In this document: in pieces, positions 1 through 64,000 of the stretch
How the letters are laid out: each line of letters starts with the position of its first letter
Position numbering within the stretch: position 1 is the stretch's first letter
Source: Cyanophora paradoxa CCMP329
Lineage: Eukaryota > Plantae > Glaucophyta
DNA length: 64,000 nucleotides
Assembly (NCBI GenBank): GCA_004431415.1
Contig: QPMI01000090.1
Span: 62,001 to 126,000 of the forward strand
Direction: 5' to 3'
Notes under the pieces: generated by a model
Seen by the model: only the letters and a program-made list of their open reading frames with translations
Database searches by the model: none
What the model was told of the DNA's origin: nothing
Translations under genes and position numbers: made by a program

Positions 1-800
1 GCGGCGGCGTGGGGGCGGCGCTGTCGGCGGCCCGGGCGGCGCGGGGCGGCGCGGGGCGGCACCGGTGGCCGCCCGCGCAGCGCGGGGCGGCGCGGGGCGG
101 CGCGGGGCGGCGCGGGGCGGCGCGGGGCGGCGTGGGGCGGCCGCCCAGGCGCGGCGCGGGGCCGCTGGGGCGGCGGGCGGCGGCGTGGGGCGGCGCTGAC
201 GGCCGCCCGCGCGGCGCGGGGGCGCGGGGCGGCGCGGGGCGGCGCGGGGCGGCGCGGGGCGGCGCGGGGCGGCGTGGGGCGGCCGCCCAGGCGCGGCGCG
301 GGGCCGCTGGGGCGGCGGGCGGCGGCGCGGGGCGGCGCTGGCGGCCGCCCGCGCGGCGCAGGGCGGCGCAGGGCGCCGCGGAGGCGCTGACGGCCGCCTG
401 GGCAGTGGGTGGCGGCGCGGGGCGGCGCGGGGCGGCGCGGGGCGGCGTGGGGCGGCGCTGGCGGCCGCCCGCGCAGCGCGGGGCGGCGCGGGGCGGCGCG
501 GGGCGGCGTGGGGCGGCGCTGGCGGTCGCCCGCGCAGCGCGGGGCGGCGCGGGGCGGCGCGGGGCGGCGTGGGGCGGCGCTGGCGGCCGCCCGCGCAGCG
601 CGGGGCGGCGCGGGGCGGCGCGGGGCGGCGTGGGGCGGCGCTGGCGGTCGCCCGCGCAGCGCGGGGCGGCGCGGGGCGGCGCGGGGCGGCGTGGGGCGGC
701 CGCCCAGGCGCGGCGCGGGCCGCTGGGCGGCGGGCGGCGGCGTGGGGCGGCGCTGGCGGCCGCCCGGGCGGCCCCGCGCCGCCTGGGCGGCCGGGGCGGC
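1..800. repeat. G-rich minisatellite, 10-bp unit GGGGCGGCG(C/T), with a higher-order spacer (GCTGGCGG(C/T)CGCCCGCGCAGCGC)
   Basis: Tandem GGGGCGGCGC/GGGGCGGCGT units are directly visible. The Arg/Gly/Ala ORFs here are translation artefacts of the repeat. Confidence 0.9.
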
Positions 801-1619
801 GCTGTGCTCTTTCAGGGCTTTGTTAAGGTTTAGTTTAGTGCAAATACGATGTGATTTGAAGCGCACGCGCTGTATGTGTGTGTTTGGCTCTGAAAACAGT
901 TCTGGCTCCGAGGCCCAGTGACGGCACCAGTGGCAGGAGGCCAAGAGCCGCGCGCGGCCCCTGCAGCCTCTAATGCTCCAAAATGTATCGGTTATGTACT
1001 ATTACTGATAGAAACTGCAGGCAAAAGCGCGCGCGCAGCCTCCGACGATTTGCCAAAAAACCGCATCATTACCATTCCAAAAAGCGTGAACGACCAGCAT
1101 AGATCTGACCCCACATTTTAGGATTGAAGCGCGTCATGAAATTGGCAACTTGGCAACTGCGGCGGCAGTTATAACTAAGCATGATAATATTAAATAAGGC
1201 CATATACAGCCCGCCTGCAGCTTCTACGTCGCGAACTTGCATACTCCGCACCTCATATCGCGATCATGATCACTCACAGAATCAGCGCGTCGCGCGTCAA
1301 GTAAACGTCGCGCGGCTCATCCCCGAAGCATTCGTGCGGTGTCAAATTGAGCTTTCTTCTCAATCGGAGCCCTCGGAGGGCTCGGGGCGGACCAGCCACC
1401 GAATGACGGCTTGCGCAGCCGAGGGGGTGTCGGCCTGGCGGACCAGTTGCCTCGGCGTGCAAGATCCGCGCCGAGCCTGGCCCAGTGGGTGCGAGAGCGT
1501 GTTCTTCAATAAAACACAAATAGATAACAGATCTAGAATCCTAGGCTAGGCTGCAGAGCGGCCACACAGAAAGTGGTGTTTGGAAGCCGTGCGCGGTCTG
1601 CCAGCCGGCAGCAGATCTA

Positions 1620-3327
1620 GCCGTGCGCGGTGGCGGCGGGAGTTGCGCTCCAGTAATACTGAAAGCCAAGCTGTCTAGCTCTAGCAGCGCGAGCCAAGCA
1701 GCGCAGCTAGAAGCGGCAGGGTTCGAGGGAGCGCCGGCCGGCCGACGGAGCGAGGAATCTGCTCGTCGATGCAGCAGCTCCGCCGAAACAGCACTATCGC
1801 TTCGTTTTCATCAGGACTGCACTAGCGCAGCACCATCTGGCTGTGTACAACAGGATTCAGCAGGCGGCGACGGAGCGGACAACCAGGAAAAGAAAACCGG
1901 ACGGACCGCGGCATTGATGCACAGCTCAGAAAGCTCTGCTGTACTATGCAGCCGCCAGCCGAGCGCGCTGCAACCAGTGCGGGCCGTGCGTCGGTCGGGC
2001 GGTCGAGAGCATGCAAGCGGGCGGCGAACCGTGAAGGAGGGCGGCCTAAGAGACAGCATCTGCTTCTACCGACGACACGTTGCACGATGGCTGATGTACA
2101 CGGTCAGCGCGTCGTCAATGGAGTGGGGCGGCAGCGGCGGCGGCCGCCGGGCGGCGGCACCACACCTAGTCGACGGCGGCGGCTGCGGCGAAGCACTCTG
2201 GCCCGCTTTACAGACTCGTTAGATGCGTTTTAGCCAGCGAGAGCGCTTGTCTGCGGGCAGATTGCGCTCAGTGCAATGTGACCGTTAGCGGCGAGTTTGA
2301 AAAACCGCACCTGCCTGCGCTGCCCGATAGCCGTCAGCTCATAGGTTGATTACATGCGCTTTCTAGCCACCTAGCTGCAGCTCGGACCGCGTCAGACCAG
2401 TGGGGCGAAGCAGTTCGCACCGACGGCACCTGGATCGCTTCGGGGGCGCGCGCTTGGCATCAGAGACATCAGTATTGATCGATAGGACGCCATTCCTGCA
2501 GCTGGAGCGCTTAGCTACGGCCCGGAACGCCGACCAGGTTTTAGTGCTTGATTCTGGGCTTGTATGAGCCAGCGCGCCGGAAGTAACTCGGTACCTTAAC
2601 CACCCGTACCCTGGTCGTACCTTTCGAGGTCCATGCAGAGGTTCTTGGTGGTTTTTTTAGCGGTACTTGCGGAGAATTTGGAGTACTTTTTAGGTAAGTT
2701 GCCCTGGAGTTCTTGCCCATACTAGCGTATCGCTGTGTTAGTGATTCCTTTGACTGTCCTTTTGCCTGCTCTTGATCCGCCTGCTCCGCCTCCTGTGTCC
2801 TCCTCGACCTTGTGCCGTAGCTCTGCCCTTTCGCGTCGTCCTGGCCTGCTTCGCCTCCGCCTCCGCGTCGTCTTGCAATTGTTGTTCCTCTTACTTGTCT
2901 GCTTCCTGTTATTTATCTTTCTCAAATTTGTCCTCCGCTTCTTAGTGATGTAATTCCTTCCGATATTGATGGTATCTCTAGCTCTGGCTCTTCTCTTGTC
3001 TTAGTTATTTTGCTTTTTTGTCTTTATGCCCCCTGGGCAGCCCCCGCAGTGCTGGTGTCTAGAGACTGTGGCCGGTAATTCACCAAAAAAAAAAAATTCT
3101 TCGTGTCAGTCATCCTCTGTCCCTAGATCTGCTCGATTTCTCGTCTCTTCTCGATCTGTCTCGAGCTCTATGTCTTTTCTTTTTTATTGTCGATTTTGGC
3201 TCTTTGTCTTATCTTTCTTCGTGCTCTTGTCTTAGTTATTTTGCTTTTTTGTCTTTAGGCCCCCTGGGCAGCCCCCGCAGTGCTGGTGTCTAGAGACTGT
3301 GGCCGGTAATTCACCAAAAAAAAAAAA
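1620..3327 (+). mobile_element. Decayed non-LTR retrotransposon remnant (RLE/CRE-like) with T-rich 3' UTR and poly(A) ends
   Basis: Interrupted motifs in the expected order: VKEGGL (~2031, resembling the post-RT LPxxxGGLG motif), LDAF..ALVCG (~2219-2257, zinc-knuckle-like), DISID (~2465) and HAEVLGGF (~2632, RLE-like). Poly(A) at 3085-3096 and 3316-3327. Many stops and frameshifts; left boundary approximate. Confidence 0.45.
2993..3327 (+). repeat. Direct repeat of 104 bp (2993-3096 and 3224-3327), each copy ending GGTAATTCACC(A)12
   Basis: The two copies differ at one visible position (TATGCCC vs TAGGCCC). Confidence 0.92.
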
Positions 3328-4055
3328 TTTGCAATTTCTTTTTGCAATAACTTGGTGGCCTGCGGCCAAAAGCTCGGCGCAAGCCGTTGTGGCTTGAGCA
3401 ACGAAGCTTCAGCTTGCAATTGAGCCACGAAGCTCGATGGGCTCTGCCTTGAGCTTTAGCTAAAGCTCAGCGAGCTTGAGGTACAGCTGAGCGAAGCTTG
3501 AGCTAGAGCTCCACAAACTTGTTCCGAGTTGAGTTTTGCCTTGTACCCACCTTTGATGTCTGGTTGTACCCCTCCCTCGCGATCGATGTCCGCGCTCCTT
3601 TCCTGGCGCGCGCGCGGGGGCGACTTTGATGATGTCGGGCATCAACTACATCCTCATTGGACTCGCAAACACCGATATCGGAGCCCCCCGCTCTTCTGTA
3701 TTGAGCGTCGTGCTGAGCTACACATTCGCGATCAGATGTTCTTAGTGATCATGCAGTTTTGGAAGCCGGAATCGCACTTCGACGGCATGTTTTCATCTTT
3801 TGAGAAAAACGTCTGGAGATATGAGTCGTTTCCACCTTTTAAGCGTCTTTCCGGGGCGTGCGATACGTTCTTTGTGCAGCGAGACGTATTGACAGAATTT
3901 TGTATGAGAGCCATGAACTTAGAAGCAATTAACGGCTTGCGCCGAAAATCCATTCCAGGGTGTACCCCATCGCCGAGGTGGCGTACCCCTGGGTTCACAC
4001 GAGCCAAGAGATGCGGAGCCCGCACGCTTGCGCACGGCAGCCCCGCACGGCTGCA

Positions 4056-6472
4056 ATGGCTTCTACCGCGGCGATCCTGCTGGCCGCGCTCGCCGCCGTG
4101 GGCGTCGTGGGCGTCGCAAGCGCTAGCGCCGGAAACGTCATCCTGGACTGGAACACGATCACGCTCGACTCGGTATGCGCCGCTCTCTTTCATCGATAGC
4201 GGTTCTCAGCGACGGGAACGCCGCGCGCTCCGCCCTGTGGCCGTTTCGCCGTCGGCTCCAGCTTACGTATACGTACGCACGCGCGCGCCCTCCCCCAGAT
4301 GGTCCAGCTGCTCCACGAGACATCGCACACGAGCCGCATGGTTGCAATGGTCAACATGGCGATGTGGGACGCCCTGACGGACCCAGACGTGCCCCCGTCC
4401 AAAGACCCGGCGAAAGTTGGCCCGATCGGCCAGTTCGCCGCCTGCGTCGCGGCGCACAACATGCTCATCAGCTTCTACCCGGACTTACAATCCACGTACG
4501 ACGCGGCGATCCGGCGCTCGCGGCTTCTTATCGGCATCGAGAAGCGGGACGAGCCGCTGGCGATCAAGATCGGGCGCCGCTCGGCAACGAAGATGATCGT
4601 CTCGCGGGTCGACGACGGCTCCCTCGCCTTCGTCGACTACCGCCTCAGCTCCGAGATCGGGCACTGGCGCCCCGTCCCGCCCAGTGCGCCCGCGCGGGGC
4701 CGCCGGGGGCTCGCGCTCGTCCCCCGCCCTGCGGCTGATCGCGACGGGGCCCGGGCGGGGGGCGGCAGAGTACGCGGTGATCCCGACGTCGCCCCAGTAC
4801 CAGATGGTGCAGCCGTTCTCGGGGGTGGAGGGCGAGAGCTTCCTCCTCCCGCACGGCCCGCCCCCGCTCGTCTCCAAGGAGTACGCCGTCGCCTTCAACC
4901 TCACCAAGGCGCCCCCGCCCCCGCCCCGCCCCCCGCCTCCGCTCCCGGTCCCGCTCGCTCACGCCCCCCGCAGCGCTACGGCTGTAGGCACTGCCACTCG
5001 TGCGCGGCCCGGGGCGCGCGCGCGGGGCTCGGAGCCGGCGGGGGTCCGAGGCGGCGGGGCGCGCGCGGGGGCGCAGGGGCGACGAGGAGAAGTCGGTGAT
5101 CGCGGAGTTCTGGGCGGACGGGGACAAGACGACGGACCGCCCCGTCGCCCACTGGTGCCGCATCGTCGTCAAGGTGCGGGGCGCGGGGCGCGGGGCGGGG
5201 CGCGGGGCAGGCCGGGCCCTCGGCTGACGGGCGGGCGGGCAGCTGGCGGTGGAGACGGGGATGGGCCTGCTGGACTCGGCGCGCCTCCTCCGCGTGCTCT
5301 CTATCGCCCTTGCCGACGCCTCCGTCGCCAAGGCCCGCCCCGCCCCGCCTCGCCCCGCCCCGCCCCGCGGTTGTTTTGAGGGGGCGGGGCGCAGGCGCTA
5401 AACAAGTACTACTACGACGCGTGGCGGCCGGTGACGGCGATCCGGGCCGGCGTGGACGACAACCCGCACATCGCCCGCGACCCCGCCTGGGAGCCCTACA
5501 TGAAGACCGAGAACTCCCAGGAGTACCCCTCCGGCCACGGCGCCTGGGCCGGCGCCGCCGTCCGCGTCCTCCAGGTACCCCGCCCCCCTCCCCCCCCCCT
5601 CGCCTCACCCAATTCCCCTCCACCCTCCCCCTCTCCCCTCCACCCTCCCCCTCCACTCTCTACCACCCGCGCACCCGCCTCCTTCCCTCCGACGCTCCTC
5701 CCCCGGATCCCCTTCCTCCTCCGTTTTTTCCGCCCCAACCCCACCCCGACCCGCCCCAGTTCCCCTTCCCCACCCCTCTCCATCCCCTCCGCCCCTTCCT
5801 CCCCCCCTCCGCCTTTCCACCCATCACCCCCGGTGCTCGAGCGTGCTGAGGGGCCGGGGGGCAGCTGTGGTTCGGGACGGACGAGTACAAGATCACCGTC
5901 GCCAGCGGGGGCCTCCCCGGCGTCGTCAGGGTCCGGGCCCCGCCCGCCCCCCGCCCGGCCCCCCAAGGAGCGGCTGACGGCGCCGGCGGGCGGGGCGGCA
6001 GACGTTCCACCGGCTCTCGGACATGGCGGAGGAGGTGCTGATGGCGCGCATCTACGGCGGCAACCACTTCCGCTTCTCCGTCGAGGCCGGCCGCGCCGTC
6101 GGCGAGGCCGCCGCCAACGCCGCCTGGAAGGCCTGCGCCCTCGAGGCCGGCGCCGGCGCCCGCGCCGCCCGCGCCGCCGCCGCCCGCCGCGCCGCCGCCC
6201 TCGAGGCCGCCGCCGCCGCCGCGCCGGGCGTGCCGGAGTCGCGCGCCCTGTGGTCGTCTTCGGGCGCCGGCTCGCTCCCCGCCGCCGACGCCCTCGAGGC
6301 CGAGCTCGAGCGCCTCTACGCCGCCAAGCCCGCCCCCGGCGGCGAGCGGCCGGTCGGCAAGCTCCCGCAGCCGCAGCCGGCGGCCAAGGAGGCCGAGGGG
6401 GAGGGGCCCCAGCGCCTGCGGGGGGGCCCAGCGGCCCTCCTCGGCCGCAGCGCCCCCAACCAAGCCAATTGA
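4056..6472 (+). CDS. Secreted vanadium-dependent haloperoxidase (PAP2 superfamily), multi-exon
   Basis: Signal peptide MASTAAILLAALAAVGVVGVASASA, then NVILDWN, EFWADG, KYYYDAWRP (5405-), EYPSGHG (5521-) and ARIYGGNHF (6044-). This gives the complete K/R, SGH and R/H vanadate-binding set. Exons are joined by GT-AG and GC-AG introns. Confidence 0.88.
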
Positions 6473-7473
6473 CCGCGAGCGGCCAGTGACAACGACTTAC
6501 ACCACTAGAGCGAATGTAAGACGCTTAACCTTTAATTATCTAGATTGAGCTCTATGTAGTCCTGATTCTTATCGTGTAGTAATGTTGTAATGTGCACGTG
6601 ATTACACTGCAGTTGATCCGATGATCTTGATCGACTCGCCGCGGCGCGGCGACAAATCAACTTCGACAACACCTTGCTGCAGCTGCAGTGCCAGGCTGCG
6701 CATGCACATGCACAGTGCCATCTCCGCTAATTTTACTAATCAAAGTCGGGCCCGGGGATTCAGCCTTAAAGCTTGAAGAAGAAATTCCATTATCAGTTAG
6801 AGGGTCTTCATCTCATGATCACTCCAGCATCCATGTTATGCCTTAAGCTTTCGCTCGGGCCCCTCGACCTGGCCATGGCCCTGAGCCTCGACTTCCATCC
6901 CGACGTCGACCGTCGGACTTCTCCCCGATCTCCGAGGCTCGAGCTCCGCCAATTTTAATTTACTAATCTAAATTGGGATTCAGCCTTGAAGATCCAAAAG
7001 AAATATTATCAGTTCGATTTCTCACGCTCACTCCGGCACCCATGTATACGTATACGTTTTTGCGCATGCCTTACGTCTGTCTCGAAAGAGATATAGACAC
7101 TCAGAACTGTCAATCGCAAAGAACTTGCTGAAACTGGAAAGAGCTTGCCAAGCTGCAGTTCTGGCAGCCGAAATGATAGTTTCTCCTCCATCTAGATGAT
7201 ACCAATACCGGAGCCCACAGGCTGGCTTTGGACCCGTTTGGGATGGAAGGGGAAAGAGGGGAGACGAGAGCGGGGCAATGGTCAGGAAGCAGACAGTGCA
7301 TGGCCACGGTCGAAACTCGACCAGAGGGGAGACGGGGAGACGCTGGAGGGGTAGGGTGGCCCCGGAAACTCGGCGCGCCCCCTGAAGCCGCTGCCAAGCT
7401 GGCGGGCGTTCCAGACGCGGCCGGGTCCGGGGAAATGGAAGGTGGCGAGGGGCATCGGGGCCGGGGCGGGCGC

Positions 7474-10400
7474 TCAGAGGTCGTTGGCGGGCTTGATGAT
7501 GACGTTGGCGGTGAAGAGGCCCATCACGATGAGGACCGCGTTCAGCGCCACCGTGAACACCAGCTCCACCCCCGCCTGGGCTAAGGTTGAGGGGCGTACA
7601 AGGGGGCGCGCGGGGAGGGGGCGCGGGGCACCTCGACGGCGGACTGGCCGTCGGGGCCGCTGGCGCCCAGCATGGTGTAGAGGCCCTGTGGGGGCCCTGT
7701 GTCGGGGCGGGAGCGGGAGGGAGACGCGCGCGGGCCTGGGGGGCGCACGCGCAGGCCGATGCTGCCGGGGACGAGGAGGAGGATGCCGGAGAGCACGGGG
7801 ATCTGGCGGGGGGTCGTCGCCGGGGCGGCCGGGGGTACGGGGCGGGGGAGCGCCGCACGAGCTGCGGGTGATGGAAGAAGCGGGAGTAGACGTTGCCGCA
7901 GAGGCCCACCGCTAGGCCGCCCATCCTGCCCGGCCCTCAGCGAGGGAGGGGGGACGCAGGCGCCCGGCGCGGCGCACCAGGGCGCCATCTGAGCGTTCGT
8001 CTTCGACGCGAACGTCGACTGCGGGGAACGAGGGCGCGTCAGCGGGGGTACAGAGGTAGCCGGCGGGGGTATGCGAACGGCGTAGAAGCCGGCGGCGGAC
8101 GCGATGAAGATGATGATAATGTCCTTCGGGCGGGCCTGCATCAACACCATCCAGGCCACCTGCGGGACCCGGGTTCGAATCCAGGGGAAGGTCGATTCGA
8201 TTCGGAGGGGGTACCGAAATCCCGAAGAGGGCCCCCCAGATGACGAGGGTGGGGGCCGTCTCGCGGGGGAAGGGATCCCGCAGGGGCAGCCCAACCATGC
8301 CCGCGACCTGTCGGGGGGTCAGGCGGGAGGGGGCGCAGGATCGAGGGGGCGCAGCGGGCCTCCATCATGCCCTGGATGCCGACGGCGAGCTGGAAGAGCG
8401 TGATGACGGCGCCTGCTCGGGCGGGCGGGGCGCGGTGGCGTCGGGGGCGCGCCGGCGGCTGCGGGCCGAGCCGAGGAGGGCGGGCGGGCGGACCGCTCAT
8501 GCGGGCGGTGCCGCAGACGAGGTTGCGGCCGGCGAGCTCGCCCATCGCGACCGTCACCGTCAGGCCGGGCACTGCCGCGCGTCGGCCGGCGGCAGGCCGG
8601 GGCGCGGCGGAGGGAAAAGGGGCGAACGGAGCCAGCAGAGGGAGCAGAGGGCGACGTGGAAGGGGGAGATGGGGGCGATGAAGGCGTTGATGAGGCAGGC
8701 GATGGCCGTCGAGAAGGCCGCCGCCGTCAGCTCGGCGATCCTGGCCCGCCCGTGAGGCCCGCCGCGCGGCCCCCGGGGCTGGTGCGGACCGGTTGAGGTC
8801 CGGGGAGCGGGAGACGAGCTCGAGGAGGCCCCACACGGCGGCCGAGAGCACGAGCGCCGAGATCGCGTCCGGCCACGGCCGGTTGATCTGCCCCGAGGCA
8901 GCCCCCTCGGCCCCCGCCCCGGCGCCGCCCGCGAGGGGGCGCGGACCATCAGGGCGAACGCGACGCCGGCCACCGCGTTGAGGATCATGCAGGGCAGGAA
9001 GCCGTAGCTGCGGCGCACGCGGTGTCGGGGCGGCGGGGGCGGAGGGTACGCGCGGGCGGAGAAGGGGGGCGGCGGACCGCGGGGGAAGGCCGCGGAGCTC
9101 CGCCAGGAGCCGCAGGCCCTCTTTGGGGGAGACGTGGCCCTGGGGGGACGGCGTAAAGAGGGGGGTACAAAGCCATCTTTGGGGGTATCTGGGGGTACGC
9201 GGACCTTCTGGACGCTGTCGGCGAGCTGGTCGACGACGCAGAGCTTCTCGAGGTTGAGGGTCATGCCCTACAGAGCGAGGATGTCGGCCGGGGCGGGGGC
9301 GCAGCGGCGGGGCGGGGTCGGGCGGGCCTTGTTGCGTATGATGTGGTTGGAGAGGGACTCGACCTTGCCGGGGAGGCTGAACGACGCGAACACCGACGTC
9401 GGCGTCACGAAGAACGACCCGTCCAGCCCGTAGTGCCTGTCCCGCGGGGCCCCTGCCGTCAGCGGCGGGGCGCGGGGCGCGGCCGGCGGCGGGCGGCGCG
9501 GCGGGGCGGGCGCGCTTCGCGCAGGCGGTCATGTGCTCCTCGAGGCGGTTGGCGGGGACGCCGAAGCTGCGGGGCGGTCGGCGCGGGGGCGGGCGGCGGG
9601 GGCTGGGCGGGGCGGGGGTACCCGTGGAGGGCGAGGGCGAGCTGGACGAGGAACTCGAGGGCGGTGCGGTCCCAGCGCGGCGTCTGCGGCCGCGCCGCCC
9701 CCCGCCCGTCCAGCGAGGCCCGCCCGCCCCGCAGGCTCTGCGCCAGGTTCGAGATCGACAGGCTCGAGAGGGAGCGCTTCCAGTCGAAGGAGCGGCGCTC
9801 CCCGGGATGCTCCGCGCCGAGCGGCTGCCCCCGGCCGCCGCGCGCTCCGCCGGCCAGTCGCCCGCGCCGACGCCGTCGGTCGCGTGCAGCAGCTCGGCTG
9901 CGGTGGGCACGTGGAGCCCCGGCGGCTCGGGCGTCGCCGAGCGCGAGCGGCCGCTCCGGTCGTAGTGCCCCTCGCTGTCCGACGGCCCCGACACCGACGC
10001 CTCCCGCGGCCGCCTCCCCCGCCCCGGGGGCACCCCGAGGGCGCCGGCCCCGCCGCTCCGCTCCCCCGCATGGCTCGCCGAGCGCGCGATGCCTTCCTTG
10101 GGCAGGTCCAGCGTCGACAGCTCTTGGGGCGTCCCTGCCCCCGCCCTTCAGCGCCGCGAGAGGGCGGGGCCCCGGGGCAGGCCCCGCCGGACGCACCGCC
10201 GGCGCTGCTCGGCTGCTTCGCGTTCAGGTTCTCGTGCAGGTTCCGGTAGAAGTCCTTGTACCCCTCCAGCGCGGCCTCCGAGGAGAAGACGCGCAGGCAG
10301 CGCTTCCAGGCGCCGTGGAGCCAGGTCACGCCGGCCCGGACCTTCACCGCCCCGGCGCGGACCCGCTCGGCCCCCGCGTGGACCACCTCGGCGCTCGCCG

Positions 10401-11443
10401 TCCGCGCGATGGCCGTCTTGGCCTGCAGGAGGCCGACCCCCCCGCCGCCCGGCGGCACCCGGCCCTCCAGCTTCGCCGAGGCCGCCGGGCTGAGCACGAC
10501 GGTCGCCTCGGCCGCCCTGCGCGGCGTGAGAGCGGCGCGGGGGGGGGGGGGGGGGGGGGGGGGGCCGGGGCGCGAGCGGGCGCACCGCGCGACGGCCCGC
10601 GCGTGTGAGAGCTCCGTCGAGCGGCGGGCGAGCGCGGCGATGTCTTCGAAGGTCTGCGGGGAGGGCGCGTCAGCGGCGGGCGGTGGCGCCGCGGATCTAG
10701 ATGGGCGGGGTCGGCGGGCAGACGTCTGGGTCCCGCGGAATCCCGTAGACCTCGACGCCGCGTTTCGATCCGTTTCCCTGCATGGCACGTGTGAGCCTCG
10801 ACCGCCTGCTAGAAGCTTGAGGTCGCCCAGAGCGCGCACGTCGTCATGCTCCGACACGAGCTGCTCCCGCTTCAGCGGGGGTCGGCGCTGCTGTGCAACC
10901 GGTTTCGTCGTCCTATGTGCGTGCAATCACGCGCGGATGATTGGCGGCCCTGGACGCAGGGCGGGGGCGGGGATCTCCGATGCGCGCGTGGGTCTTCATA
11001 CGCGCGCACCGCATGTACATCTCGGAGGGCGCCTCTCCTGCGATCGTTCCCATGCTCGTGCGTGCCACGGTTTCCATGACGCCCTCGTTGACAGGAACCG
11101 ACGCTGGAACGAAGTGGAAAACCACGTCAGACCAGCGCGGCGTTGGGCCTTCGAACTCGCCGCGCGCACGAGGCTCCTCGAGCTGGTTAGGTGCATGCGC
11201 TGAGATGGATTCCAGCGTCTCGCTCCGCGTGAGAAGCCCGCGGTGCAATTCATCTTCTGACTGAGATGCGGAGCTGTGATGTCCTGCGGGGTGCGATGCG
11301 AGGAGCGTGAGCGCTGGGATCGGGAGAGAAGGGCAACCGGATGCCATAGCTTGCACGACGGAGGAATTGCGGGCTGGTCTGGAGATTTGATCGCACGGGG
11401 ACTGCAACGGGAGCGCACGCACCACGCTTTTTAGGGAGTTCAT
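7474..11443 (-). CDS. ThrE/DUF1212 (threonine/serine exporter, Prm10-like) membrane protein with a long low-complexity N-terminus
   Basis: Exons FLVQLALALHG, FGVPANRLEEHM, GSFFVTPT, LNLEKLCVVDQLA, VPGLTVTVAMGELAGRNLVCGTARM, LSGILLLVPGSIG; ends ANVIIKPANDL* at 7474. The start codon is tentative. Confidence 0.75.
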
Positions 11444-11628
11444 CCTTCTCCTTGTAGCGGCTAAAGAAGCCGCTCTTCACAGGCCCCTGCATTTTCTCAA
11501 ATTCTCGAAGGTCCCTTTCTGTGTACCCCCCTCGAAGCCAAAACGCAGCCGCAAGCTAGCTAAGGTTACAGCCACCCTGAACTGTGCCACCTTGTGGAAC
11601 CACAAAGCCGGCGCCTGCTCGCCCCAGC

Positions 11629-13921
11629 ATGGGGAACAAGCTGGGGTTTTATGTAAGACCTCCAGCGCCCACGGCTGAGGCCGCGGCTCCGCAGCTAAGC
11701 ATGACTTTAACGCAGGGAACGGCGCACGATCCGGCGAAGCTCTCCGATATCTCCAACTCGCACGGTGCATAGCTGTTCAGCATCTGAGCTGGCGCCGCTG
11801 ACCGGAGGCCTGTCGCAGTCTCTGCGGTTTTTCAGCTCCGCGATGAGGTCTACTTCGCGCACAAGCCAAAGAGCCAGCACCCGCCGCAACCGGTCGAGCC
11901 CGGCCAGAAGGCCCCGCCACGGGAGCGCCCGCGGGACCCGCGACGCCCGTCCACCGCGCCCGGTGCATGGGCCTGGGCGCCGCTCGCGCTTGCCTTGCCC
12001 CCCTCACGCTCGGCCGCCTCAGGGTTCAACTTCGAGATGAAGCCTCGGGTGCGCGGGACGGCGGCTGGTGGCGGGGCGCGCTGACGGGGGCGGGGGGCAG
12101 CCGGCGTACGAGGGCCCGCACCCGCAGGCGGTGTACAAGCCGGGGACGGAGCCGCGGGAGCTGCGGGAGACGGTCCCCCACGACGAGGAGGTCCCCCGCG
12201 ACGACAGCGCGCCCCGCCCCCCGCCCCGCCCCGCCCCGCCCCGCCCCCCGCCGACCGCGGGGCGCGGGGCGGGTGCAGGCAAGTTCGACATCCCGACGTC
12301 GAACACGGGCGTGATGGACGTGAAGGCCCGCACCTACGCGCGCTGCGGCCGCTCCGACGGCCGCCTCTACTTCATGACCGTGCCCCCGCCCCGCCCCCGC
12401 CCCGCCCCCGCCCCGCCCCCTGTCGGCCCCCGGTCCGCCCACGCTCGCCCCGCAGGCCCGCAAATACGTGCCCCCCGAGCAGCGCGCGGTGCGGGGCGCC
12501 GCACTTTCGGCCGGGGCGGGCGGGGCCGAGGGGCGGGGGCGGGGGCGCAGGAGAAGGCGGGGACGCCGCAGCCGGAGGGGCGGGGGAGCCCGAGGCGGGG
12601 CCGGGGCACGCGGAGGCGGAGGCCGGCGTCCTGCACGCCATCGACGGCCTCCTCGCCGACATCGAGGCCCGCGCCCGCGCCCCCGCCCCGCCCCCGCCCC
12701 CCACGCAGCTGACCCCCCGCGCAGGCGGCGACGGGGGAGATGGGGACGTGCTCCCCAGCCCCTCGTCTCCGAGCTCGGCCTCCAGGTGCCCCCGCCGCCC
12801 CGCCCCCGGCGCGGCGCCGCGCTCGAGCGGGGCGGGCGGGGCGGGGCAGCGGGAGGAGCTGCTGGTGCTGCGGGAGAGCGCCCTCTCCCGGACGCCCCCA
12901 CCTCCGACTCCGCATCCACCTCCGACACCCGCCCCGCCAGGCCCGCCGCCCCCCCGGCCTCCGCCCCGGGCCCGGCCCGACGGACGCGGCGCAGCGCGGC
13001 GGACCGCACGCGGCGGCGCATCGGCCTCGTCTCCGAGCGCGTCCGCCAGACCCTCAAGGCGCGCCCCGCCCCCTGCGCCCCGCCCGCCGACCCGGGCGCC
13101 GCTGAGGGCGCCTCCCGGGCGGCAGCTGGCGAAGAAGCTCGAGTCGCGGCGCATCTCCTCGGGCGAGTTCTCCCGCCCCGCCTCCGCCCGCTCCGGCGCC
13201 TCGGGCCCCGCCTCGGGCTCCCTCGGGCCCCCGCCCCCCGAGGAGGCCGCCCTCGGCGAGCCAAGCGAGGGCGGCCCCGGGGCCGGCCCCGGCGCCGACG
13301 CCGAGTCCTACTACGGCGCCGAGCCCGACAGCGCCCGCCAGGTGCGGTGCCCCCCGAGCGAGGCGGAAGCCTGTGCCGCGCTGAGGGCGGCGGTGCGCAG
13401 GGCTCGTCGAAGGCGTCGCTGGCGAACGTGACGGTGCGGCTGCGGGCGTCGGCGGGGCTCTCCCTGCCGCCCATCGACGAGAGCGCGGAGGCGGAGAGCC
13501 GGCGGCGGCACAGCCGGAGCTCGGCGGGGGAGCACCCGCCCCCCGTGGCCGAGTCGCCCGTGCCCCGCGAGGGCCAGACGCCCCTCCCCGAAGAGGCGGG
13601 GCAGGCCTCCGCCCCGCCTCCTCCGCCCGCGGCGCCACCCCGGAGGGCGAGGCCGCGCACCCCGCGCGGGGCTCGTCGGCTCTGCGCAGGGCCACGGCCG
13701 AGGCCGCGGCGGACGAGGCGGTGGCAGAGGCGGCGGCGAACTCCGAGCAGCCGCAGGCGGCAGCGGCGGCGGCGGCGGAGGATGAGCCGCCCGCGGCAGC
13801 CGATCCACCGGCGGCGGCCGGGCAGCAGCCTTCTGGAGAAGCGGAGGCGGGCGCCGGCGCTGATCATGAGAATGGGGAGGAGGGGGGGGCAGACCCCGCT
13901 CCTAAGGCCGAGGCGGTGTAG
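11629..13921 (+). CDS. Hypothetical multi-exon protein with an acidic Ala/Pro-rich C-terminus
   Basis: Coding-like exons (MGNKLGF; PAYEGPHPQAVYKPG; KFDIPTSNTGVMDVKARTYARCG; QLAKKLESRR) are separated by typical introns. No family recognised. Confidence 0.55.
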
Positions 13922-14405
13922 TGCTGTGCTGCCGGGCTCTGAAATTCGTCGATGCCGCGATAACTCAAATTTAAATTTCCGAAACAGACCGCGGGCCTGA
14001 AGAGGGGTACAGGGCCCGCCGGGCCGCGGCCGGGTACCGGGTCCGGATCCATCAGGGGGAAGCTCACTGAGTCATGATCAGGCACGTAGTCCAGCTTTTG
14101 TGCGAACTGTTGATCACAACAAGCTCGCGATCGATGTCGACGTCGACCTGAAATCAATAAATTCGAGTTGCAATTGAAACTTTGAAATCAATATGCATAA
14201 GCGGCATATGCATATAGAACTCGAGCTCGTATGGGCCGTTCTATCTATCTTCATCTATCTTAACTGCTCGCTCGGGGATCGTACGGATCCGGAGAGGGGG
14301 GCGGGGCGAGGAAGGGGCGGTGAAAAAGGAAGTGGGCATGCGAAAGGCCGGGCATGCGCAGGGTTTCACTCCAATTCAATCGCTCAAGGGGAAGGTACTC
14401 TCCAA

Positions 14406-16595
14406 TCACCCCGCGCCCCGCGCAGCTCGCCTCCGCCGCGGCGCCGGCTCAGGCGCCGTCTCCGGGGGCCTGCTCGGTGGCCGAGGCGGTCCCGCCGTCG
14501 GGCAGGTCGACGAGGAAGACTGCACCGCCGGCGCGCTGCGCGCCCTCCGACGAGGAGCAGGCGGGGCAGACCCCCGAGTCGCGGTCGGCCCGCGGGGGCT
14601 CGTGGGGGCCCGGCAGGCCCCGCCACTCGGCGACGGGCCACTCGCGAGCGCAGAGGACGCAGAGGCCGACCTCGGCGCAGGGCAGGCCGCCGTGCTCGTC
14701 GCCAGCGGCCCGGACGGCAGCGCGGAGGAGGCGGAGGAGGCGGGGGGCGTCGGGGGCGGGTCCCCAGAGGGAGACAGCGAGGGAGCAGCCGCCGGCCTCG
14801 GAGGCGGCGAGGAGGGCGAGGGCGGAGCGGTGGGAGGCGAGGGCGCCGCCGGCCCAGAGGCAGGGGGCCCCCTCGTCGCTGGGGGAGACCGGGCCCGAGG
14901 CGGCGAGGGCGACGCGGGGAGGAGCGAGGGGGGGCGAAGGGCAGGCGGAGGAGGCGGCGGGCGGCGGGCGGGGCGGCGCGGGCGGCGTCGAGGCGGGCGA
15001 CGAGGGGGTGCCCGGCCAGCGGGGCGGGGGGGAGGAGGGGGGGCACCACGCTCCAGCGCACCCCGGCGGGCACGCAGGCGCCGAGCAGCTGCGGCCGGTC
15101 GACCGGCTTCAAGAACGGCGGAGGGCTGCGGGGCGCGCACGTGGGCGAGGGCGGGGAGGTTGGCGCCGAAGGGGTGCGGGCAGAGCGCCTCCAGCGCCGC
15201 GTGGTGCAGCCACCTGCGGCCTCTCAGAGGGGTATCGGGGAGGAAGGGAGGGAGGGAGGAGGGCGTACCCCCGGCAGGCGGCGGTCTCGGCGCGGCGGAC
15301 CTCTGCAGAGACGTCGGCGAGCCAGCCGGGGTGCGGGCACACCAGGCCGCGCTGCGCGGGGGTCAGGGGCGGGAGGGGTAGGGGGTCAACGAAGGGGGTA
15401 CGGGCCTCGCGGAGGTGAAGGAGGGCGCCCCAGCGGTGGAGGGCGGCGAGGGCGGCGGGGAGCTCCACGGCCGCCGGCGACCGCCAGCCGCGGGCCGCCC
15501 ACGCCCCGAAGTCGCCCAGCGACATCGGCTGCGACGAAGGTTTTAGAGGGGTACGGCTTTTCGGAAAGCGGGAGGGGGTACCCCGGGGTGGGCGACGCGG
15601 AGGGAGGCGGCGCGGCGGGCGAGGCGGGTCCAGGAGGGGGGTACCCCCTCGGAGGCCGAGGGCAGGCGCGCCGCCGTCGCCACCGCCTGCGCACGAAACG
15701 ACGGTGAGGGGGTATGCCGTCTGCAGGAAGGGGGTACGCCGTCTGCAGGAAGGGGGTACGCGCCTGGAGGGCGAGGGCCTCGAGCCCGCGACCCGAGGCC
15801 GAGTCGCAGATGACGGCGGTAGCCCCCCCGAGGGAGGCGGCGAGCCCCTCTTCGTCGGGGTTACGCGCGTCGGGCTCGTCGGCGTGTGTACACGCTACCA
15901 GAACCTCAGCGCCAGGGGCCCACACCTGCCGCCTCGTCACGGGGGGAGAAGGGAGGGAGGGGTACAGCCGGGGCTCGCCTGGACGGCGTGGATCCAGGCG
16001 GAGAGGCCGGCGCCGGCGGGCGGGTCGGCCTTCGCGCGCAGGTCCCAGCAGAGCAGCACGGCGCAGTCCGGGCCGGCGTAGAGCGGGGGCAGGTCGGGCA
16101 CCGCGCTCGGCTCCCTGCGGGGGCGTTCAGAGAGGGGAGGGGCGGGGCGGGGGGCGGCGCGCCCTTGGAAGTCCCACACGGAGACTACGAGGCCGCCTGG
16201 GGCCTTCCAGCGGCGCACGGCAATGCCGCGTACGCCGGCTGCCGGCGCGCATCCGTTCAGCGAACAGAAGTCACTGAGCTTCAAGTGCAGGCTCTGAGAG
16301 CGGAGGCCGCACCGGCGTCGCCATCGCCGGAGAGGTACGCGGCCAGAGTCGACTTCCCCGAGGCTGGGGGCCCCACGACGAGCAGTTTGGCCTGCCGCGC
16401 CGGCACTCTGCCTTTCCCCGGCGGCTGCACTTGGCCAGCGGTCTGCGGCGGGAGTTCTAAGCGGCGCACGGCCGCGGTTGAAGCTGGCTTCGTACGAACC
16501 GGAGAGGCTGTCGTCTGTGCCGGCAGCTGGCCGCCCGCAGCCGCAGGAGCAGCCGCGGACTGGTATCGCACTCTCCGGAACAGCCTGTTGAGCAT
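14406..16595 (-). CDS. Roc-like (ROCO-type) P-loop GTPase with a possible partial COR region
   Basis: LLVVGPPASGKST (G1), VSVWDFQG (G3), AVLLCWDL, VLVACTHAD (G4), DSASGRGL (G5) and downstream LHRWGALLHL. Boundaries are tentative. Confidence 0.65.
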
Positions 16596-17642
16596 GCTCG
16601 GCCGCGCGACGGCCGGCTGAGGCACCGCGCCGATGTTCTCGACTCTCCGCATCTCCTCCAGCGCGCGGCCGCGCGGATCTCCGGCAGCGGCCGGAGCGGC
16701 GAGAGCCAGGCCGGCCGCGGGTGCGGCGGCGCGGGTCGGCTGCTTCTACGTGTTCGAGCGAACAGCGGAGACGAAGGAGAGCCTCGCCCCCATGCCGTGC
16801 TGCGCGTGCCGGCTGCCTGCTCCTCCAAAACAGTGCGAGCGCTCGGAGCGTCGAGGGTGCTGGCGCCTCATGCGTCCCGGAGGCGGCGCTGAGACGCGCA
16901 GCCCACTGAGCCCAACGCGCGGTGCAGGTTTGAACTTCGCCGCCGGCGCTTGCATTCATCAATTGAAGTCGCCGCAATTGTTGGCAATTTGTTGCTGGGC
17001 AATGCCGGCTTCAGGGGTAGAGGAGCATTCAGCTTGGGTGGGCGCCGGCGCCGCGGCGAGCTTCGAATTCGCCGACGTCGACGGCAACGTATGTATGTGC
17101 ACGTGCAGCTGCACAATTCGAATTTTCGCATGTACGTATGCATGTGCAGCTGCGCATGCATATGTGCACGCCGTGACGTGCGCCTTGCAATTGGGCGGCG
17201 ATCGATCGCGATATCGCGAGGAAAACAACCGTATACGTACGCGTTGCAATTGAGCAACTCTACAACCGGTACCGTTGATCATGAACTCTTCTGCGATTTC
17301 GAAGTCGCCGCAGCTGCAGGTCGACGTCCTGCGCATGCCGGGGGGCGCCGCATGCGCATGCATATGCGCAGTGCCGCAGCCGCAGATCTAGAGCTCGAGC
17401 CCACGTATATACGTACGCGCCGCGCATATGCATGCGCAGATCTAGATGTAGAGCTCGAGGCTGTATCGGCTGTATCTGCGTACGTATACGCATGCGCGCA
17501 GCTGCATGCATGCGCAGCAGCTAGCACCACTACAGCAGGCCCCTAGCCAATTAAATATTGCAAGCTCCCGCGGCCGGAGTCCGCCCCAGCGATACGCTGA
17601 GTGACTCGCGATTGTCTGAATGCATGTGCCGCAGTGCGGCGC

Positions 17643-17942
17643 TGTCGCGTGCGGGATTAGTGGTAAAGCACGCGGGGAGGCTCCCGGTCGAGCGTGGCTC
17701 GACGGGGCTCAGTGGATCACGAGGGATCGCTGTCGCTTCTGTAGTATTGCAAGTAACACTGTATCCCTAATGAATGAGGTGTACCCGGACAGGCCCGGCG
17801 TACCCGTATTAGCTATAATAAGAGCTGGCCGAGGCGTACTGACGCCGACGTCGGCCCTAGCAGCACGTAGGCTGCACTAGCAACTAGCAGCACGAAGGCT
17901 GCGCTATCTAGCTCCGCATGCACGATAATCATGCATGCGACA
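17643..17942 (-). repeat. 3' LTR (300 bp)
   Basis: Direct repeat of 22792-23091 with 3 visible mismatches; TG...CA termini. Confidence 0.95.
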
Positions 17943-17954
17943 ACTCCTCCACTC
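17943..17954 (-). other. Polypurine tract (GAGTGGAGGAGT on the minus strand)
   Basis: Purine-rich and immediately 5' of the 3' LTR in element orientation. Confidence 0.75.
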
Positions 17955-20637
17955 GGAAGGCCACGTCCTCGTGGGCTAAGTACCACGGAAATCACTACAA
18001 GCAAGCATATTTACAAGATTTCGCGGCAGGACACTGCCGGGAATAAAAGACTGGAAGCCGTATTTACAGATCCGCGAATTTCGCGCACGCCGGCGGCTCG
18101 ACTGCCGGGAATTGAAAATAGACAAGTGGCCGGCTACTGCCGGGAATTGAAGAAGACCGCTGGTCGGTAGCTATAGGGCTATTCACATCGCTAAATCATC
18201 GAATCTCTAAATCAAAGCCAAGATCTAGATCTGATTATATAAATCATTTACCAAATTCTAAATGTAAAACTGAGTCAAGGGGGCGGCAATGGGCCGCAAA
18301 TAATCGTCCGTCTCCGGCCCAGCGGGCCAAGGTCAAGCTTCGAGCCGGCGGCTCAAGGGGATGAGGAATTGGTATGTACATTGGATGTCTTTCCACAGCG
18401 GGCTCTCGCCCAGATGCCATGCAAGCACCGCGAGAGCACGCCGCAGATGCGAACGCGAAAGAGCAGCGCGAGGCGACGTGGCGCGCAGGCAGCGCACGGC
18501 CCCCTCCGGTGTGCCCCCCAACCGCGACGCGGTCGAGTGACCCAAGTGCGAGCTGCGCTGAGCTCCACCCAGGCGAGCACCCCTTAGGCTCTCGCAGTGG
18601 TGAAGTACAGGTAATCGGATCGGCGGGGATTCAACCGTGCCGACGAGGATAGAGCCGGCTCTAGGACCGGGTACCGCTCACAAGAGTGCATTCCGGGTTG
18701 GCCGCACGCGGCGCCGGGCACCCCTGCCCGACCCCGTGACTTCGGTCGATACCAAGGGAGAAGAGCCAGCTTCAGGCGTCCCCGACGTGGATTCTCATGC
18801 ATGAGAGTCGTTGAGCTCTCGTCGTCGCGCACGGACCTTGAGCCGGTCGACCGCCCATTCGCTGGGACTTCGATTCAGGATAGGGCCCAGGGGTCGTTTA
18901 GCCCCGTCGCGCCGTTCTCGTCAGGAACGCGCCAAGATCGGGGTCGTCGAGCCCCGTCCGACGGTCGCTCACTATGGGCGGAGGGCAAGTCTGCCCGTCG
19001 CGTCGCTCGACGTCGAGTCGAAGCGCGCCGCCTGGATGCCAACTGAACGGGCGTCCCCAGGACTTCATTCGCTCACGATGGGCGGGGCGATAATGCCCGT
19101 CACACGCTCGGCTCAGGGCCGCAGCGCGCCGCCTGGATGCCAACTCGGCGGGCGTTACCAGGACTCAGTGACTTGAATTCAATTGCAATGAATTCATAAA
19201 CGCCAAGCTCGCAATGGAGCCGTCGCTGCGCCAGGCTCGGGGCCAGTGCCAGCGGCCTGACCGTCTCGCGGAGCGCGCCGCGGGCCAGGACTTTGCTTCG
19301 GGCTCGAGCTTTCGAGGGCACCATGGCCTCAGGCTCGCCCTTCTTTGGAGCTCGGAGGCTCACAAATTTTGCAGGGGCTCGAGAGGCCGCCTGTCAAGCT
19401 CACGACGCGCGGCCAAGCGCTGGGCCAGGCGTCTCGCGATCGCCTCGGGCGTCGCGATCGAGCTTTCTTGAGAGTGCATCCCGAGCTCGGGCCCGCGGAT
19501 CACGTCTCGTATCGCGAGGGCATCTGGGCCGCTCGCCTGGAGCGCTTCAGCTCCAGCGCGCGATGGGGCCAAGGGCCGCATCTTTCAGCGCACTCGTCGT
19601 CATGATCAGCTCCCTAGCGCAGGCTGAGAGCCTCGCTGGGGCTCGACGGAGCAGCGTGCAGCGGGCACGGGCCTTGGGCCGCGGCCTCTTGCTTTCAGCA
19701 CGTGCGAAGGCAGCTTCCTGCCGCAGACTCTCGGGCCTTGCGGAATCCGGAGCTCCTTGCGATTTCAATTCAATGATTTGCATGAGACGGGGCCATGAGG
19801 CTCCTCGCCCATCGTCAGCTCTCTTGTGCGGGCCGCGACTTGCGAGCCTCGTTGGAGCTTTTATTGCAGCGTGAGGCGGGCTGCAGGCCCAGCCCCCCTC
19901 AGCTCACGTTTGAGCTCGAGCTTGGCTCGCCGAAGCTCGCAATCGATATCGGCAGCGCTAGCCTGGCATGGGGGCCGTCGGCCTCGCATTCACGCTTGGC
20001 TGCAGCTCGCCCGACTGGGCCCGGGGTGTGCAAGAACGCCCGCCCGCTACGGCTCGGAGGCCGATCACGGCGTTCATCAGGGGGTCCGCTAGAGGGACTC
20101 CTCCTCTCGGAAGACTGACACCCGCGGCAGCAGCCGAGCCGCCCGGTGGGGTGTGTACCGGCGTGCCTCATGATCAGGGCGTCGGGCCGCCTCTTCAGCG
20201 AGCTCTAGGGCTCGCTTCGCGACTCGGCGAGAGAGGATGGACTCCTCCTCTCGGAAGACTTGTGCCCTCCCAGAGGGGTACGCGATGCTCGGTTTCGCGC
20301 TGAGGGCGAACCGGATGCCAATATTTACAAATATTTACAAATTTACAAGGGGCTCATCATGATCACGTGCTCACACACAGCTGGCTGCGCGAGATGTGCA
20401 CCAGGGCCCACTCACAATATTAATCGCGAGAGGAAGGAAGGACTCCTCCTCTCGGAAAGCGCTGTACCCGTCGCTAGGGTACGGCCGGCCCAGGTCAGGC
20501 CTCGGGAGGCGCGAGCTCAATTGCAAGCTTAAGGCTCGTCAGCTCACTCCTCTTCTCGGAAAACGTCGTCCCCGACGTCAAGAGTTTATGTACAAATGTA
20601 CAAATGTACAGCCCGCTCATGGCAGGTATACTGGCCG

Positions 20638-22311
20638 CTATATTACAGCGACACGCCGGCACTTTCGCAGAAGGCCGGGGCTGGCAAAGAATTGCGCGGT
20701 GCTTCGCGAAAATTTTGCAGGGCCTTGCTCTGGCGGCTGCCCAGGCCGGCCAGGCCCAACGAGAATTTTACTCGGCCTCGGGGGCAGGCGCCGGCAGGGC
20801 CAGAGGGGCCTTGCCCTTGGCACGAGTCGGCGGTCGGGGCAGGCACTGTGGTGGTGCCCAGCTTCGCCGCAGCGACCGCAGACCTCGTTTGCCACTTCAT
20901 CCTCATACTCGTCGTTGTATGAGTCGTCGTACGATTCGTCGTACGCATCAGCTGGGCACCCGCCCGTCATTCCGCACCCAAGGGTGGCGGGGGCGTGGGG
21001 GGGGCGCTTCGGGCAAAGGAAAGCCCAGTGAAGGCGCTTCGAGGCTGGAACACTGGGGTCGCCAGCACAGTTCCAGCACTCAGCCGGAGGGTACTGAGGG
21101 TACCCGAGCTCAGCCATGCGCTGCATCACAGCAGCCAGGGCATCTGGCGAGCTAGACTGCACGGCCCAAGAGGACCCATGTGCAGAAACGAGGGACCGGG
21201 CCTCGCGCTCAGCTGCAGGAGGGGGGTCACGCCCAGCCTCAGCAGGAGCCGCGGCTGCAGCTGCAGGCTTCACAGCCTTAATTGGCGTGGCATCCGTGTC
21301 GCCGGCATACGGCGGAGCCTTGAAGCCGGCCGGCCCCTTGGAGCGCTTTGCCGAGGGCTCAGTCTCCTGGGACGGCTCCTGCAGCAGGCGCACGGTCCGG
21401 CGACCGTGGCGGTCGCACTGCTCCTCGAAAATCCGCTCAGCACGCAGGGGAGTGAGCTCAGCCCCAAAACGCGCGAACTCGCCGCGAAGTTCCTGCAGAA
21501 TGTACGTCATCGTATTCTCATTCTGGCGAGCGCCGATCGAAGCGCGAACTTCGTAGTTGTCATACTGCGGGTCGAGCCCGGTCTGACGGCGCGAGAGAGC
21601 GTTCCCAATCACAGTGATCAAGTGCTCAGCGTATGATTTGCCCGCGGGGCGCGTGTGGCGCACGTGCGGGGCGATCCAGTTCACCCACGTCAGCGGGTCT
21701 TCGCCCGTGTACGCAGCGGTGATCGCGGCCTCAGCGACGTGGGGCAGGCCCTTCGTCACGCGCGCAATGATGTACTTCGCAACGCCCGGAGCGCGCTGGA
21801 AGCTATTGCGGCCCTCAGCGATCTCGGCCTCGAGACGCGTGATTGCATTCTCGAGTTGCAGGATCTCGGCCTCGGTCTCAGGGAGCCGGGCCTCGATAGG
21901 CAAGGCAGTCAGCACGGCCAGCCGCGCGCGCTTGCTGGCAAGGTATTCTTTAGTCTCTTCCAGCTGGTCACGCATGCGCTGCATCTGGGAGCGCAGCGAG
22001 CCCTTGCAGAGCTGCGAGACCATGAAGCCGCCAAGAGCTTCAACCTTGGTCCAGTTGTCTCCCTCGGGCTCATACGCATACTTATGCGCCTGAGTGGAGA
22101 CGAAAGTGCTAATCTGCTGGCGCCACTCATCGACTTCGTCGATGGTAGGGTTCGCAGACAGCGGAGTGATGGAGGGCAAGCCCTTCGCATCAACTGCGGG
22201 CGCCGCAGCAGTCATCTGCTGAACGGACACGCCACTCACAGGCGCGGTCGAGTTGAGTGCGATCATGCGATCACGCTCACTCGCCGGCAGCTCAACTGGA
22301 AGCCGCGACAT
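20638..22311 (-). CDS. gag: Gag-like protein, 557 aa, intronless, with zinc knuckles
   Basis: First ORF after the 5' LTR. Helical/coiled-coil body, a canonical CX2CX4HX4C (CGRCGEAGHHHSAC) and an expanded CX2CX12HX4C (CWNC...HWAFLC). Confidence 0.82.
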   Translation of the reverse strand: MSRLPVELPASERDRMIALNSTAPVSGVSVQQMTAAAPAVDAKGLPSITPLSANPTIDEVDEWRQQISTFVSTQAHKYAYEPEGDNWTKVEALGGFMVSQLCKGSLRSQMQRMRDQLEETKEYLASKRARLAVLTALPIEARLPETEAEILQLENAITRLEAEIAEGRNSFQRAPGVAKYIIARVTKGLPHVAEAAITAAYTGEDPLTWVNWIAPHVRHTRPAGKSYAEHLITVIGNALSRRQTGLDPQYDNYEVRASIGARQNENTMTYILQELRGEFARFGAELTPLRAERIFEEQCDRHGRRTVRLLQEPSQETEPSAKRSKGPAGFKAPPYAGDTDATPIKAVKPAAAAAAPAEAGRDPPPAAEREARSLVSAHGSSWAVQSSSPDALAAVMQRMAELGYPQYPPAECWNCAGDPSVPASKRLHWAFLCPKRPPHAPATLGCGMTGGCPADAYDESYDDSYNDEYEDEVANEVCGRCGEAGHHHSACPDRRLVPRARPLWPCRRLPPRPSKILVGPGRPGQPPEQGPAKFSRSTAQFFASPGLLRKCRRVAVI

Positions 22312-22773
22312 GGCAGGCTCTCACAGTGGCAAGTACAAGGCAGATCAAATTTGAGCTCGAAGCTCTTTGAGGCCGAGTCGCCGCGTAAAACGCGGGATTT
22401 CGACGGCACAGACGACGATATGTTGCTAGCGCAACACACCGGAGCACAATCCAGGCTCGCAGGCCAGGGATCGGCGATGGCACAAAGTTGCCCTCGAGGG
22501 GAACTTCGGCGGCTCGACGCGCACGAGGGCGGTCGGCTCTAGCGCGGCGCGCGGCCGGCTCTTCAGCACGCAGGGCAAGAGTTCCGGTAAAGAACTCAAG
22601 CCAGCCAGTCTCCGGGGTCACCGGAGCGCAGGCTCTCACTTTTCGGCACCCGGGGTAACCGGTTGCGTACTGTGAGCAGACGGCTGGGAATGTCACTACG
22701 ATGCTACGGTGCGCGTGCGCGGCGCGCGCGAAGGCGGGATCGCGAGCGACCCGACCTGACCCTTAAAGATTCA

Positions 22774-22791
22774 GCTCCGAGCAGTGGCGCC
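22774..22791 (-). other. Primer-binding-site-like sequence (GGCGCCACTGCTCGGAGC on the minus strand)
   Basis: Directly follows the 5' LTR and resembles TGGCGCC-type PBSs. The cognate tRNA was not verified. Confidence 0.5.
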
Positions 22792-23091
22792 TGTCGCGTG
22801 CGGGATTAGTAGTGAGGCACGCGGGGAGGCTCCCGGTCGAGCGTGGCTCGACGGGGCTCAGTGGATCACGAGGGATCGCTGTCGCTTCTGTAGTATTGCA
22901 AGTAACACTGTATCCCTAATGAATGAGGTGTACCCGGACAGGCCCGGCGTACCCGTATTAGCTATAATAAGAGCTGGCCGAGGCGTACTGACGCCGACGT
23001 CGGCCCTAGCAGCACGTAGGCTGCACTAGCAACTAGCAGCACGAAGGCTGCGCTATCTAGCTCCGCATGCACGATAATCATGCATGCGACA
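22792..23091 (-). repeat. 5' LTR (300 bp)
   Basis: Direct repeat of 17643-17942. Confidence 0.95.
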
Positions 23092-24148
23092 GGCGCGGCC
23101 GCAGTGCCCGCGATCCGCACGTGCACGGCGCGGCATGCTCACGTTTAAGCGGTTTAGAACAGGGGTGGGTTGACGTTAACGTTAGAACTGCTGAATTGAC
23201 ATGAACAGGGCCCATGCCAGCAATATTAATTGCAAGGGGCGCAAGGGAACAAACGGAGGGGGCGCGGAGGGCGGCGCGCGGCGAGGGTACCGGTTGCAGC
23301 GTGTTTAAGCTTTCCCGGAGTCCGACGGTCCGCAGAGCCTCGGCGAGCGATTTCTCGATAAAAAGGCAAAGAACGACAAGCAAGGGAGGCGGGAAGGGCA
23401 AAAATGGACTGGCGTCTGCCACCCCCCGACCAGCGCTGAGCCGCCGATTCTCTTCACGCATGTGATCCCTGTACTACATGCGCCGGGGGCGTTGCGCTGC
23501 TCTGTTGCCAGCCTGACGCGGTTTGCCCCTCATTATCAACCGGGACACTCTCGCTTGCGCGAGGGTGCCGCATGTTGAGCACAAGCTTACAGCGGGCACG
23601 CGATCGACAGAGAGGGTCGACGGCCGCATCTGGAGGAAGTGACATCCAACCAGTCCGCCCCGCGTACGCGTGACAGGTTACGATCGCAGCAACCCGGGCG
23701 AGGTCGACCGAAAAATAAAAAATACTTGAAGCTCGGGTGCAAAGAGCCGGGGAAGGAAGGTGGGACCCGAGGGGGGAAGAAGCGCCGGCTGCAAGCTCGA
23801 CCGCGCCGACGCATCCGGGGCGCCCTCAGGGCCTGGCAACCCGGAGCGGCCAGCGGGCTCCCGTGCGCGGCGCGCGGCGGCCGCCGCTCGCGGCCTCGGC
23901 ACCGGTGCGCGAGCCGCGCGACCGCCGGCGCGCGGCCTAGCGAGCACGGCGCGGCGCGACAGGTAGCTTCGAAGCGCGGCAGTGCGGCATGTCGACGTCC
24001 GCAATGTTACGTCGTGCTTCGTCGGAGCGCTCGCCGCGGTGGTTAGGGTGGCCGCGGGGGGATACCAGCGCAGAGCAGTTGGACCGCCGCGAGCCGGCTG
24101 CAGCTGAACTAGATCGCGGAGCAGACGCTGCTCGAGTCCTCGAATCGC

Positions 24149-27100
24149 ATGGCGTACGTGCAGCTCGCCGGTGCGCTCAGCCGCCGGACGGCCGCGAATG
24201 CACGCGCTGACTATGCGGCCATGCACGGCGCTTGGGAGCAGCCGTCGCGGTCTCCAGGTCTCCTCCGGCGTACGGCAGCGTGCGTCGTTCCGTGGCGCGT
24301 CTTCCGCACGCTCGCCGGCTTGACTTCCCGGCGGACAGGTCCTGCGCTCGGCGGGATGCGTAGCGGGGACGGCGGCAGCGCCCCAGCGCACGGCGCTGGG
24401 TCTGCGGCCGGCTGCGGGTATCCGTAGGCTCGAGCGCCCTCAGGCCCGGTCGTTCTTCGCCGGCTGTCGAGTTCCCGGCGCTCTTAAGCTTCTGCCGGCC
24501 GCGCGGCCGCGGGGCGTGCACGCGCAAGCCGCGCGCGCCTCGGCGGCGGTGGAGCAGGCCGAGGCGCCGGCACCAGTCGGCGGGCCCGCGTGGGACATCT
24601 CGACCGGTCCGCAGCGCCGCGCCGCGCCGCGCCGCGCCGCCTCTCCGGCGACGCGGGGGCGCCGCGCGGGCAGAGTACCCTTCGATCGACTCGGCGGAGC
24701 TGGAGGCCGACATCGCCGGCGCCGTCGCCTGCATGGAGGTCCGCCTCGCCCCGCCCTCGGCCCCGGCCGCCCCGCCCCGCCCCCGCCCCGCCCGCCCGAC
24801 CCAGCGCGCCCCGCCCCGCAGCGCATCGAGAAGGAGATCAACCCGCGGTGCGCCCCACGCCTGCCCTCCCTCCTCTGCGGGCGCGCGCTTCCCTCACGCC
24901 CGCCCTGGGCCGCGCAGCCTGGTCGCGGCGCTCGAGAAGGCCGGCGAGGCGGACGCCTCCACTCCGGGGGCGCCTCCGCCCTGCAGGACCTGCGCGAGGC
25001 GAGTGCGGAGGGGCGGCCCGGGCCGGCGCGGCGGCGGGCGAGCCTCGGGCGGGGCGGCAGGTGTCGGGGCTGCGGTGGGAGGCGACGCGGCTGCTCGGGA
25101 ACGTCTCCGTCTACGCCACCTGCGAGGCCTCCACGCGCGCCCCGCCCCCGCCGCCCGCCCGCCTTCCCCCCGCCGCCCCCGCCGAGGGCGGGCAGGGACG
25201 CGAGGAACGCGGCGGCGCGGGCCCTGTCGGCGCGCGTCCGCGTCCTCTTCGCCCGCTTCACCCAGGCCCTCCAGGCCCGCCCCGCCCCTCCACTCCACCC
25301 CACCCGCCCGCCCCGCCTCACTCGCCCTCCCCCGCAGCCGGCGCAGCTCTTCCTGCTGCGCGCCTCCGACGCCTTCGCCGCCGCCTACCTCGACCACGAG
25401 GACACGGTGCCCCGCTGCCCCGGGGCCCGCCCCCCCCTCCCGCCCCGCCCGACCGCGGCCCCTCGCCAGGCGGCGGAGGGGTACGAGGTGCGGCACCGGC
25501 GGCGGCTGCGGGACCGCGTGCTCTCCCTCCCCGAGGAGAACCTCGCCGCCTCCCTCGCCGTGTCCGCCCCGCGGCCCGCGCCCCGCCCCGCCCCGCGCCC
25601 CGCGCCGAGCGGCGTACCCCCAGGAACGGCATCACGGCGTGGGGCTCCCTTTATGACCAGATCTCCGGCTCACTCGCGGTACCCGCCCCTCCTCGTCCTT
25701 CCCGTCGCGCGCGGCTCAAGGGGGTACAGGTGGAGCTGGAGAAGCAGGGCAAGACGGTGGGCGTCGCCGCGGCCGCCGGCATGCTCGACAGCACCGACCG
25801 CGGCGTGCGCGCGTCGACCTCGCCGCCCCGCGCCGCCCGCGCCGCCCACGCCCGGGGTACAGGTCCGCCAGGAGGCCTGGGAGGGCATCCGGCGCGCCTG
25901 GAAGACGCAGGAGGCGCGCCCGTACCCCCCCCTCCCCTCCCCCTCCCCCCCCCCGGGGGGCCGCTTCCCCACTGCTGACTGTGTCCCCAGGAGGCGTGCG
26001 CTGCCATGATCAACGCCATCGCGGGTACCCAGCCCGACGACCACTGAATCCCGTACCCCGCCCCTCACTGGCTGCCACCGCAGGCTGGCGCCTGGACCTC
26101 TACAAGCGCCGGGGGCACACTGATTTCCTCGAGGCGCGCAACTCTGTACCCTTCCCACTCCATGCGGGCCGGGCGCCCGAACGGCGCACGGGCGCAGGTG
26201 CCGCTGCACGACAACCGCATGAGCCGCGCCACGCTGGACGCCATGTTCGCCGTGCGCCCCCCCCCCCCCCCCCCCCCCCCCCTTCAGCGCCCGGCGTACC
26301 CCGAGCGGGGGCCGGGGGCAGGCGGTGGACGAGGCGCGGGACGTCGGGCGCAAGGCGCTCCTCGTGCAGGCGCGCCGTGCCCTCGCCTCCTTCTCCCCCC
26401 CCCTCCCCCCCGCCGCCTGACTCGCACGCCAGGCGCACGCGTTGGGGCTCACGCGCCTGGCCCCTGGTGCCCCCGGCCCTTCCCGCCGCCCTCCATTTCT
26501 GAGCAGATCGGGCAGGGACCTCTTCGCGCCGGCGCCGGGGGAGGCGGCCTTCGGGGCGGGGGCGGCGGGGCGGGGGCGGCGGGGGCGGAGCGGGGCGGCC
26601 CCAAGTACACCTTCGACGAGGCCGTCTCCGTGCCCGGCCCCCCCCCCCCCCCCCTCCCCGCCCGCCCCGCCCGCCGTGACTCGGGGCAGGTGGTGGAGGG
26701 GTCGGTGGGCGCCGTGGACCCCGCCGCCGGCGAGTTCGTCCGCATGATGGCCCAGCGGCGCTGGATCGAGGCCCGCCCCGCCCCGCACCCGCCCCGCCCC
26801 GCTCCAGCCGAAGAGCGCGAGGGAGGTCTCACGCGGGGGCACGGGGCAGGCGCGGGCGGGGAACGCGAAGCGGCCGGGGGCGTACTGCACGCAGTTCCGC
26901 AAGAGCCGCACCCCCCGCGTCTACCTCTCCGCCTTCTCCGGCGGCGACCAGCACCTCCTCACCGTCCCGCCCCGCCCCGCCCCGCCCCGCCCGCCTCGCC
27001 CCGCCTCGCCCCGCGCCGCCCACGCCGGGGGGCCCGCGCAGCTCGCGCACGAGCTCGGCCACGGCTTCCACAACTGGGCCATGCGGGACATGTCCGCCGC

Positions 27101-28361
27101 CCCGCCCCCGCCCTCTCCGCCCCGCCCCGCCCCGGCCCGACGCGCCGGTGCAGGCCGCTCTCCTCCGTCTCGTACCCGCTGAACCTGGCGGAGACGGCGA
27201 GCATCTTCTTCGAGACCGTCGTCGCCGACGGCCTCGCCGCCGCCGCCCAGGCGCGCCCTTCTAGACCTCCGCCCCGCCCGCCCCGCCCCCGCTGAGCTCA
27301 TCGGGGGCTCGCCGGGGCAGAGCCCGTACGAGCGGTTCCGGTACGGGTGGGCGGACGCCGAGTCGGCCGGCGCCTTCCTCCTCAACATCCCCGCCCGTGC
27401 GCCCCCGCCCCGCCCAGCCTCCCGCCCTCCCCTCGCCCCTCGGAGCCGAACGGGGCGGGGCGGTGCGGGGCGGGGCGGGCGGGCAGGCTTCGAGTTCGAG
27501 CGGGCGGTGTACGGGCGGCGGGCGGAGGGGAGCCTCACCCCCGACGACCTCTCCGCCCTGATGGACCAGGCCCGCCCGCGCCCCCGGGCCGGCCGCAGCG
27601 CCGGGGCCCACCGGGGGCGCGGGGCCAGGCGTGGGGCAAGTACTACGGCGGCGCCCTGAGCCAGATGGACGACTCCTTCTGGATGTCCAAGGTGCCCCCC
27701 CGAGCTCAGAGGCCGCCCCTGCCCCCCGCCCACGCCCGCGTACCCCCCGCAGCTGCACTTCTACATCTCCTCCGTCTCCTTCTACAACTTCCCGGTACCC
27801 CAGCCCCGCGCCCCGGTGCCCCCCGAACGTCCCGAACCGACCGGGTCCGGGCCGCCCCGCGCCGCCCGGCCCGGCAGTACACGTTCGGGTACCTGTTCGC
27901 GCTGGGCGTCTACGCGCAGCGGGAGCGGCTCGGGGCGGCCTTCCCCGCGCGCTACGCCGCCCTCCTCCGCGACACGGGCTCCATGGACACCGAGGAGGCC
28001 CGCCCCGCCCCGCCCCGCCCCGCCCGTGGGGCTCACGGGGCTCACGGGGCCCCGGGGCGCTGGGCAGCTGGTGCGGCGGCACCTGGAGGCCGACGTCTCC
28101 AGCGTCGACTTCTGGCGCGCCTCCACCGCCGCCGTCCGCGCCAAGGCCCGCCCCCGCCCCGCCCCCCCCCCCCCCCCCCCCCCCCGCCCCCCCCACCACC
28201 CCCCACCCCCCCCACCCACCCCCCCCCCCTCCCGCCCCCCGGCAGGCCGCCGGTGGTGACGGAGCGCGCAGGTGGACGCCTTCGCGGAGAGCTACCGGGC
28301 GCTGCTGCCCGACGAGGCCGCCCGCGCCGCCTTCGACGCCCACCTCGCCGCCGCCCTCTAG
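24149..28361 (+). CDS. M3B oligoendopeptidase F-like metallopeptidase, probably plastid-targeted, more than 20 introns
   Basis: WDIS, AWGSLYDQISG, WDLFAP, KRPGAYC, AHELGHGFH (HEXXH), YPLNLAETASIFFE, LHFYISSVSFYNFP-YTFGYLFALG. N-terminal MAYV...RSFFAG extension. Start and first exons are tentative. Confidence 0.9.
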
Positions 28362-28591
28362 CGCCCCTGACCTCCACCGCGCCCCGCCCCGCCGCCCCGG
28401 CCCGTCCCTCGTGGCCATGCTCAGCAGGCTGACAGCAGCTCGTCTCGGCTCATATAGACCTGTCAGAAAAATACGAGCTCGAGACGAAACGAGAGAAGTA
28501 CAAATCTAAAAACGGAACGTGCAGTTCTGCCTCGAGCTCGAGCTCGACTCGGCGAATTAGAGTATATGTACGTAGAGAGACTGATCGTGAG

Positions 28592-31550
28592 TTACGCTAA
28601 CTTGGAGACTGCGAAAGTTTTAATCGGGCCGATGGAGAATGCGAGACTTGGAATTTGAAAATCGATGGCGGGCCGCCTCATGATCAGGAGTGGGCGCTGG
28701 CCGGCGGATGGTCGCGGCCAGTGCAAATAAAAGGGGGCCTCACATGGCAGAGCGTGTGCCCGTTGGCCATGGCCCAGGCGTGCATGTCCTTGTAGCTGTC
28801 GAAGACGAAGGCCGTGAGGTTGGGGAGGGGGTGGCTCAAATCCTTGTGGTCCAGATCCGGCCCTTGGAAGGTGGCCGGGCAGCCCGGGTAGTGGTATTTC
28901 TTGTTCGTCCCGCTCCGCGTAATGACGCACGCAGACTTCACGTGGCGGTTCTTGAGAAACTGTGAGATTGTCATATGAAAGATATCGATGACGTCGACAA
29001 CAGCGCGTTCGGCATCGACATCGACGTCGATGTCAGAAAATTCGAATAAAGAATTCGAGACGTACTCTGATGTCCTCTATGGTCACATTGTCGTACTGCT
29101 CAAGCGGTTGTGGAACGTTCGCGTCCATGGCCGCATGTACAGGTGCCGCGGCCAGTTCTCGGCTTCCGCCGGAGTCATCCCGCGAAACAGGCACCACGGT
29201 CAGATGCTGGCGGGGGCTGACTGGCAGCGGAGGAGCCGGGGATTCCTCGTCCTTGACAGCTGCAGGGATCCCGTGGTCTTGGCCGTGCTCTGCGGCTGCG
29301 TTCGCATTAGAATTGTGGCTCGCATTGGATCACAATTAGATCTAGATTGTCGGAATTTTATTCTGACTCGGTGAATAAAATCTAGAGGACCGGAGAGTGT
29401 TTAAGCTTTATTCTTATTCCTATGATTCTATGTCCATGATCTGGAATTAATATTCGCACTTGGCGTCACCGGCCCTGAATTCGACGGAATTGCTGCCGCT
29501 GGTTGGGCCGCCTCGCGATCGGCCGCCGGCGCCGGCGCCGGCGCAGACGCAGCTGCAGCCGGGGCTTTCGAGATAGCGATCGATCGTGAGGGATCGTGCA
29601 CATGCATATCAGTGTGCGACCCAGAATCGTCTGCAGTCCTGATCAGGTACCGGTTGCAGTTGCATCTAGATCTCGCACGGAATTCGAATTAGAATTCGAT
29701 GGGTCCGAGAAGTTCGCGCACGAAGGGTATCGGCAGCACTCTCGAGGCATTGATCTTTGGGCTCGTGGTGCTCGGAAAAATGCGTGACGATGGTGTCGAG
29801 GGCGCGATTGTTTCGCTCCTGTTTCTCCTTCAGCTCCTGGATCTCTGTGCGAAACTCCTGCTTGTGGATGAGCAATTAGAGGATCAGCCGACCTGCAGCT
29901 GCCTGAATTGGGCCAGAATTTGAATCACCTGGTGCTCGCGCTGCCCTGTCGCATCCTCGTGAATTTTCGGAGGAATCACGTGCACCTCGATCGCGAGCTC
30001 CTGCTTCTTCACGGGCTTCTCATCGTCGTCCCGCGTCGACGTCGGGCTCTCCTCAAGCTCCTTGGACGTCTCCTGCGCGCTCACTCAGCGGGACGCGGAG
30101 GCCAGGACCGATCAGGCGGCTGAATTCGATTTCTACCTCGAGCTCTTTCTCCTGCTTCACCGGCGTCGTCTCGGCCGCGGCTTTGCGCTTCGTACCGGTA
30201 CCGGCCGCCTGCGCGAAATTGAATGGTTCGTCGCGCGTGAATAAATCGCGCGATCGGCTTAATAATTCGATTATCGCGCGCGCCTGCTTCAATCCGCGCG
30301 CACCTGGCGATCCGAAGCGGTGGAATCGTGTCCTGCATGCATGTTTGGGCACAGTTGCTTCGATTTTATTTTTTATATCTGCAATCAAATTTTTCATCAA
30401 GCTCTTCCCCCATATTGCAAGGGGGGAAAGAAGACCGAAGGTCTTCCCCCCCTGGCTTCCCGTTCCCTCGCTTCAGCCAAAAGTTTTCTATGAGGCCGTT
30501 TTCGAGGTCCAGTATGCAACACTAGAAAAAAATGATGCTTTATTCGCGATCCGATTGGCTCGGTGGACCGGTCAGCTTTCGACATTCGAGCGTCAAAATC
30601 GAGGGGGAAAAGTGGTTTTCGAGGGGAAAACGAACTTCTCCTCACTCCGGTCTTCGAATTTCTTGCGCGGTTATGCATGGAACCAGTTCTCCCTAGCGCT
30701 GTCTCCTCTAGATTTCCACTTCCTCGCACTGCGCCGCGTACGCCGCACGGTACCCGTGCCGCCTGGACTACTTTTGACTGCATACGGTGCCTAGCTGCGC
30801 CGCTGATTGCAGCCGAGCACGCCCGGCCGTGCAGATCTAGACCGTGCTCTCTTGCTGCAGCTGCGCTCAGCACGTCTCCGAAATCGAGCTTATACCGCAG
30901 AACCGCGTGCGCCGCTGCCCGCAGCCGAGCACGCCGGCCGGGCCGGGCGCTTTTGTTGCGGTCGACACTCCGCTGCTCGGCTTCTCGGTTTCGCCGCGGT
31001 GCTTGCTTCGGCAGATTGCCCCGCAGCTTTATGCCCGGTAGTAGCTTCGCCAAATTACGCGCGTGAGTCTGCTGCTGTGCAAGTCCGCATCAGATGGGAC
31101 GGCGAGCTGCAGCCGCTTCTGTGCCCGGAGACGTCGACGTCGTCCCGGGGCGGGACTTCGTGGCGGGTGGCGCAGGCTGCACGGTGCACGTGTCGTCATC
31201 ATGCAACGGCGGAATTTGCTTACATTGTCCGGACGGAGCCCGTGCCACGGTGAACACTTCTGCTGGCGCCAGAACTTGTTTCGTCATGTCCGGCAGCACA
31301 GTCGCAGCGCTCGAGTTCGTGCAGTTTCGATCGAGTCGCGCGCTGGCAAAAACGCAGCTCCTAACGCACGTATTCACCGCCACGCAGGGCACTTCCAATT
31401 CAGCAGTGCGTGCCCAGTCTTCAGTTGGCGCAGCTGCAGCTGAAGACCACAGAAGCCCTCCCACAGGCTTATCGTCACCTCTTCCTCTGGCGGTACCCTG
31501 TCGTTAGTCTTCAGGACCGGCGCCGCTGGCTGCCGCTCACCCCCATGGCC
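28592..31550 (-). CDS. Hypothetical multi-exon protein (Lys/Glu-rich, coiled-coil) with a C-terminal Ada-like Zn-binding motif
   Basis: Coding-like blocks on the minus strand (TKRKAAAETTPVKQEKE; EIQELKEKQERNNRALD; YDNVTIEDIR; TRSGTNKKYHYPGC...NGHTLCH) are separated by AT-richer introns. The gene limits, and whether it is one gene, are uncertain. Confidence 0.45.
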
Positions 31551-31880
31551 GACTTCCGCCCCGACCCCCTCCGGGGATCCAGAAGGCCTGGATCGCCTAT
31601 GTTTACGGCGAGCCCTCTGCAGACAGCACCATCATCTTTTAGCCAGCTGTTCAGGGTTAGCGGTAGGCCGTGCGAACACAGTTGATGCGCAGCGTTTTCT
31701 CGCTCCAGAACAATCTTTCTTATACAGTGCGCTGAATCTGGCCTTTCATTGAGCCTTTTCTTTATTCGGTTTGATCGCAGCGTCTGCTTAATGGGCCTTT
31801 TCTATTTTTTATAATCATATATACTCTGTGTCTATCTTTACACTTCAACCTGCCGCGCGCGCCGGGCCGGGGTCGATCTA

Positions 31881-32110
31881 CCGTGTAGGACTTGTATACC
31901 GCGCTGACTTAACTACCGCGCTGCCAAATTACCGCGCTCAAAATTTTTAGAACGCAGTAATTTGGTACCGCAGTATTACCCCCTTTGCTAACAAATAATG
32001 CATTTTCGAGGCGGATGGAACGCAGTAATTTGGTAGCGCGGTAAAGCGCAAATCGGGCCCAAAGTTTTGGAACGCGTTAATTTGTGACGCGGTATTTAAG
32101 TCTTACACGG
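31881..32110. mobile_element. MITE (Tc1/mariner-pogo type), 230 bp, TA target duplication
   Basis: TA|CCGTGTAGGACTT...AAGTCTTACACGG|TA terminal inverted repeats with 1 mismatch. Internal subterminal repeats TACCGCG/CCAAATTAC and their inverses. AT-rich and non-coding. Confidence 0.88.
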
Positions 32111-32513
32111 TAGATCTGCCCCGTGCATGTGCGTGCCACTACGACTCTTTCATTAGATCCCGGTTCCCCCCTTGCACCCCCGGCGCGAGAATCGCGGCCG
32201 GGCCCCTAGTATGTGTCTAGATCTCGAACTCTCTCAATCGAGCTCCTTCTCTCCTTTCGAAGTCTTTCCTATGGTCTCGCGATCGATCTGGCCTCCGGTC
32301 CATTCCTCAAATGCCTGGCATTTTGTATTTCAATTGTGAATTGATCATGAATTCCCCATCTCAAAATGCCTCCCCTGGTCTTCGCGATCGGCTGCGCATG
32401 CAGGCCTAGGGACTGGCTATAGTGGCCAGGGACATCAAGTGATCCTGGCTATAGTTCATTCATTCGATTTACATGGATATACACATCTTAGATTTGCCAA
32501 TCACGATCGGGCC

Positions 32514-35500
32514 CTACAGGCAGGAGCAGGTGAGGGAGGCGGCGCTCTCCCAGGGCCAGGCGGCGGGGTTGAGGCCGGCGGCCCCCTGGAGGGGGAGGAG
32601 GTACGGCGCGAAGGGCGGCATCTTGAGGACGGCCGAGGGGGCGTGGCAGGGGAAGAACTCGCGCCCGGGGAGCAGCTCCTCGATCTCGTCCTCCTCCGCG
32701 TACGAGCTGAGGCGGGAGGTGCGGCGGGAGGCCCCGGGCCCCGCGCCCCGCGACGAGGCCCGCGAGCGGAGCGCGGCGGAGTGGCTGGCGGCGGCGGCCT
32801 GCGCCTGCGCGAGGGGCTGCGCGCTGCTGTGCCCCTCGAGGTCCGAGGCGAGGACGGCGCGCAGCCTCGCCCGGTCCCGCTCCGTCGCCGACTGCGCCAG
32901 CGGCCGGCGTCAGCGGCAGCGGAGCGCCCAGGGAGGGGCGCGCGGACGTCGCCGGGGAGCTCGGGGCGGGGGATGGAGGCGTCGCCGTCCAGGTCGCTGG
33001 CGGGGACCCGCATGAAGAGGAGGACGACCGAGGAGGCGAGCGCCGCCGCCCCCGGAACCACCGTCTGCGCCCCGCGGCCGCTCAAGGCAGGATCGACGTC
33101 GACGTCGACGGGTGCTAGACAGCTCCAGTTTTGATTTCGATTCTAGCTATAGTAAATTAACGGGCATCAAATTTAAAGTTTTTCACCATGGCGAGGGAGG
33201 AGCCGGCGCCGCTGGAGAAGAACTTCTCGAGGACGAAGATGGCCAGGCCCGACGAGAGCTTCTCGAGCAGCCCGTAGGACTGCGGGCCGACGTCGGCGGT
33301 CGCAGAATAAATGCACAGCGAGTGCCCCGCGAATCGCACAGGCAATCGATATCAACGCGAGCGCACCCCGTAGACGAATGCGGCCGAGTTGATGTACTCC
33401 CCGACGACCACCGCCTCGAGCATCATCGCCTGCCGCGCCGCCGGTCACGGAATTAATATACGCATAGTACGCGCTCGCAGCTGCAGAAGTACTAGTTGCA
33501 ACTTTTGCACACCGTGACCGCCACCCCCGCCGTGCCTGCGAAAATAAATACCGTCAGCGTTTCAAAACATTGAGAGTACCGGCAAGAACATCAAAGAGGG
33601 ACGCAACCGAGCCCCAACACGACGGTGATGGGGTACACGCAGTGACATTTCGGGGGCATGTAATAGTAGCTCGTGCTGGCAACGATGCACAAGATGGCTC
33701 CCAGGCCGTACCCGGCCTTCAGTCCCAGCCCGCGGTTAATGTACGGGAACCAGAAAGATCCTGATCATGAGGATATCGAATTCGGGAAGCGTCAGAAATT
33801 TTGCGAAATAATGCAATGCGTTTTTGGAGTCAATCTGGCGCACCGCACAATGATGCAATTTGAAGGAGCAGAGGTACAGTGGCCAGCTCCTCATTGTGAC
33901 GCTTTAGCATGGTGATCTGGGATCGACAGCGGGTACGCATTCATGATCAGAGCAATTGTGACACATGTACACATGACGAATTGTTTACGGGAACTGCGCA
34001 CAAGAAAGAACGGCATGAAGCACTGCGTAAGAACGACCACCAGCCGCGCACACATGAAAATAAAACCTGTCGCGCGCACGTGCAAGCGTGACCGTAAGTA
34101 AGTAAGTATCATAATTATTGCAAATTAGAGTCCAGTGAACTCGAATCCGAAGCATGTAATTATAAGGATGCACTGCGGCATATGTCTGCAGAGCACCTAC
34201 GCAATAAAATCGGCTGACGCGGAACCAGGCGGTCCAGTGCACGCGGAAGGCGTCGGAGTGGGCGACACTGCTCGAGCGGCTCGGGCGCTCGTCGCGATCG
34301 GACACGGGGAGCGTGAGAAGGAGCGGAGCCGCCCGGCCGCGGCCCTGCCGCTCCACGTCCGTCTCCTTTGTGAGGTCGTTGTGCCTCCTGAGGTGGGCCA
34401 GCGACGGCGTCTTCTTGCGCCAGACGCTGTGCAGCGAGACGAGGCAGGCGACCACGCCGACCGCCCCAATCGCCACCGCCGCCCATGCCGTGGTCTCCAG
34501 CTGCTGCGCCCGGGATCCCTGCGCATGCAAAGAGAATTCAGTTGAATGCAAACGCTAACAGCAAATGTTCAACTATTTAGAATTAAATACGTCTGACCGG
34601 GAGATAGCGGAAGGAGAGCCATGCAAGGGCGAAGACAGCGATGTTGGACGCCACAGTAAACGCGAATCGCATGGAGTTGAGGCGCAGTCGGACGAAGTCA
34701 TCAGAAGAAAGCTCTGGAACCAATGCCTGCGAAAATCAAGAGATTAATTCAGAAGATCTAGAATGCGGGTTCACGTTTAGAAATTAAAGCTACCATATGA
34801 GCCACTTGAACACTTGCCCAGCCGAAGCTGCGCTCTCAAGAGTTGAGCATACGGCGCTAGCGTCGGCGGGTATAGATATAGGGGGGCGCAATATATCAAG
34901 AACAACAAGAGGCAGCGCACTTGAAAATGGCGGCGAGGAAGGAGAAGTAGGCGACCTCGAGCAGGGGGCGGGAGCCCGGGGGCACGCCGGGCATGGGCGA
35001 GAAGATGAAGACGAAGGAGAGCCCGACCGTGAGGGAGCCGCCCACGATGAAGGGGAACCTGAATTCGAACCACGCTCTTTAATTTCAAAGACGAGCTGGC
35101 CCACGGCAAGGGACGATCTCGGGGCGAAGCAAATAAAAGGACACAGCGTTGGAAACCCCCGTCCTTTGAAAAACGAGCTCAAGCTGTGACAAAGTCAAAG
35201 AACGAACCGCTTCCCGAACCTGTTCATGAAATACGCTTGTTCAAAATCGAGTATGCTTAAGCTTATTATACGGAATGCGACTATTGATTTCGATCATGAA
35301 TCAAAGTTCACCTTGACTTGGAGCTGTCGGAAAGGATGCCGGCGAATGGGGTAAAAAATCCGTCGGCAATCTATCGATAATCCAATGATGGAAAATCGAT
35401 CAATACATATATTTATAAACATGTACACATCCAGCTTCATGATATTCGATCGGCCTGGCATGCGCATGACAGGATCGTGTGACGGACCTGGCCGCTGAGG

Positions 35501-36115
35501 ATCACAGTGGCGGCCCCGCTTGCCGTCATCCCTCGCTCCTATAATTGATGCATATGTTACGAATGAATTTAATGCAGGCAACTAATATAAGCACGGACGC
35601 GGGCCGGCGCCGCGCGGGCCGACCTGCAGGCTGAAGATGAGGAATGCGAACCAGAGCGACGCCGTCATGTCGTTCAGAATTGTGCCTGCGCTCTCGTGGT
35701 CAGATCTCGACGTCGATCATGACGACATGCATGAGCTTTCAACTTCGATCTAATCAACCGAGCAGCTCTAGATCTCATTTCCAATCAAATACTATGAATT
35801 GACCCAGTACGTGCACGACGACAAACCTGCTGCGTATCCGATGATCCTCGGGAGCGAGAAGTGGCCTCCGCGGCCGTGATCGTCATCGCGCGTGGCAGGC
35901 TTCGGGTGCGGCCTCAGAAGTGGGCTCTTCTCTGTTGCTGCAAAATCTGTAGTGATGGGTAGCTGCACGTTCTCTCTGCTCGGGCACGATATTGACACGA
36001 AGGGCGCGCCCTGCGTGTTCATGCTGGCTTTGGGATCTCTGGAGGTGTATCCATTCTCGCCGCTCCCTGCATGTACAGCTACCCGCGGCCGGGTCTCAAT
36101 CGTCTTGTTTGTCAT
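32514..36115 (-). CDS. MFS_2/MFSD12-like major facilitator transporter
   Basis: Exons IIGYAAG, ILNDMTASLWF, IADGFFTPFAGILSD, FGWASVQVAHM, RLRLNSMRFAFTVASNIAVF, ARLVVVLTQCFMPFFL, SAAFVYG and YGLLEKLSSG follow the MFSD12 motif order. Confidence 0.82.
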
Positions 36116-38090
36116 CCCCGCACACTGAAGCTTGGGCTTGAGAAGCTTAAAGCTTGCAACACTCGCTCGATGACGAGCTGGAAACTCACTCTTCAGCGAT
36201 CGGCCGCGGATCCGGATGGCTAGACTCTGCTGAGAGACGTATACGTATATGTGCGCATGCGCGCAGCGATCCGACCGCTCAGCTGTCGACCGTCGGACGT
36301 ACGCGTTTGCCGGCGCCTGCAGCTGTCCGCTCTGCAGCTCTAGCTAGATCGATGGCTAGTATACTTGCGATTGTCTAGACTCTAGTAGACCTAGCGCTAG
36401 CCCGGGCGGCGGCGAACGGGCCTAGACTCTGAGAGCTGCCGCGCTCCTCAGGGCCTACCGTACGTACTACGGTACTACGGTACACGCAGAATAACGCAAT
36501 GCTGCTGATCATGAGGTGCCTGCCCGGGGCCACATGTACAGTGTGGCCGAGGCTGTAGGCCTGTGTGGCCCAGAGGCTGTGCCACGGTGCACCGTGGCAC
36601 GTGCCACGGTGGGCCCAGGCTGTGGGCTTGTGGAGCCGCACTGCCAGGCTGCACAGCTGGCGCGTCAGAGTCACGGCGTGAGCCTGGCACTGATCGATGA
36701 GCGTCGGACCTTCGGTCCTCACTGACTCCTCAGGCCCGCGGCCCGAGGCCTTCAAAGGCTTCGAATTCGCCGAGAGTCGGCCCAGAGTCGGAGCACTGAG
36801 CCGCTGACTCACTGGACTTATCGATCGGATTCGATGAATTTCGATCCTCACGTACGCGTGCACGACTCGCAGGAGTCGCAGGCTCGCAGCACGCCTGGCA
36901 CGCGTACGAGGCTGCCGCTGACTCGCATCAATGATGACGGTGATCGCATGCAGCCTGGCACTGGCATGGGCTGGCAGCGATCGCGATCGGTACCGGTAAC
37001 GGTACCGGTCACATCGACGCGGCCGATCATCGGATCGATTTCGCGCGAAGGCGCCGTTATTGCATGAAGGCGCGTGACGTCGACGTCACGTGACGCTTTT
37101 TTTTAGTCGTGTTTTCTTTCTTGCGAATTGCCGAAGTTGCCAACTTGGCAAGTTGTGAAGTTGCAACTTGGCAAGTGTGCTGTACATGTAGCCTAGCGGC
37201 GCTAACGCTAGCAGCGCTAGCGCCGCGGCGCCGGTGCGGCCGCCGGGCGCCGGCAGCGCGCGGGCGCCGGCCGCGCGGCCTGACTCACTGAGTCAGTGAT
37301 GCGCTGCATCATGCGCATATGCATGCAGGATATAACCTGCAGCTATCCTGCGCATGCCGGCGCCGCGCTGAGCCTGCAGGCTGCAGCCTCTGATGCGCAT
37401 CTGCGGGGATCATAATTAAGTGCTGATCACTCGGATCATGATTCACGCAGCGCATGGCAAGTTGGCACCGCACGGGCATCATGCGGCGCATGCGCATATG
37501 CATACCGGGTACCAGCTGCAGCTGCAGGCGCCCGGCTTTTGGTAGCCGTCGTTGGCCGTGCCGGCCCTAGCTATCGACGGACCCGAGGTCTATATATATA
37601 GGCTCTAGCATAAGTTTGGCTACGGCAATTAATTAAAATTAGCTTTGAATTCAGTGCTAGTTTCACGATGATCAATTCATTGATTTTAACAAGCTCGAGT
37701 CAGCTTCAGTACCGATACTATACTGATGGTCGACGTCGATGTCCTGATCATGACCCGATATCGATGACCGAGCGATACTTCCGATTTCAAAGAAAGAAAT
37801 TAAATGGATCGAACTCGATCTACAGAGATCTTAGCTTTGTACAGGTCCAGGTTAGAATGCGAAAAAGAATGCGACGGCCCTTGAATCCTGGACACGCGTA
37901 CGTTGGGCCTCCTAAAATAGTACGAGTAAAAATGTGTACAGCTCTAGACATACCTCGAACAGAATCGATGTGCGATTCAGCGCACAGGATCATGATTTGC
38001 ACTATCCTAGGAATGAACGGGCTAGCTATAGGCGAAAAAGCGAGTGCTACATGTAGACAACTACCGATTGTCGGAGTTCAGAGAAGACAG

Positions 38091-41000
38091 CTACATCTGG
38101 GTCCCCAAGAACGCTGCTCGCGATCGGAGAAGCGACGGTGAGGGGCGAGAACGGTGGCGGCGGGGGCGGGAGAAGGGATGCGGGGGCACCGTAGTAGCAG
38201 ATGGGGACGGCGAGGACCTGCGCCCTCGTCGTCAGCCGAGCGTCCGGCGGGTCGCGATCGACGGCGCGCAGCGGTCGAGCACCATGCAGATGCACTGCAG
38301 GGGGAAGCCGAACTTGGTGTAGTCGAGGAAGCGGTAGCCGCCGGGCTTCTGCACCATCAGGTTCGTCTGCGGGGCGGGGCGCGTCAGCTGCCGGCAGGGC
38401 GGGGCTGGAGCTCGAGGGCGCGGGGGCGGGCCTGGTAGCCGATGGGGGTGGAGAAGTCGTGGGAGCCGGCGAGCATGAGGACGTAGACGATGGTCTTGAG
38501 GGCGACCTTCCCCTTGAGGATGTTGTACACGATCGGGAAGATGAGCGCCACGCACGCCTGGCCCGGCCCCGCGCACGCGCGTCAGGCGGGCGGCCCGGCC
38601 AGACGAGGGCGGGGGCGGCGGGGGCGGCGGGGCGGACGGCGTTGGTGATGACGGCGTTGAGGAGGACGGAGGCGATGTAGACGCCGAAGAGGAGGCCCAG
38701 CTCGGAGCCCTGCGCCCCGCCCCGGCCCCCGAGCCTCAGCTCGAGCCGGCGCGCCCCGGCGCGGGCGGGCGCGCCTTGAAGATGTCAACGACCGAGTCGG
38801 CGAAGGTGCGGGCGAGGAGGGAGCGCTCGAGGGCCGTCCCCACCCCGAACGCGCACGCTGCGCACGCGAGCGCGCCGCCGCGTCAGACGGGGCCCTCGCC
38901 CCGATCCCGCGGGGCGCGGGGCGGGGCGGCACCGATGCAGAGGAGGACGTCGGCGTTGATGTAGGAGAGGGCGCGCCGCGGCCGCACGACCTGCGCGGGG
39001 CGGGCGGGAGGTCAGCGCCAGGGCAGGGGCGGGGGCAGGGGCAGGGGCGGGGGCGGGGGCGGGGGCGGGGGCGGGGGCGGGGGCGCCTTGAAGGCCATCA
39101 TGAGGAAGGCGGCGACGAGGACGGTGTGCGTCAGCGACGGCTTGTTCTGCGCCCCCCGCACCCGTCAGGCGCGAGGCCCCGCGGACGCAAGGGGGCGGCG
39201 GGGCGCGCCTGGGCGGCGGTGGCGGTCCAGGCCTGGTACCAGAGGGCCGAGACCTCGTCCGAGACGGAGGGGAAGACGCTGCGCGCGGGGCCGCCGCGTC
39301 ACCCGCCGAGGCCGCGCGGGGCGGGGGCGCGCGGGGGCGGCGTGCGGACATCATGCCGATGGTGAGGAAGGCGGCGGCGGCCATCTTGAAGAAGGACGGG
39401 CGGTTGACGAAGCGCGCCGCGTCGTCCAGCTCCGTCACCTGGCCCCGGCTCAGCGAGGGGCGGCGCGGCGCCGGGCGGTCGGGGGCAGCGCACGACAGAG
39501 AACTCGGGGCGGTGGCGCTGCGCGTCGACGACGGCCGGCGGGCAGGCGACGAGCAGCCCGTCCCCGCCGAGGAGCGGCGTATCCGCCACGGGCGTCGTGA
39601 TCACCTGCTCCAGCCGCTGGATGCCCAGCACCAGGGCCCCCACCTGGCCGCCGCAGCCCGTCAGCCCGTGCCGCGCTCGGCGCTGGCGCGGAGCGGAGGG
39701 GAAGGCACCTCGGTACAAAGGCGGAGCTCGCGGGGGGTCTTGCCGGCGTACGGCGAGTTGGAGGCGACGGAGAAGTCCTGGGCGGGGGTGAGGCGGGGGC
39801 GCAAAGGGGCGCGCGCGGGAGCGAAGGGGCGCACGGCGAGGGTGAGGCCCTCGCTGCCCTTCTGCTTCAGCACGGTCTCCTCGAAGCGCGTGAGCTGCAT
39901 TCGCCTCGATCAGCGCGCGCAAGCCCGCCTCTCCACCGAAGCAAACGCGCTCGCACCCGCTCGCGGGCGACGGAGAGGCCGTCGGCCTTCATGAGCTCCT
40001 TGATGGCGTACTCGGGGCCCCTGCAGGAAACGGCGCGTCAGGGCGATGCGCCTCGACCCGACGCAGAGCGAGGCGGGCGGCGCACGTGTACTGGATCACG
40101 TCGCCGAGGGCGACGGTGGCGGCGCTGACGTCGAAGTCGCGCGCCGCGAAGGTGCGCCCGTCGCGCGCTGCCGGCGCGGCGGCGTGAGGCGACCGACGTG
40201 GACGGCGCGCGGGCGCGGCCGAGGCGGCTCCGGGCCACTCACAGATCCAGAGGATGGACGTGGCGGTCACGCTCTCGAGCCCGGACTCCTTGTACGACTT
40301 GCCGACGATCTTGGACCGCTTCGTGACCTGGCAGCGCGGCTTGCACTTAGACGAACCATCGAGAGCTGCGACGCGAGCAAGAAGGCGCTGACCTGCATGG
40401 TGACCTGGTACTTGCGGGTGCTCTTCTCCGCTTCAGCGTCCGCCACCGACTTCCTGCGTCCGAGGGCCGGTCGGCGGGCTGGCGCGCGTGCGCGTGCGCT
40501 CTCTTGGGCGGTGGAGGGGAGGGAGGGGGGACCTGTTGGGGAGGATGACGGGCCCGAGGGCGACGAGGTAGATGAGGCCGGCGATGGCGCAGGGGAGGCC
40601 GGCGATGCCGATCTCGAAGAGGTTGCCGAGGTTGAGCTTCGGCTCGCGCGCCTTGGCCAGGTTGTACGCGATCAGGTTGATCGACGTCCCGATGTACGAG
40701 CACGAGCCGCCCAGGATCGTCGCGAACTGCCGCCGCGCGAGCGGACTCAGCTGGAGAACGATGCCCATGGAGGCGCGAGGGGACTCGGGGGAGGGGCGCT
40801 CGCAGCGGCGCACGCTCATCGGCATCTGCAGGTACGACGGCGCAATCCCCGTCCGCTTGGAGTACCTGCCGAGGGGGGGGGAATCCTCAGAATGCACGCA
40901 AATATTCTGAAACTGTCTTGAGCGCACGATGAGATGATGGGGATCATCATGGCCACGATCGGCGTGTTGTTCTGGCACACGGGGCGGCGCCGTGAGCGCG

Positions 41001-42541
41001 CGCGAGCAAAGCCAACGGGGCGAGCGCTGGAGAGGCGGCTGGGCGCACGAGGAAGGTGCTGAGGAAGATGCAGGCGAGGCCGATGCGCAGGATCGCTATC
41101 CGCTTCGACTTGGGGTTCCCGAGCACCCTGCAGACACGGCGAAGTTATATTGAAATTGAGGCGAATTCAATGAAATTAGGGCTTCGCGCGCGAATGAATT
41201 ATTCAATCTGTGCTTCCGGAGTTCGGGCGCGGGGGCGCACCGGCGGAGGGCGTAGTCGAGGGCGCCGGTCTCCTCGATGCCGGCGGCGATGACGAAGAGC
41301 ACGCCGACCTGGCGGCGCGCGGCGGGGGCGGGGTCACGGCCCGCGGCGCGCGAGCGTGCCCCGCGGCGAGGGCGGACCTGGAAGACGCCGGCGTTGGAGA
41401 AGCCGGCGAGGGCGTCGGCCTGGGAGATGATGTCTGCGGGGCGCGCTCGGCGTCAGCGGCACGCAGCCGGCGGGGGCGGCGCGCGGGTCGCCGGCACCGA
41501 AGAGGAGGGCGGCGGTGAGGGCGGCGAGGAACGAGAGGCCGGCGGAGAAGTCCTTGACCAGCGCGAACATCAGCCTGCCGGCCCGGGGCGCGCTCAGCGC
41601 CCGCTCGAGGCTCCGACAGGGGTCGGCCGGGCCGGGGGGCCGCGGCCGCACATGCTCACCCGTACAGGATGACGAGCATCACGTGGCCCTTCCACTTCAG
41701 CTTGTCCTTCCAGACGGTGCTGCGGTGGCGCAGCTCATGGTCAGCAGGAGAACGGCGCAAGCGCAAGCTTGCGGTGCCGGCGAAAATAGAGCGGGCTGCG
41801 CACTTGGCCAGCGTCCCGAAGAAGATGGCGTAGCAAACCGTGGCGATCTGAGATGGGGTTGTGCGGTGAGATCGGGCTTGAGGCGCGCTGGTCCCGCCTG
41901 ATCACAGAGGGCCGGGCGCACGATGGCGATCTTGTGCTTCCTGAGGAAGGCGAGGAAGCCGTCGCGGGTGAAGAAGCGCGCGACGGCGGCCTTCTTCTCC
42001 GCGAAGAAGTCGCTCGCCTGCCGCGCCACGTGCCCGCCCTTCGAGGGCCGCTTGTTCACCAGGAACTCGCTCTCGAACGAGTTCTCCGAGGCCGGCGGTA
42101 TGGGAATGCTGCGCGCGGGGCGTGAGCGACAGCTGCAGTTCCGCGTCTACGGTGTACGCCGCGCCGGCCGTGCACGTGGCGCGCGCACCGCTCCGCGTAC
42201 GGCCGCTCGGGCGGGGTCAGCTCGCTCTCAAACTCGAATGTCTTGGTCTCTTGGCCGCTGCTCGTCGCGACGATAGGCGCCGAAGTCCAGCGGGACTGCC
42301 AGGAGTCGTGGTCCACTGCCGGTAGCGCTACGTGTGCCCTGCCATTGCCATCAGACGCGAGCGCACGAAAGCCGAGTGTGTGCACGAGTGCGCACCCTTC
42401 CTTCTTCCACTTAGATTCATCGATCACGCTCTGAAGCTCGGCGCGCCGCTGCTGGTCGGCCTCAAGGTCGAGAACTACTGCGGCCGGGGCCGTCGGCCGC
42501 GCGTCGGCGGCGGGCGCGCCGCTTGTCGATGCTGGAGCCAT
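38091..42541 (-). CDS. SLC13/CitMHS-family (SLT/SAC1-like) anion transporter with TrkA-C domains, probably a Na+/sulfate cotransporter
   Basis: LFVIAAGIEETGAL, NNTPIVAMMIP, FATILGGSCSYIGTSINL, TrkA-C-like SPYAGKT/ALVLGIQR/LLGGDGLLV, and QTNLMVQKPGGYRFLDYTKFGFPLQ; ends AFLGTQM*. Confidence 0.88.
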
Positions 42542-43103
42542 TGTGTTTGACAAACGACCCGCGGACCGCGGGCGCTGGCGATACTTAACGTGTTCGGCGC
42601 ACGCCGCGCTCCACTCAAGCTTTGATATCTATAGCTAGATACGACGATCAGCAAAGATCGGGCGCGGCGGTTGATACTGCGATCACAACCGCGGGCGGGG
42701 GTGGCCATGGCTCCGAGGCTCGTGCGTTTCCGGTTCTCGCGTTTCGCAGATGCCCGTACCCCCGGTTTCATGCGCTTTGACCGCAAGCGGTACAGGCCCC
42801 CGGGCCCACTGGGGCCACCCCGCTCACCCGCGCGCCGGCCGCGGAACCCTCAGCTGGGCCTCAGGCTCCCGGCCGCTGGCGCTCCCCGCAGTACTAGTGG
42901 GCCCCAACAGTGGCCCTGGCCCATGGTCACCGTGTGTGACTGTCAGCTGCAGTGTCTCAGTGTGTCTGCCACTGGGCCCCAGCGCTAGCTGCAGCACCAG
43001 CGCTATCATATCACTGGCTAGAGCTCCCTCAATATATGCATGATCGTGCACGCGCTCTTGATTTCACCGCCGTTTCGAATTCCGATCCTAGGTTCGTAGT
43101 TGG

Positions 43104-45279
43104 CTAGGGGAGAAGCAGGTGGGCGGGCCTGTGCGTCTGGAGCCACTCGTCCCCGTTGGCGTGCGGGTTCCAGACGCTCTGCAGGCTCCCAGGTGGGCCG
43201 GCGCCGGCGGGGCGGGGCGGGGCGGGGCGGGGCGGGCGGGGCGGGGCGGGGCGGGGCGGCGGCTGGGGCGGGGCGGACCTTGAGGGAGGAGCGCTCGACG
43301 CCGCGGCCGAGCAGGAAGTCCTCCACCTGCGGGGGGCCTCGCCGGCGCGCGCCGGGGCAGGAAGGGAGGGAGGGGCGGGAGGGCGGGAGGGCTCCGCGCC
43401 TTCTGGTGCCCTTCGAAGAGCGCCTTGTCGAAGCTGCGGCGGTGCGCATGCGGCGTCGGGCGGCGCGCGCGGTGGGGGGGGGGGGGGGGGGGGGGAAGGG
43501 GCGGGGCGGGGGCACCGCTGGCGCCAGTCGTAGTCGATCTTGTAGCGCGAGAGGCCGAACTTCGAGATAAGCTTGCCCTCCTTGTCCGTCTGCGCCGGCG
43601 GTTCGCCAGGGGAGCAGAGGCGAGGCAAGCGCGCGGCGCCAAGGGAGCGCCTGGCGGCGTCCGCTGCCTTGCGCCCCCGCGGGGGCCCGCACCTTGTGGG
43701 ACATGTTCTCGAACTCGACCCTCTCGAGGAAGAAGGAGCTCGAGACCTTGTCGTAAACCTGCGGGGTACAGCCGCCGCGTGTGAGTGGCCGGGGGGGGGG
43801 GGAAGTGTGTGTGTGTGGGAAGCGGGGCCGGGGGGGACGCAAGGCGCGCCTGCGCGAGCCAGGGATCCTGTCCCCAGTTCTGGAACGTGTTGTCGAAGAA
43901 GAGGCGACCTGGCGGGGTACCCCTCAGGTTGGATGGGGGGGAATAAGGCGGGGCCGGGCCGGGGTACCGAAAATCTGGAGGTGGACGCGGTGGACGAAGC
44001 AGACGACGAAGAAGCGCTCGAGCTCCTCGTAGTGGTACCTGTACCCCCATCGGGCAGCGCCCCGGGAGCGCGAGGGGTACAGACTCACTTGTCGTTCATA
44101 CCGACGACGCCTGCGCGCGAGGAATTAAGCGATGAGGTACGGGCCTCGTGGGGAGGGGTACGAGCGCGCCGAAGTTGGGGTACACGGGGTTGAGGAGGAT
44201 GGTGTCACGGAGGAGAGCGGGCCAGCCTGCCGGGGCGGGCGGCGGCGGTTCGAGCCGGAACGGGGGGCAGGGGGGACGGCGGCGGGGGTACCGGGTGTGA
44301 GGAACTTGGCGTCGTCGTTGACGGAGAAGAAGTACTCGCAGCCGGCCTGGCGCCGTGTGAAGCGTGGGGCCGGGGGCAGCGCGCAGGCGGGGGCTTCCTG
44401 GCGCACCTCGTAGGCGCTGCGGAACATGAGGTTGTAGATTGCCGTCAGGTTCCCCGGCGCGTTGTTCCGGAAACGGTACATCTGCGGAAGCGTCAGCGGC
44501 GGGGCCGGGGGCGGGGGCGGCCGCGGGGCCGGCGCGCCTCGAAGAGGATGGCGCGGCCGGCGATCTGGTCCTCGACGATGGCGCGCAGGTGGCCCCGCTG
44601 CTCGACGTCGTCGTACACCGCGTCCCCTGCGCGCCGCCGGCTCGGCGGCGGGCGCCGCGGCCGCGCGGCGCGGGAGGGGGCGCGCGCCCTCGTCGTATCC
44701 GAGCTGGACGATGTAGAAGAAGCCGTCGTCGTCGGACGTCGTCTCCAGCAGCGAGGGCAGCAGGTAATGCACGACCTGCAGCTCCGTTGCCGTCCTGATC
44801 TCCGTCTTGGCCGTCGTGCTCGGCACTGCGGGGCCCGCTGCGGATCAAATCGCGCCGGGAGCGGTCTGGACGGAAAGGCACGCACGCCCCAGCGCGATGC
44901 ACGTTCTCCCAGGCTCCTGCTTGTACGAAGAGGGACGGCTGATCAAGCCGTCGCCCTTGCCTCCCTGTGTGTCGACGTCGATGACATCTGCTGTCCCGCG
45001 CGCGGGGCCGAGCGTCTCCCGAGCCGTGCTCGCGGACTGCTCTATGACCTCAGGAACGCTGATTACTGGCTCTTGCTCCTGCTGGGGCTCCACGGGTGCC
45101 GCATCGTCCGCGGCGAACAGAAACTGCGCAGAGGCGACGTAGAGGCCGAACAGCAGCAATGCCGAGATGCATCCACGCAATATGGTTCCTTTCCGCTTGC
45201 GGAAGAGCGCGCGCAAGCGCCTCACGGCGGTGCGGACGCGCTTTATGGTGCTCATCCCCCCCGAGGCTGCCAGCGGCAC
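43104..45279 (-). CDS. Type II membrane GT-A-fold glycosyltransferase-like protein
   Basis: Basic tail plus TM (ILRGCISALLLFGLYVASA) and stem, then LLPSLLET, LGYDEGD, YNLMFRSAY, YFFSVNDD (DxD-like), FVHRVHLQIF, FQNWGQDPWL. Confidence 0.75.
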
Positions 45280-45831
45280 CGCCGACCAGCGCTATCGCGG
45301 TTGCAGGTCAAGCGTCTCTCGTGTTAGCTGGAGCGGGAGCTAGAGCTGCAGAAAGTTGGCTGGTTCACAAGGGGGTACGCGGTCGCGGTCGCGGTGCCGC
45401 CGCGACGTCGACCGCAAAAAACAGCGAGCGCTAGCGCTACCGCCGCTATAGCTGCGCGAGCTCGGTCGATATCAGCTGCCGCAGTCGTTGCCTGCGAGCT
45501 CGATCGACATCAGCTGTATGCGTACGCGTCGACGTCGCAGTCGCCGGCGCGCGCGACGTCGACGTCGACCGATCCCCGCGCGCGCCGGCCCGCGGCGCAC
45601 CCGTGCACCGTAGCATGCGCATGCGCTAGCTATAGCGCCAAGATCGATATCGATACCTAGATCTCCCCTCGTGCGACTCGGCGAGGGATTAATATTCGCC
45701 TTCGATCATGATCATTTGCACGATTTTCGAAAGTTCCCTCGAGCGCGTCTCTCATAATTAACCTTCTTCGCCTCTCGGAGCTCTAGATCTCGTCGAGGAG
45801 AGCGGCTGCATATACACGTAACTGGAGCGCG

Positions 45832-48700
45832 ATGGACTTCTTCCGCGACGACCGGGAGGCCAAGGCGCGCGAGATCCTCGGCGATCTCCACGGCATCGAT
45901 CGCATCGTCAAGCAGGCGCGCCCGGACGCGCCCGCGCAATGAGCTGAAACATTTTTCTCCCGTGCGCGGATCATGATCGCTGCAGCAGATCGTGAAGACG
46001 CAGGAGAAGGCGCTCGAGGACTGGGAGAAGGCCGAAATCGCGCTGGCCGAGGCTTGGGAGGAGAAACGGCCGCGGGCGCAGGGCACCGGCTCCGACCGCG
46101 CCGGCGACCGCAAGCCGGATGCGACGCTCCTCTCCGTCAGCATGTGGTCTGTAGATTTTTTTGAAGGCTGGAAGGGCTTCCTGTGCACGTGGCGGTCGTT
46201 TAAATTTCCTTGACGATTCGGACCGCGGTCGTTAATTCGGGCCCGGCCCCGCAGCGCGGACATGGACAAGGCGACGAAGGCCGTTCTGAAGGACGGCGAG
46301 AAAATTCGCTTCTGTGCGCATTCTCGAGCATCCGATCGCGATGACCCAAATTAAAAACGCTGTTGATTTGAGCTTGCTGTTATAATTAGCCGCACTTGCA
46401 CTGCGGCAGCCGGCGCCGTGCAAAATAATTGCAGCTGCAGCCAGCATTTTAATTTCGCGCGCATGTTAGATATCGATAAAAGATTGATGTTCGCTCATTC
46501 GAATTCTCATCAATATTTTCTCTTGTGCATACGTATACAGATTCCGTGCTCAAATATCTGGTGCGTCCGGTGCCTTCCAGCTGCAGGCCTAGGAGCTCGT
46601 AATCGTGCCGGCGCCCGTGCTAATTTTTACAAACAACTAAAATTCAACGACGGGGCAGGATTTGGTGCGGGACGCGGAAGGGAAGTACCGGCTGGTAAGC
46701 TGCCTCAGGCTCTCTAATGATCTAGATATGCGCTTTCGCGCTAGCGCTCTCCGGGGCGGCGTCTGAGCGGGGGGCGCGGGGCGGGGGCCGGGGCAGTACC
46801 ACCGGAAGGCGAGCCCCGTGGCGGTGGAGGAGGGCGCGGGGGGCCGCGGCGCCGAGCTCTCCGAGCTCGTCGTCTTCAACGGCGACCTCCTCACGGCGCG
46901 CGCGCGTCTACTATATATTCGATTCCATGTTCGACCCGCTTTCGAAGGGACTTGCGCTGACCGAGGGGGCAGGTGGACGACCGGACGGGGATTGTGTACG
47001 CGGTGCAGGACCCGCTCGGGTCCGGGGCGGGGGCCGGGCACGTCCACGGGAGCCTCGTGAAGCGGGCGGAGCTCGGCACCGCCGCCGGCGAGCTCGAGGG
47101 GGCCCACGGGCACGGGCACGGGCGCCCCTTCAAGGCCGAGTGGGCCCTCGTCAAGGACGGCCGCCTCTTCGTCGGGTTCGAATTTACTCTCGGCCCGTTT
47201 AAGCATCTGAATAATCTAAATCTGGAGCTGAGGAGGGACCCGACCCGGGGCGGGGCGCGGCGACCGGTACCAGGTCCCACGGCAACCTGCAGAAGAAGCG
47301 ATCCCTTTTCGTCAAGGTCCGTCTGCGCTGCGCATAAACTTTTGAAATATGCGCGCCCTCAAAGAGAGTCCGACCCGCGCCCTCAGGTCGTCGAGGGGGA
47401 CTGGCGGGTGCGGACGGAGGACTGGACGGAGCGCTACACCAAGCTCGCCCAGGCGGCCGGCGTCCCTGCCGGCGTGCGCGCGACCGTCGTCCGGCCTGCA
47501 GCTGGCCCCGAGAGAAAGAAGTGTTGCAGTGTAATTGGCCGGTTCGTTCGCAGGGGTACTGCGTGTTCGAGGCGGCCGAGTGGCTCGAGGAGCAGCGGAA
47601 GTGGATATTCCTCCCGCGCCGCGTCGTCCGCGGTGCGCATGCGAGAATCGATATCTTTCTAAACGCACAAGCTCAAGCAGCTCGAAAATTTAAATTGAAA
47701 ATTTTCTCGTCGAAGTTGGAAATGCGCCTCATATCTAGATTTGATTTGCTGGGGGCGCAGAGGGGGCGACGGCGGAGGCGCTGCTGCCCTTCACGGGCTC
47801 GAACCTCCTCCTGGAGGCCGACGAGGACTTCGCCGCCGTCCGCCCCGCCCAGGCCCGGCCCCGCCCCGGCCCCCGGAGCCCGCGATAAAACCGGACGCGT
47901 ACGTACGCGACGGGACTCGCTTGAGCTTCGGCGGCATGCGCAGGTCCCGCTGGCCAACGAGCCCTCGCGCACCTTCTCGACCGTCAAGGCCGTCCCCGGG
48001 TTCGAATTCGCGGAGCCGGGCCCGGAGCCGCGCTCGATTGCAAATTAATTATTTTATTTGGTTGGAACCTTGCAGCGGGCTCGAGCACACGTTTTCCAAT
48101 TCTAGGTCGACCTCTCAATCTAAATCTAGATCTAACAGGTGCCGCAGCTTCCCTGGAGAGCTCCTGGCGCTCAAGACCGTCGAGGCGCGCCGCGCGCCCC
48201 GGCCCCGCCCCGGGGGGCCCGCCCTTTGATTTCTCTCAACCCGACTTTGACCTCCTGATCGCTCGACCTCGGCCAGTTCGACACGGAGTGCTCGACGTAC
48301 GTGGCGACCTTCGGGGCCGACGGGCGCCTCCTCCTCCCCGAGACCTTCGTCTGCGCCGCCAAGTTCGAGGGCGCGCCACGTGCCCGTGCACCCCGCCGCC
48401 GCGCGCGCCCCTCGCTCGAGCCCCGAGAGATAGCGGAGATCAAGAGTCGTGCGCCTGCACCTGGGTCGACCCCATCATGATCATAAGCTTCGGGGGGCGC
48501 AGGGCTCGCCGTGACCAAGTCCGAGGCGGTGGCGACGCGGGACGTCGAGCGTGCGAGCCCGATCGCGAGCCCAAGCTTGAGCTCGAGCCGGCGGCGCCGA
48601 GCACGAGCGCGAATCGCGTCGAGTTGATCAGCGAGCGCAGTACCTGCGAAACTGGAGGCGGCCGCCGCCGCCTCTCGCCGCAGCATCGACGACGCGACGA
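45832..48700 (+). CDS. Ca2+-activated apyrase/nucleotidase (CANT1/Cimex-type)
   Basis: ADMDK, RGAELSELVVFNG, DDRTGIVY, PFKAEWALVKDGRLFVG, DWTERY, GYCVFEA...WIFLPRR, LLALKTVE, KFEG. Both ends are uncertain. Confidence 0.85.
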
Positions 48701-49480
48701 GGGTGATCATGATCGAGTTCGAATTCGCCGCGAAAAACATTAGAGCGACGGCTGGCGTTCGATCTGTGAGCGCCCGTCGCGCAGCTGTACTGCATCGCAA
48801 AGGAGTCCACGGCGCGCACCCAGGAAGGTCCGACCGCGCGCGCACGCGCTGCCATCGCAACGCCATCGCGCGTAGCACGATTTCGATTTCGATTTCGTCG
48901 ATCCAGCTCTGAAGGCGATGGCGCGCGACAACAAGCTGGATCCGGAGGCCTAAATATATATAGGACCTTACATTTGACAGCTGCTGAGTACGCGGACCGC
49001 GGTCCAGCACGCGCGCGCACGTGCACCATGCCAGCGCGCGCTAGCGTCGCGCGCGCGCGGGGCGGCCGCGACCGCGGCCGGGCCATGTCGCGCTCTGACT
49101 GCCGGAGTGCGAGGTTAATGTTCAAAATGAATTCGAAATAGCTCATCACAAAATCCCAGCGCTAGCTGAGCTCGAGCTCGAGGGCCTTACTCTGACCAAG
49201 CCTAGGCCTGAAGCTTGAATTCGAAGGCTAGCTAGCGCTGTAGCTCGAGCTAGCGATCGGATCCGGAGCCGGGGGGAGTGTACTGGCCGGCTGAGCCCGG
49301 CTCCGTGCAGCTGCTGCACGGCTCCAGCTGTGCAGCGTCGATGCGTGGGCGCCGCTGGGGCCGATGGCCGTCGTACCCCTTTCCGCGAAAAAAGTCGGCA
49401 AGCGGAACGTTGTTTTCCAGCGAGCCGGCCGCAGCGGGACGTACTCAGGACCGCACTGAGCTGAACAAGAGCCTGGCGGG

Positions 49481-51553
49481 ATGGATCTCCACGATCCAAT
49501 GGGCAGCCTGTTCCTGGGGCATGTGCCCGGGGCTATCCAAGACTCGCACGAGCATGAGCCGGATAGCACGAGCCAAGAAGGCATCACGTTGGCGGCGCGC
49601 GACGAGCTCCTGACCCAGCTGCGGGCCGGACGCGGTAAGCTCGCGCACACCCTCGCACACCAGCCGGCACTCACGCCGGCGCTGCAGGGGCGCATATGCG
49701 AGCAAGGCTGCAGCGGAGCGGCTCCATGCCGCAGTCGGCGTCGGGGCGGCGGCCGGCGCGCTACACGGAGGACGTGGAGGAGCCGGAGCCGGTCGCTGCG
49801 CCGGCGGCGACGACGAGCGCGCGGCAGCTCTCGCGGAGCGCGTCGCTGGCGATGGACGGCGGCCCGGCGAGCGCGCGGAGCCTCGCGGAGCAGGAGCTCG
49901 ACTCGGCCGTCATCTCCCCCACGATGGGCCAGGAAGCGCCCCCCGTGCGGCCCCGGCCCGCCCCGCCGGCACGCCGCCCGGGCCTCACCGGCGCCCGCGC
50001 AGGACCACCAGGAGCAGCACCCCACCTCGTCGCTCTCCGTACCCCGCACGCTGCCCTCCCAGCCCCTCGACCCCCGCAGCCTCCTCTTCTCGTGCGGCCC
50101 CGCCCTGCCCCGCCCCGCCCTACCCCGCCTCGCGGCGAGGCGGGCGCCGACGCGAGGGGCGGGGCAGCCCGCCCCCGCCGGGCGTCAAGATCCAGTGCCA
50201 GGTCGTCCGCGACCGCAGCGGCATCGGCAATCGCCTCAACCCCCAGGTGGCCCCGCGCCCGTCCCCCGGCTCGCGCCGGCTGACGGGCGGGGGGCCAGTT
50301 CTACGTGTACCTGACGGAGGGGCGGCTGTTCGCGCTGTGCGCGCGGCGGCGGCGGGAGAAGAAGGCGTCCATCTACCACGTCTCCGTCGAGAAGGACGAC
50401 CTCCGCCACCCCACCGCCTTCCTCGCCCGCGTCCTGTCCGCCCGCCGCGCGCCGCCGCTCGCAGCCGGGCGGGTGCCTGAGGGGGGCGGGCGGGGGCAGG
50501 GCGAACGCGCTGGGGACGCAGTTCACGGTGGTGGACCGGGGGTGCGAGCCGGAGGAGGTGGGGCGCCCCGAGGCGGCCGGCCAGGAGATCCGCCAGGAGC
50601 TCGCCGCCGTCATCTACGTCCGCCCCGCGCCCCCGCCCCGCCCCGCCCCGCGCGCCCCTGACGGCCCGGCCCGCGCAGGACGTGCAGCGGACGGCGCCGG
50701 GGGCGGCCCCGGGCCCCGCAGCATGACCTGCGCCATCCCCGTGGTGCCCGCGCCCCGCGCCCCGCCCCGCCCCTCCCGACGCTGCCGCGCCCAGGTGGAG
50801 CACGGGTCTCGGAGGGTCATCCGGCCCGTGCGCCTCGCCCCGCCCGCCCGCCTCCCGCCGCCGACCCGCCCGCGCGCAGGCCAGCGCCGAGGACGGCATC
50901 ATCAGCGTGCGCCGGCCGCCCCTCGCCCCCGCCGCCCGCGCGCGCCGGCCCACGCGCGGGCGGCAGCGGATGCGGCAGCGGAACACGGACGGCCTGATGA
51001 TCCTCCGCACCCTCGAGCCGAAGTGGAACCAGCGTGAGCCGATCCCCCGCCGCGCCGGGCGCGGCGGGGGCTCAGGGCGCCCCCCCGCAGAGATCAAGGC
51101 GTACTGCCTGGACTTCCAGGGGCGGGTGACGACGCCCTCGGTGAAGAACTTCCAGCTGGTGGAGAGCTCGACGGCCGAGCTCGCCGCACCCCCCGTCCTC
51201 CTCCAGTTCGGCAAGGTCCGGCCGGCGCCCCGCGGGGCCCGGGCGGGGCCGGCCGTGGAGGAGCGGGGCCGGGGCGCAGGTGGGGAAGGAGGAGTTCACG
51301 ATGGACTTCACGGCGCCCCTCTCCCTCGTCCAGGCCTTCGGCATCTGCCTGTGCGCCCCGCCCCGCCCCGCCCCGCCGCCGGGGCCCCGCGCCCCTCCCT
51401 CCCCGCTCGGCGTCGCCCTCTCACCGACCCCCCTATCCGCTCTCCGCAGATCCTCGTTCGATGAGAAGCGCGCCCTCTGCTGTCGAATCCCTCGCCCGCC
51501 CAGCCGCTGACTCACCCCTTTCCTCCCGCAGGTTACTGGATCTCAAGTAGGTA
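49481..51553 (+). CDS. Tubby-like protein
   Basis: IQCQVVRDR, ANALGTQFTV, QELAAVIY, GPRSMT, PKWNQ, YCLDFQGRVTTPSVKNFQL, LQFGK..FTMDF.APLSLVQAFGICL.SSFDEK. Confidence 0.92.
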
Positions 51554-52024
51554 AACCAGCAGTTACAGTAGACAGTTTAGAGTCGACCCATGTGACTCCA
51601 TTGCGAGTTCATTGAAGCAGCAGCACGCGCGGCGCAGGCGGGGGTGCACGTGGGGCGAGGGCGAGGGAAGGGGGGCGTGGAGATGCCGCGGGCGGGGCCC
51701 TTGGGTGCCTTCCCGTTCGTATATACGCGTGTGCCCGGCACCGACCAGCATCAAAAAGCCCCGGCCTCCAGTTGGCGACAGGGGCCGGGCCGGGCTCCTC
51801 CGATCCGAGGAGCCGGGCCCTCGGCCCTCTGCAGCTGGGGCTCGGCCCCTGGGCGGTGAGCTACCCGACCTGCCGCCCGCCAGGCTCTCCCTTCGCTGCC
51901 CGCTGTCAGCGCAGACCCAAATGCCCCTGCAGGGAAGAGGGGGCGGAGCGCACAGGTCTGGCCAGTCGAGGGAGCGTGGGCATGCCCCCGCTGTGCGCGA
52001 TAAACTTTGTCGGGCTCGCGGCGA

Positions 52025-53509
52025 TCACTTCTTGTGGCCGTGCCCCTTCGCTGAAGCGCACGGAGTGGGAACGCCGGACACAAGTAGCGAAAGCAGAGGC
52101 GGGGCGGACCCTTCCCGTGGCCCTGGCCTTCCGCGGCGGCTGCGCTCAGAAAGCCGAACCTGCGGCCGCGCCAGTCAGGGGGTGGCGGCGGGGCGAGGGG
52201 GTACCCGCGAACTTCTCGAGCGTGACGCGCGCGCGCTCGTTGATGTGCTTGAAGCGGTCGGGGCCCTGCGAGGGTTCAGGTAGCGCTGAGCTGCGCCGCG
52301 CACGCGCGCGGGCCGGGGCCGGGGCGCGGGGCGGGGCGCACGAGCTGGATGCCGCCGAACCAGCGCGTGACGACGACCAGCGCGTCCCGCACGTCCATCA
52401 GCTGCGCGCGCCGCCCCCGCGCTCGCCGGGGGTACGCGGGCGTTCGGGGGGTACGGGGCGGCGGACGACGAGGAGGGCGAGGAGCTTGTCGCCGGCGCCC
52501 GTCTCCCCGTCGTCGTCCCGCGCCTCCTCCCACTGGCTCTCCCCCACCCTGAACCGCCTGCCCCCGCCCCCGGCCCCCGTTCGCCCGCAGGCGCCGGCGC
52601 GCGAAGCAAGGCGATGGCTAACGGCCGCGCACCAGGCGGCGATGTTGTGCGTTGCGTTCGCGATCTTCTTGTCCTCGTACAGCTTCGCGATGACAGCCCG
52701 CACCTGACCCCGCGGCCGAGTCAGCGGGAGCGGAGGGCGGCCCGCTGCGCGGCCGGCGCGCCTCGTCGTCGGAGTGCACAGCGGCGACGTGCGCGACGAA
52801 CTGAGCGCCGCGTGAGCTGCGCGCGCGGCCGGAGGCGCGCGCGGCGGTGTCGGACCTTCGACTTGCGGTCGGTGATCGGGTCTCCTGTGTGGATCGGGGG
52901 GCATGGGCACCGCGGCGGCTCGGGCTGCGGCTTCGGCGGCTGCTGCCTCGCTTCCTCGCACTCTGACCTGCCGGCGCTGCCCTGGCTGGCCGTGCTGCCG
53001 CTCCGGTCCGGCGGGCTCTTCTGCTGCAGCTCCAGCCTCGCGTCCTCGTACAGCCGCGTTGCGTTCTCGCGCACCCTGCCCTACGCGTCACCCGCAATGG
53101 CCGCGGAAGCGCGACGAGCTTACCACTCAATCTGCTGAAAGAGATGCCCCTCGCCATTTGCCTCGATCGAGATAGATTGCAGGTTCTCGCATATCTTTTA
53201 TCGATCGTGCCCGCGTAAGCGAGGACCGGAGCGCGACGCGCGCTCGCGCGCGCTGACCTCCTGCAGGTCCCGCTCCCGCACCCACGAGTTCTTGTAGCGC
53301 GAGACGACGAGCGGCGCTTCCGCCGGGTAAGCGGTCGGCAGGATGAACTGCAGCGCGAGAGGCTCCGGCGGGGGCCAGCCGGCGACGCCACTTGCGTCCG
53401 GCCTGACGTTGATCTCAAACGAAGGCGGCTCGCCGGCAGCGCTCGACCCGCGCTTGAAGTCTTCGCCGTAAATGGCCTCGAGCGCCACGAACTCGTCCTC
53501 CAGGCTCAT
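52025..53509 (-). CDS. IMPACT: IMPACT/Yih1 family protein (RWD + UPF0029)
   Basis: N-terminal RWD (EDEFVALEAIY...LPTAYP), then PITDRKSKFVAH, KIANATHNIAAW, DDDGETGAG, VVVTRWFGGIQL, RFKHIN. Confidence 0.92.
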
Positions 53510-53574
53510 GGCGCGACTAGGCGATTCACCTATACCCGGCTATTCGTCAAACCTGTGTGTACCCAGCCAAGAAG

Positions 53575-55415
53575 ATGCGGCCTGCTGAGAAAGCAGCGCT
53601 GCTGTTGCTGCTGGGCCTGTGCGCAAGCCCTGCGTTCGCGTGGTGGGCTGTCGGACACCAGGTGGTGGCGGAGGTCGCGTTTCGCAACATTAAACAGTCC
53701 AGCGCCGATCGCATCGCGGAGCTTATAAAGGGTGCGACATTTTTTCCCCTTAGTCTCGTCCTTTCTCGTGTACGCGCGCCGCGCCGCCGACCAAGCGCGC
53801 GCAGTCTTTACGGACGAGTACCCGACCTTTACGTCGATATCCGACCTTGCTACATGGCCAGATGACATTAAGGAGCACGGTAGGGAAGTTCCAAAGCCTG
53901 CAGCTGCGGCGGCCCTGCTGACCGTCGGCAAGGGGTCGGCGTGTATGATGCCTGGCATTTCATCGACATCCCCATCGCCCCGGACCCCAGCTACGCCCCG
54001 AATTGCCCGCCTCAGTCCCAGAACGTCGTCTGGAGCACGAACTCGGCACGCCCTTTCCCGTGCCCTCTCCCGGCAGCAAGCCGCGCCCTCTCACGCACGC
54101 GCGCCCCCTCTGCACCAGGCGCTCTCCATCTTGAAGAGCGCCCGGGCGACGAAGTTTGAGAAGGCCACGTTCCTCAAGTGCGCCTGCGCCGGCCCCGCCC
54201 GCCCGCTGCGCGCTGCCCGCGCCGAGCTGAACGTTCCCCCTCGGCAGCTTCCTCATCCACTTCGTGGGTGCGCGCCTCCGCCGCCGCCTCGCGTGGGGCG
54301 CTCGTGCGGCTCACCGGCGCGGGCTCGCAGGCGACTCGCACCAGCCGCTCCACTGCTCCACCCTCTACAGCGCCGTGCGCCTGCAGCCCGGCGCTACGCA
54401 ATCCGCGCGGCTCCGCGCTGACACTGCACCCGGCCGCAGGACTTTCCGGATGGGGTACGCAAATTCCGAGGGTCCTCGCGATCCGCCAACCCGCCCCACA
54501 GGACCGCGGCGGCAACAAGTTCATCCTCCCAAGTGCGTCTGGCCCACGCGCCGGTACCCGTGTCCTGCTCACTCACTCCTGCAGGCGGCAACCTGCACGC
54601 GCTCTGGGACGGCGGATTCGGCCTCTTTGTCGGGTAAGGGGCGCGGGTCCCGCCGCCGGCCAGTGCCCGACCAGTAACCCGTACCCCCGCAGGCAGGCGA
54701 GGCACCCGACGGACGAGTCGACGAAGGAGCGCCTCGCGAAGATCGCCGACGACGTGACGGCCATGTACCCCCCGTCCTCCCTCGCCGCGGAGCTCGCCGT
54801 GAAGGTGGGTCCTCTCTCGTCTACCGGGGGGTGCGGGAGCGGGACTGGGCGGGGCAGGACGCGATGGAGTGGGCGAGGGGCAGCGCGGGGGTCGGGGAGT
54901 GGGCGCGGGCGGCGCTGCCCGAGGGCCGGCGCCCCTCGGGGGCCTACCTCAACGCCTCGCTCTCCGCCGTGCGGCGGCAGGCGGCCCTTGCCGGCTACCG
55001 CCTCGCCGCCGCCCTCGACGAGGCCTTCGCCGCCGAGGCCCTCGCCGTTGCGGCCGACGCGGCGGCCCGGGCGCTGCTGCGGCCCTGGCCCGAGGCGGCC
55101 GGCTCGGAGGCGGGGCGCCGGGCCCGGGCCTTCGCGGTGGGGCGCGGCCTCTCCGTCGCCGCCTTCTTCACCCTCCTCGCCGGCCTCGCCTCCTTCCGCT
55201 TCCTCCTCCGCCGCCGCCGCGCCCGCGCCCGGCGGCGGCCCGCCCGACGGCGCCCGCCCCGCACGCGCGGCCGCCCGCCCCCGCGCACCTCCTGGCGGCC
55301 CCTCGCGGAGCCGGCCGGCGCGCCCGCAACAGGAGCAGGAGCAGCAGCAGCAGCAGCAGCACAGGCACAGGACGAGGGCGGCGGCGGCGGCGGCGGGGCG
55401 GCAGCCGAGCAGTAG
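53575..55415 (+). CDS. S1/P1 nuclease, isoform A (terminal exon 54858-55415 with a C-terminal TM anchor)
   Basis: Signal peptide then mature WWAVGH, ATWPDDIK, WHFID, FLIHFVGDSHQPLH, DRGGN, NLHALWD. The terminal exon reads QAALAGYRLAAALD, then a hydrophobic stretch and RRRR. Confidence 0.8.
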
Positions 55416-55890
55416 GGCGGTCCGCAGGCGCCGCCGAATCGAACCGAACGGGCCGAACGGGCGCTCTCGAAGCTCCGCTAAGGCGGGGGTCTAGCTATAG
55501 CGCGGGGGGGCAGGCCGATGGCGAGCGGGGTCCGGGGGCGGGCTCTGACGGGGCGCTCCGGGCAGGACTTCCAGGGGTGGGCCGACGGCGTCCACAAGGT
55601 CGCCCAGGACGTGCGCCGCCCCGTCAACCGAGCCGCCTGCGCGCCCCGCGGGTCCTGTCCCCTGACGACCCCCCCCGCAGGTGGTGTACAACGGGATCCG
55701 GGAGGGGGAGAAGCCGTCGCAGGGGTACCTGGACACGGGGATCCGCACGGTGAAGCGGCAGATGGCGCTCGCGGGGTACCGCCTCGCCTCGCTCCTGGAC
55801 CAGGCCCTCGCCAACGCCGCGCCCTTGTCCGCCCACCCCCGCCGCGACGCCGCCGTCCCGCCCCTCCGCGGCCACGCCGGCGACGTCTAG
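53575..55890 (+). CDS. S1/P1 nuclease, isoform B (terminal exons 55566-55610 and 55681-55890, soluble)
   Basis: Same upstream exons. A second phase-0 acceptor gives DFQGWAD...VVYNG...QMALAGYRLASLLD, the more canonical S1/P1 C-terminus, with no TM segment. Confidence 0.85.
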
Positions 55891-56112
55891 AGCCGCGTTC
55901 GAAGTCTAGCTTTTTGTTTTGGCCGCGGCGCCGGCGGCCTCTTTGCCGTGGGGCCCCACCGGTGTTTCCGCCCTCTTTTTCTTTGCTCACTGTATAGCCT
56001 TCGTCGGTATCTCTGTAACTCATTGCCACTACTAGTGATTTGTGCGAGGGGATACGATACGTATACGGATACGGGTGCAGGCCTAAGGGCCGGGATCGCG
56101 ATCGGACGGGCC

Positions 56113-57115
56113 CTAGGCGGAGTGCTGCCGCTGCTCGGGCGTCTTGCCTCGCCTCGCCTGGAACCAGCAGACCACCTTGTACTGCGGGAGCGCGCTCATA
56201 TCAGGCCGCGGACGTCGACGGGGGGGCGGGGGATCGGGCGGGGCGGGGCGGACGTTGATGTAGCCGGTGGAGGCGAGGGTGAGGCCCCAGGCGACCCGGT
56301 GGTTCACCACCATGCTCAGCCCGTAGTTGACGACCGTGCTCAGCGCCAGGCCCCCCACGTACGCCTGCCCCCGCCCCGCCCCCACGCTTCACGCGCCGCG
56401 CGCGACCCCCGCGTCTCCCAGCGCACCGCATACATATCCACTAGGCCGCGCGCGGAGAAGGTGCGATCGAAGACTGCCGCCGCGGCCGGGCGGGGTGAGC
56501 GGGGTGTCGGCCCGGGCAGGAGGCCGAGACCGCTACGCCGGATTCGCACCGATGAGCTGATGCAGAACGTACTGCCAGGAGATGGAGAGCTGCGGAGCGC
56601 GCGCCGATGAGGCCGGGCGCTGGATTCGGCCGCACGATGGCAGGATCGGGCAGCTGCGCTTTGGGGGCGCGCGCGCACCAGGTAGCACACAGCCCACGAA
56701 AAACCGCTCGGGTTGTCGATCTTGTACTCCATCGACCCTATGCGCAGCGGGTTCGACTGCAGGTGCTGGAACATCGCTGCGCGCGCCAATCAGACCGGGC
56801 GCGGCTTCGAAGAGAGCTTTAGCTAGGCGGAGAAACCCTCACCGTCGTACTGCTCGCAGATCGGGGGGATCGCGCGCAGACCGGCGGCGCATCAACGATA
56901 TGATGAGCTGCGCGCCAGCGGTGGGGCTGGGATGGGAAGAGAAGGCGCACCGCTAGGAAAAAGAGCGCCGTGCCGATGCCACCGCTGATCTGCCGGGGAG
57001 GCGGGAACGTTGGGCGGCAGTTGGCCGATCAAATTCCGCGCCGGTCGCGCTGGCGCACCTGGAAGCGTATGAACCGCCCGGCCTCACCGCCAGCGCTCGC
57101 CGTTGCCTTTGCCAT
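56113..57115 (-). CDS. Small multi-pass membrane protein, GtrA-like
   Basis: Exons RFIRFQ-ISGGIGTALF, FSWAVCYL, VFDRTFSARGLVDMYA, AYVGGLALSTVVNY...AWGLTLASTGYIN-YKVVCW. Family assignment is from overall pattern only. Confidence 0.55.
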
Positions 57116-57393
57116 CGATTGCAGCGTGAAGCAGCAACTCATGCACTGGGCCACCAGCCAGATGGTGCGTACCCCTGTCCTCAGGTTCGGCGCGGGCTCG
57201 CGCTGCGAAACCAAAGCGCCTCGAGACCAAAACACAAGGCGCGTCGAGTGCTAGCGCTCGCTAAAGTGGAAGCCTGCAAGAGGAGCGGATGTGGGGGCCG
57301 TGACACAAGGGTAGCTTTGGCCCTCTACCCCCCAAACGATCTCCGGCAGCGATTCCGCTCTTCACTCAGAATTGCGACACAGTGAGCTGCGAG

Positions 57394-58091
57394 ATGGCCT
57401 TCGTCGCTACCGTTCCCGCCTCGGCGCGCGTGGCCAACGCGCAGGCCGTTTCGACTCGCAGCGTCTGCAGCATCGCCCGGCCGGCGCAGCCCGTCGCCTC
57501 CGCCTCCCGGAGCGAGTTCTTCGGCAGCCGTTCGGATATCGTTTTCGAGGCTCGTCATAGCATCGTTAGCCAGCCCGCCGTCCCTGCGTTCTGCACCGCG
57601 ACCACGCAGGCCGTCGCCTCCACCGAGCAGAAGGTGCGCGGTGGCGCGGCTGCGGCGCGCTCGTAGCTCCAGCGTTCTATTCAGGCGCTCGTGCTCACCG
57701 TGACGCCCGTCGGTCGCTCCTCGCAGACCTGGTACTACGTGGCGTGCTCGCGGAAGTACATGCTCGAGGAGGAGCCCACCATGGAGGTCCTCGACGAGCG
57801 TGACCGCAACTTCAAGAAGCGCGGCCTCCCGAAGGACTTCTTCCTCGTTGAGAACCCCGCTTTCCTGAACGTACGCACCGCTTGCGCAAGATTTGATTGC
57901 AGCTATCGCTGACGCGCGCCCGCGTCACGCAGAAGCCGGAGTTCGCCTCGGTCAAGGCGCAGATCCCCGGAACGCCCGTGGCCATCGTGACCGACAACCG
58001 CCAGTTCATGGTCTTCATGCGCCTCCGGCTCGAGTTCGTCGTCGAGGGCGAGTTCCAGGCCACCCAGGCCGAGGCCACCGCTCGCGCTTAA
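57394..58091 (+). CDS. ycf54: Ycf54 (Mg-protoporphyrin IX monomethyl ester cyclase auxiliary factor) with a plastid transit peptide; exons 57394-57633, 57727-57870, 57933-58091
   Basis: YYVACSRKYMLEEEPTMEVLDERDRNF...DFFLVENPAFL...FMRLRLEFVVEGEF. N-terminal MAFVATVP...SEFFGS, Ser/Ala/Arg-rich. Two GT-AG introns. Confidence 0.93.
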
Positions 58092-58210
58092 GTTCCCCCT
58101 ACTTTAAGACAGTATAATAGGTAGTAGGAGCCCCTAGGCAGCGTCCATCTCCCATTTTCAGCGCTTCCCTTCGTCTACAGTGCATATTACAACAAACAGT
58201 TTCAATGGTG

Positions 58211-61200
58211 TCACCGGGGGGCTGGTTGCATGAGGGGGGCGTACGCGTGCGCGGGCGGGGCGAGCGGAGCAGAGATGCCGTACGCGGCGGCGACGCCCGG
58301 AGCGAGGGGCGGGAGGGGCCCCGGGCTCTGCCCGTGGACGGGGCTGAACCCGAGGGGGTTGAAGGAGGCGAGCGGGTGGGCGCCGGGGGGCGAGGCGGCG
58401 GCCGCCTGCTGCCTCCTGAGCCGCTCGAGCCGCTCCGCCTCGGGCTCCGCCAGCGGCGACGCCGAGGGCCCTGGCAGCGCCCCCTCAGCGAGCCGGCCCG
58501 AGCGCGAGGCGCGGGGCGGGGCGGGGCGGGGGCGGACCGCGGGGGCGGCCGAGCTCGGCGTGGATGGCGGCGAGGGAGGCCTGCAGCTCGGCGACGCGCG
58601 CCGCCGACCCGTTCATCTGCACCCGCAGCACCTCGTCCTCCAGCTCCCGCAGCCGCTCCTCCCCCACGCCTCCCCTGCACCGCCCCGCCCGCCCGCCTCG
58701 CCCCCGGCCGGCGGCGGCGGGCGGGGCGGGGCGGGGCGCGGGGCGGGGCGCACGGGGCGGGGCGCCTGCGGAGCTCGTCGGCCTCAGCGGCGAGGGCGCG
58801 CAGCTCCTCCTCCAGCCGCTCCTCGCGCCCCGCCGCCTCCTCGATCGCCCCGTCCAGCGCCCGCATCTGCTGCACCAGGTACTCCGCCGCCCGCTTCCGC
58901 GACGACGACTGCGCCCGCCCCGCGTCACGCCGGCGCCACGGGGGCGGCAGAGAGGAGCAGGAGCAGCGGAGCTCGCCTGGCCGCTCGCGTACTCCGCGAC
59001 GAGGCCCGTGAGCTGCGAACGCGGGGGGTGCGAGCGCGGGTGAGGGCGGCGGGGGGAGGGGACGGCGGGCGCAAGCAACGCTCGCCTCGGCGATGCGGCG
59101 GTCGCGCTCCTCGAGGAGGGCCCCGAAGTGCCGCCCCTGCCTCGCCACCTGCCGCACCGCCCGGCCGCGTGAGAGGGCGGGGGAGGGCGGGGCGGGGGTC
59201 GGGGCGGGGCGCCTGCTCGCGGGCGCGGAGGGCCTCGTCGGCGCGGGCGCGGTTCTCCTGCAGCAGGGAGGACCAGCGGTAGCGCCCCTCCCGCTCCCGC
59301 CTCTCCAGCTCCTCGATGTGCCGCTGCCCCCGCCTCAGCGCCCCGACGAGACGGCTCGCGGGCGGGGCGCGTGCGCACGGCCATGAGCTCGCGCTCGCGG
59401 CCGCGCTCGGTGAGGAAGGCGTGCAGCTCGCTGGCGTCCCGACGCCCGCGCGCCCGGCGGCGGCGGCCGCTCCTCGCGGGCGCGCGCGAGCTCGCGGTCC
59501 CGCAGGGCGAGCTCCTGCCGCAGGAACGCCACCGAGCGCTCCGCCTCCGCCAGCGACCGCGCCCAGTCCCCCGGCGGCGTCGCGCCCTGCGAGCCGCCCG
59601 CCGCCGAGGCCGCCGCCCCGCAGGGGCGGCCTGGGCCTGGGCGGCCGCGGCGTCGGCGCGGGCGCTGCGGTGCGGTCAGGGCGGCAGGCGGGGCGGGGCG
59701 GGGCGGGGCGGGCCGGAGGGCCTCGAAGGCGCGGGCGATCTCGTCGAAGTGGCGCTCGGGAGGAGCCGCTCGACGCGCAGCAGCTCCGCAGCCACCGCCC
59801 CCGCCCGCTCCTGCAGCGGCCGCCCCATGATCTCCTCGCACGTCGGCGCCGAGGGGTCCCCGCCCGGCGGCCCCGCCGGCTGCTGCCCCGTCACCCGCGC
59901 TACCAGCGCGTCCGCCACGTGCCGCAGCTTCGCCGTCCTCAGCCGCAGCTGCACCGCCCCGTCCGCCACGGGGAAGAGCGCCATGTCCACCTCCCGCGGC
60001 CCGTGCCGCCCCGCCCCGGCCCCCGCCGCTGCCGAGGAGGGGCCGGCCGGGGGCGCGGGGGCGGCCGCGGGGAGCTCCTCGAGCAGGCGCGCGGCGGCGG
60101 CGGCCTGCCGGTGGTCCGTCGCCGCGTGCCTCGCCGCCTCGGCCGTGGTGTCGCCGGGGCCCACGCCGGCCCCTCCTCCCCGGGCCTCCGCGGCGTGATC
60201 CCCGAGTGCCCCGCCTCGGGCCCCGCCGCCCCCGCCGCCCCGCCGGACGTCGTGCGCCTGAGCGAGCTGCCCAGGCGGTCGTTCTTGCGCGCCGCGTTCT
60301 CGTCCTCGATCGCCTGCGCCCGCCCCGCCGGCGTCAGGCCCCCCCCGCGCCCCGCGCGGGAGGCTACCGACCTTCAGCGTCGCCTCCATGCGGTCCAGGT
60401 CCTCGCGCGCGACGCGCCCCGCGCCCGCGCCCGCGCCCGCGCCCGAGGGCCCGCCCCGCCGCCGCCCCCGGCGCTGCTCCCGCTCGCCGTGGGGTCCCGC
60501 CGGAGGGAGGTCGAGGGCCCCGCCCCGCCGGCCGCCCGCTCCGCGCCCCTGGGCGAGAAGGCCCCGCCTTCCCCCGCGGGGGCCTTCCCGGCGCCGGAGG
60601 CGGGGATGTCGATCCGCACGGGGGCTGACGCGTGCCGCCGGAAGGAGCCCTCCAGCGCCCCGCCGCTCGCCGCCGCCGACTTTGCGATCGACTCCTCCAG
60701 CGACGCTTTCTCCGGGGCTGGCACCAATGTCGAGCTGTTCTTCGGGAAGGGCGGGTACTGCACGCCCTGTGCGGCCGCGTCTGGAAGAGATCCGGGAAAG
60801 AGGAGGGAAAAGGAAACGGGGGGCGCACGGGGCGCGAGCTTGCGCCCTTCTCGGGCGAGCCGCTGGTGGCGGGGCGCGTCTTGCGGGGCGAGCGGTTCGC
60901 GGACGGCTCGGCGCCCGCGCGCCGCGGGGAGGTTTGAGGGGCCTGCAAGTTGGTCTGCGAGCGCCGGACGAGTGACGGCCCACTGGGTCCCGGATCCGGC
61001 TTCTGCCTCGAGGTGAGATTCGCCTTCGACACCGGCGCCGGAGTGACCTGCCGCGGCGGCGCGTCAGGGCGCGCCAGTAGCTAGGCGGGCCGCCGCACTG
61101 CCGGGGGCTTCTTCGTGTCGGGCTTGGAGAGCATCGCGTTAGCCTTCTTCGTCGGGGATGCGAAGTCCTTCAGCGGCTTGTCCATCGCGCTGAAGGCGCC

Positions 61201-61750
61201 CAGGTCACCAGGCTGCGCCACGCGTTCGGTCGTTGGTCGTCGCCCGAGGGCGGCGGCGGGAGGCCCGCACGAGGTTCCCCGAGCCTCGCACAGCAACGTC
61301 CATGTCCGCCGCATAGAAGAAACGGTACCAGTCGACGTCTGCGAGCGCGCCGCCAACGTTCGAAATTCAAGCGTACGCTTAGCTGCGGACGCCCCGCACC
61401 GTAGCCAAAGCGAATAATGTCTCCGGATTCAAGCGGGATCGATCCCTGCTTGATGTGCTGCTCGTTCACCCAGGTGCCGTTCGTGCTGCCGACATCGTAG
61501 AGCACAGCACCGTCCCGCGGCAAGTGGCCCGTGCGGGGAATGGCAAACTCCACGATCGCATGACGGCTAGATATAGTCTTCGGCTGCGCGCGGCAGGGCT
61601 CGCCGCGGCTCCGGGCAGCTGGGAAAGGGGTTCGGCGGCGCGCACCTCGAGACAGATGTCGTTGTCCGGTGCGCGACCTATCGAGCATCTCGCAGCGCAG
61701 AGCTCGTACCGGTACTCGGGCCCGATGAGGAGCCCGAGCGCCGTCTCCAT
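58211..61750 (-). CDS. FHA-domain protein with a long coiled-coil C-terminus
   Basis: SIGRAPDNDI, ISSRHA, DVGSTNGTWVN and SGDIIRFG define the FHA domain. Downstream exons are low-complexity and heptad-rich; ends LMQPAPR*. Confidence 0.82.
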
Positions 61751-61860
61751 TAGGGGTACGCGACTGAAGATTGGGGTACGACTCTCCACTGGCCATTTCG
61801 TTCTCTGCGACGTCGGGTTGGCGTTACAAGTTGTAGAATCGTTGCGAACCTGTTGGGAAG

Positions 61861-62835
61861 ATGCCACAGCAGCGGGTCTGCCGCAGCAACTGCGCGTCGA
61901 AGATGTGGCAAGGCTTGCAGGGGCAGCGTACTTTCTCCGGTGAGCCCTACTCGGACGGGGGCTTCACAGCGGCGCACCGGACACATGCGATGGGAACAAA
62001 GCGTACGTAGAGCGCGTAGGCGATCGGCACTCCTGCGTGCGCTGATCGGCATCCGGAAATCTGCAGTGAAGGTGACAAACCTGTGGAATCAGCGCTCAGT
62101 GGTCGTCAAGGTGAATGACAGGGGTCCATTTGGATCGGCGGTGAGCGTTGATTCAAATCTCACTTGCTGCTGCGCGATCTTATCTTTGTCTAGGCGCGGA
62201 TCATCGACCTGAGCGGGGCGGCGGCGCGGGCCATCGGCCTGACGACGGGGAGCGTGCCCGTTTCGATTACCGTGGCAGCGCCGGCGCCAGCTAAGAGCGG
62301 CTCCCCCGCGCGGCCGGCCTCAGCTGGCGCGCAATCAGCCTCGTCGAAGGCCGCCCCTGGTGCCAGTGCTTCGAAGGGCGCCCCGGCAGCCCCGGCGGCG
62401 CCGGCAGCGGGCAAGCACGTCGTGCGGGCCGGCGACTCGCTGTGGACGATCGCGGCGCAGCACAAGACGACTGTGGCGCAGCTGCAGAAGCTCAACCCGG
62501 GCGTGACCACGGCGCTCACCATCGGCCAGTCCGTCGCCGTCGGGCCCGCCGCGCCCGCCGCCGCTCCCCCCGCCGCGACCCCTGCAGCGGCCCGCAAGCC
62601 GAGCGCCGCGCCCGCCCCCGCGCGGCCCGCGACCGCCCCGCCGCGGCCGGCGACCGCCCCGCCCCGGCCGGCGGCGGCGCCGGCGGCCTCCGGGGCGCAC
62701 AAGTACACGATCCGGCCGGGAGACTGCCTGTGGACGATCGCGGGGCGGCACAAGACGACGGTGGCGGAGCTGCGGAAGGCGAACCCGGGCCTCACCAACG
62801 ACCTCACCGTCGGCAACGCCATCAACGTCAAGTGA
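61861..62835 (+). CDS. RlpA-like (DPBB) lytic transglycosylase domain plus two LysM domains
   Basis: RTFSGEPY...FTAAHRT..MGT | [22 protein letters not shown] | [14 protein letters not shown], then LysMs [13 protein letters not shown]...LQKLN and [13 protein letters not shown]...LRKAN. Two GT-AG introns. Confidence 0.9.
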
Positions 62836-63140
62836 GCCCGGCGCCCTCCGCCCTCCGCCCCCTCCAGCTTTTTCCCTTCGAAATTCCCCAGCCGTTCCAT
62901 TCGATACTCGTCGCGCCACCTCCCCGCGCGCACAAGCAATCCATATCACACTTCTTTGCATGGGTAGATGTAGGCTGGAGTCTAGCGGTCACTGGCGTAG
63001 GCCCTTTTGCAGTTGATTGTCGGAGTTGTGTACTTCGTTAGGTTAGAGGTATTCGCTACGCATTGCAGGTCACTTTGAATAGCATTTGTAATTTATGATA
63101 CACTGGAGAGGGAAGCCGGCGCGGCCTGGGCGTCCTAGTG

Positions 63141-64000
63141 CTAGTCGGACTCGCGGTCTGAGCCGTAGTCGGAGCCGTCGCCCGAGCCGGCCGCCGCTGC
63201 AGCGCCCGTGTACGGCTCGAAGGGCAGCGGGCCGTGCTCGGCGATGCTGAACAGAAGCGTCAGGCGGAGCTCGATCGCCAGGAGGCTCGAGGGGAGGGGC
63301 GCGGGGGGCACGGCACCTGTCGAAGAGCCACTTGTGGCGGACGACAGGGGGCGCCTTGCGGCCGCCGGCGCCGGCTGCGGGGGCGAGCTCCGGGTCCTCG
63401 CAGAGGACCACGCTCGCCTTGCCCGCGTCCTTCTCCAGCTGCCCGCCGCCCGGCCCCGTGAGCCCGGGCGCGCCCCTGCGGCGGATCCGGGCCGCTCTCC
63501 CCCGCGCACCGTGGCGCCGGCGGCGGCGATGAGGGCGTGCAGGAGGGGCGCCTGCAGCTGGAGCGGCGGCTCGCCCGCCGTCGCGATGCGGTACCCCTTC
63601 AGGATGCGGCGGCCCTCCTCCGGGGCCGGCACGTTGAAGGCGGTGTTCGCGTAGGGCTCGACGGGGAGCCAGCGGCGCGCCTCGGCCGAGTCCAGCACCC
63701 ACTCGTGCCGCACGATGGCCGCGCCCCGCGCGATGCCGTAGAGGACCTGCCGGCTAAGTCGGCCCCAGCCGCACGGGGGGCGCGGCGGGCCCGGACCTTG
63801 TACGTGCGCATGGGGCCGGCGGTGACGACGTGGGTGATGGAGGGCAGGGGCGCCTTCCTGTGCGAGATGCGCACCCCGCCGACCGCCCGCGCCGCCTCCA
63901 CGATCTGCCGGCCCGGCCGCGTCAGGCCGGGGGAGCAAAGCGCGGGCCCCGGGAGGGTGGCCGCCGCTCGCCTGCCTGCGGGCGCCCTCGTCGGCCCCAG
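63141..64000 (-). CDS. 3' end of a tandem-BRCT protein (microcephalin-like); continues beyond the window
   Basis: ITHVV...RTYK-VLYGIARGAAIVRHEWVLDS...WLPVEPY, then a second BRCT (LIAAAGATV...VVRHKWLFD-SI). Confidence 0.8.
   Translation of the reverse strand, partial: GADEGARRQASGGHPPGARALLPRPDAAGPADRGGGAGGRRGAHLAQEGAPALHHPRRHRRPHAHVQGPGPPRPPCGWGRLSRQVLYGIARGAAIVRHEWVLDSAEARRWLPVEPYANTAFNVPAPEEGRRILKGYRIATAGEPPLQLQAPLLHALIAAAGATVRGGERPGSAAGARPGSRGRAAGSWRRTRARRAWSSARTRSSPPQPAPAAARRPLSSATSGSSTGAVPPAPLPSSLLAIELRLTLLFSIAEHGPLPFEPYTGAAAAAGSGDGSDYGSDRESD

Follow-up and report, generated by a model that had tools for sequence, protein, structure and literature searches.

Can one gene supply both a membrane-anchored and a soluble form of a nuclease by choosing between two homologous ends? 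The question is raised by an S1/P1 (class I) nuclease gene of Cyanophora paradoxa, which has 12 exons on the plus strand and its ATG at 53575 (positions are those of the window, the whole 64,000-nt stretch of DNA that was analyzed; all features of the gene lie on the plus strand). A single donor (54804|54805) faces two phase-0 acceptors, one at 54858 (exon A) and one at 55566 (exons B1 and B2), and the homologous exon copies A and B lie in tandem and in the same phase behind it, with Asp as the first codon of both A and B1. A sequence-only reading of the locus had proposed that these copies are alternative ends of an anchored and a secreted enzyme, and a check of the sequence confirmed all of its coordinates for the donor at 54805 and the two phase-0 acceptors that begin with Asp.

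Exon 1 (53575 to 53731) holds the start codon, a signal-peptide-like N terminus, and the first zinc-ligand motif, W..GH; on inspection, the N terminus has a Leu-rich core and then ...AFA directly before WW.VGH. The RNA data were assembled contigs of four runs from four studies (X1, X3, X8, and X13), which start at 53555 to 53576 and contain the joint 53731>53805 in all four runs. Exons 2 to 10 (53805 to 54804), located by exact mapping of the public protein P0001 onto the window, encode the rest of the catalytic core and lie at 53805 to 53879, 53933 to 54045, 54119 to 54177, 54248 to 54267, 54331 to 54374, 54440 to 54454, 54502 to 54532, 54585 to 54633, and 54693 to 54804. They include micro-exons of 20 nt (54248 to 54267) and 15 nt (54440 to 54454) and are separated by introns of 47 to 73 nt, and their joints have RNA support in 4/4 runs. 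Exon 10 ends with ...ELAVK at 54804, directly before the GT at 54805 to 54806.

Searched against Pfam PF02265, P0001 scores 150 bits (E 1.5e-43; cutoff, 29.5), with residues 23 to 282 covering profile positions 1 to 257 of 258. Single exons give subthreshold matches, each to the corresponding part of the profile, and both copies match its C-terminal end (A, E 1e-3; B2, E 8.6e-6). All nine ligands of the three-zinc center are present in P0001 (W23, H28, D72, H86, H139, D143, H149, H176, and D180), as judged from the invariant or near-invariant columns of a 93-sequence alignment, and we take them to correspond to W1, H6, D45, H60, H116, D120, H126, H149, and D153 in P1 numbering. They are encoded (9/9) in exons 1 to 9 and are common to the A and B forms. 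The AlphaFold2 model covers the A form only, B being analyzed exon by exon; its pLDDT is 85.7 overall, and its top 21 matches in the PDB are all S1/P1 nucleases, at a probability of 1.00. By profile and model, the gene product is an S1/P1 three-zinc nuclease with a predicted all-helical phospholipase C/P1 nuclease fold.

The proximal intron (54805 to 54857; 53 nt, GT..AG, AG at 54856 to 54857) connects the shared donor to exon A (54858 to 55412; TAG stop at 55413 to 55415), which is uninterrupted, the intron found in B being absent at the matching position. The fold part of exon A (54858 to 55034) is homologous to the last S1/P1 helices (D..W.., PS..YL, and RQ.ALAGYRLA..LD) and scores 39.8 to 44.5 bits against a profile of 148 homologues. 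It retains W230, Y255, and the LAGYRLA..L motif, it has Ala where at least 90% of the homologues have a near-invariant Tyr, and its helices are seated in the modeled fold with a pLDDT of 97 to 99. There follow an Ala-rich helical linker (55035 to 55145; GC3, 0.97), in which DAAARALLRP is possibly a relic of the glaucophyte tail motif seen in B; a hydrophobic segment of 21 residues (55146 to 55208; P0001 residues 322 to 342), a candidate transmembrane (TM) anchor; an Arg/Pro-rich basic tail (55209 to 55286); and a low-complexity end (55317 to 55415; GC3, 0.58; pLDDT, <50), in which (GCA)n and (GGC)n give poly-Ala/Gln/Gly and then TAG.

Copy A is contained in the distal intron (54805 to 55565; 761 nt, AG at 55564 to 55565), the last 150 nt of which form the spacer between A and B (55416 to 55565), with 76% GC and a CTGAC branch-type motif at -21. 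Exon B1 (55566 to 55610) comprises 15 codons with the D..W.. helix start and is separated from exon B2 by a pyrimidine-rich GT..AG intron of 70 nt (55611 to 55680) with CTGAC at -19; the joint 55610>55681 was found in 4/4 runs. Exon B2 (coding part, 55681 to 55887; stop, 55888 to 55890) contributes 69 codons plus the stop and encodes the last fold helices and a short soluble tail. It scores 52.4 bits against the profile of 148 homologues, retains the near-invariant Tyr, and ends in a D..xxLRG tail motif common to B, a Cyanoptyche homologue, and another MMETSP homologue (304 to 305 aa); no hydrophobic segment was found in B. Because of the higher profile score, the retained Tyr, and the tail motif common to glaucophyte homologues, B looks like the ancestral form. 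The 3' untranslated region (UTR) of the B transcript spans 55891 to 56046, with contigs ending at 56022 (X13) and 56046 (X1), and the TGTAA at 56014 to 56018 is probably its poly(A) signal. The 3' end of a convergent minus-strand gene overlaps this UTR in X3 and X8.

The sequence-only reading had called A and B homologous but well diverged, B having its own intron, and had taken the duplication to be old; our comparisons agree on each point. The alignment of A with B2 has 21/37 identities (57%; E 8e-13), third positions of A versus B approach randomness (0.62 versus 0.49), and the noncoding flanks (the 3' ends of the introns; the spacer after A versus the B 3' UTR) do not align above shuffled controls. 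Since the flanks are unalignable and third positions are near random, the duplication is old, and the data support A and B as old, diverged duplicates within one gene. Despite this age, A keeps its frame and the family motifs. We rejected the idea that the linker, TM segment, and tail of A arose when loss of a stop let translation enter a copied stretch of the pyrimidine-rich 3' UTR, as 88/283 random stretches of the window reach the alignment score on which it would rest.

Both predicted junctions were seen in RNA, from the same donor. The junction 54804>55566 (GT..AG, skipping 761 nt) is as deeply covered as the main transcript in 4/4 runs, and the junction 54804>54858 comes from a single X1 contig (400 nt; depth, 7.7) that has a 25-nt anchor in exon 10 and 369 nt of exon A with zero mismatches. 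Exon A is covered in 2/4 runs, with depths of 7.7 versus 65 to 88 for the main transcript in X1 and 4.5 versus 41.7 in X3; it has no coverage in X13 or in X8, where the main transcript has a depth of 37. The mapping of RNA contigs skipped 55318 to 55409 as a repeat. In the X1 contigs, the A junction is at roughly a tenth of the B depth, a figure to be read with the caveat that contigs give no reliable ratios, strand, or 3' ends. The word share predicted for the stretch is 0.30 for a B-only mRNA and 0.505 for B plus A, and the observed shares, 0.28 to 0.31 in X7 to X14 and 0.36 to 0.51 in X1 to X6, fit B as the default and A as a minority. In transcripts, B is the default end and A the minority end. 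The proposal of alternative terminal exons from one gene is thus borne out as to the two junctions, but their use is far from equal, the A junction being confined to a single X1 contig.

The proximal acceptor is weak as judged from its sequence: the 3' half of the proximal intron is G-rich, with a pyrimidine fraction of 0.20 versus 0.50 to 0.75 in the other 11 introns, and a search of this intron for a CTNAC-type branch motif found none. The separate poly(A) site envisaged for A left no sign. The 150-nt spacer contains no TGTAA motif, and X1 has low coverage across 55410 to 55536 (depth, 2.5; this run only). Because the spacer has 76% GC and no TGTAA and coverage in X1 goes on as far as 55536, competition of two 3' splice sites, one proximal and one distal, is the better description. 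If so, the B exons would be the 3' UTR of A transcripts, and A transcripts that use the B poly(A) site would have their stop ahead of a spliced intron, so that their fate may be decay and not translation. We considered and rejected recursive splicing of the 761-nt intron via the proximal acceptor, since this acceptor is followed by GAC, which regenerates no GT donor.

That both copies are open, as first remarked, is true, and yet it is weak evidence for coding at 68% GC, because the other two plus-strand frames are also open across exon A. Codon-position composition is real support: GC3 is 0.97 to 0.98 over 54858 to 55316 (153 codons) versus ~0.75 in the flanks and 1.0 in confirmed exons, and the spacer after A has a GC of 0.72 to 0.78 at all three positions, with no codon periodicity. 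Exon A looks like a live coding exon. It is rich in Ala, Arg, Gly, and Pro, with a second-position GC of 0.67 to 0.77 versus 0.33 to 0.50 in the other exons. The dN/dS ratio of A versus B (~0.7 to 0.86) is poorly determined and not clearly below 1; it is not informative because synonymous sites are limited to G/C and nearly saturated. Relaxed constraint on exon A is possible, given the lost Tyr, a family fit poorer than that of B (12 bits lower), and the drift in composition. One low-depth X3 contig has an extra C behind 55256 that would shift the frame of exon A; we rejected this as the real frame, given that codon periodicity runs on in the genome frame to 55316, and ascribe it to a contig error or a rare variant.

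The hydrophobic segment and the RRRR of exon A, together with the lack of such a segment in B, were described correctly from the outset. The 19-residue Kyte-Doolittle mean of the segment is 1.81, with one internal Arg, close to the minimum expected of a TM helix, and a predicted helix (residues 309 to 351; AlphaFold2) encloses it. RRRR (55209 to 55220) adjoins the segment in a cluster that reads RRRR.R.RRR, and the basic tail gives a positive-inside arrangement after it; the tail region consists of words common to many unrelated GC-rich contigs. Among open 125-aa stretches from six frames of the whole window, 14/378 contain a Kyte-Doolittle window of at least 1.81, and a basic cluster after the hydrophobic window occurs in 0/14 of these and in 0/378 of the open control stretches. 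The order of hydrophobic segment and RRRR in exon A is more than chance. Of the proposed contrast between anchored and secreted ends, the structural part is supported, in that the A end would add a C-terminal candidate TM segment of signal-anchor type and the B end would not.

The public protein for this gene, P0001 (tig00000367_g24476.t1; 410 aa), is an Augustus model of the A form, and no full-length B-type protein was found in the protein collections searched. A word search with the stop-free open reading frame spanning exon 10, scored on exon 10, matched only the public A-type model. Word-index searches with whole exon A and with its residues 1 to 62 gave no match, a blank that is explained by low-complexity words and the length window and is uninformative on relatives. 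P0001 is the single member of its 90%-identity cluster, no protein more than 42% identical to it was found, and the sequences closest to it are glaucophyte proteins at 39% identity, within a range of 36 to 42% that includes other proteins. The two glaucophyte homologue transcripts found have B-like ends only, and the A tail (P0001 residues 284 to 410) had no match in the homologue search. The Augustus models of the Cyanophora genome are said to need curation (PMC6704402). The public 410-aa model represents the rare form, nearly all transcripts encoding the soluble form of ~309 aa, and localization or phylogenetic work on that model would be misled.

We lean toward the following reading as the probable one: one gene with an old tandem terminal duplication, B as the default soluble end, and A as a minority membrane-anchored end. 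The duplication would have left the last 60 to 85 codons in two copies, and the donor 54804|54805 could pair with either phase-0 acceptor. By default, use of the distal acceptor at 55566 would remove the 761-nt intron including copy A and join B1 and B2, giving a product of ~309 aa whose complete nuclease fold lies between a signal peptide and a short soluble tail, presumably a secreted or lumenal enzyme. In the minority of cases, use of the proximal acceptor at 54858 would remove a 53-nt intron, a normal size for this genome, and copy A would be read to its own stop. The predicted product of 410 aa would share its catalytic core with the B form and continue through A-type terminal helices, the Ala-rich linker, and the hydrophobic helix into a cytosolic tail rich in Arg, with a disordered end; it would be an ecto- or lumenal nuclease held by a type I membrane anchor. 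The proximal site would be rarely used because its intron has no pyrimidine tract and no branch-point motif, and A transcripts would probably extend across B and share its 3' end. We infer that the A protein is made, that it is located in a membrane, and that copy A is kept by selection.

A quite possible alternative is that copy A, left behind in the last intron by the duplication, is slowly decaying, that proximal splicing is noise yielding unproductive transcripts, and that soluble B is the sole functional product, the 410-aa model being a wrong prediction. The dominance of B in 4/4 studies and the absence of A from X8 and X13 are consistent with this, as are the degenerate signals of the proximal acceptor, the lost Tyr and lower family score, the drift of amino acid composition toward GC-rich codons, a dN/dS not clearly below 1, the B-type ends of glaucophyte homologues, and the stated need for curation of Augustus models (PMC6704402). 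However, neutral decay of an old duplicate should have erased codon periodicity, and GC3 in A is 0.98 over 153 codons versus ~0.75 in noncoding sequence; the motifs of the family, too, should have worn away, yet they persist in A. Further, linker helix, hydrophobic segment, and basic cluster succeed one another as a type I anchor requires, and the 53-nt intron has a size typical of the gene.

The remaining alternatives concern the genome assembly and the public annotation. A merge of two paralogous nuclease genes, or an A contig derived from a paralogue elsewhere, had been named as what could undo the two-ended gene, and it is very improbable: in the X1 contig, 25 nt of exon 10 lead into 369 nt of exon A without a mismatch, every run has this donor spliced to B at exact GT..AG borders, a tblastn search with P0001 and two homologues as queries found no second nuclease copy in the window, the P0001 cluster has a single member, and contigs guessed to be DNA (X15) hold 0.86 of the words of the stretch. 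The low-complexity parts of A (55172 to 55275 and 55318 to 55409) share words with many contigs and make for difficult assembly, but no result favors a merge. It is hardly credible, too, that A is the main biological form and B minor or artifactual, as the public annotation implies; although the only protein of the gene in the databases searched is the A form, the B junction is at full transcript depth in four RNA assemblies, where the A junction is rare or absent, and B fits the family and the glaucophyte homologues better. Within our preferred reading, with B as the default soluble end and A as a minority anchored end, it is a further and rather unlikely step that copy A is under selection and that the choice of acceptor is regulated (e.g., by phosphate, nucleic acid supply, or light/dark), which would make the locus a switch between a nuclease anchored at the cell surface or in endomembranes and a released one. 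The control by phosphate or purine status suggested by the sequence-only reading is conjecture.

The A model has the same fold as AtBFN2/ENDO2 (4cxo and 3w52), tomato TBN1 (3sng), Aspergillus S1 (5fb9), Penicillium P1 (1ak0), and Stenotrophomonas SmNuc1 (8qjl), and solved S1/P1 structures match P0001 with TM-scores by target of 0.71 to 0.79 and sequence E values of 2e-15 to 2e-11. Unlike the Cyanophora gene product, these nucleases are soluble, single-end proteins of ~250 to 270 residues, with no duplicated terminal module and no TM tail. Anchoring by a C-terminal TM segment is found elsewhere in the family: in two S1/P1 homologues, P0111 (346 aa) and P0112 (329 aa), the fold leads through a short linker into a hydrophobic segment with a basic cluster behind it, but their anchors are not alignable with that of A and their linkers are shorter.

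The immunoglobulin mu heavy chain gene likewise has a shared body and two 3' ends, one with a TM anchor; its membrane and secreted forms arise from alternative 3' exons through competition between a poly(A) site and splicing, and its ends are not homologous. In Cyanophora, by contrast, the two ends are related by duplication and exchange a portion of the fold itself, and there is no sign of a separate poly(A) site. Tandemly duplicated, mutually exclusive exons occur in animals and plants and resemble A and B in being tandem, homologous, same-phase copies of which each transcript takes one, whereas the Cyanophora copies are terminal rather than internal, one is split by an intron, their lengths are very different, and their usage is strongly skewed. 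With a weak acceptor 53 nt away and a strong one 761 nt away, the locus offers a clean test of splice-site strength in a genome whose introns are tiny. In glaucophytes, alternative splicing has received hardly any study; our literature search found no paper linking S1/P1 nucleases to it, and in the Cyanophora genome paper the phrase occurs only in the reference list (PMC6704402).

A close parallel is that of the class I nucleases of Leishmania and Crithidia, which belong to the S1/P1 family and occur in anchored and soluble forms. Leishmania has separate genes for the anchored 3'-nucleotidase/nuclease (3'-NT/NU) and the secreted LdNuc-s (PMC8554303), in agreement with what the sequence-only reading had said of trypanosomatids. 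The anchored trypanosomatid form combines an N-terminal signal peptide with a C-terminal TM segment, the soluble form has no anchor, and the two localizations are thought to serve salvage of extracellular nucleic acids and of purines and phosphate (PMC8554303). The Cyanophora nuclease is not an orthologue of these enzymes, its nearest relatives being glaucophyte and other proteins at 36 to 42% identity, and the likeness is one of architecture only. If the A form is made, one gene would yield an anchored and a released extracellular nuclease by swapping the last helices together with an anchor. If, in addition, copy A is selected and the choice regulated, the locus would document, for a glaucophyte, functional alternative splicing in which fold elements are exchanged, a one-gene switch with two acceptors where trypanosomatids use two separate genes.

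The gene lies on the forward strand at 53575-56046, in a window of 68% GC, and is rich in introns. P0001, a public 410-aa protein (EukProt tig00000367_g24476.t1) and the sole database protein with an exact match to exon 10, aligns exactly to eleven exons here, exon A being the last. It is a full S1/P1 nuclease, matching the entire Pfam profile PF02265 (E = 1.5e-43), and the positions of its nine zinc ligands are invariant or nearly so in a 93-sequence alignment. Its AlphaFold2 model, which is of the A-type protein only (mean pLDDT, 85.7), matched the AtBFN2, SmNuc1, TBN1, S1, and P1 nuclease structures with a probability of 1.00, and the same nucleases were matched by sequence search; the nearest named relative is from the glaucophyte Cyanoptyche gloeocystis. 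All ligands lie within exons 1 to 9; the segment differing between the two ends of the gene consists of the last two helices and is structural only. The introns are 47 to 73 nt long, and one (54046-54118, + strand; GCACGC...CAG) has a GC donor, with the RNA joint 54044>54118 present in all four runs mapped. Micro-exons of 20 and 15 nt (54248-54267 and 54440-54454, + strand) inside the catalytic core were confirmed by RNA contigs, in which the sequences flanking the joint 54375>54501 are separated by 13 letters. The published genome has 67.6% GC, 9.2 introns per gene, and a mean intron of 86 bp (PMC6704402).

Exon 10 ends at a shared donor (GT at 54805, after ...ELAVK), behind which two homologous copies of the C-terminal part follow on the + strand. 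Exon A (54858-55415; 185 codons) is opened by an AG at 54856-54857 and ends with a TAG stop at 55413-55415; the distal end comprises B1 (55566-55610; 15 codons), opened by an AG at 55564-55565, a 70-nt intron, and B2 (55681-55890; 69 codons; stop at 55888-55890). These boundaries had all been placed correctly by the sequence-only reading, as re-reading the sequence confirmed. With B analyzed exon by exon, A and B2 are identical at 21 of 37 residues (E = 8e-13); over 55 aligned codons, A and B have 26 residues in common, and where B has its intron A runs on without one. Beyond the fold come an Ala-rich linker, a hydrophobic segment of 21 residues (55146-55208), and then an Arg-rich stretch. A closes with low-complexity sequence, in which (GCA)n and (GGC)n microsatellites (55318-55409, + strand) encode poly-Ala/Gln/Gly over the last 33 codons; these were skipped as a repeat in the RNA mapping.

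Four runs, each from a different study, supplied the assembled contigs mapped on 53300-56400; being spliced, these contigs are RNA derived. The junction 54804>55566 (a 761-nt skip, GT..AG) and removal of the B intron were seen in all four runs, with depths (65, 42, 37, and 18) matching those of the transcript as a whole. Exon A was joined to exon 10 in a 400-nt contig of run X1 (25 nt of exon 10 joined to 54858-55224 with zero mismatches; depth, 7.7), and a contig of run X3 ending at the acceptor crossed 54857-55317 and further at a depth of 4.5; contigs of runs X8 and X13 gave no exon A coverage. Usage of A is about a tenth of that of B, an order of magnitude only, because contig depths are rough. 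The predicted share of the stretch's 31-mers is 0.30 for B-only mRNA and 0.505 for B plus A; the observed shares were 0.28 to 0.31 in runs X7 to X14 and 0.36 to 0.51 in X1 to X6. These shares and the contig mapping therefore place exon A in two studies, while in the others it is absent or under the assembly threshold. The proposal of alternative ends from one gene is thus partly supported: both junctions, 54804>55566 and 54804>54858, occur in RNA contigs, with B far ahead as the default end. The Augustus models of the published genome "will require additional manual curation" (PMC6704402), and the public model of this gene needs a concrete correction. A low-depth X3 contig has three gap positions in total over 54857-55317 and carries an extra C behind 55256, in a GC-rich low-complexity stretch; an error in the contig, variation between strains, or an indel in the assembly could account for it.

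The rare use of A would be explained by a weak proximal acceptor. Although the proximal intron is of normal size for the gene, pyrimidines make up 20% of its final 20 nt, versus 50 to 75% in the other eleven introns. A C-Y-N-A-Y motif, the putative branch point, is present no more than 45 nt from the acceptor in 10 of these 11 but not in the proximal intron; CTGAC occupies a position near −20 at the distal acceptor, and the same holds for the B intron. Separate poly(A) sites, which had been envisaged for the two forms, are unlikely: X1 shows low coverage past exon A to 55536, and the 150-nt spacer after A (76% GC, no codon periodicity) lacks the TGTAA motif found in the B transcript 8 nt upstream of the X13 contig end (56022). 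The event would accordingly be the selection of one of two 3' splice sites, and A transcripts would probably carry the B exons as part of their 3' UTR.

On the − strand, an RWD-domain gene (53198-53509; Pfam E = 2.8e-9) begins at 53509, leaving 65 nt to the nuclease ATG (53575, +). Its RNA contigs end at 53540 and those of the nuclease begin at 53555; the two genes are very tightly paired head-to-head and probably share a promoter region. Downstream, a convergent − strand gene (56021-56400; intron 56182-56253, CT..AC on the + strand) gave no Pfam match when two short pieces of its exons were searched. Single contigs of X3 and X8 run from the nuclease 3' UTR into it, so the 3' ends overlap, as described for many Cyanophora genes (PMC6704402).

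On sequence grounds, B appears to be the conservative, ancestral-type end, because it scores higher against the family, keeps a family Tyr, and has a tail motif in common with the nearest relatives. Against a profile of the C-terminal part of 148 homologues, gathered with an A-type query so that any bias is towards A, B2 scored 52.4 bits, ahead of 39.8 for the corresponding part of A. The Tyr, found in at least 90% of homologues, is Ala in A. The two nearest relatives, P0002 (MMETSP) and P0003/P0151 (Cyanoptyche), with 39% identity and 304 to 305 aa, end in a short tail that carries the motif D..xxLRLRG; its counterpart in B is D..VPPLRG, and A has at most a possible relic. The duplication itself is old, because no alignment is left between the noncoding flanks of A and B and third-position identity is 0.62 against a random expectation of 0.49.

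We lean towards A being a maintained, minor, membrane-anchored alternative. Despite the age of the duplication, copy A retains its frame, W230, Y255, and the LAGYRLA..L motif; its GC3 over 54858-55316 is 97 to 98% (confirmed exons, 100%; spacer, 72 to 78% GC at all three positions; introns, 64 to 81% GC), and a strict period-3 pattern spans the linker, hydrophobic segment, and basic tail. Its helices are predicted at pLDDT 97 to 99, and predicted helix 309-351 includes the hydrophobic segment. The anchor suspected from sequence is a candidate, a hydrophobic segment followed by an Arg cluster: among 378 open 125-residue stretches in six frames of the window, 14 held an equally hydrophobic window, none of them followed by a basic cluster. 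The order of putative signal peptide, fold, linker, hydrophobic helix, and Arg cluster is a type I membrane protein layout, as in the unrelated S1/P1 homologues P0111 and P0112. Against this view stand the lost Tyr and the lower family score of A. The composition of A is also displaced towards Ala/Arg/Gly/Pro, and dN/dS between A and B is 0.7 to 0.86, with no constraint visible; that A is a leftover of the duplication used by splicing noise is accordingly a serious, if less probable, explanation, to be set beside the intact frame and periodicity. An assembly artefact is improbable, both junctions being present in RNA contigs, and A is hardly the main form, given a B junction at transcript depth in every run. 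At third codon positions, A over 54858-55316 passes from G-rich to C-rich, back to G-rich, and on to about 33 consecutive C, giving two G-to-C waves against one in B2; if one wave corresponds to one exon, the linker, anchor, and tail that make up A's second half may originally have formed an exon of their own.

Both the production of membrane and secreted forms by alternative 3' exons and the tandem duplication of alternatively used exons are familiar arrangements. We found no paper linking S1/P1 nucleases with alternative splicing. In Leishmania, anchored and unanchored S1/P1 nucleases come from separate genes (PMC8554303), whereas in Cyanophora one gene has two ends.
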